64,000 nucleotides of DNA, from assembly GCA_051047955.1 (NCBI GenBank), contig JBPGPT010000035.1:62001-126000 (forward strand), read 5' to 3'. The position numbers were made by a program, and so were the translations under genes. The notes below the pieces were generated by a model. The model saw only the letters and a list, made by a program, of their open reading frames with translations, had not been told where the DNA came from and searched no databases. Below, in pieces: positions 1-64,000 of the stretch. The first letter of the stretch is position 1; each line of letters starts with the position of its first letter. The DNA comes from Cystobasidiomycetes sp. EMM_F5 (taxonomy: Eukaryota).

Positions 1-1717
1 GCTTTGGTCGATCCGCCAAGTTGCTGTGATGGGGTACATCGATAAACAGAAAAGTTGGCAGACTGTTGTACATTGCTGTTATTCGGTGGCGTGAGGGCGG
101 AGATGGGAGACAGACGATTGTACTTGGTTGCGGATCCTTGATTTACAGATTGAATTTTGACTCCTTTGGGAACATGGTGCGGGTTCGGATAGCTTTGTAC
201 TACGTAGCCGTATTGCGCAAACGCCTCTGCTGTCAATGGGAGTGCTGGAATGGTTGGTGCTGATGTAGATTGACTGCCGACTGTGCTGTTGGCGCCGCTA
301 GCGGTAATTGCACCCAGGACTTGAAGATTGTCGGGCGTTAGCTGTGGTCTAGGAATGCGTGACGAAGGCTTGACACCGGTGACTGCACGCCTGCCGATCA
401 ATCGCAGTCGCTTGACACCGCCATCAGGATACATCGTCATGCGAACATGGGTGACCGGAAACGATACATCCTCTAATTGGAGGCAATGCTGACGGTGCGG
501 TCCTGTCTTTGTTCGCGATAGCAGGAGTGTCCATTTAGCGTGTTGCGGGGGAATTTCCTGTAAGCAGAGAACAGAAGTCAGCATTGCCATACTGTGTCTC
601 GACATAGTCTACTCTTACTCCGTCATAATTTGTCGCATACAGGTCGACGCTTTCTGGAAAGTTACCCAAGAAATGCGCGGTATCAATCTCCGTCCAATCG
701 AGATACGCTGGAGCACCACTGAGGAGATAACGTTAGCACCTGTGTGATCTACAGGTCCACGTCGCCGCCTTACAGTTTTACAATGACCCAGTCTTTGTGG
801 CCCTTTACGCGACTTCTCTTAGTTTCCCAGCCATCGCCCATATCGAAACCTCGTCCGCTGAGGAGCAGATTAGCACCCACGCCGTAATGCTGGTCGGATA
901 CGAAAACAACACGTCCACCGTTGAAGCTGTGTGCAAGATCTAGCGGAGTATTTGGGTCTTTTGGGAAGATGGGGATGACACTGCCGTACACTCTGAAGCG
1001 CGCAATGCCGCCGTCTGGGTGCATCATGAGCTTTACATGCGTGAATGGCGTCTTTTGGTGCCGAGGAGCCAGGGTGAAGAGGTGTCGTGAAGAAGGTCCG
1101 AGCGGTGAGATGGGGAGGATTTCTTGCCACTGCATACGGCAGCAGTGAGATGAGCACTATATTTCGATATAAGGGTTGAATGTAGTATGCTTACGCTTGG
1201 CGAGTCTGCTGTTGGGGTTTCCTCTGGTAGAAAGCATGCTGCCACACTGGCTGCCGGACCTTCGTTGCCGGAGAAGTGAGCTGTGTCGATATCTACTCCG
1301 TAAATGGTTCCAGATGGAGGTCCGAGTTTGATAATCACCCTGTGATCTGCCGTGTCAGCATTACTAGTCATTGATGAATACCAGGTTCAAGCGGAGTCCA
1401 CGGCTGATACACCAACTCTTGGCATCAGATGACGCACCAGTCATGATTTGGGTTGTGCCTTCTCGTCTCCCAACCATCAAATAGAGCACCGTTTGGCCCA
1501 AAGGTCCCTTTGCGCGACACTGCTGGCGCTGGTCGGAGGAGGTCTACCGCCGGACTGAAGAACTCGTCGGAGAATGAGACAATCTGTCCGCCCAGCGACG
1601 CGGAGGAGAGTTCTATCAAAGAAGTCATTACTCGTTCTGTCTGCAATATTCACGCTACTCACCGACGAGGCTCCCAAAGTGCGATTGAAATCCCGACAAC
1701 GGGACAGACTTTGCCAT
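1..1717 (-). CDS. DAL2: Allantoicase fused to a C-terminal ureidoglycolate lyase domain (multi-exon, runs off the window start)
   Basis: Spliced start MAKSVPLSGFQSHFGSLV|ELSSASLGGQIVSFSDEFF. Two allantoicase repeats (DGWETRRHNPNHDW, DIDTAHFSGN, PDGGIARFRVYG; DGWETKRSR, PDGGVKRLRLIG). The frame then continues into IPALPLTAEAFAQYGYVV...SVNQGSATKY, a ureidoglycolate lyase-like N-terminus. Confidence 0.92.
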
Positions 1718-1946
1718 TGTTGTTTCAACAGACGTGTATGGTTACCTTGTTGCTCACTCTCAGAGTCTACTTGTCAATGCAAAGCCAACCCCATTTGCTC
1801 GCCATTTCCTTCATCAATTTCTTTGCATTCTCGGGCGAGTTGAAAGTCGCGAGCCGAAAGACATCACGTGACTCTGAAATGACAGCTGCGAAAGATTTGC
1901 CGACGGTGACGATGGAAGAGCACAACCTGCAGCGGGTACAGCAAAT

Positions 1947-3589
<1,643 letters not shown>

Positions 3590-3630
3590 AATATGGCACT
3601 TCCGCATGCACTCCCGAACGTATGGCGTCT

Positions 3631-4542
3631 CTAGCACAAGTGCATGCTTATATTGGTCTTCAAGGCGTTCCTCATGGCTGTAATGTGTCGATCTATCTCG
3701 GACCTATTCACTGTAGCCCGTGCTTCGCTGGGAATACTAGGTGTGCTGAAATGGACGTCTCGCAGCTTTACAAACTCAGCAGAGGCGTCTTGATTAACGA
3801 GATGAGCAAGCTGTTTCGTGCGCGCTTTGGTCTAGACGAAAGCTTCAGGCCAACGAACGCACGCTTTTAGCGGGCTGCTCACCACTTCTAGCAGTACCCC
3901 AAATGGATCGATCTCCGCGAGCAGCTCCACTGGCCAGTGATCGGGCTTCCACCTAACCAGGTTGATTAATGCCAATTCTCGAAGCGAAGGCACTTGGAAT
4001 TTGATTGCTCGGACGTAGATTTCGCTCCAAGCCTGGACAGTCTCAAGTGCGGCTATTTTCCTAGCCGCAAACAGGCTTGATTCGTACATACATGTCAATG
4101 CAATCAGCGCAGGTATAATATTGTCGTCAACTGATCTATACCTGACGGTCGTCTGCACGAGATTTTGCAGTAAGCTCATCTGGTAGCGATGACTAGCGCT
4201 CCACAGTGCCATAATCATTTTTAGTGGAAGTCCGACAAGATCAGGTTGGGCGTCCATTTTGTGACTAATGGATCGCAGCAAGATCTCCATCATTGCTCCG
4301 CTGTCGTTCAACTGTACAACCGGCAAGCCCTGCGTGACCTCTTCATTTCTGCCGAGCTCGAGCATATCGGCAAAGACAGGCGACACGCCAGCCAACACCT
4401 TACGCTGTGCGTAGAAGGCCTGTACAAGCTCTGCAGCTCCGGTTGGCGAGGCAGATGCATCCATTGCGGGAGTGCAAATGATAATGTCGGCGCCAGTAGC
4501 ATCGAAGGCGATCGCGTTGATGACGGCTGCTGCGGTGTCCAT
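3631..4542 (-). CDS. BTB/POZ-domain protein (paralog 1 of 6)
   Basis: ADIIIC...FYAQRKVLAGVSPVFADMLELG...LPVVQLND is the basidiomycete BTB signature. C-terminal HWPVELLAEIDPFGVLLE is shared with the paralogs. Last exon spliced by eye. Confidence 0.85.
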
Positions 4543-4986
4543 GATTACCTTGGTCTTACGGGGTGTACAGGCGAAACCGTGTTGTCTACAAGCGAAGCCA
4601 CCAGCGAATCTCCCTCACAACATGTTCAACAGGTAAAAAAACAAGCGGGCAACCGTTCCCGAAAGTGTTGGACAACATCGAAGCTTCATAGGATGTATCC
4701 GTACAGCCGAGTTGTCAATTTTGGTTAGGCTGCTACCTTGTGATCTATCATGAGAGGGTCCGCAGGGGTCGGAAGAGACTTTGGCAGACCCGACTACGTT
4801 GTCGGGGCTGCCACACTCTCACAGACGTATTTGGCACGAAAGAGGCTGTCAGCGAACAGTCGGACAGACTGCATTACGCTTGCGAGACGAGATGGGATGT
4901 TGCTTCCGTAGAATATTGCGTGGGCTAAGATTACAGAAATTGTAACGCGAGACAACAGTGTCGATGCATACTTGAGTCAAACGAAT

Positions 4987-5838
4987 CTATGTTGCCGTGT
5001 TTCGTGCCGCGCCGGCTTTCTGCTGTTGGCCCGACTTTCCGAGTGTCGCATATGCCGCTTGCGATTCGTACGACAAGTTTGCGGGAATGAGTACAGTATT
5101 GCCTTCTGCTGCAATCTGGGTGTAGGTCTGAAGTTCTCGCAGACGCATTGCCATCGGAGCATTCTTCAGTGATTGAGCGGCCTCTACGAGCTTGTGTGAA
5201 GCCTGCACTTCAGCGTCGGCCTCGATGATGCGCGCTTCGCGAACGCGGCTAGCCTCGGCTTTACGTCCCATTGCTCGTACCATAGAGGGATCAATCTTTA
5301 CATTCTTGAGCTGGACTGAGTGTATGCGAACTCCCCAGTCATCCGCAACTTTTTGCAATGCCGCCATGACGGTGTGCCCAGCTTCCTCTCGATCTTTGAG
5401 CAGCGAATCGATGGTGTTACGCGATAGTTGGCTGCGTAGCGAGGTCTGTGCGGCCTCAAATACTGCCTGTTTGTAATCGACAATCCTAAGCATGGCTTTT
5501 GATGCATCCACCACTTCGAAGAATGCCACAGCGTCAACATGTATTGTGACATTGTCCGATGTCATGCAGTCTTGTGGCGGTACATTGAGAGTCTGGACGC
5601 GTTGGTCAATCGTCCGTAGACGATGAACGAGAGGGAGATCAAGTCGGAAGCCTGGCCCTTTCTCGTCAACTTTGACTCCGAACCGAAAAACGACACCAGA
5701 CTCGTATGCCTCGACTGTCCTCCAGAAGAAGGAGCGTTGCTGAGGACGGATGAGAGCAGCATGGCGTGCTGTAACCTGACGAGCCATTTGCATGGCGGTC
5801 CGATGAGATAGTCGCGATAACATAGTATCTGATGGCAA
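4987..5838 (-). CDS. SPFH/Band 7 stomatin-like protein, intronless, with putative mitochondrial presequence
   Basis: YESGVVFRFG, GPG, PPQDCMTSDNVTIHVDAV, AAQTSLRS, WGVRIHSVQLKNV, RAMGRKAEA, AMRLRELQT. The N-terminus is Arg-rich and acid-free (MLSRLSHRTAMQMARQVTARHAALIRPQQRSFFW). Confidence 0.92.
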   Translation of the reverse strand: MPSDTMLSRLSHRTAMQMARQVTARHAALIRPQQRSFFWRTVEAYESGVVFRFGVKVDEKGPGFRLDLPLVHRLRTIDQRVQTLNVPPQDCMTSDNVTIHVDAVAFFEVVDASKAMLRIVDYKQAVFEAAQTSLRSQLSRNTIDSLLKDREEAGHTVMAALQKVADDWGVRIHSVQLKNVKIDPSMVRAMGRKAEASRVREARIIEADAEVQASHKLVEAAQSLKNAPMAMRLRELQTYTQIAAEGNTVLIPANLSYESQAAYATLGKSGQQQKAGAARNTAT

Positions 5839-6138
5839 TCAGTGGAGAGCGGATTGAAAAGAGGCCTGCAATCAATAAATGTTGGTGGTGATTTCGCGGT
5901 GTTTGTATAATATGCTGAGTGGAAGGTAAGGAGCATCAGTCTCAATTCCAATGCAAATGCCGTTATTTTAGGTCAGTGCACAACAAGCCGTCAAGACGCG
6001 CGGTCGGCGCTTGGCCTGTGTCAAACAGTCTCCGTTGGAGGGTCTCTGCGTCGTTGCTGAAGCTCGGATACCCCCTTACAGTGGTCAGTGACATCACAAT
6101 AGCCATAAGCGATCCGTTTCTAGCCTGTAGTGTGGACT

Positions 6139-7007
6139 TCAGGCGTCCAACGCTTGGGCCTCCGGTAAGTGCAATACGAGCCGCAGCGATGCTAGCGCGT
6201 CTTTTGCTCCTTCTATGTCCTTGAGCTTGTCCAAGAGCGGCTTGAGAGCCTCCCTTTGCAAGTCATGGCTCGCCTTGCCCTGGTGCACGTTGATTAGCTC
6301 TAGGCGCCCTTTGCAGTGACGATTGCCTCACCAAAGCCAAAAGGTCCAAGCTCGATAGCTTTGCAAGGTCTTCATTGGGCCATGTCGACGGATCTTTTGA
6401 TGCTAGAAGCTGCCTGGCCGCTGAAGCCAACTGCGTTCGCGTTCGGGTTGTGGCATCAATCAGTACAATTGCTGCTTCCTTTGTCGACAAATCTGACAGG
6501 CGAAGGCTGCAGAAGGCGGACAGCATTAGCTCTGAATGGATACCATGCACGTTGATATGCTCACATCAGGAATGATTCGACGACGGCTTCCAAAGCAGTC
6601 AGGTTGTATCGATGAACGCTCGCCAATAACGTCGAAAGCTCCGGTCCTTGCAGCGAGTACCAGGGAATCTGCATCGACAGGTCGCCATAAACGTAGCGCA
6701 GTATCACGTCCAGCGCCAGGCTCGCGTCCTCGACGTCTATTAGCGGAACATTGTCGACTCGGGGTTCCTTTGACTCTGCCAGCAACTTCTTCAACACGGC
6801 AGCGAGACCTGGGGCGGAGTCTAGCTTTGCTGTGTGCACTCGGAATATGCGTACAGGCTGGTGGACAGTGTACACCTTGCTGCGCTCGACATCCTTGTAT
6901 CGCTCAAACGGCGAGCCTGCCCGAGTCCGGATAGCAAGGTCGCCTTCGATAAAATGTTTGGCTGGCTTGGGCGCAGAAGCAGCGGAGACTGACATTGACA
7001 GACTCAT
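6139..7007 (-). CDS. BTB/POZ-domain protein (paralog 2)
   Basis: GDLAIRT...FRVHTAKLDSAPGLAAVLKKLL...VPLIDVEDASLALDVILRYVY...ASVHRYNL. Second exon LASAARQLLASKDPSTWPNEDL. Confidence 0.8.
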
Positions 7008-7167
7008 ATTGACATCAACAACAAGAAATATCTACAGCGTCGCGAGAAGCTTTATAGCGTCCGACATATCGCCACCTACAGTAGATAGTGCGATACAGGA
7101 GATGAATATGGTACAGTTGGATCTGTTCCGCAAGAAACGATAAAGCTACAGATGTGCCTTCGCCGGA

Positions 7168-7999
7168 CTATTCGATTATTCGATTGAAAGTATTGTATAT
7201 TTGTGAAATCTTGCTTTGTCCAGAGACATTTGCCGCCTGATTTCGAAGGTTCCAAATATCGGGCGCCAGAGCTTTGAGCTCCTTTATCTGCTCAGTGTGG
7301 TAGTCAAAGAACTGGTGAACACAATACACGGATCAGCCGGGTCGACGCATTTCGTTTGAAGAATACCTACAAGAGTGTGGTAGGCCTGTAGACCTATTTG
7401 GTCTTTCAACTCAGTCGGCCACTTTGAGTGGCTATTGGCCAAGAAGCGCTCATGACACTTCTTGGCCAGACGCACACGCTTGCGAGCTAGAGCTTCAGCG
7501 TACATGATGCCGACTTCTCGCAGCGTGGCACTCTCGAAGGCGTGACTGTGATAGGGTAAACAGATTTAGCTGCGGGGAATCGTGTACTCAGAAGTACCTC
7601 TCACAGTAATAAAGGTTCCAGGACGGCTTGTGCGATGATTATTTCAAACTTCAGACTCGCCAACCAGACTGCCAGCAAGTTTGTCAAAGCCACCCCTTCC
7701 AGGTCGGGAAAGAGAGATATGTCGCCCGTCATGAACGGAAGAAGCATGTTCAACACTTCAGCGCTTTCATCCAAGCGCACGAGCGGGAGACCGTCCATGC
7801 CTTCTTGATCAGAAGTGCTGGAAGTGCCCAAATCGAGCATGTCGGCAAAGACATCCGACCAGGCTGCCAGCTTAGACCGTTGGAGGCGGTAGTATGATAC
7901 AGAAGTCGTTTCGGCTGCCTCGTCGGAAGCTCTGCGAGAGCATAGTATGATATCGGCATTGGGCACGCTGAGCGTTGCCGAAGTGACCGGGGCCGCCAT
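7168..7999 (-). CDS. BTB/POZ-domain protein (paralog 3)
   Basis: PNADIILCS...YRLQRSKLAAWSDVFADMLDLG...GLPLVRLDESAEVLNMLLPFM...VWLASLKFEI. Second exon ...KWPTELKDQIG. Confidence 0.87.
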
Positions 8000-8291
8000 G
8001 GCTGCGTCAAGTACTTTTACAGGGATAGTATTAGCAGATATGGCGTTGTAAGCATAGCACGAATGCTCGCAGGCAGTGAGTTGAGAATGCACTGTCGATT
8101 GATTGAAGGTAAACCCGGCTCTCCTCAGTCATGCAAGATGTATCGCAGCGAGAAAACCGTACAGCAGGCAGTGATCAACAATGATTGGAACCTTATTATT
8201 CTATGCACAACGTCCTCCTTGATCTAGGGACAAGCAGACTCTTCCTTGATGATCACATCAATATTATTTGACCTTTTATTTTTGGCTGCTT

Positions 8292-11200
8292 TTAGTATGT
8301 AGTAACATTAGATGTTCTGCCCAAGTTGAGAGCATTGGCCATCTTGAAGAAGATATCGATGCTGCTGTATACGCCTCTGAAGGTGTCGCTACCGGGTCCC
8401 ATGGCATAGACGCCGACGTCTGACAAAGAGTGGACGCCTTGTGCTTCGTCAACTGGCAGAGTGCCGTTCACAGTGAAGCCGCGAGGCGAGTCTGCTGGGT
8501 TGACATAGTAGGATCCGTTGACGGCGGTTGCCGGCAGCCTCGGGCCAGTCTTGACGGTGCTGTAATCTTCACGGTGGTCGGGATTTGCTGTTTGCCATTA
8601 TTATGCGCATCAGTATCAGGTTACATACAGAGGTTACAAGTCTGCTTACCTCCGAAGCCGGCCGCAATAGCTGTCGATGCAATGGAATCAGTATGAATGT
8701 GAAGAAAGGTCGACGATCGAGCTAACCGTAACGAGGATCCCAATTGACTGCGAAGCCTGGACCCCACTGACTAGTGACTGGAGTAGTATTCGTCGGCAAG
8801 CTTCCGTTTGCAACGACGTATCTACAAATTCAAAAGCTTTCAGCACGATCTTCTCGGCGGACTAGTCAAAAGGCGTCATTCACCCGCTGAGACCAGAATT
8901 CTGATAGACACCGACTGCGCGGCGCTTGCGACGATCTCCATCAGCTTGCAACAGATATTGCCGATCTACGCTACCAAACACTGTTATTGAGTAAAGCATT
9001 TTGGTCGTCAGCAAAATCCAGAGCGGACTCTGTGTGAGTACCATACCATCAAAGCCATGTGCGTGATCAGCTGTCACGACAATCAGTGTCTCATTGAGAG
9101 TCCCGAGCTGTCGTAGTTTCTCGATGGTTGCCGAGACAGTGTCGTCCAATTCCATTAGTTCTCCAAGGGCCCGCTCGTAGTCCAAAACGCTTAAGAGGAC
9201 GTGAGATATTGTTAAGCTAACAGCAAAAGATGCACTTACTGCATCATCCTAAAGCCAGAAAGGAGCGTCAGCTGGAGAATCGAGTTGATCACAAAATAAG
9301 ACGCGCTTATCCACACTAGCTGCCTCAGACATCAGGAAGTAACCATTGGTAGAGCCGTTAGCTCTGCTCCTTGTTGTCAAAACGTCGATCGCCTTCAGTG
9401 TCATTTCCTTCAGACCGGGCTGATTGTCGGCATTTGTTCCGTCGATGAGCGCGGAGTTGTTATTGAACTTCGTGTTGTTGGGATAGACGTTGCGGTCCAC
9501 CCATTTATCTAAATTGCTCTGGCAATAGACCCCGAGGAGTCGCGACGAATTCGAAGCATTCGCCAGGGCCGTTTTGTCATGAACGACCGTATAATTCGCT
9601 TGCCGGAACAAATTGTAGTAGTTCTGCCTGTTGAGAGACTGTGCACCAATAAAGTTTTCTGCACCTCCGCCCATAAGTACATCTGAGGTTGAACAAAAAA
9701 AAAATTGGCACGTTAGCGGGGACAGCTGTGTAATCCTGATGTGTACGGCATAACTTACCAGGGCCGTTCCAATTCGTCCATGTGTAATTACGGTTCTTCT
9801 CGCCGTAGAGGAAAGAATCGACGATTTCGCCATAACGGCTGCGGAGACGGGTGTGGCTGGGTAATTGCAATTTCACACAATGCAGTATTGAGGGTAGAGA
9901 TGATGGGATACGTATAGGTTAGCGAAGGTGTCACAGATGGTGTTGGGTCCAAACCTACGCGGTCAAGGCCGCCGGGGTTGCGTCCGCAAGATATGCAGTG
10001 CTGACGATTCCGACTTTACCGCCATTAACACGATACATGAGCTCAGCAATGGTTTCGAATTTAGGATCATCAAAGGGGTCCGGCGATGAATCAACGTATC
10101 TGGCGTTGAAAAGCGTTAGGTATCGATTTTACGCAAGTATTATCGAAAGATTCATGTAGAAGTCTGTTGGTATGCAAACTTACACGTTGAGTGCATTGAC
10201 AGTGCTCTTCTTCCCAGTGTATAAAGCCGTCGCACTATTGGCGCTATCAGTGATAAAGGAATCAATTGAATGAGTCACTGCGAAAGGCCTGTCAGCATTC
10301 TAAGAGGTTCGGACAACCACGAGAACATACTCTGATGACCGATAGCGTCCATTTTATCGAGCTGCATTAAGCTGGTGAATTCTCCGTTGACCATTTGATG
10401 TGAAAGTAATCTTGCGGCCGTAATCATGGACATAGACATGCCGTCACCTGAAAATTTGTAGCATTTGTAGGGGAAAGCACGAGGAATCAACAACGCATGC
10501 CTCTGTCAGCATTGCAACATCGAGTTCATCCCATCTTTCGAAGCGCACCGATGAACATGATGACATTTTTGGCGACTCGCTGATTCGATGGCGGTCTGAC
10601 GATCCAGTTGGCAACGGTAGTGCGTCCGTTGTAGTAGCGGAGTGTCACAGTGTAGTTACCGGGTTCGTAGAGTGCAACATATCGATATGCTTTGGCAGCA
10701 ACATTCACAAGTGAAGGCGTATTGGCGTCCGCGGCAAAGAGATCCTCAAACCTGTCATGCGGGCGGATTATTAGAGCCAGTACCGATGTACAACACTGAA
10801 AGCCGCTCACCAGGTGAAATTCCAGCGTTCCACACTATTTTGCAGCAATTGTCAGAGTCCTGTCCCCACAACAAGGCACCAGTTTTTTTCTGGACATGAC
10901 TCACGCAACATCGGACTTGTTGAAGTAGGCGTATAATGGACGTGCTGCACCGCCGTCTTTCGAAATGTCCACAGTGAAATTGGTATCGGGAACACCGCCG
11001 TTGAAGGCTTCGGACCCGTTGACCGGGGCATGCACTGTTACCAAATCAGCTTCCATTCGTGAAAATATTGCTGGCTAATGTACCTTCCAACCGGACTGCC
11101 ACGCAATTTCCGTCAATTTGGGTTCTGTTTCGCAATGAAATGGCGTCCTTACTATCAAATGCTTGACCAGCGAGAAAGTTGGCACGATCAGGTGGGAAGA

Positions 11201-11436
11201 CACATCCAAGCTGTGAAATCCATTGATCAGAAACTTGTTTTGCATTGTGCGTGTGCGTAGAAAATGCTTGGGTTTGCTTACAGTAGGGCAAGTTCCTGTA
11301 GAATCAATGCTGATTTAGCATACTGGCGGAAATCATCGTTCCGGCATGTCGACTAACCCAATCTCTGGTAGTATTGAGCCGAGCAGACGCTCACGAGCGC
11401 TGCTGCGGCGAAAGCCACACAGGAGGTCTTGAACAT
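8292..11436 (-). CDS. Secreted alkaline phosphatase (many introns)
   Basis: Signal peptide MFKTSCVAFAAAALVSVCSA. Motifs AKNVIMFIG|DGMSMSMITAAR, FITDSANSATALYTGKKS (phospho-Ser site), DVLMGGGAE, FLMSEAASVDKMMH, IVVTADHAHGFD, GVHSLSDV. Confidence 0.93.
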
Positions 11437-11560
11437 GATATCAGATATCTATCAGTTCAGTATCCGAGTATGGCAACAACGAGAGCGAAGAGCCGTCAGA
11501 GATCCGGTTCAGCGGCAGTATTGATATTCTCAGTGTTTCTCCCGAAAGAGCTTTCCTCGC

Positions 11561-11820
11561 AACGTGTTCATTGTGCGTTTCGGTTATCTTCCTCTATCAA
11601 CAAATTTTTAATTGCCATTACGGACATCCGAAGGTCCCGACCGACTCCCGTTTGCCTCAAACGGCATGACATAGTGCGAGCAGCAACATGTCTGGTCACG
11701 TTAGCGCGCGCAACGCAGTGTGTAGTTGGCGGCTACTTTCTTCAAGCTGCAGGAGAACGTTTGTGCCAAGGCAAATTGGATGATCGGTGCCTGAGGAGAG
11801 CTGTACGCGCAGCGAACGTG
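11561..11820. promoter_or_regulatory. Three CACGTT/AACGTG E-boxes (candidate Pho4-type sites) upstream of alkaline phosphatase
   Basis: AACGTG 11561-11566, CACGTT 11697-11702 and AACGTG 11815-11820, all within 400 bp of the phosphatase ATG. Confidence 0.45.
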
Positions 11821-12093
11821 TAGATGGAGCATGTGGGTCACCGACAGGCGCAAATGGGATGATGAAGCCACAGCTGCAAGATGGTCAGAAGCGGGTATCG
11901 CTGCTGAGAAGGAAGATGAAAAGGCTCTAAACGAATGAGTCTGTTTCCACAACAGGCCTATTTTCCAGTGTACAGCGCAGCTCGTTAGATACATTCTCAA
12001 AACACATTGAAACATTGCCATATACAGTCAGTCCAGACGGCAGTGTGGATGCTGCAAGATACTTTACGGTGCAGAGCCTTCGCGTTCTCGAAG

Positions 12094-14412
12094 CTATTTT
12101 CGGTTTGCATCGAATACGGCATCAGCAATGTAATTGGCAAAGATCTGTTTGCCGCCGCTGTGAAAGATTGCACGATCAGTATGCAATACATGATGAGCAG
12201 TACAGAGCGTAGACTTACAACCAGCGTCCATTGAGCTCCGCAATGGCTTTAGCAGCTTCATCAGTATTTGAAAAGCGTATGTAAATTTCGCCCTGAAAGC
12301 GTTCAAAAGTCAGCCGGAACCTCGGATTACGTAACCGTCATCGCTTACAGCAGTAGAGTCCTTGTCCAGATAGATTTCGACGACCTTTCCATACTTGGAT
12401 TCAGCCTCCTCTTTAACATCCGTACGAAGTTCAACATCCCAATCGCGCTCGGTCTCTTCCGCTGGATTGAACATGTTCTTGAGCAGAATAGACCTAGAGA
12501 CGGCTGTGGGAACATTGACTCGGAACCTTGGAAATATTTTCAAATGTTAGCATAATTACAGTAGATTGACATGAAGGGCTTACATAGGCTTATTAGGAAT
12601 ACTTGCAGCTCCGGTAGGCTCAGTGCGAGCAAGCTTCTGCATTAGCTCATATCTTGACGTATTGTTGAGACTGCCGCCTGTCGTTTCGACGTGCATCAGC
12701 GAATATACGGTCAACAATCGAGAAAAGTCGAACGCACCACCCTCTTCCAGACTATCGGGTCTCATGATGCCGCCGCCGCCACCGCCGCCTGTACTATTGA
12801 CACCAGCGCTACGATTTGGCATAACATTTGGGTTAGAACCGCCCTTTTCGGTCACCAAGCCAACTCGAATAGGTCTTCCCGCAATTTCGAAGCCATTCAT
12901 CTCTGCCAGCGCTTGTTGCGCGTCGGTGTGCTTGCGGAATTGGACGAAGCAGTAGCCTTTCGACTTCATGGTGAGATTGTCAAAGTGGAGGTCTACGACA
13001 TCGATGGCTCCAAAAGGTTCAAAGATCTGTCGAATGTCATTGTCTCGTAGAGAAAACGGAAGAGAACCGACATAGATACGATTCCATGGCACGGCAGAAT
13101 CGCCTCGTGCGTCTGACCCAGCTGGACTGTTAAATGTATGCGAGCGTCAGTCAATCGTGATGATATACGAAACAAACGTAATACGTACATGGAGATATGC
13201 TCTGGAACATTCGTAGGCTGCATTTGCATGCCGGCCTGCCGATTTCTTTCGGCTTCGGTGTATTGCACAATGATTGGAATACTGAGAAGGCGAGTTCCCG
13301 TCAGATTGATAGCTTTGCGGACATCCTCTAGATCAATGAATTCAACGTATGCAACGCTGAAAATATCAAGGTCAGTCCGTTGCTAGAATATCATATATCG
13401 ACAAATGCTCACCCCTTTGAACGCCTAGAGACTCTGTCAAGGATCACTCTTGCATCGCGCACCTTGCCTACGTGGGTTTCGAAGAATTGAAACAGTTCGC
13501 GATCTCCTACGCGGGCAGACAACTGAGAAACAAAGACTGAGCGCATCTCGTGCTCTTCCTCGGTCATATGATTGAGAGGTTCGCCTTGTTGAGGTTGAGC
13601 TGGACGAGTAGCTGTTTTGCGCTCGTCGTTGCGCTCGGAGTCGCGATTGCGCGAGTAGCGTTCCCTGTTTCAAAATGGGTCAGAAATTGTGCAGAGGCAT
13701 TACTATCTCATAGTAGCGCACCGGCTATCATCTCTACGGTCTCTTCCGCTAGACCTGCGATCGCGGTCACTACCCCTGCGGTCATCACGGTCGCGGTCAC
13801 GGTCACGATCCCTGTCCCGGTCGCTGCGTTCGTCCCTGTCACGGTGAGAAGACCTGCGGGAAGACGTGTCGCCTCTGGAAGACCTGTCACTGCGTTCGCG
13901 ATCCCGGTCTCGCGAACGAGAGCGGTGCCTCTTGCGATCCCTTCCAGCATCATCGTCTTCATCTCTAGGGCGCTCCCTTCGATGACTCGATGAACCGCTA
14001 TAGCTGCTCCTGCGGTCCTCAATGTCCTCGTCAATCACATGACGGTGTCTGCGGCTACTGCTTCCAGACGTGCGTTCCCTGGAGCGAGATCGTGAGCGTG
14101 AGCGTTCACCCTTGTCGCCTCTCGGAGTACGAGATCGGTCACGTCGACTCCTACGGTGTGAGCGGGATGAAGTGTGCGAGCGAGACGGTGATGTGGATCT
14201 GCGTGGAAGAATGCGAGTTTCAGTCGGTTTTCGAGGCTTTCCTTTGCCATCCTTTCGCACCTTTTTGACTAGATTAAAAGCGCAGTCAGCATTAGACAAG
14301 CTCAATACGATATTCAACCACTCACCCCATCACTGTGTCCATTCCGCCTGCTGCTCGCTGCGTTTGCCTTGCCCTCCTCGAGCAGCGCTTCCACCTGATC
14401 CAGCGCAGACAT
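12094..14412 (-). CDS. RBM39: RBM39/CAPER/Rsd1-like splicing factor (RS/RD-rich N-terminus, two RRMs and a UHM)
   Basis: RS/RD repeats; [11 protein letters not shown]...[54 protein letters not shown]. Confidence 0.92.
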
Positions 14413-14581
14413 TTTGTATTCGATTTTGCTGATTTGCGACGGGCCTTGCTGGCTGTTGAATGCTGAGACCTGCGTACACTTGAAAAATCTTGCAATGACC
14501 TGGTCGTCGTTGTTTGCACAAATTGTTAGGAGATTGACCTGTTTCCGCTCAAATTGCTCTCTTTTCGACCAAACGACAATA

Positions 14582-15445
14582 ATGTCAAACTGGAACAGGC
14601 CATCATGCAGGAGCGACGAGATGTGAGGATATGAATGAGATTATTGGGCGAGTCAAGGCCAAGTTGGCTGAGCAGTCACCTCCATTTCCAGCGAAAGAAT
14701 TCTGTCGAGCGTACAGCGATATGACCCTTCCGTAGCACCGATACTCGAAGACTACCTCGCTCAGCAGGTCGCCGACGACGAGTACGACGCCTACGCCAAC
14801 ATTGCCCTCCTCAAGCTCATCCAGTTTAATGAGAGCCTCGCAAATCCCGAAGGCCAGGACGCAGATGCGCCAGATTCTATAAGCCTGGTACTCGCCAAAG
14901 CACTGGCTCATGAACCCTTTGGACCAGACTTCAATCTATGCATGGCCCTCCTCGTTGACCGATTCAGCCCGACTCTGTCCTCCCCCGCAGCGATTCAAGG
15001 GCTGGAGAGTGCTACAAAATTATCGACGGCCCTGAAACAGCGAGACTTTGTCAAGTTCTGGAGTCTCCTGAAAGAGCACAATTCATCCAACGACACCTTC
15101 TCGACCGCCCTGCACAGTCTGCCACACTTCAATAACCTCGTGAGACGGAGCATCGGGAAATGCATTGCAGACACTTTCCGCAGCGTAGACAAGGCGAGAG
15201 CAAACAAGTGGTTGGGATACAGTGCAGAAGACAATGAGCTATCTGCTTTCATCGTGTCAATGGGGTGGACGCTGGACGGAGAGAATGTGAGAATACCCAG
15301 CACAGAGGCAAACGACCCGAAATCCTCGGTGCAGAGCGAGACGGTGGACCTAGCTCGTAAGCATTCACACACCGTAGTTTGTTACTCTAGCTGACAAGAC
15401 TCGACAGGCCTTGTCAGGACTTTGGGCCAGTCAATTCAAGCATAA
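14582..15445 (+). CDS. eIF3k: Translation initiation factor 3 subunit K (PCI domain)
   Basis: Spliced MSNWNRPSCRSDE|IERILSSVQRYDPSVAPILEDYLAQQV...YDAYANIALLKLIQFN...LAHEPFGPDFNLCMALL. C-terminal NDPKSSVQSETVDL. Confidence 0.9.
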
Positions 15446-15870
15446 AACAAGACCGAAGTTTCGATCATCGCGGTTTCGACAGTGGTTGTTGTATGCTGGA
15501 TCCAAGCAGGCGCGAATGCTTTCCTCTGAGTATACTTTCGCATCTCATTGCGGGTTGCTATACTTATTTGACTAATGGCATCCACCTAACGTCTCCGAGC
15601 GATGCGTCTAGCGCTGTCACTTTGCCTTCTACCTCGCTGATCTCATCACCGTGGATTCGGATTCGAAGGTCCGCTATCCTGATTTGAAGACGCTAATGAA
15701 GTACACCAAGCTGGTCGCGAACGGGCAGGTGGAAGAATCGTGACTTTTGTCAAAGGCTATCATTGACGTTACAGCTTAGATTTGCCGAGAGGCGCCACAG
15801 GGCTCACTACAGTCCCTTATCATATTTCCAAGCCAGCCCTTCCTGACTGCGCGTTCTCTGTCTCTACTCT

Positions 15871-16900
15871 TCACTTCGGGCTTAGATCGATGATCTCTAT
15901 CAGATGTGGGTGTGTGGTGGATTGAAGTTTGTACAAGCACCGTGCCATTTCCGGAGGGGAAACCGACTCGCACAGACACGCCAGCTTGATGAGGCTACGG
16001 GGCAGGCGCCACGGATTTGCTGCAAGTGCACGAAGGGGGATGGCATGGAACCTCAGTTCTTCCAGGTGTGGGAATCGGCTCATATTGAAAACGTAGTTGA
16101 TGTAATCTAACTCGCTGATCCTCAACGTGAGACTTCGAAGACTTTGCTCGATATAGCAATCGGAAAGCATCCGCCAAAATTCGTACATTGCACCCGTGTA
16201 AATGTCCAGCGCAGAAATCATTGGAGCCCTTCGCATCGCGTCCTTAAGTAGAGGATCGATATGATGTGTGATGTTCGCACGTATAGCAAATACGCGCGAA
16301 AGGTCCAAGTATTGAGTACATGTATGAATCCACACGTCGGAGACACCCAGCACTGGCTTATGTACTGTTTTATAACCAACGATCCGCAAGACATGCGGTT
16401 TCAAGGACCACAAAATCCAGATCATCTGCTGTCGGCGTGTGGGAGGATCGTCGAGTTGAGCTGCGTGATGGGCGCTAACAAGGATCTCGGAGTATGCCGC
16501 AAGTAGCCTGCGTAGTCTCGGGCTTCGAGGGCACTTGTCACCGTCGCGCTCCTGTCCGCGCCATGAGAGAGTGTACTCAGAGCTCGCTATCGCGACCCTC
16601 CGAATTACAGCATCATCGACAAACCGCATGACACTTTTGCTAACTCTCGCATGATCTGACAACTGAAAACGTCAGCTTTATGATCGTCGAGAGGAATTTC
16701 CGTTGGGTAGCAGAAGAATGGAACTCGCCAAGTGGGGATTCAGCAAAGCATAAGCGAAGAAGGTCGTTCGGGAGACGCTGTAACCTGGATCTCTGTTGGC
16801 TCGATGTCGTCTTCCGGGCAAGCGCTTGGCAGAAGGATATTAATCCACGGTGTGGTGAGCCCAGTAGGCACTTTGATGGCGTAGTTGATGAGCCTGACAT
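15871..16900 (-). CDS. F-box-like protein with LRR-like C-terminal region (3' end uncertain)
   Basis: RLQRLPNDLLRLCFAESPL|DHARVSK after a GC-AG intron. LRR-like repeats SLRSLTLRI, FPHLEELRF, LPRSLIKL. Confidence 0.6.
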
Positions 16901-17603
16901 TACGCAGTGCTCATGGAAACGAGTGCTGTGGTGCCTTGATCGAAGATCAGTAGGTACGGAGTAGGCATGGGGAGAAAGAGGACAGTAAAGAAAGGTGGGT
17001 AAGGTAGTAAGGTGGGTAACATGGCTGTGCTACTGTATACGGTATGTTTAACGGTCATGGGTATGTAAAACTCCTGTAGTAAGGATATCATTGGCTACAT
17101 CATGACCAGCAGACTTTGGATCGCTTGTCGCTGGTCCTCTCCTCATATTGTCGGCTCGTCAATGCTCTGCATTGTGGGAGTCAATATGAGGCAAGGCGTA
17201 TCGACCCTTTTGAGCGAGTCTAGCAGCATTAGAGCCGTTCAAGATGCATGAATCTGTCGGTGCCCATCTCGCGCATTTATGGGAGTGCAGTGTAGCCTGA
17301 CGATCTTTAGCAGTTGAGCGGTGCTGTGCTGACATTCTGCAGCTGAATGACGGGAATTAGTATTCGACGCCAAACGTAGCCCGGATAGCCTGAATGTGAA
17401 GCCTCTTTACGGCGACCTCTTATGGATGTCTGTTTGAGACGTATTAGGAGCAACCGAATTCGCACCTATCGCGATTTGCCGTCGTATGGTATCCTGTTAG
17501 ATCAAGTAGACGTCGCAGGCAGAACTTGAGAGGAGTTGCTCAAGCAGCATCAGCTCCTTGAAAGCCATCTGCTCAAGTTCTGTGCAGCTGATGGTACTGT
17601 ACC

Positions 17604-19100
17604 TCAGGCGTCCACGCGTTCCATTAAGAGTCGATCTAAGGCTACAAGTCTGGCCTTCACTTCCCTTATACCATCATCGAGAATGTTTGCTATACTGAAT
17701 CGAAGATGCTGTTGATCTTGTTCCTTCTGTACACGTTTGGCATCTGCCGCCAGTACGATCCCCTCCCCAAAGAAGATGGCCGGCAGAGTGACTACACCTA
17801 CTTTTTGCGCGAGCGCCATGCCCACATCGATACTCGACATGCCGATACTAGTGTAAGGATGCCTCACGAATGCATAGTAGGCACCCAAGCCATCAATCTG
17901 CCAGCCCGGCCAGGAATCTGCGTCTCCCCGCTCTTGTGAAATAGTAGCATTTGCTGCATTGAGCACCTCGCGAAATAATTGCCCACGATGAATGAGTTCG
18001 TCTCGTCGTTCATTCCTCCATTGCTGTTGTTCTTCATTACTGATGGCCCACTCTAAAGTCTTTTGCGCAGGCACTGGTGCGCAAATGAGCACGACATCGG
18101 TGATTTTCGAAATATCATTGCTCAGTAGTCCCGCTGAAGCGACAATCGCTCCCACGCGGTGCCCAGGAATAGCGTACGACTTGCTAAAGGACTGGATAGA
18201 AATGAGTGTGCGAGACCAGTCCGGACGACGGAAGAGGCGATGACCGGGAAGTTGGTACGGCGCCAAGAAATCACGATACGTTTCGTCTATTATGAGAGCG
18301 AGTTGATGTTTACGACATAGATCGAAGAAGGAGTCGATGAGGTCAGCAGAATATATCGAGCCAGTCGCTGGAAGGACACATCAAGTCAGATTGAAGCTGG
18401 AACTAGGGTTTGATAGCAAGACTGACGGTTATTTGGCGTAACTAGTACTATCGCTCGCGTTCGTTCAATTATTAGAGCTTCCGCATCGTCGACTGTCGGA
18501 ATGAACCCGCCTTTGGTTGAATCGTGAATACCTGCTAACGGAACAAGCTTGATTCCCAGCTCGTCCAGGCACATTTCGTGGTTAAAGTACCAGGGAGAGG
18601 GCAGGATTACCTCATCCCCAGCCCCAGCTAATGCTTGCAATACTACCTGGGCGGCCATATTGGCGCCTGCAGTAATGACGACATTCTGTATTTACGAATT
18701 AGATGTATCGTATGCGATGCTTTCGAGCTCACTTCTCCGGTGACCTGTCCACCGTACGTCGTACTGATATCGTTCGCAAGAGCTTCACGCAGTCCAGGTT
18801 CTCCCTGCAGCGCACCATACCGGGTATTGGCAGGATCGGCACTTTCTTTCGCCAAACGGTCCAGGAAAGCTTTGTTGGGCGGAGTTGATGGTACGCCCTG
18901 ATTATTATGAGAATATCAGCGTATCAGCTTGCTTCAATCAGTCGAGTCTAGCATGCCTGCGTCAGTAATAAAGTCCGACCGAGTGATCCATCATAATCTA
19001 TAGACCATTTGAGGGCCGTCTGAATCGGGGCAGGGTTTGTTGCGCGTATGTCTGCATTCACGCGGTATGCGATGGTATTCGGTGTTGAGCTTTCAGCCAT
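17604..19100 (-). CDS. PLP-dependent class I/II aminotransferase
   Basis: LTQ|GVPSTPP, YGALQGEPGLREALA, GDEVILPSPWYFNH, IVLVTPNN, IIDETYRDF, SFSKSYAIPGHRVG (PLP lysine), LRFSIAN. Confidence 0.92.
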
Positions 19101-19258
19101 CTGTATGTTGGCAGGTCACACAATTACCTCAAGACCTCAAACAACTTCGAGACCCTTCTAGGACTTTACTCTGCTTCAACTTGAATAATGCTTTTACTTT
19201 GACCTAATAACCTGCAATTATCAACTGCTGTGATTGCTAATCACCACTGCATGCATGG

Positions 19259-20185
19259 ATGACCACCGCCCAGCTTCGTGGCTTTCCCACCTTTCCATCA
19301 GCACCGGTTTGGCCGGCTGCACCGAGTAACCAAACGCAGCCCTACAGAAACAAGCACAAGCACGATGAGTTAGAGGACGAGGAGAATGATGGCGTGGAAG
19401 AGGGGGATACTCCCAATCCAGCCGATGATGGGTTCATTGATGGAGATCAAGCGCCGGCTGCTTCCAAAGCTAGAACAACCAAGCGAATCAAGACCTCGCA
19501 TACTCCACTGGACTTCGAACCCACCTTCAATGCAATGTCTCTGGCACGTTCGGACGGTCCAGCTAGCCTGTTCCCTCCATCCCGCATATCTGCCTTGGAG
19601 ACGCCCAGAAGCGAACGTCAGTCCACCCCATTTCCCAGTAGTGCAGAGAGCTCTCCTCTGCGCAACACAAGACGGCCAGTCAAAGAAGTCCGTATGCAAC
19701 AAGACGAACGGACAGACCCTTCACGTCCGCATGTCGTATTCGTAGACTCGCTCACAGATTCTGAAGACGATTCAGCGGCAGACGAGAGCACATCAACATC
19801 TCGGCATGATACAGACGCAGATCTATCGTCATCAGACTTGGAAGACGGGAATGCCTCGCTTCTGAACGGGTTCGGCCATGCGAAGCGACCATTGCGATTA
19901 AACAGTCGCCTCCGTCAACATCTGACTGAACACTCCATGCCCAGCCAAAACGCGCTTGCAAAAGGATTACATGCTGCCGGACCAGGAGCAGTCCAGGAAC
20001 GCGGACTAGTACTGTACCGCCCGCTCAGTTTTGGTATAGTGGAAGAGCCAGCCACCGAGCAGGATGGATTAGACGACAGCAATGACGGAGTCGAGGTGGA
20101 GGAGATACCCGTCAGTCCTAAGAATAACAACAGCGCCGAAATTATGACGGAGGATCCCGAAGATGCTAGCATGGAAGTAGATTGA
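19259..20185 (+). CDS. Intronless acidic low-complexity protein of unknown function
   Basis: 308-aa ORF filling the gap between the aminotransferase and SHP1. Contains a short GLVLYRPL motif and ends ...SMEVD. Confidence 0.75.
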   Translation: MTTAQLRGFPTFPSAPVWPAAPSNQTQPYRNKHKHDELEDEENDGVEEGDTPNPADDGFIDGDQAPAASKARTTKRIKTSHTPLDFEPTFNAMSLARSDGPASLFPPSRISALETPRSERQSTPFPSSAESSPLRNTRRPVKEVRMQQDERTDPSRPHVVFVDSLTDSEDDSAADESTSTSRHDTDADLSSSDLEDGNASLLNGFGHAKRPLRLNSRLRQHLTEHSMPSQNALAKGLHAAGPGAVQERGLVLYRPLSFGIVEEPATEQDGLDDSNDGVEVEEIPVSPKNNNSAEIMTEDPEDASMEVD

Positions 20186-20277
20186 AGCCACGACTGACCG
20201 CGAAATATCAGGTCATTCCGTTTCAGATTGCACAATGAACCGTCTTGCAACAAAGTAACACAACGGCACTGACACGA

Positions 20278-22101
20278 CTACGTCCATCTCTGCGTGACTA
20301 CTGCATTCAACAGTCCGGCATCCTTGATGCTCTGATTCTCATCTTCAAGATCCTTTCTCGGAAACGGAACCATCAATGCATAATTTCTGCTCGCCATGCC
20401 CGCATTGCTTGCGTTGATGTAGCGTCTTATATCTCCGATCGTATGGTCATGATTGAAGCGAGCTGTCTGTCGGGTCCCGTCGACTAGCCTGATTTGCAGC
20501 GTGGTGATTGGTTTGTCATTGTCAACTTCGAAAGCTGAAGATGATGTTCCGGTACTTGATAGTGCTGGAGGATTACTGGCGTTACCGCCAATGCCGGCCG
20601 ATGGGACAGCCGAGCCCGTGCGTAGTATAGACGGCTGACTTGAACTGGCTGACGTAGGAGAAGCTGGAGCAGGCTCAGGCGCACCCAGCCTATTACCGGA
20701 GCCTTTGAATGGTTTGAGAGGTTTCGGTGGGCCCGGAACGTAATCTTCACCCGTCCTCTGCGATACACGCAGCTCAACTTGTTGGCCGTAGCGAACATTC
20801 AAAACATTCTCCGGTGCTGTGCCGGCTTGAATAGCTTGAAGAGTCTGCATATTGCTTGGCACATCGTATCGCATAAGAGGACCATCTTCAACGCTGAATC
20901 CGTCTCGCCAGAGCGTAAGATGACGAGTCACGCTCTCTTCGTTGTAGTCTTCAGGCAATTCGCGGTTCGGATCGACAGGAGGGGCTCGTCTCCCAAACAT
21001 ATTACGGAAAACGGATGGTAGGATGCCGGTGCCTTGACTAGGCGAGGGCATCGTCGGCTGTTCTGCTGTTGCGGATGGAACAGGTTGTGATGGAGTATCT
21101 TCAGAGCCGAGCGTGTTGCCTTGAAAGTATGACTACGTTAGATTTGGTCATCACTTTTCACAATAATACACGCACCACCTCCACCGAAAGCTCCTGATGT
21201 GCTGGCCTTTGGTGCCGGTGTTGCTGTCTTCATCTTGCTGCCCCTACAAGCCGACAACGGTTAGACGTGTCCGTTTGTACAGTGCATTATGAATCGACGC
21301 ACTCTGCAGCCTTCTTCAACAGATTCCGGACAGTCTCGTTCGGACCATCTGGCGTCTTTTCCTTCTTCTTGTTTGCATTTGGGTCTTGTACGGAGATACC
21401 ACTGTATTGATAGCAATTTGTCAGCATGAACACACCAAGATGCGCCTTTAGCATACTCACCTCTTCTCACCACCTGCAAACCAGCTCGTCGGCTTCTTCT
21501 TGTCCTTGTCGCTCTCGTCATCGCTGTCGTTGTTGGAATTGCCCCAAAGTGTCGCAATCTTGCCCGTACCAGCCTGACGTAACCCAGGCCCTCTCGGCTT
21601 GGCTGGAGCTGCAGTGGTCGATGAAGACGAAGCCGTGGCATCTGCTTGTGCAGAGCTACCTTCGCCGCCCAAAGTGTTGCCGCTACCTCTGAATGCACTG
21701 CTCGTAGGTGCTGTATGGGCACCACTCTCTTCGTCGTCGCTGTCATCTTCGTCTTCGTTGTCGCGAGCGTGTCCTGTGTTTCTTCGGTCCATGTCTACAT
21801 CTTCGTCATCGTCGTCGTCACTGTCCACCCTGGCGCTCGCACCAGATCCATAGAATGCTTGCAAGGCAATCTGTAATACAACAGTCAGCGTGTCAATCAT
21901 TAGCCCATATATTTCAGCCATTGCCTGCCTCTAGGTCTCCATTAGAACTCTCCAGGTAAGCTCTGCCTTCTTCGGGTGATGTGTTTGTAATGGCTGTTGA
22001 ATTAGAACGCACAGTAATGGATTTAAGTCAGTCGACTGGGCATATTGTAATAGTCATATTGATGCGCATTCACCTCTGAAATGCTCTATAGCCTCATCCA
22101 T
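20278..22101 (-). CDS. SHP1: p47/Shp1 Cdc48 cofactor (UBA-like, SEP and UBX domains)
   Basis: YLESSNGDLE|IALQAFY; WFAGGEK; RHLTLWRDGFSVEDGPLMRYD (SEP); FKGSGNRLG (SHP box); TTLQIRLVDG...FNHDHTIGD...FPRK...LLNAVVTQR (UBX). Confidence 0.95.
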
Positions 22102-22322
22102 GTTTGGGTTGGAGAAATACGAAACAGTGACGCGGTCAAATGGAAAGGCAACACGGACAATACGCAGTCGAACAGTCAAAGAATTACGCATACATTCCGT
22201 TTACAACGTGGAAGGAAACAGACTGCTTGCGTTTACACTGCACTTATTGCTGCCTGAGTGCGATTGCCGATAACGACACCTGAACTGATTGCACCTCGTC
22301 ACTTCCTTTCTTTGAGAATTGT

Positions 22323-23883
22323 CTAAACAAATAGCGACTCCAGATCCCGGCGCGTCTCGGCAATGCCCGCCTTGAGTGTCTTGCCTTTGACAATTTCCAG
22401 ACTTTCTCCGCTGTAGCTGAGGAGGGGACTGATTTCCACTTCCACTTCATCGCTAATGTTTGCACCAGCATTCTTGAGCCATCTACGCTGAAGAGCGAGT
22501 AGATCACGCCGACTCGTTTCTGGATCGTCAGACCCAGTGCGCGGAGCATTCTTGAGCGGGGAAAACTCATTCTTGCGCTCTACTTCCAGCAGAGCATGTT
22601 CATGCAGGCCAAGGAGTGGTAAAACATCAAAGATGAACTGTTCCAACTTCATCCCATTGGGCTTGTCAGGTTTGACTTGTTGACCGGAAGAGAGGTCTGT
22701 ATGGGGAATCTTCTTGCGTGCGATATGGTACGCCATCTTACCGGACGACAGGCCAGTGTCGAGAAAGGATACGTTATAAAAGTGATTGGCAATATTTGCG
22801 GCGCGATAGACGAGTTCGCCAGACTCATCGCGGGCTTCAGACAATTCCTTGCTGATTTCAGAGTACTCAATGACGTTCCATTTCCCTCCCTTGAGAGCGA
22901 CTACCCCAACACTTTCGGAAGCCTGCGTCTTCTTGACGACCTTTGTTCCGCATTGCGCATCCTTGCCGATGCAGTAGCCCAAAAATACAGGGTCGCCGAC
23001 CTTGGCCAGACAGTTGTCTACACAGTAAGCATAGACGTAGCGGATCCCTCGCTTCTTCATGTCTTGAAGGACTGTAAAGTCCTGTCCCGTCGCCTTTTGC
23101 GCACTGAGGGCGGCGTAGATCCCGCCGTTACCGTCTGGCGCCACGGCTACACGACTTTGCGTCTCCATGAACATCTTGCCGTCGTTGGTGAGGCACGGTA
23201 ATACGCCTTAGTTACGAGCAGGTTCAGCTATGAAAGTGTACATTTTCGGCGGCATTGTACAGACCTTGATTGAAAAATGTCACGTTGGCTTTGGCCAGTC
23301 CAAAGAAATCGTTCTTGGTAAAGAACGCCTCGGTCGCAGCTCGTGTAGGACCGCTTGTCATAATGTACCATGGCAGAACGACGTTGCCATTACTCTTGTT
23401 TGCCTTTCTACCAGCCAGATTCTGCAGACTTGCGATCCGTTCGGCCTGTAACTGAAACAGGCTCTTGTGCGAGGGTAGGGCGATATCGTAGCAGCCTTTT
23501 GGATCTGAACTACCCAGACGAGTTCCCTGACCGCCTGCGAGGAGAATAATGGCGACCTGTCCAGCTGCAATGGCATCCAGACCAGCCTGTTCCCAATTCC
23601 CAACATCCTCGTTCGATGACGAGTTGGAACCGCTGGCTGTGCTCGAGCTGGCATCAGCTGGCGGTGGACTGATATCAGATGATGAGGAAGATGATGATGA
23701 AGCCTGGGCACTGTCTGCCTCCATCGACAGCTTGTAGGCTGAATTGACGTGGTCTGGGTCTATTGACGCGAGCTGCTCGAGCAGTGATTCCTGGTCATCC
23801 TCGCTGAGCCGGTCGTAGAATGTAAACACATGCTCCTGCCCAGCTGCTGCATACTGGCGTCGCAGGCTGTCGTAGTCTGCCAT
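22323..23883 (-). CDS. UAP1: UDP-N-acetylglucosamine pyrophosphorylase
   Basis: LLAGGQGTRLGSSDPKG, PWYIMTSGPT, APDGNGGIY, YCVDN, IEYSE, KLEQFIFDV, EFSPLKNA. Confidence 0.97.
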
Positions 23884-24040
23884 GGTGCAGTCAATGCAAA
23901 GTCTAGCAAGATTATTGTCAACAGACTGCTTCAAGTACGCGCTCAAAGGGAAATATCGGATGAAAAGCTGGCTTGGACAGATTCAGTGACATGTAGCACG
24001 ACAACGTTCCGTAGTCCACGCCGTTACCGCGCTTTAATCT

Positions 24041-24508
24041 CTACAGCCGCTTGGGTCTTGCTGGCTCTTTGCGGATCCCAACACCCAGCACGAAAGCGAG
24101 CCGTACGAGGCCAAGCACGGCTGTTCCAATCATCTGACCCTTCTCCTCTGGCCGCATAGCCGACAAGCTCAAGCGGCCCTGCCTGTCCAAGACTCTCCAG
24201 AACCCGCCTACGACCCCGACATCGACGAGAACCCCGGCAAATTGAACGCACTTCCATACTCCGACGTCGTTTGGCCTGAGACGGAGTAGAACGACTTGAA
24301 GGAATGCCAGAGACGCAAAGAAACCGCCCAACGCGTCCAAGGCCAGTGCTGTCTCGTGAGCAGGCGGACTGAGCACGTTTGGGGCAAAGCCTTTGAGGTA
24401 GTCGACTGGAGTCATTGTTGTAGCGTAGACGCCGTACAGCGCAGTCAGGGGATCAATGTACGTCCATAGTATGCGCCAGAAAGCGGGGATGGGAGAGCGG
24501 GTTGACAT
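24041..24508 (-). CDS. Small four-TM fungal membrane protein of unknown function
   Basis: IPAFWRILWTYIDPLTALYG followed by further hydrophobic segments; intronless. Confidence 0.75.
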   Translation of the reverse strand: MSTRSPIPAFWRILWTYIDPLTALYGVYATTMTPVDYLKGFAPNVLSPPAHETALALDALGGFFASLAFLQVVLLRLRPNDVGVWKCVQFAGVLVDVGVVGGFWRVLDRQGRLSLSAMRPEEKGQMIGTAVLGLVRLAFVLGVGIRKEPARPKRL

Positions 24509-24921
24509 GGAGAAACTTGAAGCTGGAGAGATGGTGATTGTAAGCTCGGAAGAGAGACTCGTTCGTAAAAGCATACCGACCAGGCGATTTCAAGGCCTCT
24601 TGAAGGTCTTCTTGCTTGATTTGACACGGACAGGGGGCGAGCTTTACTGCTTTGCTTAGCTGCCTTTGCAAGGTGTCAACACGCGAGGAGTATTCCCGTT
24701 GTAACGCGACTGCGCTCACGCGTTATAACGTTGCAGACTTGTAGTCGCCTTGAGTTGAGGCCACTGCCTCGTCGCAACACTTTGATATCCAGCAAAGCTG
24801 CTAACAACGTAGCTCTAGGACGACATGTCGTCGCACTAGTACGGGCCAAGAATGACACAATCACGTGGGCCTTACAGTACAATTGCGGAGACACATGGTC
24901 GGACGACTTATCGACAACAAG

Positions 24922-27280
24922 CTAGTTGAACACTTCGTTGTGAAACAAGAATCGCATACCTCTATTCTCGTGTCTAGATCTAGCGGTATATACCGAAGCG
25001 AGATCCGACAGCATTTCTCCTATGGCCGGAGGGCCACAGAAGAAAATACCAACTCGGCCTGTCCAGCCTTGCTCGCACATGTCGTCGTAGAACTGCGAGA
25101 TTATACTCTCGTAATCTGGCCTTCCGAAATGCGACGGGTTGCGTAATCCTGTTAGAGCGGAATAAGGATGCTCTGGCGTCTGATAACTATCTAGCATCCA
25201 GCGAAAAATGTGCGTTGCAATGTCCTTCTTCTTTGAAGTGATGTGGGCGTGGATATTGAGTGTAAGGTTCGAGTCATCTTGTTCGGCCAGATCTGAAGCG
25301 CGGTTCAACAGCTCCGCAAACCATTGCAGCTGATCCCGTTCCCGCACACTCCAGTGAAAGTCCACTCGTCTGACGGCAGTACTTCCTGCCTTGCTTCTAC
25401 GCAAAGACTGCACACCCCTGCTGGCCTTCTCCGGGTTCGTTTGGCCCTGTTGTTCGTCGACCAAAGTCCTCTCTCGGTTCAGAGTGCGACTTCGTGCAAA
25501 GGAGCGTTTCCGCGTCAGCTTCCATGGGTCGCCGCGGGAGTAATAGTTCTGTTCCAGATCGGATAGTATAGCTGCGAAGGGAGTAACGCCTGCCGCGCAT
25601 CTCGCATGTCAGCGGACTCGTGAATGCGACATATTACAGAACATACCAATTCCTGCGCCAATGACTAGGCTCTTGTCAAATGTGTGCCACCTTTGAGCAG
25701 GTGCACCAAAAGGGCCGTCTACACCGACAGAAATCTTCGCATGATCGCTCTCGCCTGCATTGTCTTCGCTCTTCTTAGCTAGCTTGAGAAGACTTCGCGT
25801 CCAGCTTCCTTCAGCCTTGATATGCACCTGTAAACGCGAGCCCGAGATACGAGAGATGGTAAATGGATGCCATTGGAAGCGAGATACTCCTGGAACTTGT
25901 AGATAGATATACTGTCCGGCATAAGCTCGCCAACTCTTGCCTTCAGGCTTGTCGACAGTCACGACTACGGTCGCATCGTCAATAGCGACTAGAGTGCCAG
26001 GATGATGCATGAAAAATGAGCGGGACAGGCGAAGAGAGCGCTCGGTCGCAACCAGGATCACCGGAAATGCAATCCAATAGCCAAACATAGGGGCTTGGAC
26101 TGGAATAATCCTGTCAGTAGAGATAGGAATTAGCTTGCACTAGATTCTACTTACGCAAATAAGCGGTGCCGTGCAGAGCTAGCATAGCAAAGATCGGATA
26201 CATGAGCAGGTGAAACAGCTGAAAGAGCTCGTATGACCATTTGCGCACGGCTGGGAGACTCGTCAAGGACACTAAGATGAAGCAAACTATTGCCGTCAAG
26301 CCTGACCAGCCAGGTCGACTCGCAACGAAGTCCTTGTATCGTTTCGGCACAGCTTGCGGGCCGAGAACGAGCGCCAAATCATCCTGTTGAGCTGGCCGAG
26401 AGCCGTAGAGAAAAGTGCCAGTCAGATGACCTATGGCGTGCAAACAAGCAAAGAAGAGCGCGAGAATGGACATCTTGATGTGGAACGACTGTGACAAGTC
26501 CCAATTGATGAAGCGCGAAAGAATGAAGGAATGACGGCAGAATGTAGCAAACCAGCGGGACATGGAGAGGATTAGGAAGAAGAACAGTGGATAAAGTGCC
26601 CCAGCGGAGAATTCTAATGCGCAAAACCGTCAAAAGAGTAGCTATGTTAATTATCGTTGCTTACTCGCGACAGTGACTCCCCACCCCAGGGCTGCGCGGG
26701 CCAGCGGGTCGGTTACGTATTTCAGACCCTGCCAAAGTGACATTGCTAGCGTGAGTGCAGCTACGAACGCCAGAAAGAGTACTTCGGGGCCTTTGACCGA
26801 CCACCACTGGTGACACAGGGTCTCATCTCAGCTGGGTGAGTTAATCGTATCAATGTGGCCACTTGCTGCAGATAGTCTTCTGCGCAATGGAAGCTTGTCA
26901 TCGTAGTCTCTGGCTTCCTTGTCGTCGTTACCGCTCGAGTTTGGTTGTGCGAGTGAGGGGATGTGCCAGGAGCGGACTTGTTGCAGAAACGCTTTCTTAT
27001 CGACACTCTGACACTGTTCATCTCTGCACTCCTCTGGAAGCAGGGATAGTAAAAAGTCGTGCAAGTCGCTGCGGCCTTTCTGCTGCTTCTCATCATCTTC
27101 CGTGCTGGTCCTCGAGGGATGGTTGATGTTCCATTTCGCAGGTCTGGGTGTCAGCTCCTCGTTGACGATGTTTAAACGCTGCTCGAGTTCCTTCAACGAG
27201 ACTCGTTCATCCTTATCCTTGTCGAGGCTCTCATAGAACTCCTGGATCTCAGCGTCCGTCAATGGCTCGACATCGGTCAT
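24922..27280 (-). CDS. noxC: EF-hand NADPH oxidase (NoxC/NOX5-like)
   Basis: EF-hand DKDKDERVSLKE. Heme histidines in FHIKMS...LHAIGH and FHLLMYP...LHG. AGQY, FQWHPFTIS (FAD), DGPFG, GAGIG (NADPH), FHWSVRE, FGRPD, GIFFCGP. C-terminal EVFN. Confidence 0.9.
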
Positions 27281-27834
27281 GATGCGCCGTCAGCGAGTGT
27301 GGCCTTGAGCAAATCAGAACAGAGCCAGCAGACGGTGCTCTTTGCTTTTCCACAGCTCCACCAATGATTCCGCCATGCCATGCTCTGCGTTCCTGCCAAT
27401 TACTCCCAAGAAGCAACGCCCAGGCTGCCAACGTCATCGATGAAATATTTTCGCGCAAATATGACATGAAGCCGCTACGGCTCTGCATCACTAAAACATG
27501 AGTATACGAACACTGACAGGCTGTTGCGAAGCTTTTCCTTCCCTGACCGGGGCTCCAACTTCCAGCTGCTACTAATGACAAAGTCCCCGCTTCGTTCTAA
27601 ACCTCTACATTGTTTGACAACGACATGGTGTACAAGTGGTTGTCGGGCAGTGTTCGCGTCGAAAAGCCGCTGACACGAAGGCTGACATCTTCTGGCCCAA
27701 ACAGGCCATCTGTAGCATTGTCTGACGCTGATGACAATGGCAAAAGCGCATGACCTGCCACAGTCAAGCAATGATCCTCACCCTTACTCTCCTCCGTCTT
27801 CACGCTCACCCAATATATCACTTTATCACGCAAT

Positions 27835-28637
27835 ATGCTGCCCGCTGTTCCGGTCAACGAGCTATTCAACACAGAGAATGCAGAAATTGTCCTACGCTCA
27901 GCATTCGTCGACTCTGCAAAGTCTGCGCTGGGCAAGACGGAGGTGTCGACAGATTTCAGACTGCAGAAGGAGCAGTTAGCCCGCATTTCTGAGATATTTC
28001 GAGATATGCTGCAACTCGGTGGCAGCGACGAAAGTTCCGGAGACGAGTGTCCAATCGTCCAGGTTGAGGAAGGTACAGCAATTGTCGAGGAAATCTTGCG
28101 CTTGACTGCAAGAGACGACGTTGGCGCATACTCGCGACTGGGTGACATGGAACCCCGTTTGTTGGTATCCGTATGGAAGGCCAGCGACAAGTACAAGATT
28201 CCTGACTTGGAATTCATTACCGAGATTTTCATCGCGTACGTTGATGTATGCATGCCAAATTGGTGGACTGACACCCAAATAACGTTGCAGGAAACGACTG
28301 AACAAGATGGACGCAGCGCTTTGCTCCATTGTGTACACACGGGCAGTACTGCTCAACAGAACACGGCTACGAGAAAGTGCTGCAAGGCGTCTCGCTTCGT
28401 TTCCGACAGGGAAGTGGTCGACTGACGTAATCTCTAATGTGGACCCGTACGGCGCTGTGATGGAATTGGTGAGCGCAATCAACACTGCATCTGATGGCGA
28501 GTCCTGACTATCTCTGCACACAGTTTGCCATGAGGGAGGCCCATCGCAACGAAGTCAAAGAATGGAAGCCTGCATCCCAATACGTTGACAATGGTGTAGG
28601 GTTCCCTGAGGGTACGGGATTTGACCATTACCAATGA
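27835..28637 (+). CDS. BTB/POZ-domain protein (paralog 4)
   Basis: AEIVLRS...FRLQKEQLARISEIFRDMLQLG...CPIVQVEE...VWKASDKYKI. Exon 2 KWSTDVISNVDPYGAVMEL. Confidence 0.87.
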
Positions 28638-28862
28638 AGACGCTCGTTGTGCAGAGGGGATGCGTATGTCCACTTGTTGATCTGAGCGAAATCGAAGCAT
28701 ATTGCCACATTCGCTTTTTAGTGTTTTGTCTGACATATTCCTGCCCAAACACGTCTTTTTGACTATATCGTCAGACGCATTAGCCCTTGGACATAACTCA
28801 GCTGCACCTGTCCCTTGGCTCTGCCTCTTTGCAAAACACACTTCAGATTCAGCACACCGAAC

Positions 28863-29646
28863 ATGTCGGCCCCCAGTTCAGTCAACGAACTCTTCAATTC
28901 GCCTGAAGCAGACCTTATTGTGCGGTCCGCATTCGTCGACTCTGCAGATTCTTGGTCGGGCCGGGGCGAAGTCTCCACAGACTTCAGACTACAGAAGGAG
29001 CAGCTCGCTTGTATCTCTTTTGCATTCCGAGACATGCTCGACAAAGTCGACAAGGGCGACGGAGACGAGTGTCCAATCATTCAAATCGACGAGGGGGCAT
29101 CAGTGTTTGAAGAGATCTTGCGCCTGACCATCAGAGATGACATTGGCACATACTCAAGGCTGAGTTCAATGACGCCCGAACTGTTGGTAGTAGTATGGAA
29201 GGCCAGCAACAAGTACAGGATCGCCGACGTGCAGATCATTACCGAGGCGGTCATCGAGTATGTTGCGAGTAACGTCCGTTTGCTAGGCTGAGTTAGTATG
29301 ATGGTGATGCAGGGAATGACTCAAGCTCATGAAAGCCAGCCTTTGCTGTACGGTTTACGTCAAAGCTGTGTTATTGAATAGGCCGCAGCTGCGAGTCGCG
29401 GCTGCAAAACATCTCGCTTCATTCCCCCCGAAAGAATGGTCGGGCGATGTACTCTCGCAGGTCGATCCCCATGGTCTTCTACCGGAGTTGGTGAGGCAGT
29501 TTCGCACTTGGTTGATGGCCGGTTCTTATGAATGTTGCCCCAAGATCCGAAAAGGACAAAACGAGCTCTACAGTGCACCCGAATACATTAGCCCGTGGGG
29601 AAGCGCGGATTATATTCAACTCGCCTCTGCAGACGAAGTGTCGTAG
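28863..29646 (+). CDS. BTB/POZ-domain protein (paralog 5)
   Basis: ADLIVRS...FRLQKEQLACISFAFRDML...CPIIQIDE...VWKASNKYRI. Exon 2 EWSGDVLSQVDPHGLLPEL. Confidence 0.87.
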
Positions 29647-29982
29647 TTCCAAAGATGATGGTGGCAATCTTGTGTATTATCTGAATACGTGCAATGCGTT
29701 TCCCCCGGAGACCTGTGGCATGCAGAGTCCGAGACTGTTAATTCTCATGCAAAGTGCGATGTTCAGCGGGAGAGATTATTTCCAATACCTGGCTGCAAAT
29801 CGAAGCATCCGGCCATCTGCACCTGAGCGAGTTGTCTGACATATTCCTACCCAAACATGTGCGACTTCGCATGTTGTAAGACGCGTCAGACGTGCATACA
29901 AGTCAATCTCAGCTTCTCAACCAGCACACATCTTCGCTGAGCTCTATCTCCCTGCAATATATCAAGCTCGAACAAGCCGGAC

Positions 29983-30800
29983 ATGTCGCTTTCGATTCCA
30001 GTCAGCGACCTTTTCAATGCTGCCAATGCAAACATTGTCCTGCGCTCAGCCTATATCGATTCATCAGCTTCTGCGCTCAAACGGACCGAGATCCCAACGG
30101 ACTTCAGACTACAGAAGGAGCAATTGCGCCGCGTCTCTCCTGCTTTTCGAGAAATGCTTGACACTGGCGATAGGGGTGACGCACATGAGTGTCCAACTGT
30201 CCACGTTGACGAAGGGGCAGTGGTAATTGAAGAAATACTTCGATTGTCGGCAAGGAACGACATTGAAGCATACTCAAGGTTGAAAGCGCAAGATCCCCGA
30301 TTGCTGCTGTTGATATGGAAGGCAAGCGCCAAGTACAAGATTGCCGATTTACAATTCATCACCGAAGTTTTCCTCCAGTATGTTGTCGAGTATTCGCCTT
30401 TGTGCTCTACTGATTTCACGATGCCACAGGGAGCGAGTCCACGGAATGGGTGCAAGACTTTGCTCCGTGGTTTATGTTCAAGCAGTGAATCACCAGAGAC
30501 CTCAACTGAGAGCTGCAGCTGCGAGCCGGCTCGCTTTGCTACCATCGAAAACGTGGCTGCGCGCCATGTTTCACCCCATAGATACCAATGGAATTATGCT
30601 GGAAATGGTGAGTAGATTATGCAGACTCGTCAGCGAAATGGCGTCTGATTTATAACTCAAAGATTAAAGCCAGGGAAGGCATTTGTTGCCGCGATGACCG
30701 GTCCCGTTTAGAGAGTCCCGACGAGAGTACTGAATGGGAGATTGATCCTGGCGATACGTGGGTAAGGCTGCTGCCCACGGACCACACGAGCGAGCGCTGA
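29983..30800 (+). CDS. BTB/POZ-domain protein (paralog 6)
   Basis: ANIVLRS...FRLQKEQLRRVSPAFREML...CPTVHVDE...IWKASAKYKI. Exon 2 TWLRAMFHPIDTNGIMLEM. Confidence 0.87.
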
Positions 30801-31372
30801 GTCTTATTCCAAAGGTGTAGCGGTGAGCTAGCTAGCCCGGTGCGCAAAAGTTCCTGGATTGTGAATGGATCCGCATGGTTGCTTCACGAATCTGAATTAG
30901 TATCTCTAGTAATGTGTTGCGGAATTGTATATAATTCAATACCAATCAGCCATACGCGTACTTCTGTTAGCCATATATCCTCATCGTCAGTTCCAGAGGT
31001 TCCCGTTGCATCGACCAGACTGCGCAGCTCTTTGCTCCGCCCAAATGCTTGAAAACATCAGCGGATCCTGCGCTGGCTCGTCCTGACACTGCTGCTCATG
31101 ATACGGATGCATGCCCATTCTTGACATGAAAGTCAGTATTGGTCCAAGAACGAAACCCCGAAATCATCAGAAACCAGTCAAAGCAGCCAAGAGTCCGGTT
31201 TCAGATTTATGAAGCAGCAACGCCGTCGAGGTAGACTGCGTTCCATGGTATTGACTGTCACCTACGCGCGCTCGCCGTCTGTTGCCGTTCAAACTCGTCG
31301 GCAGCCGTGTCAATCCAATATCAATCAAGTTAACAATATCAACCAACATCTTGGAGTATCTCAGCTGGCCAG

Positions 31373-34300
31373 ATGACCGTAGCTGTACTGTCATTCTTCA
31401 GCCCCTCGCTATCGTACAATTCGCTAGAGGATGCAGCCGCTGGACTGAAAGCAATCGCTTCTCTCCAAGGATTCACGCTCGTAGAACGCAAAAGCCCCAA
31501 CGACGAGCAGAATGCAAAACAAGACGTCGTATCCTTCCGTTGTGCAACGCTCGGCTGCGAGTTCTTTGTCACCCTCCGCAAAAGCAGGAAGAAGCAATCG
31601 CCCGAAGCTGCAGCATCCTCAGAAGCCAACCAGGCGGAAGCGCAAATCCCGCCAGAGTACAAATGGTACGTCTCAGTTGCATGCAGTTGCTCGAGTCTTG
31701 AGCTAAGTCGCGATTCGTTCGTTGTCAGGGGTATATACACCATTAATGAATCGCACCGACCTGTATGTCGACCTCCAAAGTCACGCGAGAGAAGGCCAAA
31801 GGGAGCCAGTGGGACAAGTGCTGCTCAAAGTGACTCCGTCTATCGAGAAGTCTCGGTCGAAGCAAGCCCCGAGGAAAGTGATGGCGAAGATGTCACGGAC
31901 GACGAGGAGGATGATCGTGGAGAAGGCCCGAGCTATAGCCAACCGAATTCCAGTAGACCGACAAGGAAAGCTACTACCACGACCAAATCACCCGCCCGAA
32001 AATCTGCTCGCAATCAATCGTACTCCAACGGGTCAATCGAATACTCCCAAGCACGTTATCCCTCCCGTCGAACAGCTGTATCAGCTTCGAATGGTGATGT
32101 GCATATCAATCGTGACATGAGTCACCACTCTTGGATGTGGAATAACGGGCATCTACGTTCACCAAAGCACCCCTACCCCGCAGCGTACGGAGAGCAGCAA
32201 CAGTGGCAATTCATCCCTCCGCAACTGTCAACTCGCTACCATCCTCAGTGGACACCGAATCATCAAGGAAGTGGAGGTATCTTTGTAAATGGTGCGGACG
32301 AGCAAGAAGATGTCCGAGATGAAGAGGACGTGGACGACCCGGACCCTTGCGGAGATAACGAATTTGAAGACCTGCAGATGCCATACATTCGGTCACCATC
32401 ATTGGAAGCGCCTACAGCTCCTCTGCTTCCACCTCAGCCTGAACCGCCAGATCGGCAAGAAGGCGGAGTGACTAATGCCCACTCCGATGCTGTCAGCCGA
32501 AATGTGTCGGGACAACCACACGCGGTTGATATCTCTGCAGGAGTAGATGGTAGCAGATCTACTCTCGATGCCAATGATTTCGAACCCACAAATAACGCTC
32601 AGACCGAGCTCGAGAATCCAGCCGAAGGAGATCAAACGGACATTTCGTTATGCTTCGAGGACCTCATGGCTTCTCTGACAACTCCAACGACTGCTGAAAA
32701 TGCCAATACCCGTTCCAGTATAGTTGACTCCCATAGCGAAGCTCTGCTGACCATGGATCCCCGTGACTTGGTACAGTCGGGAAATACGCCCCTCGCGAGC
32801 TTGCCTTTGCTTACTGGCCTGCCCGATTCGCTGAAAGCCGCCATGTCGGCAGGATTGAACGGGACGGCGCTTCCGAATCATCACACGCCTCTGAGTGCCG
32901 GTATCTCGCCATCGCATCTGCATATCAGAACGGATGCATCAACTTCGGGATCCACGTACTTTCAGAATGCCTTTAAAGCTCCAGCTCCAGGCTCTGATAG
33001 CGTGGTTGTGGATGATACTTTCTTTTTCGATGCCAATGAATTCGATGCTGCGATGGCGGCTGCATCAACATCGGATAGTAGTGATGACGAGCGGCAACCT
33101 ACATCCTCCTCTCTCCCACCTTACCAGATCCTACCTACCCATACACACTCAGATACGCCACTTACCAGTGTGGAGCCATCGTCCATCAACGGCTATACTT
33201 ACGCCGCTGCCGCCAATCGCAATGCAGCCGTTCAAGAGGGCAGTGTCGATCAACCGGCAGGCATCCCTCTTCCTGCCAAGGCCGGCTTACCCGGGAGCGC
33301 CTCTCGCGCAAAGGGCAAGCAGAACGCTACGGCACTCAATAAGAGCATGTACGAAAAGGCTCTTGATCTCGGGGCGAAAGCCGACGAGCATGGTATCTTC
33401 GACATCTATCAGATCTTCACTAGCTATGATGCGGCAGAAGCAGCGATAATGTCAAATGCTGCGAAGGATGCAATGCCTTTCAAGATCAACTGGCGGCCAA
33501 CGGAACAATTTCCTGGTGTACATGGTGCAGGATACGCCTGTCAACGCGAGTGCGGGTACGAAATGCACTTAAGCGATGATGCACTTGGCAAGTGGAGAGT
33601 CATCAATGTCATCGGCATGCACGCAGCCAGCTGCTTTCCAAGCTACAAAGGCAAAAAGAACGCAACCGTCAAAAAACGGATCCCGAAACGGAATGCTGCC
33701 GTAAGTATATTGTGCAAAGAGGTAGCTGTTCGACTGACATGGGCTCCAGCAGCATCCGGCTAAAGCGTTCTCACCTATATCCTCCCGCCCTATGCTACGT
33801 CGGCGACGTCGCTCTGCTTCCGGCTCATCTTCATCAAGCGTCGAAGTCGTGGTAGCATCGAAGAGCAGAGTAAACATCTCATCTCCTGCTTCGACAAGCA
33901 AAGGTAGTCCCGTCAAACCCATCTCCATTGACAGCTCGGACGGGTCTGCCAAAGAAGAAGCCCCTCAAGCAACCGCCCCGGGCTCGATGACCGCAACGAA
34001 GAAACCGAAACTGCCAGACCTCAAGCATTCGCGTCCTACGCCTGTTGGGGCTCGGAGGACCAACAAGGCCGCTCGCGCACGGTATATGGCGATACCAAGG
34101 CCTGCATATCAAGAAGACGATGCTCTTGCAGATCCTTCCGCGAAAGGTAATACTGGTGCTCCGTCGTCAAGCGCTGGGCCGAGTAGCAGAAACGGCAAGC
34201 TTGTGGCCTCTCCCGGGTCTGTTGCGGCACCCTTGACGTCCCCTTTGGCAACGACGCCGGGCGTCTCGCAAAACGGCGGAAGTCCATCGAGAAGACTACG

Positions 34301-36455
34301 GCGTCGAGATGGGACGTTCGTAAACGGCACTTCGGACGAGCTTTCGGTATCACCTGAGAAATCGCAGCCGCAACAAGGGACGAGGCCGCTTCGAAACCCA
34401 GTATCTCATCTTCGAAATGTCATCGAGATCGACTCTAGCTCAGACGAACAGACGCAAGACCCCTACCACCGTCGTTCTTCAAACCTGGCACAGCCCAGGC
34501 TTTCGCCAGTGTCAAAAGAAAGTCGGAAAGGTCGACCGAGGGGACGACCCAAAAAGAAGGCCAAGATAACTCATGTCGCAGAAACAGACGCTGTTCAAAC
34601 ACTCGCACAGCCACGGACGGGACCTGTGGCGACTGCGGCAACAATACAGCTCATAGCAGCGAATCTCCGGTCAATAGGTTCTATCGGCTCAATAGGATAC
34701 CCGGAGGCTCTCAGTCGGCTCTTGCAGAATGGTGGGTACAACACGGTCGGCCAACTCCTCCAAGAAGGGCTCGCCTTGAGTACAGACGATTTTATGGCCT
34801 TCCACACAATGTTTGATTTGTCTGGCTTTTCGGATCGACTCAGTCAGGCTGAAGCTGCACTGGCGGGCTCTCTCAAGAAACCTGCCGATATGGGCGGATG
34901 GAAAAAGTCTGTCATCCGTGCGTATGTCAGACAGGTCGCAGAGGAGGTCCGTGTGCAAGCCATGATTCTATACGAGCAGAATGCAGAGATGGGAGACGGA
35001 AGCGAGATTGAGGAGGATGCAGAATTAGAAGAAAGCAAAGACACTGAAGCGACAGCGTCATCGTCTAGCTCAGACTCGCTATCCGACCTTGATTCCGACT
35101 ACCAGGACGTTGAAAGCCTCCTTGTGAAACCCTCTGCTCGCAAAAGTACATCGCCTGCGGTAATCGATCCCACAGCACAAGACGATGTCGACATGGCAGA
35201 TGACGACGAGGAAGTCGAAGACAGCGAAACTGAAAGATTAGAAGCAGAACGATCTGTTTTGCGTTCTTCCCCTCCAAAGAGACGAAATATGTCATCAACG
35301 CCAGTTGAGGCTGATGATGAGGATGAAGAGGCTGCTCCAGCAGAACCGTCAATGCTGGACGCGCGCAGTCCACCCGGTAATACTATCCAATCAGAAGTGG
35401 CTGAACAGGCCGTCTTGGATGTCGCCGCAGTGCCCGAACAACCTGATGAAGACGAGGCACAATCAATTGGCACGTAATCTCTGATGGATCGGATTATTGA
35501 CTCCATCGCTGCTCGCGTCGAGCCGGAAGAAGGCGGAGAAGCGATTTCGGAGATAGAGAAAGTGCCTGTAGGGGCGATTGCCGATGGAGAGAAAGTATCT
35601 GACAGTGACAAAGGTGCACCGAATGTTCTTACGAAGGACACCTTTCCTGTCGATGCGTTTGGTACCAAGAAGGCTACAGCGGAGCACACCACCGTGGCCG
35701 AACCCGACAGCGTCACAGCCGAGATACCGTCTTCTCCGCCAGTACAGGCGCTCTCCTTGCGCGATACTTCGATGGACGAGGTCATAGTCTCCGCAGCCGA
35801 TGCCATTATGGCACAGACCGCTGTACCAAGTACCGATGAGCAAGAAGTGCTGTCGCTTATAAACATGCTGGCACCGGTTTCTGAGCCGGTAGCAAGCGCA
35901 AGTACCTCTTCAAGTTTGCCCAATGGGCAGCGCATTGAAGGCAAACTATCAACAAAGATCAATGGCGCACACGATGTCCCAACCGCCAAATCTCCCAATG
36001 CCATCAATGGCATACTTCAGCAGCCTGTGAAGAATGCGCCCGCCGTCACTCGAATACCGCTTGCTCGACCTGTCAGGCCTGCCAGAGACAATACTACTCA
36101 GCATCATCTCTGGCGTTCCTCAGAAAACTCCATAAAGTCTCCCTGGGCGAAACCGGATCTCTTTTCAAGCGCAAGCAAACCAAAACCTGCTGTCGATAAT
36201 GCGCTAGCTCCCGATTCGACAATACCGAAAGCTATTTTTAAGCCGTTTGTGCGTGTCGCTAGCACACCACGCTCAGCAGTATTGGATCGTCCGCAGGCGA
36301 TACTGAACGGTGCGACAGCTGCAATACCGCTACCCTCCTTCTCCCGAATAAATGCAGAGACTAGTACGCCAGAACCGCGATCGCGCAAGAAGCTCCGACC
36401 GTCGTGGGCGTCGGGAAACAAGGCAGAAAAAGCAGAAAGGGTGGCAGAATCGTGA
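31373..36455 (+). CDS. Large mostly disordered putative DNA-binding protein with two MuDR/FAR1 (WRKY-GCM1-like) zinc modules and an AT-hook; the last segment may be joined by an intron or be a separate gene
   Basis: A GT-AG intron at 33701-33749 joins the 796-aa and 561-aa ORFs in phase 0. Modules FRCATLGCEF...KWYV...ESHRPVC and YACQRECGY...GKWRV...MHAASC. AT-hook KGRPRGRPKKK. In-frame TAA at 35475. Confidence 0.7.
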
Positions 36456-36701
36456 AATCATCAGTTTTACACCCATCTTGGATCCCTCCAGTGTAAGATC
36501 TGTACAGCGGATCGTTCCATCTCAGTGTACACGGCGTGTGCAAATGCTGCATTTTCTCAATGGCCAAGCTTCCTATATTGCTATTTACATCGTGTGACTG
36601 TCGAGTAGGCTGTCAGCGACGGTACACTTGTTGTTGTGGGATAGAGGCTAGTGAAGCAGTGAAGATTGGAAATTCTTCAAAGCTTTGTCTTCTACACTGA
36701 C

Positions 36702-36735
36702 GAGTTTGTTGATCTGAAGAGTTTGTTGATCTGAA
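36702..36735. repeat. Perfect 17-bp tandem duplication GAGTTTGTTGATCTGAA x2
   Basis: Visible directly in the sequence. Confidence 0.9.
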
Positions 36736-37999
36736 TGGCACCTCACAAACATGCACGCGTTGCCATTTACGCGTCGTAAAACAGCGGCCACTACCTCGTG
36801 CAGAGTCGGACGGGAAGCCGTGTTTAGCCTGTTTAGCGAAAGGTTACGAGCAAGCTTTCGCGGGATACGATGGGCAGCAGAGTCGTTTTAGCGAGGCGTT
36901 GAATGTTTTCAGTCTGCGATTGCTCGTTGGCTCAGAGAGTGAAGCCGTACCAGAATCCGTCTGACAACAATATCGAGCGGAACCGTTGACACGGAACGGC
37001 AGTACGGAAGTCTGACTTGGCCAGAGACAGCCAGTCTAGCTGTAAGCCGTGTAGACCGCTGGCGTCCGTTTGGCCAGCCGAGGACGTTGGGGGTGTCTGT
37101 TCCGTGATATCGAAGCTGGATTGCCAGGTCTAGTCGCCCACCCTGCACCGACCTGCGCCTCGTTTGCCGTCATATCTCAGCCCATACTGCCCTCGCCAAC
37201 ATCTACAGCGTGAGGAACCCAGCGGCCTCTTGCGACCCTGTCGGCCCTGAACTTGTCGAAGTTGTCGAAATTGGTCCAAGTCGGTCGCAGTCGCTCGCCG
37301 ATGCCCAGTCTTGCCCTGCTCTGCTCTGCACCATCTTCGAGCTTCTCTTTTAATACTTCGACGCTCTGTCCATCTTTGCGCTCACTGTCATTTCAGCCGT
37401 CGACCATCGCTCGCTCGTATCCTGTTTAGCCCGGCAATCTCGCTGGAGCATCATTCTGTCGGCACTTTTAAGCGCAGTGAGTGGGTTGGTTACTGTGGAC
37501 TGTCTTGGTTGGTGTGCTCTCCCAATCATACCATCCAGTCATCGCGGCTCGAAGTTGCGTGGTTGTCGTCGAAATCCGCAGCGATGTATTCATATACTGT
37601 ACCCTCTGGCGAGCCACATCGCACACAGCTTGAGTATGGACGAATCCTCGTGTGGAATACTGCAACTGCATGCTGTATGGCCAGCCAATGTGTCGATGAT
37701 TGTCCCATCAATCTGCATATTATTCGGGACCCATGGCAGGCATTTACGCGTAAAGGCAACCCATCTGCCACGCTCTACCCTCCCCCCTTCTCATCATTCG
37801 CATTCACGCTGCCTGGCCGGAGCGCTTTCATGCGAATCTACTCAGGAGTGAATTGCTTCCAGAGGAGGTCGGCATGGACCTGCAGGCGCACGAGTGACGA
37901 GGTGCGCATTGATGGGCGCAAGTACACCCATACCCTCCTTTTTGTGGGTGTATGTCTCGGCCTGTTGGCGAATGCGCGTTTGTGGATGGTTTTCCATCG

Positions 38000-38560
38000 T
38001 TCACGGGCTCGACGCGAATAGTAGTCGCGTTTCCTTCATCCTCCAAATCTCGTTGCGGTTAGTGGCTACCCAAGGTAGACTCTAGTCGCGAGCGTGTATA
38101 GCGCGTGCCGGACGCCTGCATCTGCGGCATATACGCCAGCTGTATTTTCCATTTTCCTAGAGGCAATTGTCGACTGTACGTCACCGACATGCCCGTCGCG
38201 TTGAATGCGGCATGTACAGTATCGGCCAAGGCTCCGTGGCGCGTAAATGTTTGTTTCTTTACGTGTGCGCGCGACCGCTAGGCGGGCAGCCGCAGCGCTA
38301 GAGCTGTCATCGCCCGCCTCGCACGTCGCGAGGTGTGCGCCTCTGATTGGCGAGGCATACCATTCCACCATTCAATTTTGATTATATTCCTCGTCATATT
38401 TTTATATTCACGTCTCCAAATTCCTCTCTATACACATTCCGCGTCTGCCTGCCCCCTTATATAAACATTAATAATACACGACTTCGCAATAGTTACCCGC
38501 CTTAATACATTTCTCGTCACCTGCCCGCTTGCACGCCTGCCGGCGCGCGTGAGGGCAGAC
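38000..38560 (+). promoter_or_regulatory. CGCG-rich cyclin promoter with MCB-like cores, an inverted CCAAT box and a TATA box
   Basis: Many CGCG cores at 38010-38550; ATTGG near 38346; TATATAAA near 38458. ACGCGT also occurs at 36755, 36769 and 37746. Confidence 0.55.
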
Positions 38561-39217
38561 ATTTTATCAACAACCGCCAGTCTGCAATCCACCCCAAAAG
38601 GCCAGCCTGCTAGAGATTGTTGCTACACCAACTCGCAAAAACGCAGGCAGCCTCCTCCGTACCACTACGATATCATCGTTCTGTCGCAAAACCCACACTC
38701 TCTTGTCTCTGTCTCATTCGCATTCACTTCGACGCTTCCTCAAAGCTCCATTCAGCTTCAATACCCACCGTCTTTACTTATTTCTGTGAACGCCGCTCGA
38801 CACGAGGAGCTTACGTCTGCTTCCGCTTTCTCCTGTCATCGACTACTTTCGTTACGACTCTTGCGTACATAGCGTCGCCTCTTTTCAACTATTTTTGGTC
38901 CTTCTACCTTTCGACTTTCTGAACTCGCCATTGGCTCCACTGCGACTGTCATATAGACGCTTCAATCACTAGAATCGCCCATCAGTCGCAGATCTGGTCC
39001 TGTCTCTTGCAACCTTCGGCAACTCTCTGCTGTTTCAGGACCCACTATAGCCATATCCTTCGGCTGTTCACGTCAAGCACGTCCTGCTACTTCATTGTAA
39101 CGCCTGTTTTTCTGCGTCACCCTCTCTGTGCATCGTCTCTGTGCATCTGCACACCCACTTTCGTTTAAAGCGTCTTTGAATCTATAGATCACTCTCATAG
39201 AAACGACTATACAAAAA

Positions 39218-41163
39218 ATGGCAATGCGTGCAACCGTCTCTGCTCTCGGCCGACGTGGATCAACACGTCCTCGCGCGGACACTGTCTCTTCCGATGAGAG
39301 CGCACCTTCTCTGTCTTCTTCTTCATCAACATCGAGCGGCGAATCGTCATCGTACCGCAGCCGGACCAACCCAGGCATGTCTTCTTCTCCTCTAGATCGC
39401 CGTGGCCGTGCTGGTGCAGCTGGAGTGCCATCCCGCCGACTCTCTCACGATGAACGAGCGGCTCGTCAAGCACATGTTGCAAGAGCCAAGCGTGACCGCG
39501 GCGAATGTAGAGAACGAAGGCAAGCTGCTCACGACTCGCAAATGCGCGCCCTCTACACTTCCGAGTACCGCGACGAGATTCTCGACTACATGTTTGAGAT
39601 GGAAGTAAGTCAAAGCTCGTTTGAGTGCTCGCATAAACATCGCACGCCCCTTGTTGTTTGGCGGTGCGCCACCCAAACAAACTAGTCGCGTGAAACGCGT
39701 GTTTGGCCTCAGGCGTGCCTGAATACCAGTGGCGAGGAGAAAGATGAGAAAGACCTTTGCTAATAGGCTGCTTTTGCATAATTTAGGGTCAAACGATGGC
39801 TCAGGTAGAGCTCATTGATCAGCAACCTGAATTGGAATGGTACATGCGGCCCTATCTTATCGAGTTTTTGATCGAGATTCACCAGCAGTACCGTCTCCGT
39901 CAAGAAACGCTCTTCCTCGCCATCAACATCGTCGACCGCTACGTGGCTAAGCGTATCGTGTACAAGAAGCACTATCAGCTTGTCGGATGCGCCGCTCTTT
40001 GGATTGCTTCCAAGTTTGAAGACGCCAAGGACCGCGTTCCCGGTGTTGCCGATTTGACCCAAGTATGCTGTGGTGCTTATGATGCTGGTGGTTTCATTCA
40101 AGTGAGCGGTGTTACATGGTGTAGCAATCTGCGCGGCGCTAATGATCCATTCTAGATGGAAGGACACGTTTTGGCAACCATTGGATGGAACCTTGGACAT
40201 CCTACTGTTGAGTCGTGGCTCCGTCTGGCCTGCTACCCGTCGGTAACAAGGCCAATGGAGGACTCGCGCATCCAGCACTGTGCCCGTATGTTTACCGAGT
40301 TGACCCTATTCCACCGGTCTTTTGTCTCGGTCAAGCCATCACACATTGCTCAAGGCTGCCTTATGCTCGCTCGTCATATCTGCCACGGTCTCTCGCATAC
40401 TTCAGCCAGCGAGCATGATCAGGTTGAGGCAGTCAGAGTGGCTGGCGAGATTGACCAATACCTAACGGAACACCTCGAGCAGGTTTCCGCGACCGTTATG
40501 AAGAAGTGTGAGTCGATTAGGTGCAGGCCGTGGGTATACGTGAAGCTGATTGGCTGCAAAGACGCGCCTTCTTTCTATGACCGAATCTCTGACCGCGTCA
40601 GGGAATACTATCTAAATGGAGGGCGATTCCGCTATCGCCAAGTGGCTACCCGCGAATCCCTGGAAGCACCTTGCATTACTGTCACTGCACCCTCTACACC
40701 TATCGGACCTTGTTCTGAAGCGGATAGCGATGAAGAGATTGATATCGATATGAATACTTCATCAGACTCTGCTGGCAGCAGCCGTAACGGAATGGACTCG
40801 TCTGAAGATTCCATCTTTGACCACGACTATAGCCACAGTTCCGGCAGCATGCCCTCCAGCGAGCCCATCACACCGGCGAGCAGCACATCTGGCTACTCTG
40901 ATCGCATCGACATGTACGACAGCGCCGAACAAGCTTGTGCCGCTGCCATCTGTCCTCCTCCCGCTGCCGTTCGTGCGCCAGTCCCAGCGTTGCAGAGGAG
41001 AGCAACTCTGTCTCAGAACGAAGGACCATCTAAAGACTTGATTGAGCAATTAGCCGTACTGCACCGTCAGCAAGCAGCGCCCATTGTTACCGTGAATGGC
41101 CCCGCTTCCCAGTCTAGCTGGCAAATGCAAGTCATTCCGCAACCTGCCGAGACGCATCACTAG
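39218..41163 (+). CDS. CLN1: G1/S cyclin (Cln1-like) with PEST-rich tail
   Basis: EYRDEILDYMFEME|...IDQQPELEWYMRPYLIEFLIEIH...ETLFLAINIVDRY...YQLVGCAALWIASKFED...MEGHVLATIGWNLGHPT. Ser/Asp-rich C-terminus. Confidence 0.9.
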
Positions 41164-41475
41164 AGGAAGCGCAACTCTTACACACACACCTCTCTTCAAT
41201 CTTCTCTGTCGTATCAGTCTTTCACCTCGCTACATAGCGCTTTCTATATACCCGCCGCTGTCAAGATTCCCTCTGGACGTACATCGAGAGACTGAATGTT
41301 CAGCCGCCAAGGATGTACAGAAGTGTATTCTACACCTGTGCTTCTATTCGTCGGCCATGTCCCGCAGTCCAGTCCAAGCTAGTCCAGCATGTGTGCTGCT
41401 TGTAGGCGTAGCTTTCCAGCTCGAGCTCTAATTTGTTCTTTGGCTCGGCTGGATCTAGTCTATCCATCAGCTGCA

Positions 41476-44400
41476 ATGGAATTACTCTATATCAGCGTCT
41501 GCGAGACCTTTCCTTGCCGTTTGTTATACGTATTCTTGCAGTCGATCAGCCAGCTTGAGTAGTTAGCCGACAGGTGGCTGGCCAGGTTGCTCTTTTCCAA
41601 CCATGCTCCGACTATGACGCGGATACTGCGCGTGCACATGAATTACTTATGACTGCTGCGGCAACTGCTGAAGCTGCGGCTGGCCAGGAGCGAGATGTGC
41701 CGTTCCATCTGCGTTCATTGGACTTTGTGGTCGATATTGCCCGGTTGGATGAGCTGACCTCGGAGCAGCTCGGTGAGCCTTGTTCTGTCCTAGAATATGA
41801 TGTGAACGTCTGGTTGACGTGGTCTTTTCCTGGTCCTCAGCTCTCGTGCATTTCCACCCGGCATGTCCAGCAGCAGCAAAGCATAAAGTAAGGCAATCAA
41901 TTCCGATTATGATAGAGGAAGAGTTGCTGGAACGTTGTAGCATGCCTAGAGCAATATATGCTGACTCTATCCCGTGTCTATCTCCACCAGGCCGAAATCC
42001 TCTTCTGGCGAAGACGAAGAAGGGACCAGTCTCTCACAACTGCTATTATCCCCGAAACGCCCATCCTTCTTCACACCAATATAGCACACTATCCACCGGC
42101 TTCCGTCGAGACAGTTCCGCCAATCCAGAACCGCTCGATATCCCGGGACGCTCCTACGCCAGACGAGCAGCAAGCCTTACCAGCGGACACCCTGCAAGAC
42201 GAGACCGTTCCTGAGAGTAGTCCAGATGAGGCGGAAGCAGTCGGCCTTGCTCAAAGCACTGACAATCCAGAAAATGCTGCCGAAGTCTTGATTCAGCCGG
42301 AGACTACGGCAGAATCCGAGAGATACAGCAGTATTGAAGTCAAAGTCGAACCCGTGGATGATGATAGTGCACTGTATACGACACAGTCGCTGAATATAGC
42401 CAAGGAGGTTCATCATTCTGCCGGCCCGTCTCTCAACTCGCCCATGGACGCACAACACCTTGAGCCGGAATCGATAGCAGAGCAATCGACTCTTTCCGTA
42501 GACAGACAAGAGTCGCCAGAATCTGTAATCTCCCTAGGAGCATCACTGACAGGTCCTGATACTCAAGTTGGGCCATCAGAGACGGCTGCTGCGGTAAATA
42601 CAGAACGCGCAGCTAGATCAGATGGAGAAATCAGCGATCACTTCAACAACGGCGCTGATGCCACTACATCTGGATATGCCTTCGGATCTCCATCACCTGG
42701 ATTTGAATCTCCCCCGAAATCGATACAGCGTACCTATTCTCGTTCACCAGAGTTTGCGAGCAACAGTGCTCAGCCGGAATTGCCAACATACCCTGCCGAC
42801 AATCTTCCAACGAAGAGTCCCAAGAACAAGCTGACCGGCCCGTTATTTACCAAAGACGGTGCTCAGCTCCAGCCGGCAGCTGAACAAACGGGTGATCGAG
42901 CACATACCGATGATTTACCACCGCCCGGGGACGACTTTGTCGAGTCTGCCCAGGCAGCTCCTGACAGTCGAGATCACAAGCGAAATAATGCCAAAAAGCG
43001 CCGCTTAGATCGGGAGTACGATGGACCGAGCAGTCCACGCAAACGCAAGTCTGGCAGGCAGGAATCACGAAGAGGAGATAGTGACAATAAACAAATGCGC
43101 AGACGGCGTCCTGAATCTTCCGAATCTGGATCGGAGTCAGACTCTGAAGATGCATCTGAACGAGATGAGCGACGGTCTTCACGAAGCAAGAAGCGAAGGA
43201 GACAAGTGTCAAGGACGCGAGATAGGCATAGCTATCGGGATAGGACGCGCTCATCGCATCGCGATAGCAGACGAGATCGCAGAACCAGCCGTAGAGACCA
43301 GAGTCGGCATCGGAAGCGAAGACGAAGCCCCTCATACACGTCGTCAGATTACTCGGACATATCAGACAGTGATTCTCGTTCTACCGGTAGCAGCTATAGT
43401 GGCAGCGATAGTGAGTCAGCTTCGTCGTCTTCCTCGGAAGACTCACGAATCAGTCGCCGATCCCGTAAGCATTCCAAAGCACGTAGCAGTCGACGAGCGT
43501 CTGTATCGTCGCGAAGAGCACGACAGGGCAGTGAAGACCTTAGTCGGGAGCAGCTTGCACACAAACATCGCGCACGTCCCTCGGATCCTCGAGAAATGCG
43601 CAACCGGTCTGTCGTACCCTATGCATCTTCAGCGAGATCACCTAGCCGACCAGTACAAAACAATTATGGCTTTCCCGGTGAAGCATCGACGAGCAACACA
43701 AGCCAGTCGACGAGACCGCCTTCTGCTACTTCATCACCCATTTCAATAAAGGGCGCTCGACAGCGAGCAGAGTCCGTGGGTGCCATCAAGTTTCAAGCGC
43801 AGAGTACAGCACAGCCGGAGTATGTGGCCGGTGCGGGTAGCATACACTTTGTTAACGGCAGCGGAGTGCCTTATTCTGGCTACGGCGGAGCCGCTGCATA
43901 CGGTCAGATGAGTGGTCAAGGAGGGATGGACGCAATGCAGATGCAGTACATGCAGCGTCAGCAGCAACAGCAGGAAATGATGGGCATGAGACCCATGTCG
44001 AGCGGTGGCAGTGCATGGGCAGGCGATCCCACCTATAACGGCCGAGTGCAGAGCGGCTCTCGTACTCCTGGCGGTATGCGATCTGGTTATGCTAGCCAGC
44101 CGAACGGTGGATTTGGAAGTGGGTACGTTGGCGATAGTTTCAACTCGAATGGCATGGCTGGTGGATTCGGTGGAGCTTCTCCGCCGTACAATGGCTACGA
44201 CATGACGCCTGATCAAGGTGGTCGAGGGCGAGGTGGGTATCGAGGCGGAGGAAGAGGAGGCGGCTACATGGGCAGTGGTCCGTCTAGACCTCAAGACGGA
44301 GGATGGGGTACCGGCTCCTTCGATGCTGGGGGTAATGGCGGAGGTTATCGATCAGACTTTGGCGGAGGTAGAGGACGTGGAGGAGGAGGCTACAAGAGAG

Positions 44401-44705
44401 GAGGAGGAGACAGTTGGGTCAATCCGGAAAGTCGCTTCAATCGCGGAGGCGGTGCTTCTGGACGGCAGAGCGGCTTCAACAGCGGTGGATGGGGACAGGA
44501 ATCTTCTGCTCCAGAGACTGGATGGGGTCAAGGGGGCGCTTCGACGACGTCAAGTTCTGCAACGACATGGGGACCAGCGGCATCGTCTACAACGGCGCCA
44601 ACACCTGCTCCGGCACCTGCCCCAGTGATCAAACCAGCTCCCAAGCCGGTTGTTGATCCGTGGGCGAATACTGCTGCGATTACCGACAACGACGAGTGGA
44701 AGTGA
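41476..44705 (+). CDS. Large low-complexity protein with RS-rich and RGG/G-rich regions (putative RNA-binding); 5' exons tentative
   Basis: 915-aa ORF with RS/SD tracts, a Q/M-rich segment, RGG boxes and GWG repeats. Phase-consistent upstream exons via introns 41773-41840 and 41888-41990. Confidence 0.75.
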
Positions 44706-45018
44706 TGCTGGACTGATATGCGCAGACGTCATCAGTGAGAAGCTTGGACGGGTGGAGACGATTTGAATTTGAGTATCGCATAAATCGAAACGGATGTGCG
44801 GGGCATTGTTGTTGACAACTCGGACAAGGAAGCGGAGGAGGAGAAGGAAGTAAGAGGAAAGCGATGAGACTGCTGCCATGTTTCATTACACCGGCACTCA
44901 ACATCCATTGTCGGGTCGTCGAATACGGTTGACCGGTCACAACCACCGTCAACACTGCGATACTCAGACTGCCACGCCATGAGCCAGCGTTGATCATCAG
45001 CCAATATCTTACCAAATC

Positions 45019-48000
45019 ATGACGACGGGCTTCTGCTCGCGGTGCGGCGAGAGGCTGCGGGATGGCCAGCGCTGCTCGTGCGGAGGCTGCAGTATAAGTG
45101 GGTATTAAACAGGATATTTATCATTTCAAAGGCTGAGTATTGACGGCGAGCAGCTCCGAGGTCACTGCGAGTCCTGCAGGGGAGGTCTCAGACGCCAGAC
45201 GGCGACAGCTGGGCGCGTACTTATGTTCAAAAGAGCCCGGCGGCGACGATATCAAAGGCTGGTTTGACTGACGGGAATGTTAATCAACACACGCATCTCA
45301 GTCCGCCAGTATGTAATGTCCAGTCGACACTCAGCGCTGGCTCGCCGTCGAAACAGCGCCGCGATATGTTCAATCACCCAAATATCAATACATCACACCC
45401 CGACACACCCGACGAAGCTGACATCAACGAGACTGTGAGCCGCGCATTTGGATCAGTATTGGACCCGCAGCACAAGCGGAGCAAATGGTCCTGTGCCGCA
45501 TGCAGCGTCATGTTTATCAGGGTACGCGACTAGTATTGGTGAATATGCCATGAAGATTATGCTGACCATAGTCTAAACTGTGTCTCGTTCACCAGGACCA
45601 GACTGTCTATCCTGATCCTCGCGCAAAGGATCAACCCGAACTAGCAGACAAGCTGTATTGTCCGGGCTGCTTCGGTGAAAGGTAAGCTATCTCACGCCGG
45701 AGGGAGCCTTGCTAATGTACAGAATGTCATTCCTCGCAGATTCAGTCTCGGAACATGTCAAGTCTGCTGTGATGCAGTTCTGCCTGATGCAGCTTATCCA
45801 TTCATTCAGCGAAAGGACAAATTGTGGCATGCGAGCTGCTGTAGGTGTGATCCACTTGCAAACAAGGCGAGCTGTCCTGATCATCATTCGAATATCTCAG
45901 ACGCATGCTTATACTGCTCCAAAGACCTGTCCAAGGATCCGATGGGTCAGTGCTCCCCACTGATCTCCTCTAAACAAGCTGATCCTGAGAAACTCAACAG
46001 TCGATCTATACGGCAACCCATGCTGTGCGCACTGCTTCGATACCGCCGCGTTCTTGAAGGCTCCATCAAACCGTACAGTTCCTGCTCTTCTATCCGCTGA
46101 CATTGTACCAATTACTGCAAATACCGCAAAGCAAGGCAGTGCAGAGTCAGACGAACATCGTCTGAGAAGGAAGAAGATCATATTGTCGCCCGGCGCGACA
46201 AGACTTGGGCCATCTTTGTCCGAACTCAGAAATAGGCTTGGAGAAGCTGGAGTGGAGGCTGCAGCCGCTATGGATACTCGAAAAGCCTTGGCTACTTCTG
46301 CTCGCTTGGTCACGGTATCGAACTCTACAGCATCCGGCAGTCAAGGCAATACCTCAGGGCACCCGACTGCTCCACCCATGTTACGTGCACAGTCTGAAAT
46401 ATCGTTAGCCTCGACGACACCAGCATGGGTTCGGCACAGGTCTGCAGCTAGCACCACTGCTCTTCCAACTCGACCCGCTGCGTTCGTGAAGATGTCGTCT
46501 TCCACGAGCGCTGAGGCATCTTCCACGTCGACATCGACATTGACCTTGGTACCTCCTTTGTCATTCCTAGCTGATCAACCGAAAAGCGCACCGCTGCCAC
46601 AAGGTCGTTTCCCTCGACCTCAAAGAACAGGTCGCTCACAGTCGGCATTCACAGTACCTAGTCTGAGTGAGCTGAAGAGTCGGAATACGACGGTGCAGAA
46701 TACTGCCGTTAGCTCTTTGTCGGCTTCACTGGGTGCGGCCACTTCATCAGGCACGGAGAAGCTCACTACACCATCGCCGAAACAGCCCCTCAGGAAACAG
46801 TCTAATCTGGCCTTGATGTGGGAGGCAAAACATTCTGCAAATGACCCTTCTTCACCTCCACCTGTTGCCAACCTAGCGGTGTCGACACCTTTACCGCGGC
46901 CTCCGAGCACGCCGTCTTCACGTCAGGCGGCTGTAGCACAGCAGACTAGCAATAGAATGGACGCTCATCCTATTCTGAGACACGAGCCGCGACCTACTGA
47001 AGGACCTTCACCAATCAGTGCTTCCCCGAACAACAGTAAAGTAATCCCTCAACCAGCATTGGTCGAGCAGAAATGCCGAGATCTGCTCACCCATCCTATC
47101 GTGTCAGCGACGCTGGCGACGGATCAGAGCAGGCCGCAACCAAATATTGATGCAGATAGTCGATGTGCGGGCTGTCACCTCCGCCTGTTCACCGTAGCAA
47201 ATTCCGCCTCCACAGCATCTGGACCTGCTAGTAACAAGGTCATTCGAACCGAGGACGCGGCCTTTCATGCGAGGTGTTTTGTGTGCTCGAAGTGCAAAAA
47301 TCCGCTTAACGGCGGTAGCTTCGTTCAGCTTGACAACGGACAAAGAGTCCATGAGCGAGTAAGTGTGGTATCATGTCTATTATATGCCTGGCACATCTCG
47401 CTCACTATCTTATCCACTTAGTGCGCCCCACCTCTCTTGCAGCTGCAGATGCCTTCAGCGCCATCCGGCGAGAGTGCTGCGAAAGTGACGATGCCCGACT
47501 TGGCGAAAGATGCCTCCACATCGCTGTCGCATGCTAATCCTTCCTTCAGGACAAGCAATGTAGCTCAAAAGCCATTCACATCGCCTTCTATCCAGAATCT
47601 ACGCAAAGAATCTGCAGCACAGATGACGCCGTTTTCACCGAGCAAGATACAGATTCAACATTTACCTGGCTCAAAGGCACCAACGAAGCTGTCACGGGCT
47701 AGCGAGGTCTTTGCAAGGTCTAACCCTGCTCCGACCAGCGCGGGTCAAACCAGACCCTCATCAGTGAAATTGCTGGGCGGAATGTACAAGTGTGCAGGAT
47801 GTGAGGAGATGGGGACGTTGGCTGAAACTACCAGTAAATTTACTGGATCATCAAGAGACGGTGCTGACTAGCTTACGCATACACAGTCGGCCCAGTCGGA
47901 ACGCGCTTCCATCACGGCTGTCTGAAGTGCGCATGCGGCAAGAAGCTGGACAGCGGGGCAAAGAGCCTTCAAATCCTAAGCGAGAACAACGAAGTTAAGA

Positions 48001-48157
48001 GAAAGTTCGCATGTCGAGATTGTATCGTGAGTCATAATGTGATTCGTGTCAGGACAATACCGCGCTGATGATTGGGTCGTGATAGGACAAAGACCGTCTT
48101 ATGCAGCGCAGTCATTCTGCCGCGTCAGGCAAGGCTGCTTTGCGCAGCAGGAATTGA
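45019..48157 (+). CDS. Multi-LIM zinc-finger protein
   Basis: N-terminal GFCSRCGERL...RCSCGG. LIM units CQVCCDAV...WHASCCRC, CAGCHLRL...FHARCFVCSKCKNPL...HERC, and CAGCEEM...FHHGCLKCACGKKLD...CRDC. Confidence 0.85.
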
Positions 48158-48385
48158 CCCCTGACGGCTTGTATGACTGTGTACAAGAGCCGGATGCTCG
48201 CTCCGAAATAGCAATAAATTGGAGGGAAAATGCCTGCAATGCCGTATGGCCAATGTCCGCTGAAGCTCATCTAACACTACATAATATGCGGCTATTGCTC
48301 GATGCCTTGCCGGGTTGTACGTTATAGGTACCACAGACTATATTGAGAGTCTCGTCAAGGGTATGCGATCTAGCGTCTCGTGTCC

Positions 48386-51300
48386 TTATAAGCCTAGCAA
48401 GCGCATGATAACATAACCGACAGTAATTATGACTGAGGTTGCGATGAAAGAGGCGGGTATCTGGAGAAAGACACATTCAGCCCTAGCCTAAGAAGGCGAG
48501 ATGCCTACATACTCCTGCCTTCAGGAAGTCGTTTACACTGAGATATCGATTGCCCACTTCGTCTTCTAGATTGACTGCCATGAGATTTGGAAAGCCTGAA
48601 ACTGGCAAACCCATTCCTGCAGAACAGATGAGTGCCGTTGCCTGGTGCGCATCCAGATGTCAGCGGCAGCAGGACGGATTTGACAGATTGTCAGCGACTC
48701 ACCATGATGAGCAGGGTGGAGTGCGGCGGGCTGAGTGCGGCACCGATCTGTGCTGCGATAGGCGCTATAAGGACGCTCGCGATGCTGTGCGAGACAAAAG
48801 TCGCCACAACGAGTGCTAAGACACTGAATATAGCCAGGATCGGCCAGACATCTAGGCCTTTTACCGCTTCTTCTATCAGAGCATCGCTATCAAGGCAATA
48901 TAAAGTCAGCCAATTTCTATCAATGACAACCATCACACTTACAGATCTGCCAACAAGCCAGATGATAGTACACCTTTGCCAAGGGCTATACCTCCCATTG
49001 CCAAAAAGACAATGCTCCATGGCTGCCAAACCGCGTTATCAGCAAGTATCGCGCACGAACGCCTTTGCATAAACTTACGAAGTTATCGAAGTCTGCTTTG
49101 CGGAGGATACCAGTTCCGAAGAAGGCGACAAGCGGGATGAGTGCGATGATGCCCATATCACCGACAACGGATTCCAATTGATGCTCGATACAGAGCAAGC
49201 CGACGGTCAATATTGTGACAGCACAAACAAACCATTGGGTCGATGTAAATTTCTCCCTGGCAGGCTTGACGGGATTGATATATGTGTCTTTACTCCATCC
49301 GTACAGCCAGGAGAGAAGCGCCCAGATAGCGACGATGCTGATAGACGCCACAGGTAGGGCTATAGCAAACCACTGTGCCCAAGAAAGAGGTTCAGACATG
49401 TATGAGATGGCGATGAGATTTTGAGGCGATGCGATCGGAGAAGCCATACCGCCCAAGTTGGAGGCCAACGCAATGCCGAGGACCAGAGCCTTGCTGTATG
49501 TTGATCGCGGGGGAAGTGTGCGGAGAATGGGCTGAATGAGCGAGAAACAGAGCACGGGAGCGGCGACATTGGATATCCACATGGAAGCAAAGCAAGCTAC
49601 GCCCATGTATGCCAGAAGGACAGCACCCGGTTTTGTGCCAGCCAGCGAAAGCACGCGAGAAGCGAGAATCTTGTCGATGTTTTGCTTTGATAATGCACCA
49701 GCCAGCGTGAATCCCCCAACGAGCAGAACAATTGTGCCGGTAAACATCTGGCTGAATATGTATTTGCTGGCTTCAGTCGCTGTGAGTCTTCGATCCTGTC
49801 CGTCCATGGACCGCAATACTCGCAAGACCACAACAAGGAAGGGGACGAGCAAAGACGTCGCAAACAGCGGTATGACCTGCGAGATATACATAAGACAGAT
49901 GGTTCTTGTAAGTCTACCGGGTACCTACCTCCATTGCCCAGAATATGCTTGCTAGCACAAGGATCGCCAGACAATTGCGTTCTTCCACTCTATCGAATGT
50001 CCCGCTCGTCAGTATGGAGATGAAGGCTACCACGGCGACTGTACCGCCAAGCGTTTCTTTCGTTGCCCAGCTGGGTATCCTGAATCTACCCAGCGGCGTA
50101 GACACAGCCGCTGAATCATGACTCTCATGCTCAATCTCCTTCTGCGAAACAATCGGCTTGTCCATACTCGCGTGTCCTCGTTTGGGACCATGGGAATTGA
50201 CAGAGCTTCCTCGCCCTGCTCCGGACCAGCCTTTTCTCTCCAAGCCAATCATGTCTCGCCAGATTGTATTTCGCTCCCACACCACATGTTCACGCAATTG
50301 CGTCTGTAACTGCCGTAACGCGTCGGCGGTATCACCCCGCGTTGCGACTTTGGCGTATAGTGGAATGACAGACTGCAAACCTTCGTCCAGTTTCGATTGC
50401 GTATCTGGATGGAATGGGTGAGATTGCGCAATAATGGTCGACATGTACCATTTCTGCAATTTAGAGTCTGTTACCTTGTCAAACTTTTTCAGAATCTTGC
50501 GGAAGCCGGCTAGTGATTCACAATCGTCGGCAATTAATACAAAGACCCGTTGCAAGCGGGATAGATCACTCACTCTGATTCAGATTGACATATTCCTTCA
50601 GTTGTGACAGCTCACGGAAAAGCTGTTGTAGGCGCAGCTTGAAGGTGATGCGCATGTCTATCGCTCGTCGACTGTTACTGGCCCAGATGTCTGTCACTGC
50701 ATCACCTGAATTTGCACCGAATGACGAAGCCCGACGCCTCGAAGCTGATTTTGCAGAGAGTCCAGGTGTCAATGGCGGTTTTGGGCTGATTGTATTCTGA
50801 TTGTGATTGAGCGCTGGTGCAGCAGCAGCCGCTGTACGATCCAGTTGACGATCAATCTCGGCTGCTGTTTCTGGCGGGAGCTGAGCGGCTGCATCCCCTG
50901 AATTCGAAACACCGCTTCCTCTGCTATCTGTATTTACCAGACCAGAAAACTCGGCTACGCCGCTTGTTGATTCGCCGGACGAAGCTTCGCTTCCCATGGA
51001 CCTCTTTCGACCATGTTGTTGTGCACTTGATGCCCGAGAAGCACTATTCGAGCGCCTGCGCGTGCTGGACGAGCTGGTCCCGAAAGCGCTCTTGATTGCC
51101 TTTGTAGACTTCTTGAGCAATGTTCCTGGAGTCACGTCTTCGTCTCCACTATCTCCAGATTCGCCATCTGCATCGCTGTCGTCGGCGATGTCTCCAAAGG
51201 CACCTTCCTCCTCTACCTGTCGCGCCTCGTCGTTGACTGCATCTAGCTCATCTAGCAGTTCACCTTCCTTCTGTTGGTAGAATTTGACAATCTTGTCGAG

Positions 51301-51759
51301 CTCTGCGTCACACAACGCTTTAAACTTGATGCTCAGCCTGTCTGCCGTAAGCGAGCCGGACGTGGGCGGAAGAACGGCAGACGAGGTCGACGCGCCCCGA
51401 TTGGATCCTGTAAGACCTGCTGCGCTGGCAGCTTCACCGTCATGCTCGATATCACCGTCCTCTCCTCCAAGCAGTGCGCCCGTCTCATCGTCATTGTTGG
51501 CCGCTTCTGCCGTCAATCTAGCTTGCAATGCCTCCTTTTCGAAGCGATACACTGCGCTCTTGAGGGACGAATAGTTGATGTATTCGTTTGTCCATTCTGT
51601 GGATAATGCGACTGTCAATTGCAAAACAGACGTCTACTTGTACGAGGCTCACCCGACTGAGCGTTGAACAGTAGCTGCAGATGTACGCAAGTCGCTTCAG
51701 TCGCAGCCTTGTCAGTATCATGAGCAGTCATCCAAACCCACCTGCTGCTCGTACTTCAT
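48386..51759 (-). CDS. PHO91: SPX-domain low-affinity phosphate transporter (Pho87/90/91 family)
   Basis: MKYEQQ|LLFNAQS|EWTNEYINYSSLK (SPX), LKEYVNLN|GFRKILKKFDK, LREHVVWERNTIWRDM, SMWISNVAAPVL, LASNLGGMASPIASPQN, GMGLPVSGFPN. Confidence 0.93.
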
Positions 51760-53429
51760 TATGTACCCCCCACCCGGCTTCCGCTGCCGTTTCCTGCTAT
51801 CAACGCCGTATCGAGTCTGGACGAGCTGTATGAGCTCTGCTGGCGGGTCTGGATTAGTCCTCTGGCTGCTCCGTCGTGCTCGATACAGCATGTAATGATC
51901 CTATTTCATGGGAACCGAATGGGCAGCAGAGTGGTCCATCATTTGGTGCAAGAGTCGGAATGGCAAAGGGATCCCAAGTACGACGGCTTCGGCTAACAAA
52001 CGTGCAGATTGGCAAAACACAGCGGACACGCAGAGGATTCGCATCGAGTGCATAGTAGTCAACGTAACATTTATTTGCGAGACACGCTCCGTCACTCAGA
52101 TTTTGGATGCTGCTTTATGAAACATCGGCGAAAAATGCGGAGAAATACAATTACCAAGCCTTTTGTACAGAGATACGGTAAGTTACCTTTGCATAGGTTA
52201 ATCACGTCTACGCGTATTTGCGAGGCGTTCCATAATGGTGAAATGGAAGCGAAAATGCGGTATGAGTAATAGTAATGCTTGTAAAACCCAGAAGCCAAGG
52301 GCAGTCACCGCATGGCTTGAGATGCTGCATCGGCTTGCACATTGTAATATGCCTATGCTTCGCCCTCTTTGACGCCGTCAATGGATCGCAGGACACCTAC
52401 AAACGCCAGCTAGAGCAGTAACGGCCCGTAAGTCTCTCTTTTGTAAATCGTGCTTACCGCCTGTGACTAACTGGAGCCAATATGAATAACGCGTGCACTC
52501 CCACAGATGAAGACCTTCACACGGAAGCATGCGGAGCGCAGACGTTGTCGTATGGCGGACGTGAAATGTGATCGTCGCGCTTGAAGCTTTTGATTTATCC
52601 ACACGGTAAGCGGGACCTGCTAAGAGAATCGATTGCGGGAGCTGTAAGTCTGTGTTGGGCGCAGAGCCTGCAGGTGAACGGTCTGTTGTATCTCTGGCTC
52701 TAAATTAGGATGCAGGTGTCTCCTGAGGCATTTCTCTGGCCTGGCTGTAAATGTGCGATGTGAGCGTCTTGTGCGCGTGCTGGATGTTGAAGGTACGCGA
52801 ACTAATGAAAAACGGCTTGTTGCCTGTGTGCTTAGTAGGAGTACTTGTTTGCATAGTTCATGTATCGAAGCGAGCGGAGACGAAGGGTCTGCTTTTCATG
52901 GCCTTTGGAAATCGAGGCAGCGTGCGCATCCGCTGAAAGCCATTAGATACGTCAACAGAGCTGGTGTTTTCAGCCTCTAAGCAACAGCCCTCCTCTGCGG
53001 GGCATGTCGTCAGTTCTCAGGTGATATACAGGTCCTGCGATGTCAGCAAGAGCATTATCGTTTCCAGGGTTACAGTCAGCCTAAGACGCTAGTTTGAGTA
53101 TAGATTATGCGTTGCTGTGCTTCCGACCTGTAGAATGACAATCTTTGCACCTTTGAAAACAAAAACAGGCCTTTTCTTTCCTTTCTCAATTCGTGCGATT
53201 TTTCCCTTGAGTAATGGAAGACCGCCAAATGATCTGATCAAAGGAACCCACATGGAAGTCAGGGTGAGTACTCGCAGGTTTACACTGTGACAGTGTACGC
53301 TGTTTTCCTGCCGGTATTGACTGTTGTTTTGTGCAAATTGCTGTCGGATACGGGCATTCCAAACACTCACAACATGGTCGTCAATCTCGAATGACTGCTA
53401 CTCTGGATGCGACCATGACTGCTTACTGA

Positions 53430-55251
53430 TGACTGACACCCCGCCCAGTCCCCTTACTATGGCAGCACTCCCCTCGGACTGGCCTCACCGCCAGCAGCAT
53501 TCTACGAGCACGGCCTGCTCCAGGGGGAGGTGGAGGTAGTCAGACTGGCGGGACAGTTTCAGGCTTCGGATGTGGGGCTCTGCTTTCGATTCAGTAGAGT
53601 ATTTTCGCTCATTCTTACTCTTGCTCGCAGCCCCGAGTCAACTCGCCAACGCTCAGCGATACCGAATCTCGACTGGCAAATGCCCTGCCAGGCTACTTTG
53701 CCCAACATCAGCATCAACTCCGACACCCTTCCCCGCCAGAAGCAGAGCCACGACTGTCGCACGCTCGTCTGGCAGTGGCAGATGCGCCAGACGTCAAACC
53801 CTACGGATGCAATTCCCCAAGCTGCGTGCCCTCGCCTGCCCTTCTCGAACGAGCACAGGCAGCCTTCCAGCGAGACTTGGCAGACTGGAAAGCACAGTAC
53901 GATGCACTTCAAGCTGATCCCGCTACAGCAGGGCAGAGACCTCGTGCACGCCATCCTTCCCTCGCATCGATAGGAGTGTGCTTTAATGCCTCGAGAGATT
54001 TGCTAGATCACCTCAGGGATGTACATGATATGAGGCAGAAGGGAGAGGTGCATGTCAGTGAACTGACGGCAGCGGGGCCAGATGGCGAACTGCGATACCA
54101 TCCTCAGCAGATCGACGCGGCAGTCAGGGGCGAGGATGGCAAGATGTTTAGGTGTGCTCTGATTGGGTGTCAGAGGACCTGGAAGGTCAGCACTCTCCAC
54201 ACATACTCTGTATTCACCTGCTCAGTATCCGTTTCGCCTACAGAATGCAAACGGCATACAGTACCACTGTCTGAAATCACTTACCGCTCTTGAACACAAT
54301 ATCGACACTGTCAACAGGAGACGAGGTCCAGGAGGAACCGTCTCACAGAAGCGTAAAGCAGAAGGATCGCCCGACACTCATACTCGACCATACAAGAGTA
54401 AAGCTCGCTCTACCTCTGCGGCAGCGAGGCAATCCTCGCCTAAATCATCAAGGAATTTCATCCCAGTGCCTCAGGGTGTGTATTTTTTCATCTCAGCGTC
54501 TTGTAAGTCTTCAGTACTGACGAAATCATCATTCAAACCTGCAGAGGGCGACTCTTTGCAAGTCCCGTCCCCGTCCTCCGCTCTCTTCCCACTCACACCC
54601 GCACAATCCTCTGCCGACATACCCGGCAACACAGTGACAGCACCTCCTCTAGGAGTCCCAAAACATTCCAATCTCTTCATTCCCAAAGCGAATGCTGGAC
54701 GGACGTCCTCTCGACCATCCCCCTCAAACATACCCGCCGTCCGACTTCCTCCTCTCCCTCCGCGTCCCTCCTCTTCATATCTCCCTCCTCAATCGTCCAG
54801 CTCCCACATACCCGCTCTGACGGGCGTTCGACCGTCCACTATTCCACAAAGCGGAATGACGACACACGGCTATGTGTTTGCGCAGGGTGAAGCCTTCAGA
54901 CCACACAACCGACCGGTGGACGCTCTGTATTTCCTAAACGCATTATGCGCAGTAGGAGGTAATAAGACTTTGCAGCAACGGCTATCGGATCGCAGAATTG
55001 TCAATGCGCTCTTGGATGCGGAATTCATTAAAACATTACAAGGGCTCGCGAATGATGGAGGGGTTTACAGTCTGGACCTCGTGGATGACCAGGGATTCAT
55101 CAAGGCACCAAGAGATGAAATCAGACCGATACTGGAGGACAAAGAGGCGAGGTTCAGTAAAGATGACGTCGATTCGGCGATTTTGAAATTGGCAAGTACG
55201 CTGCAGCAGGTTGGGTTGGGTGACCCGCTGGACGGTATGGACGTTATTTGA
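53430..55251 (+). CDS. C2H2 zinc-finger protein with an Sfp1-like finger (5' end uncertain)
   Basis: KPYGCNSPSC...CFNASRDLLDHLRDVH; FRCALIGCQRTWK|NANGIQYH...EH; basic NLS-like segment and a Pro/Ser-rich region. Confidence 0.7.
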
Positions 55252-55653
55252 GTGAGCGAGTGCGAAGGACAGGATGAGTAAAGAAAACATGTAGCTTGCG
55301 AGTACGTCTTGGACATGTCTAGTAGTGAGTGTAGCGGATTTCGAGATATCGGTAGTTTCTTGTCTAGCTGTTGAGACGTTGCTTGTATTACCACACGGTT
55401 CAGCTTGTAGCGGCTTTCACACAGACAACAAGGAACCATGCATCCCGAACTGATTTGAGTGTTTGTGATTGCCCTTGTCGCTTCGTTCGGTCAGCTTCGC
55501 CTTGGATGTTCTCCACCTATCGACACAAAATGCAATGGCTGCTTGGCTAAACATGTGAATGATTACTACGCTGATTATACCATTACCACACCACTGACTA
55601 CCACACTTCGTGCTAATGGATCTCTGTCATATCTCCACCTTTAACCTCTACAA

Positions 55654-56802
55654 ATGGGGCATGCAACAGCGTACAATCCGAGACGCAGCGGTTCTCACAA
55701 GCAGAAGAAGCGCTCACGAAAGGGCGTCCCAACATCCTTGATGTGCATTGTGATCGTCCATTGAAGAATCCGTGAGGCTCCAAAATTCGTTATTTGCTGT
55801 CGGACAGGCTGGCTCACCGAGCTGCCCTTTTCAGATGGAAGTTTCCACCTTCGTTTACAAACTTCTTCTCCCCCGCTGCTTCAGAACGCAACTTCTTTAT
55901 CATTCATGAACATGATGCAACTGCTTATGTAGGCTCGTTGTTGTAGCGATGATGCCCGCTAAGACTGTGTTGCGATAGCACTGGGACCTTCGGCTGCAAT
56001 GTAGCTACGTGTATGATCAAGATGGAACACTATCATGGGTGAGTGGCCTCACGACGCCGCATTTCATGCTGTTCACACTGATTGAATGCTGGACAGGCTG
56101 TACCGCGTGGATTCTCAAATTGGAAGCCGAACGAGAAGCGTCTAGCTGTACAGACTCCACTGCATGGCATAAGCTATTCTACATTCGAGGGCGTGTCGCC
56201 GCCTTTCGGAAGTACGCTCATCTCAGATTTTGGGACATATTCCATCAAGACGTCCGTCAGTGCTCGAGCGAAGGGAAAGGACCGAGAGCGAGCGACTCCC
56301 GAGCGTGACCATGAGGATGATGATGACGAAAACGGACGAGGCGAAGAGAGGGCGTTGGCAGATGGCTTCGCGAGGCACGCTTTTGTTATTGAGCTGAAAG
56401 GCATGCGATATACGATGCGACTTTCCTTGACCTTTCGCCAGGGTGCTCATGACTCAAAAGGGTGAGCTACCTCGTGCTGCCCGATGTGTTTGACGACTGT
56501 ACTCATTCCCGGCTGATGCCTCGCTCGTCGACAGCGTACAGAAGCGGTCTTGGATCGCTCAATTAGCTCCAGCGCATGATGGTAGCTATCTCTACGAAGA
56601 TACGAGGCTGGATCTCGAGAACGCATCCATCCTTTCCGGTCGTATCATGAAAGGCGGGCTGCAACTGTTGCCTTGTCCAGCCATTTGCTTAGTCTTCTGA
56701 TATTTATTTCCGCGTACAGAAGTATGGACCGCTGGTGGAAGTTTGTACAGCTGCAGGGACCCGCCCATCTTCGAAGATCTTGAGGGCATCACCTTGGAAT
56801 GA
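55654..56802 (+). CDS. Stand-alone LigD-type DNA 3'-phosphoesterase (LigD_N/PE domain), about 6 exons
   Basis: Splicing of introns 55743-55807, 55929-55978, 56039-56096, ~56462-56533 and 56654-56719 gives RNFFIIHEHDATAY|HWDLRLQ...GTLSW|AVPRG...EKRLAVQTPLHGISYSTFEG...GSTLISDFGTY...FVIELKG...SWIAQL...SILSGRIMK|E. This matches the LigD PE pattern FVVQxHxAxxLHYDFRL...SWAVPKG...KRLAVxxEDHPxxYxxFEG...WDxGTY...SVLSGR. Confidence 0.88.
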
Positions 56803-56818
56803 GTGCGCCAACCCATTC

Positions 56819-57984
56819 CTATGAACGTTTGAATGAACACTCGTAAAGAATGAAGGCGAGATATGCCGCCAGTAGGATGATGCCAGATATGCTGGTCAGA
56901 GTCCGTTGTGTGGAACGCGACCACACGACAGCACCCAATGCCAAAGTCGAAGCAAGTAATACTGCAATTTCTACCAGACTGGCGCTACTTGCGGATTCGC
57001 CATACACGTATGTGACGCCCAAGCAGAGAGTGAGGAGGAAGATGTTGCTGCCGACGGTGTTGGCAGCCATGACGCCCAGATGGGCTTTACGACCGCTAGA
57101 CACGGCGACAAACTTTTCAGGAAGCGTCGTCGCAATGCTCAAGAAGACGATTCCAAATACGACGTCAGACATTCCGAGTGCGTCGATGATGGATGTGGAC
57201 GCTTGAGTGAGCACAAAGCTGCTGAGCAGAATGGCTGCGAAACCAGTAATCAAGAGCGATATGTGATACAGTGTGGAATGCCTGCTACTGTATGTTTTAA
57301 CGGTTGGTGCTGATACGCTGCCATATGCGCCCGGCATCGCTCTGCGAGAGATTGGCGTGTTTTCGTCGTCGGTGCTGTTGGAAGCGTCACTTCCACTGTC
57401 GGAATCGCTATCGCTGTCTGACAACTCAGGTGCAGCCAAGCGACCTCTCACGATTGCGTACGCAATGGATGCGATGTAGACTGCAAAGGTCGCAATGAGA
57501 AGATACCCGATGATGACTTGCGCTCCAGCCGTAGTCTTGAGGTATAAAAGCGGAGAGATTGCAAGGGTGAGAACCGTCAGGACTGCGGCATAGATGCGAG
57601 AGCTTTGATCAAAGAGAATGCCATCGGGCAACGTTGAAGGGCGGTAAAAGAGAAGTCCAAGCGAGAATGCGCCTAGGATGTTTGATATGCATGATCCTAA
57701 TATGTTGCCGAGTGCTAAAGCTGGTCTACCTCGAGACACCGCAAAGATGACTACCGCGAGCTGAACACGCAGGTCAGGATTCAGTACTCAGCGCTGAGCA
57801 TACAGTCCAGACGGACCTCTTCCCACTCTGCGCCGGCTGTGAGAAGCGCAATGATGCCCTGCGGGATCCCAGTCTTTTGCGCGACAATGACCGTATGGTC
57901 GACGAAGATATCAGCGCCCTTCTCGAGCACTACCAGAGCACATATGAAGGCAGAAACATTGAAGAAAACATTGTCCGGAAGCAT
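56819..57984 (-). CDS. Ca2+/cation antiporter (CaCA, YrbG-like)
   Basis: Two alpha-repeats (TAGAEWEE...GNILGSCISNILG and SIATTLPEK...ANTVGSNIF), about 10 TM segments, and an acidic Ser/Asp loop. Confidence 0.88.
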
Positions 57985-58183
57985 CAGGCAGCGTTCGAAA
58001 AGAAGCCAAGCTGAAAGATAATCTTCACTTCGACGTGACGATATTGCAGTTTATACACCACTCTGCATAACTTTGCACCTATGTACTCCATACACAAGTA
58101 TACACACCCTAAAGACAGATTCGTCCAAAACATCGACCGGAGCAGACCTCCCTCAGTCCCAAATAGTATCTCTCTCCATTTAC

Positions 58184-60467
58184 CTACAGCTTCGCTTGAG
58201 GCCGCTTCTTGGGAACGTAAAGCTGTACAAAGTGACCCGTAGCACTCTTGAAGTCCTTCCTAAGCAGTTTACCAGCACTGTCATCGAGGGAATCGAGGCG
58301 CAGGAAGACAATCAGGACTTGAGTCTTCGTATAGTTGAATGACAACCTACTTGGACTTGGGCAGAGCAGGCAGGATCACAAGACCACCCCGCAGCCATTT
58401 GTAATCGATGAGTTTCTCCTCGACGAATCGCCGAACCGAATGCGCCCATTCTACTGATTCAATGGTCGCTTTTCCGGCCTTTTCGCAAGCTTCCAGCAGT
58501 TGTGTATTGCGAGGCACAACATAAGCGATAGGATACTCTGTTGCATCGTCGTCCGAGTAGACCGAAGTGACGCCGGTATCGGCAACACTGTCCAGACTGT
58601 TAATGAGAGCCTCGAGCTCGCTTGGCGCGCATTGGAATCCTGTCAACGTTCTAATGTCAGTCACCTTTACACCTGTACTAGGTTAGCGTAGAAACTGACC
58701 CTTCACTTTGATCATTTCCTTCAAGCGGTCGGTGATGTGGAGATTGCCGTCGGTGTCGATGAGCCCAACATCACCCGTTCTATTCCATCCGTCTTCCGTC
58801 ATAGATTCGGCAGTAGCTGCCGGATTGTCGAGGTAGCAATTCATCAAGCTTCCGCTTCGAATGCAAATCTCGCCCTCCTGGCCAATAGCAAGCGCTATCG
58901 CGAAGTATCAGCGTATTGATCTGCCCTCCCGAAGTCGGAGAATTCTTACTCTTCTTCTCATGATCAACAGACATGATCTTGACTTCTGTTCCATACATTG
59001 GTTGTCCAGACGCCGTCTTGGCAGCACCGAGCTTATCCCATGTCAAGTGGTATGTCTGTGTAGATCCCGCATGTTCCGAAGTGCCGTAGCCCATACGAAT
59101 GAGGAATCCAAGTCTCTTCCACACCATCTCGATGACGGCCCATCCTAACGGCGCGCCGCCAGACGTTGCAGCGCGCACAGTCGAAAAGTCGTACTCGGCG
59201 ACAAAGGGCGCTTTCGCGAGAATGACACCGACCGGCGCAGCGATGTGAAGATGAGTGGCACCGTACCGTTGCATCAGTTCCATGTATACACGTGGGTCGA
59301 ACTGACCGAGAACAGGAGACGAGTCATTTGGGCATGCGCATTGTACGACAAATCTATAGTACCTACCTTTGATATGATGACTGTAGTATATCCAGCAGCA
59401 ATACCAAGATTCATGACATTTGACAAGCCGAAAACGTGGAAGAATGGTGGTAAGCCCATAAAGACCTCGTCATTCTTGTACTGCGTGTTGCTAAACCACG
59501 CGGCTTGTAGATTGTAGGTGAGATAGGCGTGACTGATGACCACGCCTTTACTCTTTCCAGTCGTTCCGCTACTCCACAAGATAAGTGCCGTCCGTCTTTT
59601 CGCCTCTTCACAGTCGTTCTTTGCATCGTACTTGGGCATGATAAACTCCTTTTCGCTTCCGGGCGCGTCGAGAAGGGCCTTCCAATCGCTATATTTTCCG
59701 GTAGATACCCTTGGCTTGTCGATGGGTGCCAAGCCATAATCCTCATTGGCAAGCTCCACGGTAAAGATACGATTCCTGAGCGTATCTCTTGCGACTTGCG
59801 GCACTTCTTTCAATGCTTGCTGAACGGCTTCTAGACCATCTGCTCCGGCTAATGTGACGATAACTGATGGCTTGGAAGCTTCAATGATGTGAGCGAGTTC
59901 GGTCGCGCGGTATGCAAAATTGACGGTTGTTCTAGAAGGAAGCGAGACACGACGTCAGGCGATGCTGCGACCGGTTATGATACTTGGGTGACCTACGCAG
60001 TCAGACCAGCAGCCCATGCACCAATCTCACACACCACAAAGGGTATGCAGTTTGGCAAGTGAAGGAGTACGACGGGCGACAGGATGGGATCGGAGATGGG
60101 ACCAGGTCTGAAAGGTGCAGGCTTCAAACCAAGCTTGTTTCGCAATCCAGAAGCGAATCGCAATGAGTCTTTACGAAGTCTTGCGAATGATATTGACGCG
60201 CCTGTGAGACGACGACGACAAAATGACGGCATGAATCATTAGCTACTGCGACACTGTACAGGTACGACAGAGCTACTTGCCTGAAGTCCCATCAATGAAA
60301 GCGGCTTTTTGGGGCAGCGTTGGCCGACTGAGAGCGTGGCCTCTTGCATTCGCTGGACCAGCTTCCGCTACGGGATGACCGCGTACGAACGGGTCACTCA
60401 GGAGCATCTCGGATATCGTCTGGCTGTAGACAAACGACGGAGCGTAGGCGCCGACGTGGGCAGTCAT
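58184..60467 (-). CDS. 4-coumarate-CoA-ligase-like acyl-CoA synthetase with PTS1
   Basis: WSSGTTGKSKGV (AMP binding), PFFHVFG, SGGAPLG, GYGTSE, TGDVG, DRLKEMIKVKGFQCAPSELE, GKLLRK. Ends QAKL*. Confidence 0.92.
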
Positions 60468-60923
60468 GGTTGCAGGATGCCGGGTATCCGTTATCAGATT
60501 CAGATTGCGAAGGAACTTCAGGTCGCAGCTTTATAGACCTTTGCAGCTCGTATCGAAGTCTTCAATGGTCCAAGCCAGAACGAGTACAGCTGGTTCAAGC
60601 TTTAAATCCAAAGCACCGGCAGGGCAATACTCCCATATTCTCCGGATGGGTAGCCCCACTTCGGACATTCTGTTTCACCGGGGCACAGCGAAACAAGCCG
60701 AAAGAGCTGAGGGCATGTAAATGATTGCTTTGCGAGTTAGGAGCATACAACTCGCGTCTAGCCATGACTATGCCGTCAAGCATTGGATGCAGCATCGAAA
60801 TACCGAAATCTACACTTCTAATCCTCCTGGCTTCCCCGTTCTTTCCCCGGAATCCAAAATCCGAAGGCATGACCCTCGACGCACTGAAGGCATCCGGCTC
60901 TCATACGGTGATACGTGAACGAC

Positions 60924-61741
60924 TCACGGCCGAACCGCTGCGGCGGCTAGACGGGCACGCATCAGCTGCGGACTGAGATGCACAGTTCCAGCCTTGCTCT
61001 TCTGGTCCAATCCAGCTGAAGCTTCAGACCGACGAGCAGCCCTGACACGTTCTGAGCGCTTTAAAGAAGGTGTTCCAAAGGATGGACCGTGAGCGATTGC
61101 ATCTTGGGCGGGCATGTCGATGTTGCCATTGGCAGGGATGGGTTCGATGGCAGGAGCCAGAGCATGATTGCCGACATGAGCAAACTTCAAGCCGGCCAAT
61201 ACATTTCTGGCCTTCTGACGGTGACGGGCTGCAGGGGAGGCAGAGAGGAGGCAGACACCGTCTTTATCATCGTTTGAGCAGACAAAGCCTGATCAGATGG
61301 AGCCAGAGTCAATTGAGAAGAGAGCGACACAGTAGACGTAAGGTACGCATCTACTCACCCGGCGTGTAGCACGTAATGTCGTCCTGGGGAGGGTTGGTGT
61401 GGACGAATGGATTGCGCGATTGGCAGTAGGCAGACAGACCACCGCAGACAAAATTGGTACCACAGCCATTGTAGCAATTAAAGTCGTGCTCGCAGTCTGC
61501 GCCATTGTCTCCGCAGTAGCCGTTGGGTGCGCAGTTCGCTTGAACAGCGACGGTCTGGCCGTCGCCGTTGATGTAGGTCCCTGTCATACCTGTCAGTGAT
61601 AAGCGATATCGGATCGAGACAGTGTACCCACTCACAAGTACATGCTTCGGAACCAGTGCAAGGCCCTCCCTGTATCTCGTGAAGGGCGTTTGTCGTGCCG
61701 AGGAGGTAAAGGAGAGTGCAAGCGAGAGATGCGCCGAGCAT
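60924..61741 (-). CDS. Secreted Cys-rich protein
   Basis: Signal peptide MLGASLACTLLYLLGTTNA, then about 12 Cys (CAPNGYCGDNGADCEHDFNCYNGCGTNFVCGGLSAYC), then a basic tail. 3' end uncertain. Confidence 0.75.
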
Positions 61742-62199
61742 GATGTGGGCGGTGAAGAGGGTGGTATGAGAGTTGACGGGTGGTGGTTTGTAAAGACTGC
61801 GAGGTGAATGAGCAGACCATAGCACAAGATCAGCGGGTTGTTTGTCAACATTTCACGCCGTGACCTCCTCGACATCCCTGTCAGCAGGCAGACTAGCCAA
61901 GATCTCCGGGCAGGATGTTGGGAGCGTTGGTATGGAAGATGTGTTATAGAACGGTGACAGCAGTACTTTGTGCAAGCGAAGTCATGCTCAATTGCCTGTG
62001 TAGCCGTACAATCAGTCGTATAGTCAGTCAAAGTCGGCTGAATCTGATTCGTTTCAGCTCGTTCGAAAAAGAGCAATTAGCTCATCAGTGTCAGTATCCG
62101 TTCTAAGCTTCTTTTCAGTAATGTGCTTCAATATCTCGTTGCAATCTCGTCTTCTTTGTCTCGTCAATCATCTTAAATTCATGCGGACTCCCCGCCAAC

Positions 62200-64000
62200 A
62201 TGGACGATGATTTCGAGCAGCCCATCGCTTCGACGTCCAAGGCCACCGACATCTTCAGCGCCTTCCATGCTCCACTGGGACAGGCAGTGAGGGCTCAGCG
62301 AGTTCGGAATAGTCAGAAGCAGGCGTCAAAAGAAATAAAAGATGGTATGGATACTCTGGACGAAGCTCTCGACTACCTGGATCCCGAGACTGGCCTCGCA
62401 GTAGCGTTTGAGGGTATTCTGCAAGCCGCGTGAGTCAACGCGTATTATAATCATCGTTCGCGAGCTGATTTGCGACTTTGAACGACCATCCAGCTTGCAA
62501 GATGTTCTGGATCCAGACGCAGTCCTCGACGACGATGAGCGAGCTGCATTCACCCTCGAAGCGCACACCTGGTCACTCCTCCAAGCGCTCTACTCCCTCA
62601 GAACTTCCCCGCCCTCCACCGCTTCTCTCGCGGAATCCTACTACACGCCCCCGCTCACTCTGGTTCAGCATGCTGTCGCAAGCTCGCCAGCCCTGTCTGA
62701 GCTGTCAGTCGTCAGAGACTGGCTGCACTCTTCCGCCTACAGTAACCTCCATCCCGCCGAAATCCGGAAAGGATACCATCCATACACACGCGCCAAACTG
62801 AAGCAGGCAATCAGGACTGGAACGACCTCAACAAACCCCAACATAAGCAAGCTCGTCTCTTCTCTCGACCCAGATGCTACAAACAGGCTCTCCGGTCAGC
62901 AGCGAAAAGTACTTGATACCGAAGACGCGACCTACGAGCATGCTTTCCTCAGATCTCTGTACGAATACGTTCGAGTAGGAGAGCTAGATCAAGCGATAGA
63001 CATGTGTCGACAGAGTGACTTTTCATGGCGAGCAGCGTCCCTTTCCGGCGGCAAACTCTACCAGAACGATATCCTCGCACGGTATGCCCTTTCTGCAAAC
63101 TCCGAAACTGGTCTGACCCCCATACAAGACATGGAGCTTGACCCCGACTCGCGCCAGAGGCAGGGCAACCTTCGTCGAAAGCTGTGGAAGGCAATGTGTC
63201 GGTCCATGTCGTCCGCCTCCCATCTCGACCCATATGAGCGAGCTCTATATGCGGCAGTAGCTGGCCAGATTGACCCCATCCTACCTGTCTGTTCGACATG
63301 GGAGGATCACGTGTGGGCAAGAGTGAATGGATTGCTCGAATCGGAGATCGATGCCATCCTTGCTCGTGCAGAACGCGACGAAAGTAACTATTTTCTATCT
63401 ACCTTTAGCGGTACTTCCCGGCAGGACGATAATCAAAACAACGCTACGTCCAAGCCGAAGAGCATTCCCAACAGCTTGAAAGACATCTTCGACAACTTGC
63501 TCAAAGATCAGAAAGTAGCTATGGATGCCCGCTCTCCTTTCCACGTTGCTCAAGCTTGGCTCATCCTCGATCGAGCGCCAGACCTTCTCACATCATTCGT
63601 TACGCGCCTGGAACGACAGCAGGCTTCAGAGTCGGACGCACTCTCCGAACCTCAACTGGCGCAGCTTTTACGATTCTTTGCGCATCTCGTCCTGTTTCTC
63701 CGCTTGATTGCCTCGCAATCTGAATCCTCACTCGAAGAAGGTGCAACACCTCTACAACCTCTACCCGCAGATGCATCCGCGGCCGTACTTGTGGCGTACG
63801 TACGTGTTCTGCAAGCTCACGGCAAGCCTCCTTCGCTCGTTGCATTCTACTCGAGCGCACTTGACCCCTCGCAGGCCATTGAATGCTATGCTTCCTACCT
63901 CGTCAGCGAGTTCCCGGCCACGGCTACAATAGGAGGTCAAGAAGCGTCTGAGAGATCAGCACGAAAGCAAGCATTAGTACTTGCGGAGGAGAATGGAATA
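62200..64000 (+). CDS. NUP84: Nucleoporin Nup84/Nup107 (partial, runs off the window end)
   Basis: LEAHTWSLLQALY, VVRDWL, SLDPDA, YEYVRVGELDQAIDMCRQS..WRAASLSGG, GNLRRKLWK, YERALYAAVAG, CSTWEDHVWA, LRFFAHLVLFLR. Confidence 0.93.

What the first reader, a model, noticed from the sequence alone, without database searches (positions are those of the whole stretch)
55654..56802. Intron-fragmented stand-alone LigD 3'-phosphoesterase: a bacterial-NHEJ-type end-healing enzyme hidden in a fungal genome
Seen: no ORF in the track reveals this gene. Joining canonical short introns in phase gives H-D-A-T-A-Y-H-W-D-L-R (an intron falls between the two His), SWAVPRG, KRLAV, H-G-I-S-Y, FEG, DFGTY and SILSGR, plus an N-terminal basic NLS-like stretch (KQKKRSRK). 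Established: in Pseudomonas LigD PE the residues His42, His48, Asp50, Arg52, His84 and Tyr88 form the Mn2+/phosphate site; stand-alone PE proteins are reported in archaea and some fungi, and to my knowledge the fungal ones are uncharacterised. Inference: this is a nuclear 3'-end-processing repair enzyme with no fused ligase or polymerase, fully intronised and so an old acquisition. The Glu82-Asp83 equivalent reads Pro-Leu. As I recall, Glu82 is needed for the monoesterase but not the diesterase reaction, so activity may be biased towards 3'-ribonucleotide removal.
Basis: partly seen in the sequence, partly recalled or inferred. Interest (0 to 1): 0.85.

Follow-up and report, generated by a model that had tools for sequence, protein, structure and literature searches.

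The report
Intron-split fungal LigD-type 3'-phosphoesterase gene
A yeast-like basidiomycete carries a real, intron-split gene for a stand-alone relative of the bacterial DNA-end-cleaning enzyme LigD phosphoesterase; such fungal relatives are already in the databases but have never been tested at the bench.

Summary
Four collinear + strand pieces (55835-55928, 55979-56038, 56097-56461, 56535-~56700) lie in different frames. Canonical GT-AG introns of 50, 58 and 73 nt join them into a LigD 3'-phosphoesterase (PE, Pfam PF13298) domain. The longest exon alone passes the Pfam cut-off. The spliced model scores 69 bits against a profile built only from prokaryotic PEs, while the best of 200 shuffles scores 3.5. 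All six residues essential in Pseudomonas PE are present (His42, His48, Asp50, Arg52, His84, Tyr88). Glu82-Asp83 reads Pro-Leu, and no N-peptide is recognisable.

The window matches Cystobasidiomycetes sp. EMM_F5 (Pucciniomycotina). The protein belongs to a Pucciniomycotina clade (Mixia, Rhodotorula and others) whose members all lack Glu82 and Asp83. The nearest full-length relative folds as the PE beta-barrel (Z 16.9 and 15.4 to solved PEs).

The first exon (55654-55742, weak GTGCAT donor) is provisional, and so is the 3' end. No RNA data could be found.

Fungal PE homologues are already named in NCBI and UniProt and were noted in print in 2010. This is a new member of a known, biochemically untested, group.

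The parts
55654..55742 (+). Exon 1 (provisional). It runs from the ATG through 29 codons plus 2 bases and carries the basic patch KQKKRSRK at 55699-55722.
   Evidence: This is the only ATG exon that keeps a basic patch like those upstream of the PE domain in 6 of 8 Pucciniomycotina homologues. However, the donor GTGCAT is weak against 11 annotated donors in the window. The codon score is uninformative at -0.01 bits per codon. Other ATG/donor combinations are open, for example ATG 55535 with donor GTGAAT at 55555.
55743..55834 (+). Intron 1 (provisional): 92 nt, GTGCAT...TTTTCAG, with a CTCAC branch-like site.
   Evidence: An alternative acceptor at 55807 is also in phase. Reading through gives a stop at 55762.
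55835..55928 (+). Exon 2: the lead-in and first barrel strand, ...ERNFFIIHEHDATAY. His42 is at 55911-55913, and the Gln40 equivalent is His (55905-55907).
   Evidence: Matches the Pucciniomycotina profile at positions 73-103 with E = 1e-5.
55929..55978 (+). Intron 2: 50 nt, GTAGGC...GATAG, with a CTAAG branch-like site, phase 0, lying between Tyr47 and His48.
   Evidence: Reading through gives a stop at 55944. In the ORF fragment of a relative (P0004/P0026), homology also begins exactly at HWDLRL, preceded by ...Q, which fits an acceptor at the same site.
55979..56038 (+). Exon 3: HWDLRLQ...DGTLSW. His48 is at 55979-81, Asp50 at 55985-87 and Arg52 at 55991-93.
   Evidence: The profile alignment runs across both junctions without a gap at either one.
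56039..56096 (+). Intron 3: 58 nt, GTGAGT...GGACAG, with a CTGAT branch-like site, phase 0.
   Evidence: The relatives P0003 and P0004 read DGTLSWAIPRG as one uninterrupted ORF, so splicing here restores exactly the sequence they encode without an intron. In P0002, homology starts at AIPKG after ...QQ, which suggests the same intron.
56097..56461 (+). Exon 4: AVPRG...KRLAVQTPLHGISYSTFEG...DFGTYSIK, then the acidic loop (about 56250-56345), then FVIELKGMRY...

Residue equivalents:
- Lys66 equivalent: Arg (56106-08)
- Arg76: 56139-41
- Glu82-Asp83 equivalent: Pro-Leu (56157-62)
- His84: 56163-65
- Tyr88: 56175-77
   Evidence: - Pfam LigD_N scores 32.3 bits against a cut-off of 31.1.
- It matches PDB chains 5dmp, 3p4h, 2lj6 and 3n9b.
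- ORF fragments of relatives are 50-72% identical.
56462..56534 (+). Intron 4: 73 nt, GTGAGC...CGACAG, with a CTGAT branch-like site, phase 2.
   Evidence: Reading through gives a stop at 56463-65. The junction gives ...KG-VQKRSW..., which aligns with ...VKRSW... of Mixia P0006.
56535..56700 (+). Exon 5: the last barrel strand (KRSWIAQL) and the conserved C-terminal motif SILSGR-IM (56626-56649). The preferred stop is TGA at 56698-56700.
Evidence: Matches profile positions 269-319. The 3' end is not verified.
56720..56802 (+). Possible extra 3' segment behind a good-looking acceptor (CTGAT...TTTATTTCCGCGTACAG, 56719). It is coding only if a poor donor is used: 56639, 56642 or 56667.
Evidence: The donors GTCGTA, GTATCA and GTTGCC carry bases at positions +3 to +5 that are seen in 0 or 1 of 11 annotated donors. 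No frame shows a coding signal. It is more likely 3' UTR.

Best explanation
This is a genuine, intact, intron-containing nuclear gene of a Pucciniomycotina yeast. The window is identical in a 417-residue stretch to a protein of Cystobasidiomycetes sp. EMM_F5. The gene encodes a protein of about 257 aa that consists of one LigD-type 3'-phosphoesterase (PE) domain, with no ligase or polymerase module.

**Inferred mechanism, by homology with Pseudomonas, Korarchaeum and Methanosarcina PE**
- Arg52 and His84 (with Tyr88) bind the scissile 3' phosphate.
- The enzyme trims a 3' end of a broken strand back to a ligatable 3'-OH.

**Predicted activity bias**
- The protein lacks every determinant that is specific for the 3'-phosphomonoesterase step in PaePE. 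Glu82 is Pro, and there is no recognisable N-peptide with Arg14, Asp15 and Glu21.
- It also lacks Asp83, which is otherwise invariant.
- It keeps Arg76 and a basic residue at Lys66.
- I therefore expect mainly a 3'-phosphodiesterase (resection of a 3'-terminal ribonucleoside or similar 3' block) with weak 3'-phosphatase activity, like the N-peptide-less archaeal CkoPE.
- It would serve the eukaryotic end-joining or strand-break repair machinery in the nucleus.

**Status of each step**
- Shown: the gene, the domain, the residue pattern and the clade.
- Inferred: metal use, substrate, activity bias, location and pathway.
For: **Gene and domain**
- Pfam hit on exon 4 alone: 32.3 bits against a cut-off of 31.1.
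- PDB sequence hits to PE chains.
- Four collinear exon pieces are the four best matches in a six-frame scan of 54900-57400, and this is the only such locus in the window.
- The spliced model scores 69.1 bits against a prokaryote-only profile and 144 bits against the Pucciniomycotina profile. The best of 200 shuffles reaches 3.5 and 3.9 bits respectively.
- The three core introns are GT-AG, 50-73 nt, each with a CTRAY-like branch site. None is a multiple of 3. Retaining intron 2 or 4 meets a stop within 5 codons, and retaining intron 3 shifts the frame for 89 codons before a stop.

**Junctions**
- Relatives read DGTLSWAIPRG without an intron (P0003, P0004).
- Homology in those relatives breaks exactly at HWDLRL.

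**Residues**
- The six essential residues, plus Arg76, are present.
- In 58 of 58 sampled prokaryotic PEs these seven residues and Asp83 are invariant, and Glu82 is Glu in 56 of 58. The window has Pro-Leu at 82-83.
- None of 13 fungal PEs, nor the window model, aligns to profile positions 1-30, the N-peptide.

**Literature passages**
- Glu82, Arg14, Asp15 and Glu21 are monoesterase-specific (PMC3300020; PMC8656161).
- The N-peptide is needed for vigorous monoesterase activity (PMC3082917).
- The His84 equivalent bonds to the main chain, not the side chain, of the Glu82 equivalent (PMC3082917).

**Constraint**
- Five ORF fragments from relatives are 50-72% identical over exon 4. The invariant columns cluster on the catalytic strand and on DFGTY, while the acidic loop varies.

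**Fold**
- The nearest full-length relative (Mixia P0006, 38% identity) was modelled at pLDDT 78.
- It matches PE structures only: Foldseek ranks 1-7; VIA Z 16.9 to 5dmp and 15.4 to 3n9b, with the next unrelated chain at 3.5.

**Host context**
- ORFs are identical to EMM_F5 proteins.
- GC content matches the rest of the window.
- The flanking genes are eukaryotic.
Against: - There is no transcript evidence. No RNA run was listed.
- The Pfam model could not be run on the whole spliced protein, and the window's own protein could not be folded. Only a 38%-identical relative was folded.
- Exon 1 has a weak donor and no coding signal, and the 3' end is unresolved.
- The window's protein sits on a very long branch, 2.22 changes per column. 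That could mean relaxed constraint or a changed function.
- Asp83 is invariant in the prokaryotic sample, yet its role is not described in the passages I read. Its loss, together with a Pro next to His84, might impair catalysis rather than merely bias it.
- The papers disagree on Gln40, which is His here. PMC3300020 links it to the monoesterase in a figure legend, and PMC8656161 links it to the diesterase.
- No full-length protein of 213 aa or more containing exon 4 was found among 5.8 billion clusters. I therefore cannot show that any public annotation models this gene.
Confidence: 0.8

Rival explanations
1. It is a catalytically impaired PE-fold protein (a pseudo-enzyme or a nucleic-acid-end binder). 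Loss of the invariant Asp83 and of Glu82, a proline beside His84, and fast divergence have left a scaffold that binds 3' ends or partners but does not hydrolyse them.
For: - Asp83 is present in 58 of 58 prokaryotic PEs and Glu82 in 56 of 58, and both are absent here.
- The branch is long, 2.22 changes per column.
- Gln40 is replaced by His.
Against: - All six residues whose alanine mutants kill both activities are kept, here and across the Pucciniomycotina clade.
- In the five closest relatives the invariant columns include the Thr-Pro-x-His...Tyr strand, which suggests selection on the site.
- Glu82 is dispensable for the diesterase.
Confidence: 0.12
2. It is an active PE enzyme, but its natural substrate is RNA or another phosphoester rather than DNA breaks, or it works in mitochondria rather than the nucleus.
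For: - PE chemistry needs a ribose 2'-OH next to the scissile phosphate.
- CkoPE prefers single strands (abstract of PMC3258152).
- The first 45 residues of the model have no acidic residue, which also fits an organelle presequence.
Against: - The two archaeal stand-alone PEs characterised in PMC3082917 heal 3' ends of DNA primers, per the passages I read.
- Lys-rich patches of the KRxK type upstream of the domain recur in 6 of 8 relatives, whose N-termini are otherwise acidic and not presequence-like.
Confidence: 0.15
3. It is a decaying pseudogene or a bacterial contaminant or recent transfer, not a working fungal gene.
For: - The splice signals at the first intron are weak and the 3' end is ambiguous.
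- No public full-length model was found.
- No RNA holder was listed, although that is not evidence either way.
Against: - There is no frameshift or stop in about 228 codons of the four core exons.
- The spliceosomal introns have branch sites.
- GC content equals the surroundings.
- The gene is embedded between intron-bearing eukaryotic genes of the same contig.
- It is conserved in relatives, with invariant catalytic columns.
- It nests within a fungal clade.
Confidence: 0.04

Closest known systems
Pseudomonas aeruginosa LigD PE domain (PDB 3N9B, 3N9D, 2LJ6)
   Same: - Pfam family PF13298.
- The same six essential residues, plus Arg76.
- The same strand order in the profile alignment.
- The fold of the nearest fungal relative matches at Z 15.4, rmsd 2.4 A over 143 residues.
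   Different: - Stand-alone, not fused to ligase and polymerase.
- Eukaryotic, with four spliceosomal introns.
- Glu82-Asp83 replaced by Pro-Leu, Gln40 by His and Lys66 by Arg.
- No N-peptide (Arg14, Asp15, Glu21).
- A five-residue insert after Arg52 and an acidic loop of about 25 residues after the DFGTY strand.
Stand-alone archaeal PEs: Candidatus Korarchaeum CkoPE (3P4H), Methanosarcina MbaPE (3P43), Methanocella PE (5DMP)
   Same: - A single-domain protein.
- CkoPE also lacks the N-peptide. The paper predicted weaker monoesterase for PEs lacking the N-peptide and concluded that the N-peptide is needed for vigorous monoesterase (PMC3082917 passages).
- 5DMP is the best sequence and fold match.
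   Different: The archaeal enzymes keep Glu-Asp before the catalytic His: the aligned 5DMP and 3P4H read T-E-D-H where the window reads T-P-L-H. They also lack the acidic loop and the long N- and C-terminal extensions of fungal proteins.
Annotated fungal LigD_N proteins:
- Mixia osmundae G7E9H9 / XP_014568542
- Rhodotorula araucariae GAA6057050
- Rhodosporidiobolus ruineniae GAA6036507
- Meredithblackwellia KAM0750924
- Chytrids (Spizellomyces, Gaertneriomyces, Rhizophlyctis)
   Same: - The same family, and for the Pucciniomycotina entries the same clade (SH-aLRT 100).
- The same loss of Glu82 and Asp83.
- The same acidic Thr/Ser-rich loop.
- The same C-terminal S-x-L-T-G-R-x-M motif.
   Different: - The window's protein is much shorter (about 257 aa against 370-540).
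- It lacks the conserved N-terminal region of the clade: profile positions 1-72 have no match anywhere in 54900-57400.
- It lacks the long C-terminal helix.
- It is the most divergent member.
- The chytrid proteins keep Asp83 (5 of 5) and are closer to the prokaryotic sequences.

Membership tests
LigD 3'-phosphoesterase superfamily (Pfam PF13298 LigD_N) | A significant match to the family profile. | tested here: met
   - Exon 4 alone scores 32.3 bits against the gathering cut-off of 31.1, E = 1.2e-7.
- The whole spliced model scores 69.1 bits against a stand-in profile built from prokaryotic PEs only, with the best of 200 shuffles at 3.5.
- The Pfam model itself could not be run on the joined protein.
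LigD 3'-phosphoesterase superfamily (Pfam PF13298 LigD_N) | The six essential active-site residues: His42, His48 and Asp50 (Mn2+), and Arg52, His84 and Tyr88 (phosphate). | tested here: met
   All six are present at the aligned columns. Their codons are located. Each is invariant in 58 of 58 sampled prokaryotic PEs.
LigD 3'-phosphoesterase superfamily (Pfam PF13298 LigD_N) | [quoted passage not shown] | tested here: inconclusive
   The window's spliced protein could not be submitted for folding. The nearest full-length relative (Mixia P0006, 38% identity to exon 4) gives a model of pLDDT 78 that matches PE structures only: Z 16.9, 15.4, 14.9, 12.7, 12.2 and 10.8, with the next chain at 3.5.
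LigD 3'-phosphoesterase superfamily (Pfam PF13298 LigD_N) | Mn2+-dependent 3'-phosphodiesterase and/or 3'-phosphomonoesterase activity on 3' ends. | not testable with these tools
   This needs a biochemical assay of recombinant protein.
Monoesterase-proficient PE subclass (PaePE and MbaPE type) | An N-peptide with Arg14, Asp15 and Glu21, plus Glu82. | tested here: not met
   - The alignment of the window model to the prokaryotic profile starts at position 30-31, as it does (positions 31-33) for 13 of 13 fungal PEs.
- No frame in 54900-57400 matches an N-peptide.
- Glu82 is replaced by Pro.
- This does not affect membership of the superfamily, because CkoPE also lacks the N-peptide.
Bacterial multidomain LigD (NHEJ ligase) | A PE domain fused to ATP-dependent ligase and primase-polymerase domains, with Ku as partner. 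| tested here: not met
   - Only LigD_N is found in the exon pieces and in 10 full-length fungal homologues.
- The gene lies between an upstream stop at 55249-51 and a convergent Na/Ca-exchanger gene that ends at 56819.
- The rest of the genome could not be searched for Ku or ligases, because no genome is held.

The most novel reading that the evidence does not exclude
The Pucciniomycotina PE clade, with this gene as its most stripped-down member, may be a eukaryote-adapted PE. It has lost Glu82, the otherwise invariant Asp83 and the N-peptide, which would make it a dedicated 3'-phosphodiesterase, for example one that removes 3'-terminal ribonucleotides or other 3' blocks. It has gained a conserved acidic Thr/Ser-rich loop, whose CK2-like sites resemble the phospho-motifs that recruit end-processing factors to XRCC1 and XRCC4 (that resemblance is recalled, not tested). 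Through this loop the enzyme might be tethered to the eukaryotic Ku-Lig4 or strand-break repair machinery. That would be a bacterial-type end-healing module wired into eukaryotic repair.
Probability: 0.2. Interest if true: 0.6.

Novelty: new member of a known kind. Interest (0 to 1): 0.35.

Why it matters
PE is a repair enzyme with a fold and active site of its own. It has been studied only in bacteria and archaea.

In 5 literature searches I found only one-line statements that eukaryal homologues exist, and no biochemical or genetic study of one. A short, single-domain fungal member with the catalytic hexad intact but all monoesterase-specific determinants missing is a natural experiment on how the two PE activities are separated. 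It is also a convenient candidate for the first eukaryotic PE assay and knockout.

For genome annotation, it shows that a gene whose longest exon has no ATG can be recovered by profile-guided splicing. I found no full-length public protein model that holds this exon.

Because the family is already recognised in fungi, the finding itself would not surprise a specialist.

Tried and rejected
- **RNA evidence.** No RNA holder was listed for 55400-57000.
- **Whole genome.** None is held for this window, so Ku, Lig4, Tpp1 and paralogues could not be looked for.
- **Close full-length relatives.** The word-index search of proteins of 213-2000 aa with exon 4 found none at E <= 0.001. The search with Mixia residues 140-345 found only Mixia itself. 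The profile search (A2) was swamped by prokaryotic LigD: only the 8000 best candidates were scored, 120 were listed, and the Pucciniomycotina rows of the query itself were not returned.
- **Genomic DNA of relatives.** The one metagenome scan returned one locus, L001. It is an ordinary bacterial Ku-LigD region and of no use for intron comparison.
- **Neighbour look-up.** 3 of 10 neighbouring ORFs were in the collection, and none carried a name.
- **3' end.** Four models were compared. Read-through to 56700 and donor 56667 score 69.1 and 69.5 bits. That is a small difference.
- **Codon-usage score.** It was trained on 3604 annotated codons. It does not separate the alternative tails or exon 1 from non-coding sequence: all lie between -0.22 and 0.06 bits per codon, against 0.23 +/- 0.19 for true 20-codon windows.
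- **SGR joined to SMDRWW.** A join of SGR directly to the SMDRWW frame, which would look most like the family motif, has no GT-AG solution (my reading).
- **Exon 1.** Enumerating ATG, donor and acceptor combinations gave 84 open solutions, most with GC donors, so splicing logic alone does not fix the 5' end.
- **P0005.** This 665-aa hit at E = 5.5e-21 is a tandem-repeat protein with no LigD_N match. I dropped it from all alignments.
- **P0012 and P0016.** P0012 (an internally duplicated bacterial PE) and P0016 (truncated) were used only in the first alignment, not in the tree or the profiles.
- **Nair et al. 2010 (PNAS).** The paper is not held. What it says is taken from citing papers.
- **Earlier findings of this scan.** There were none by place, sequence or words.
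Full report
**1. What is in the sequence**

Between 55654 and about 56800 on the + strand there is no long ATG-started ORF. There are, however, four stop-free pieces in three different frames whose translations are recognisably parts of one domain.

The pieces are joined by three canonical introns:
- GTAGGC...TAG, 55929-55978, 50 nt.
- GTGAGT...CAG, 56039-56096, 58 nt.
- GTGAGC...CAG, 56462-56534, 73 nt.

Joining them puts the pieces in phase. Each intron carries a CTRAY-like branch site 15-25 nt before the AG. None has a length divisible by three. Reading through intron 2 or 4 meets a stop within five codons, and reading through intron 3 shifts the frame and runs 89 more codons to a stop at 56306.

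**2. Is it more than chance?**

- The longest exon (56097-56459, 121 aa) alone matches Pfam LigD_N at 32.3 bits, above the curated cut-off of 31.1. It also matches the solved PE chains 5dmp, 3p4h, 2lj6 and 3n9b.
- I built a profile from eight full-length Pucciniomycotina homologues and ran it over all stop-to-stop pieces of 54900-57400 in six frames. The four exon pieces were the four best matches. They lie in profile order (73-103, 105-119, 120-265, 269-319) and all on the + strand.
- Over the whole 64-kb window, no other piece scores better than E = 0.98.
- The spliced model scores 69.1 bits against a profile made only from prokaryotic stand-alone PEs (sampled proteins under 300 aa). The best of 200 shuffles of the model scores 3.5 bits. 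The alignment runs through both N-terminal junctions without a gap at either one.
- I could not submit the joined protein to the Pfam scan or to the structure predictor. Those two direct tests remain open.

**3. Independent support for the junctions**

No RNA run could be listed. The exhaustive protein search with exon 4 did return prokaryote-style ORF calls from unnamed contigs of close relatives, 50-72% identical over exon 4.

- Two of them (P0003, P0004) read DGTLSWAIPRG as one uninterrupted frame. This is exactly what splicing out 56039-56096 produces here. Those relatives lack this intron, and the junction is therefore right.
- In P0002, homology begins at AIPKG directly after ...QQ, as expected for an acceptor at the same place.
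- In P0004/P0026, homology begins exactly at HWDLRL after ...TQ, which fits the phase-0 intron before His48.
- The fourth junction gives ...KG-VQKRSW..., which aligns with ...VKRSW... of the annotated Mixia protein.

**4. The ends are not settled**

*5' end.*
- The exon-2 frame has no ATG, so an upstream exon is required.
It provides a Lys/Arg patch like those found upstream of the domain in 6 of 8 Pucciniomycotina homologues.
- Against this, the donor is weak. Eleven annotated introns of the same contig, which I reconstructed exactly from four NCBI proteins, have A or G at +3, A in 9 of 11 at +4, and G in 10 of 11 at +5. The codon score of exon 1 is uninformative.
- Other combinations are open, for example ATG 55535 with donor GTGAAT.

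*3' end.*
- The acceptor at 56719 looks good.
- Every available donor carries bases at +3 to +5 that are seen in 0 or 1 of the 11 annotated donors: GTCGTA at 56639, GTATCA at 56642 and GTTGCC at 56667.
- Read-through to the TGA at 56698-56700 keeps SILSGR-IM and scores about 2 bits higher.
- I therefore prefer a protein of about 257 aa ending at 56700, with low confidence.

**5. Whose gene is it?**

- Six long ORFs of the window are in the protein collection letter for letter. Five of them cluster with NCBI proteins of Cystobasidiomycetes sp. EMM_F5 (KAL7004975 and KAL7004991-94). The one pair I aligned is 417/417 identical.
- The neighbours are ordinary eukaryotic genes with introns. Downstream there is a convergent Na/Ca-exchanger gene ending at 56819, and upstream an ORF without a Pfam family that stops at 55249-51.
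- GC content at the locus (0.51-0.52) equals that of the window.
- This is a resident fungal gene, not contamination or a recent transfer.

**6. The family**

- Exon 4 finds 22 proteins at E <= 0.001 among 1.84 billion representatives. One of them, P0005, is a spurious repeat protein.
- Named members are from Mixia osmundae, Rhodotorula araucariae, Rhodosporidiobolus ruineniae, Meredithblackwellia eburnea and the chytrid Gaertneriomyces semiglobifer. UniRef calls the Mixia protein a 'DNA ligase D 3'-phosphoesterase domain-containing protein'.
- The profile search adds Spizellomyces, more Gaertneriomyces and Rhizophlyctis.
- The ESM Atlas lists eukaryotic LigD_N clusters of 51 and 74 members, commonest in Ascomycota (a lead only).
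- All ten full-length fungal proteins I scanned carry LigD_N and nothing else.
- I built a quick maximum-likelihood tree of 76 rows: the window model, 8 Pucciniomycotina, 5 chytrid, and 62 prokaryotic proteins under 300 aa. The longer LigD fusions were left out.
- In that tree the window falls inside a Pucciniomycotina clade (SH-aLRT 100), and all fungal rows lie on one side of a branch (96).
- The tree has caveats. The search was short. The tool warned about long branches, and the window's branch is 2.22 changes per column. The prokaryotic sample was biased towards hits of a fungal profile. There is no root.
- The tree is consistent with one old fungal lineage but does not prove it.

**7. Active site**

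Numbering follows PDB chain 2lj6, whose index equals the native Pseudomonas numbering.

| PaePE position | In the window |
|---|---|
| His42, His48, Asp50, Arg52, His84, Tyr88 | all kept |
| Arg76 | kept |
| Lys66 | Arg |
| Gln40 | His |
| Glu82 | Pro |
| Asp83 | Leu |

- In 58 sampled prokaryotic PEs, the six essential residues, Lys66, Arg76 and Asp83 are invariant, and Glu82 is Glu in 56 and Asp in 2.
- None of the 13 Pucciniomycotina-type rows that cover this strand (the window, 4 ORF fragments and 8 full-length proteins) has Glu at position 82 (one has Asp) or Asp at position 83.
- The chytrids keep Asp83 (5 of 5) but Glu82 in only 1 of 5.
- No fungal PE (0 of 13), nor the window model, aligns to the N-peptide part of the prokaryotic profile.

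What the papers say, from the passages I read:
- The six residues are needed for both activities.
- Arg14, Asp15, Glu21 and Glu82 are needed only for the 3'-phosphomonoesterase (PMC3300020; PMC8656161).
- The N-peptide is needed for a vigorous monoesterase (PMC3082917).
- The catalytic His bonds to the main-chain carbonyl of the Glu82 equivalent, so a side-chain change there need not disturb it (PMC3082917).

From this I infer an active Mn2+ enzyme that is biased towards the phosphodiesterase reaction. The role of Asp83 is not described in what I could read, so its loss is the main uncertainty.

**8. Fold**

- The window's protein could not be folded.
- The nearest full-length relative, Mixia P0006, was modelled with an 81-row alignment at mean pLDDT 78.1. 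The domain blocks are mostly in the high 80s and 90s, with a dip to 56-61 in two loops.
- Foldseek ranks 1-7 are all PE structures (TM by target 0.66-0.78), and rank 8 has E = 0.08.
- VIA-align gives Z 16.9 (5dmp, rmsd 3.4 A over 163 residues) and Z 15.4 (3n9b, rmsd 2.4 A over 143 residues). The first unrelated chain has Z 3.5.

**9. What is new and what is not**

- Stand-alone PE homologues in eukaryal proteomes were reported in 2010. This is cited in PMC3082917, PMC3258152, PMC3300020 and PMC8656161. The original paper is not held.
- Databases already name fungal members.
- My five literature searches found no biochemical or genetic study of a fungal PE. This covers only the open-access library that was searched.
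- The gene is therefore a new, unusually short and divergent member of a known but untested group.
- I did not see the clade-wide loss of Glu82, Asp83 and the N-peptide, or the fungal acidic Thr/Ser-rich loop, described in print. These are the points worth an experiment.

**10. Verdict**

- Location and activity bias are unproven.
- The 3' end is probably wrong.
- The novelty is overstated.

Noticed in passing
window 56250-56345; homologues P0006, P0009, P0013-P0015, P0017-P0020, P0022: All fungal PEs carry an acidic, Thr/Ser-containing loop between the DFGTY strand and the next helix, for example D-x-[DE]-T-[TP]-x-[DE]-E. In the alignment of 11 fungal proteins two of its columns are nearly invariant. 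The prokaryotic consensus has no such loop. It looks like a run of acidophilic-kinase sites. Its function is unknown.
   Followed up: partly
relatives P0002, P0003, P0004 compared with window 56039-56096: There is an intron presence/absence difference among close relatives. Two ORF fragments read straight across the SW|A junction, while the window, and apparently P0002, have an intron there.
   Followed up: partly
homologues P0009, P0014, P0017, P0018, P0022 (N-terminal regions): About 25 residues before the first barrel strand, Pucciniomycotina PEs share a D-F-x-T-[PR]-[FY]-A-S motif that faintly recalls the bacterial N-peptide (K-R-D-F-x-x-T-P-E-P). HMMER does not align the two. The window's model has no such motif.
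   Followed up: partly
window 56819-57787 (-), 58780-59283 (-), 48986-49891 (-), about 2025-3589 (+): The neighbouring genes are:
- a Na/Ca-exchanger family protein, convergent with the PE gene, only 17-118 nt from its possible stops;
- an AMP-binding enzyme fragment;
- a CitMHS-type transporter;
- a RIO2 kinase.

None has an evident link to DNA repair.
   Followed up: no
window 54163-55251 (+): A 362-codon open frame lies directly upstream on the same strand. It is Ser/Pro-rich, has no Pfam family and no match to the N-terminal region of fungal PEs. It is presumably a separate gene, but a long first intron linking it to the PE exons was not excluded.
   Followed up: partly
P0005 (one search hit, 665 aa): A tandem-repeat protein of roughly 64-residue units scored E = 5.5e-21 against exon 4 through nine repeated partial matches, but it has no LigD_N hit. 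It is a false positive of composition or repetition.
   Followed up: yes
L001 1-2475: The only metagenome locus returned is a bacterial region with the end of a Ku-like gene followed by a PE-ligase LigD. This is an ordinary bacterial NHEJ operon.
   Followed up: no
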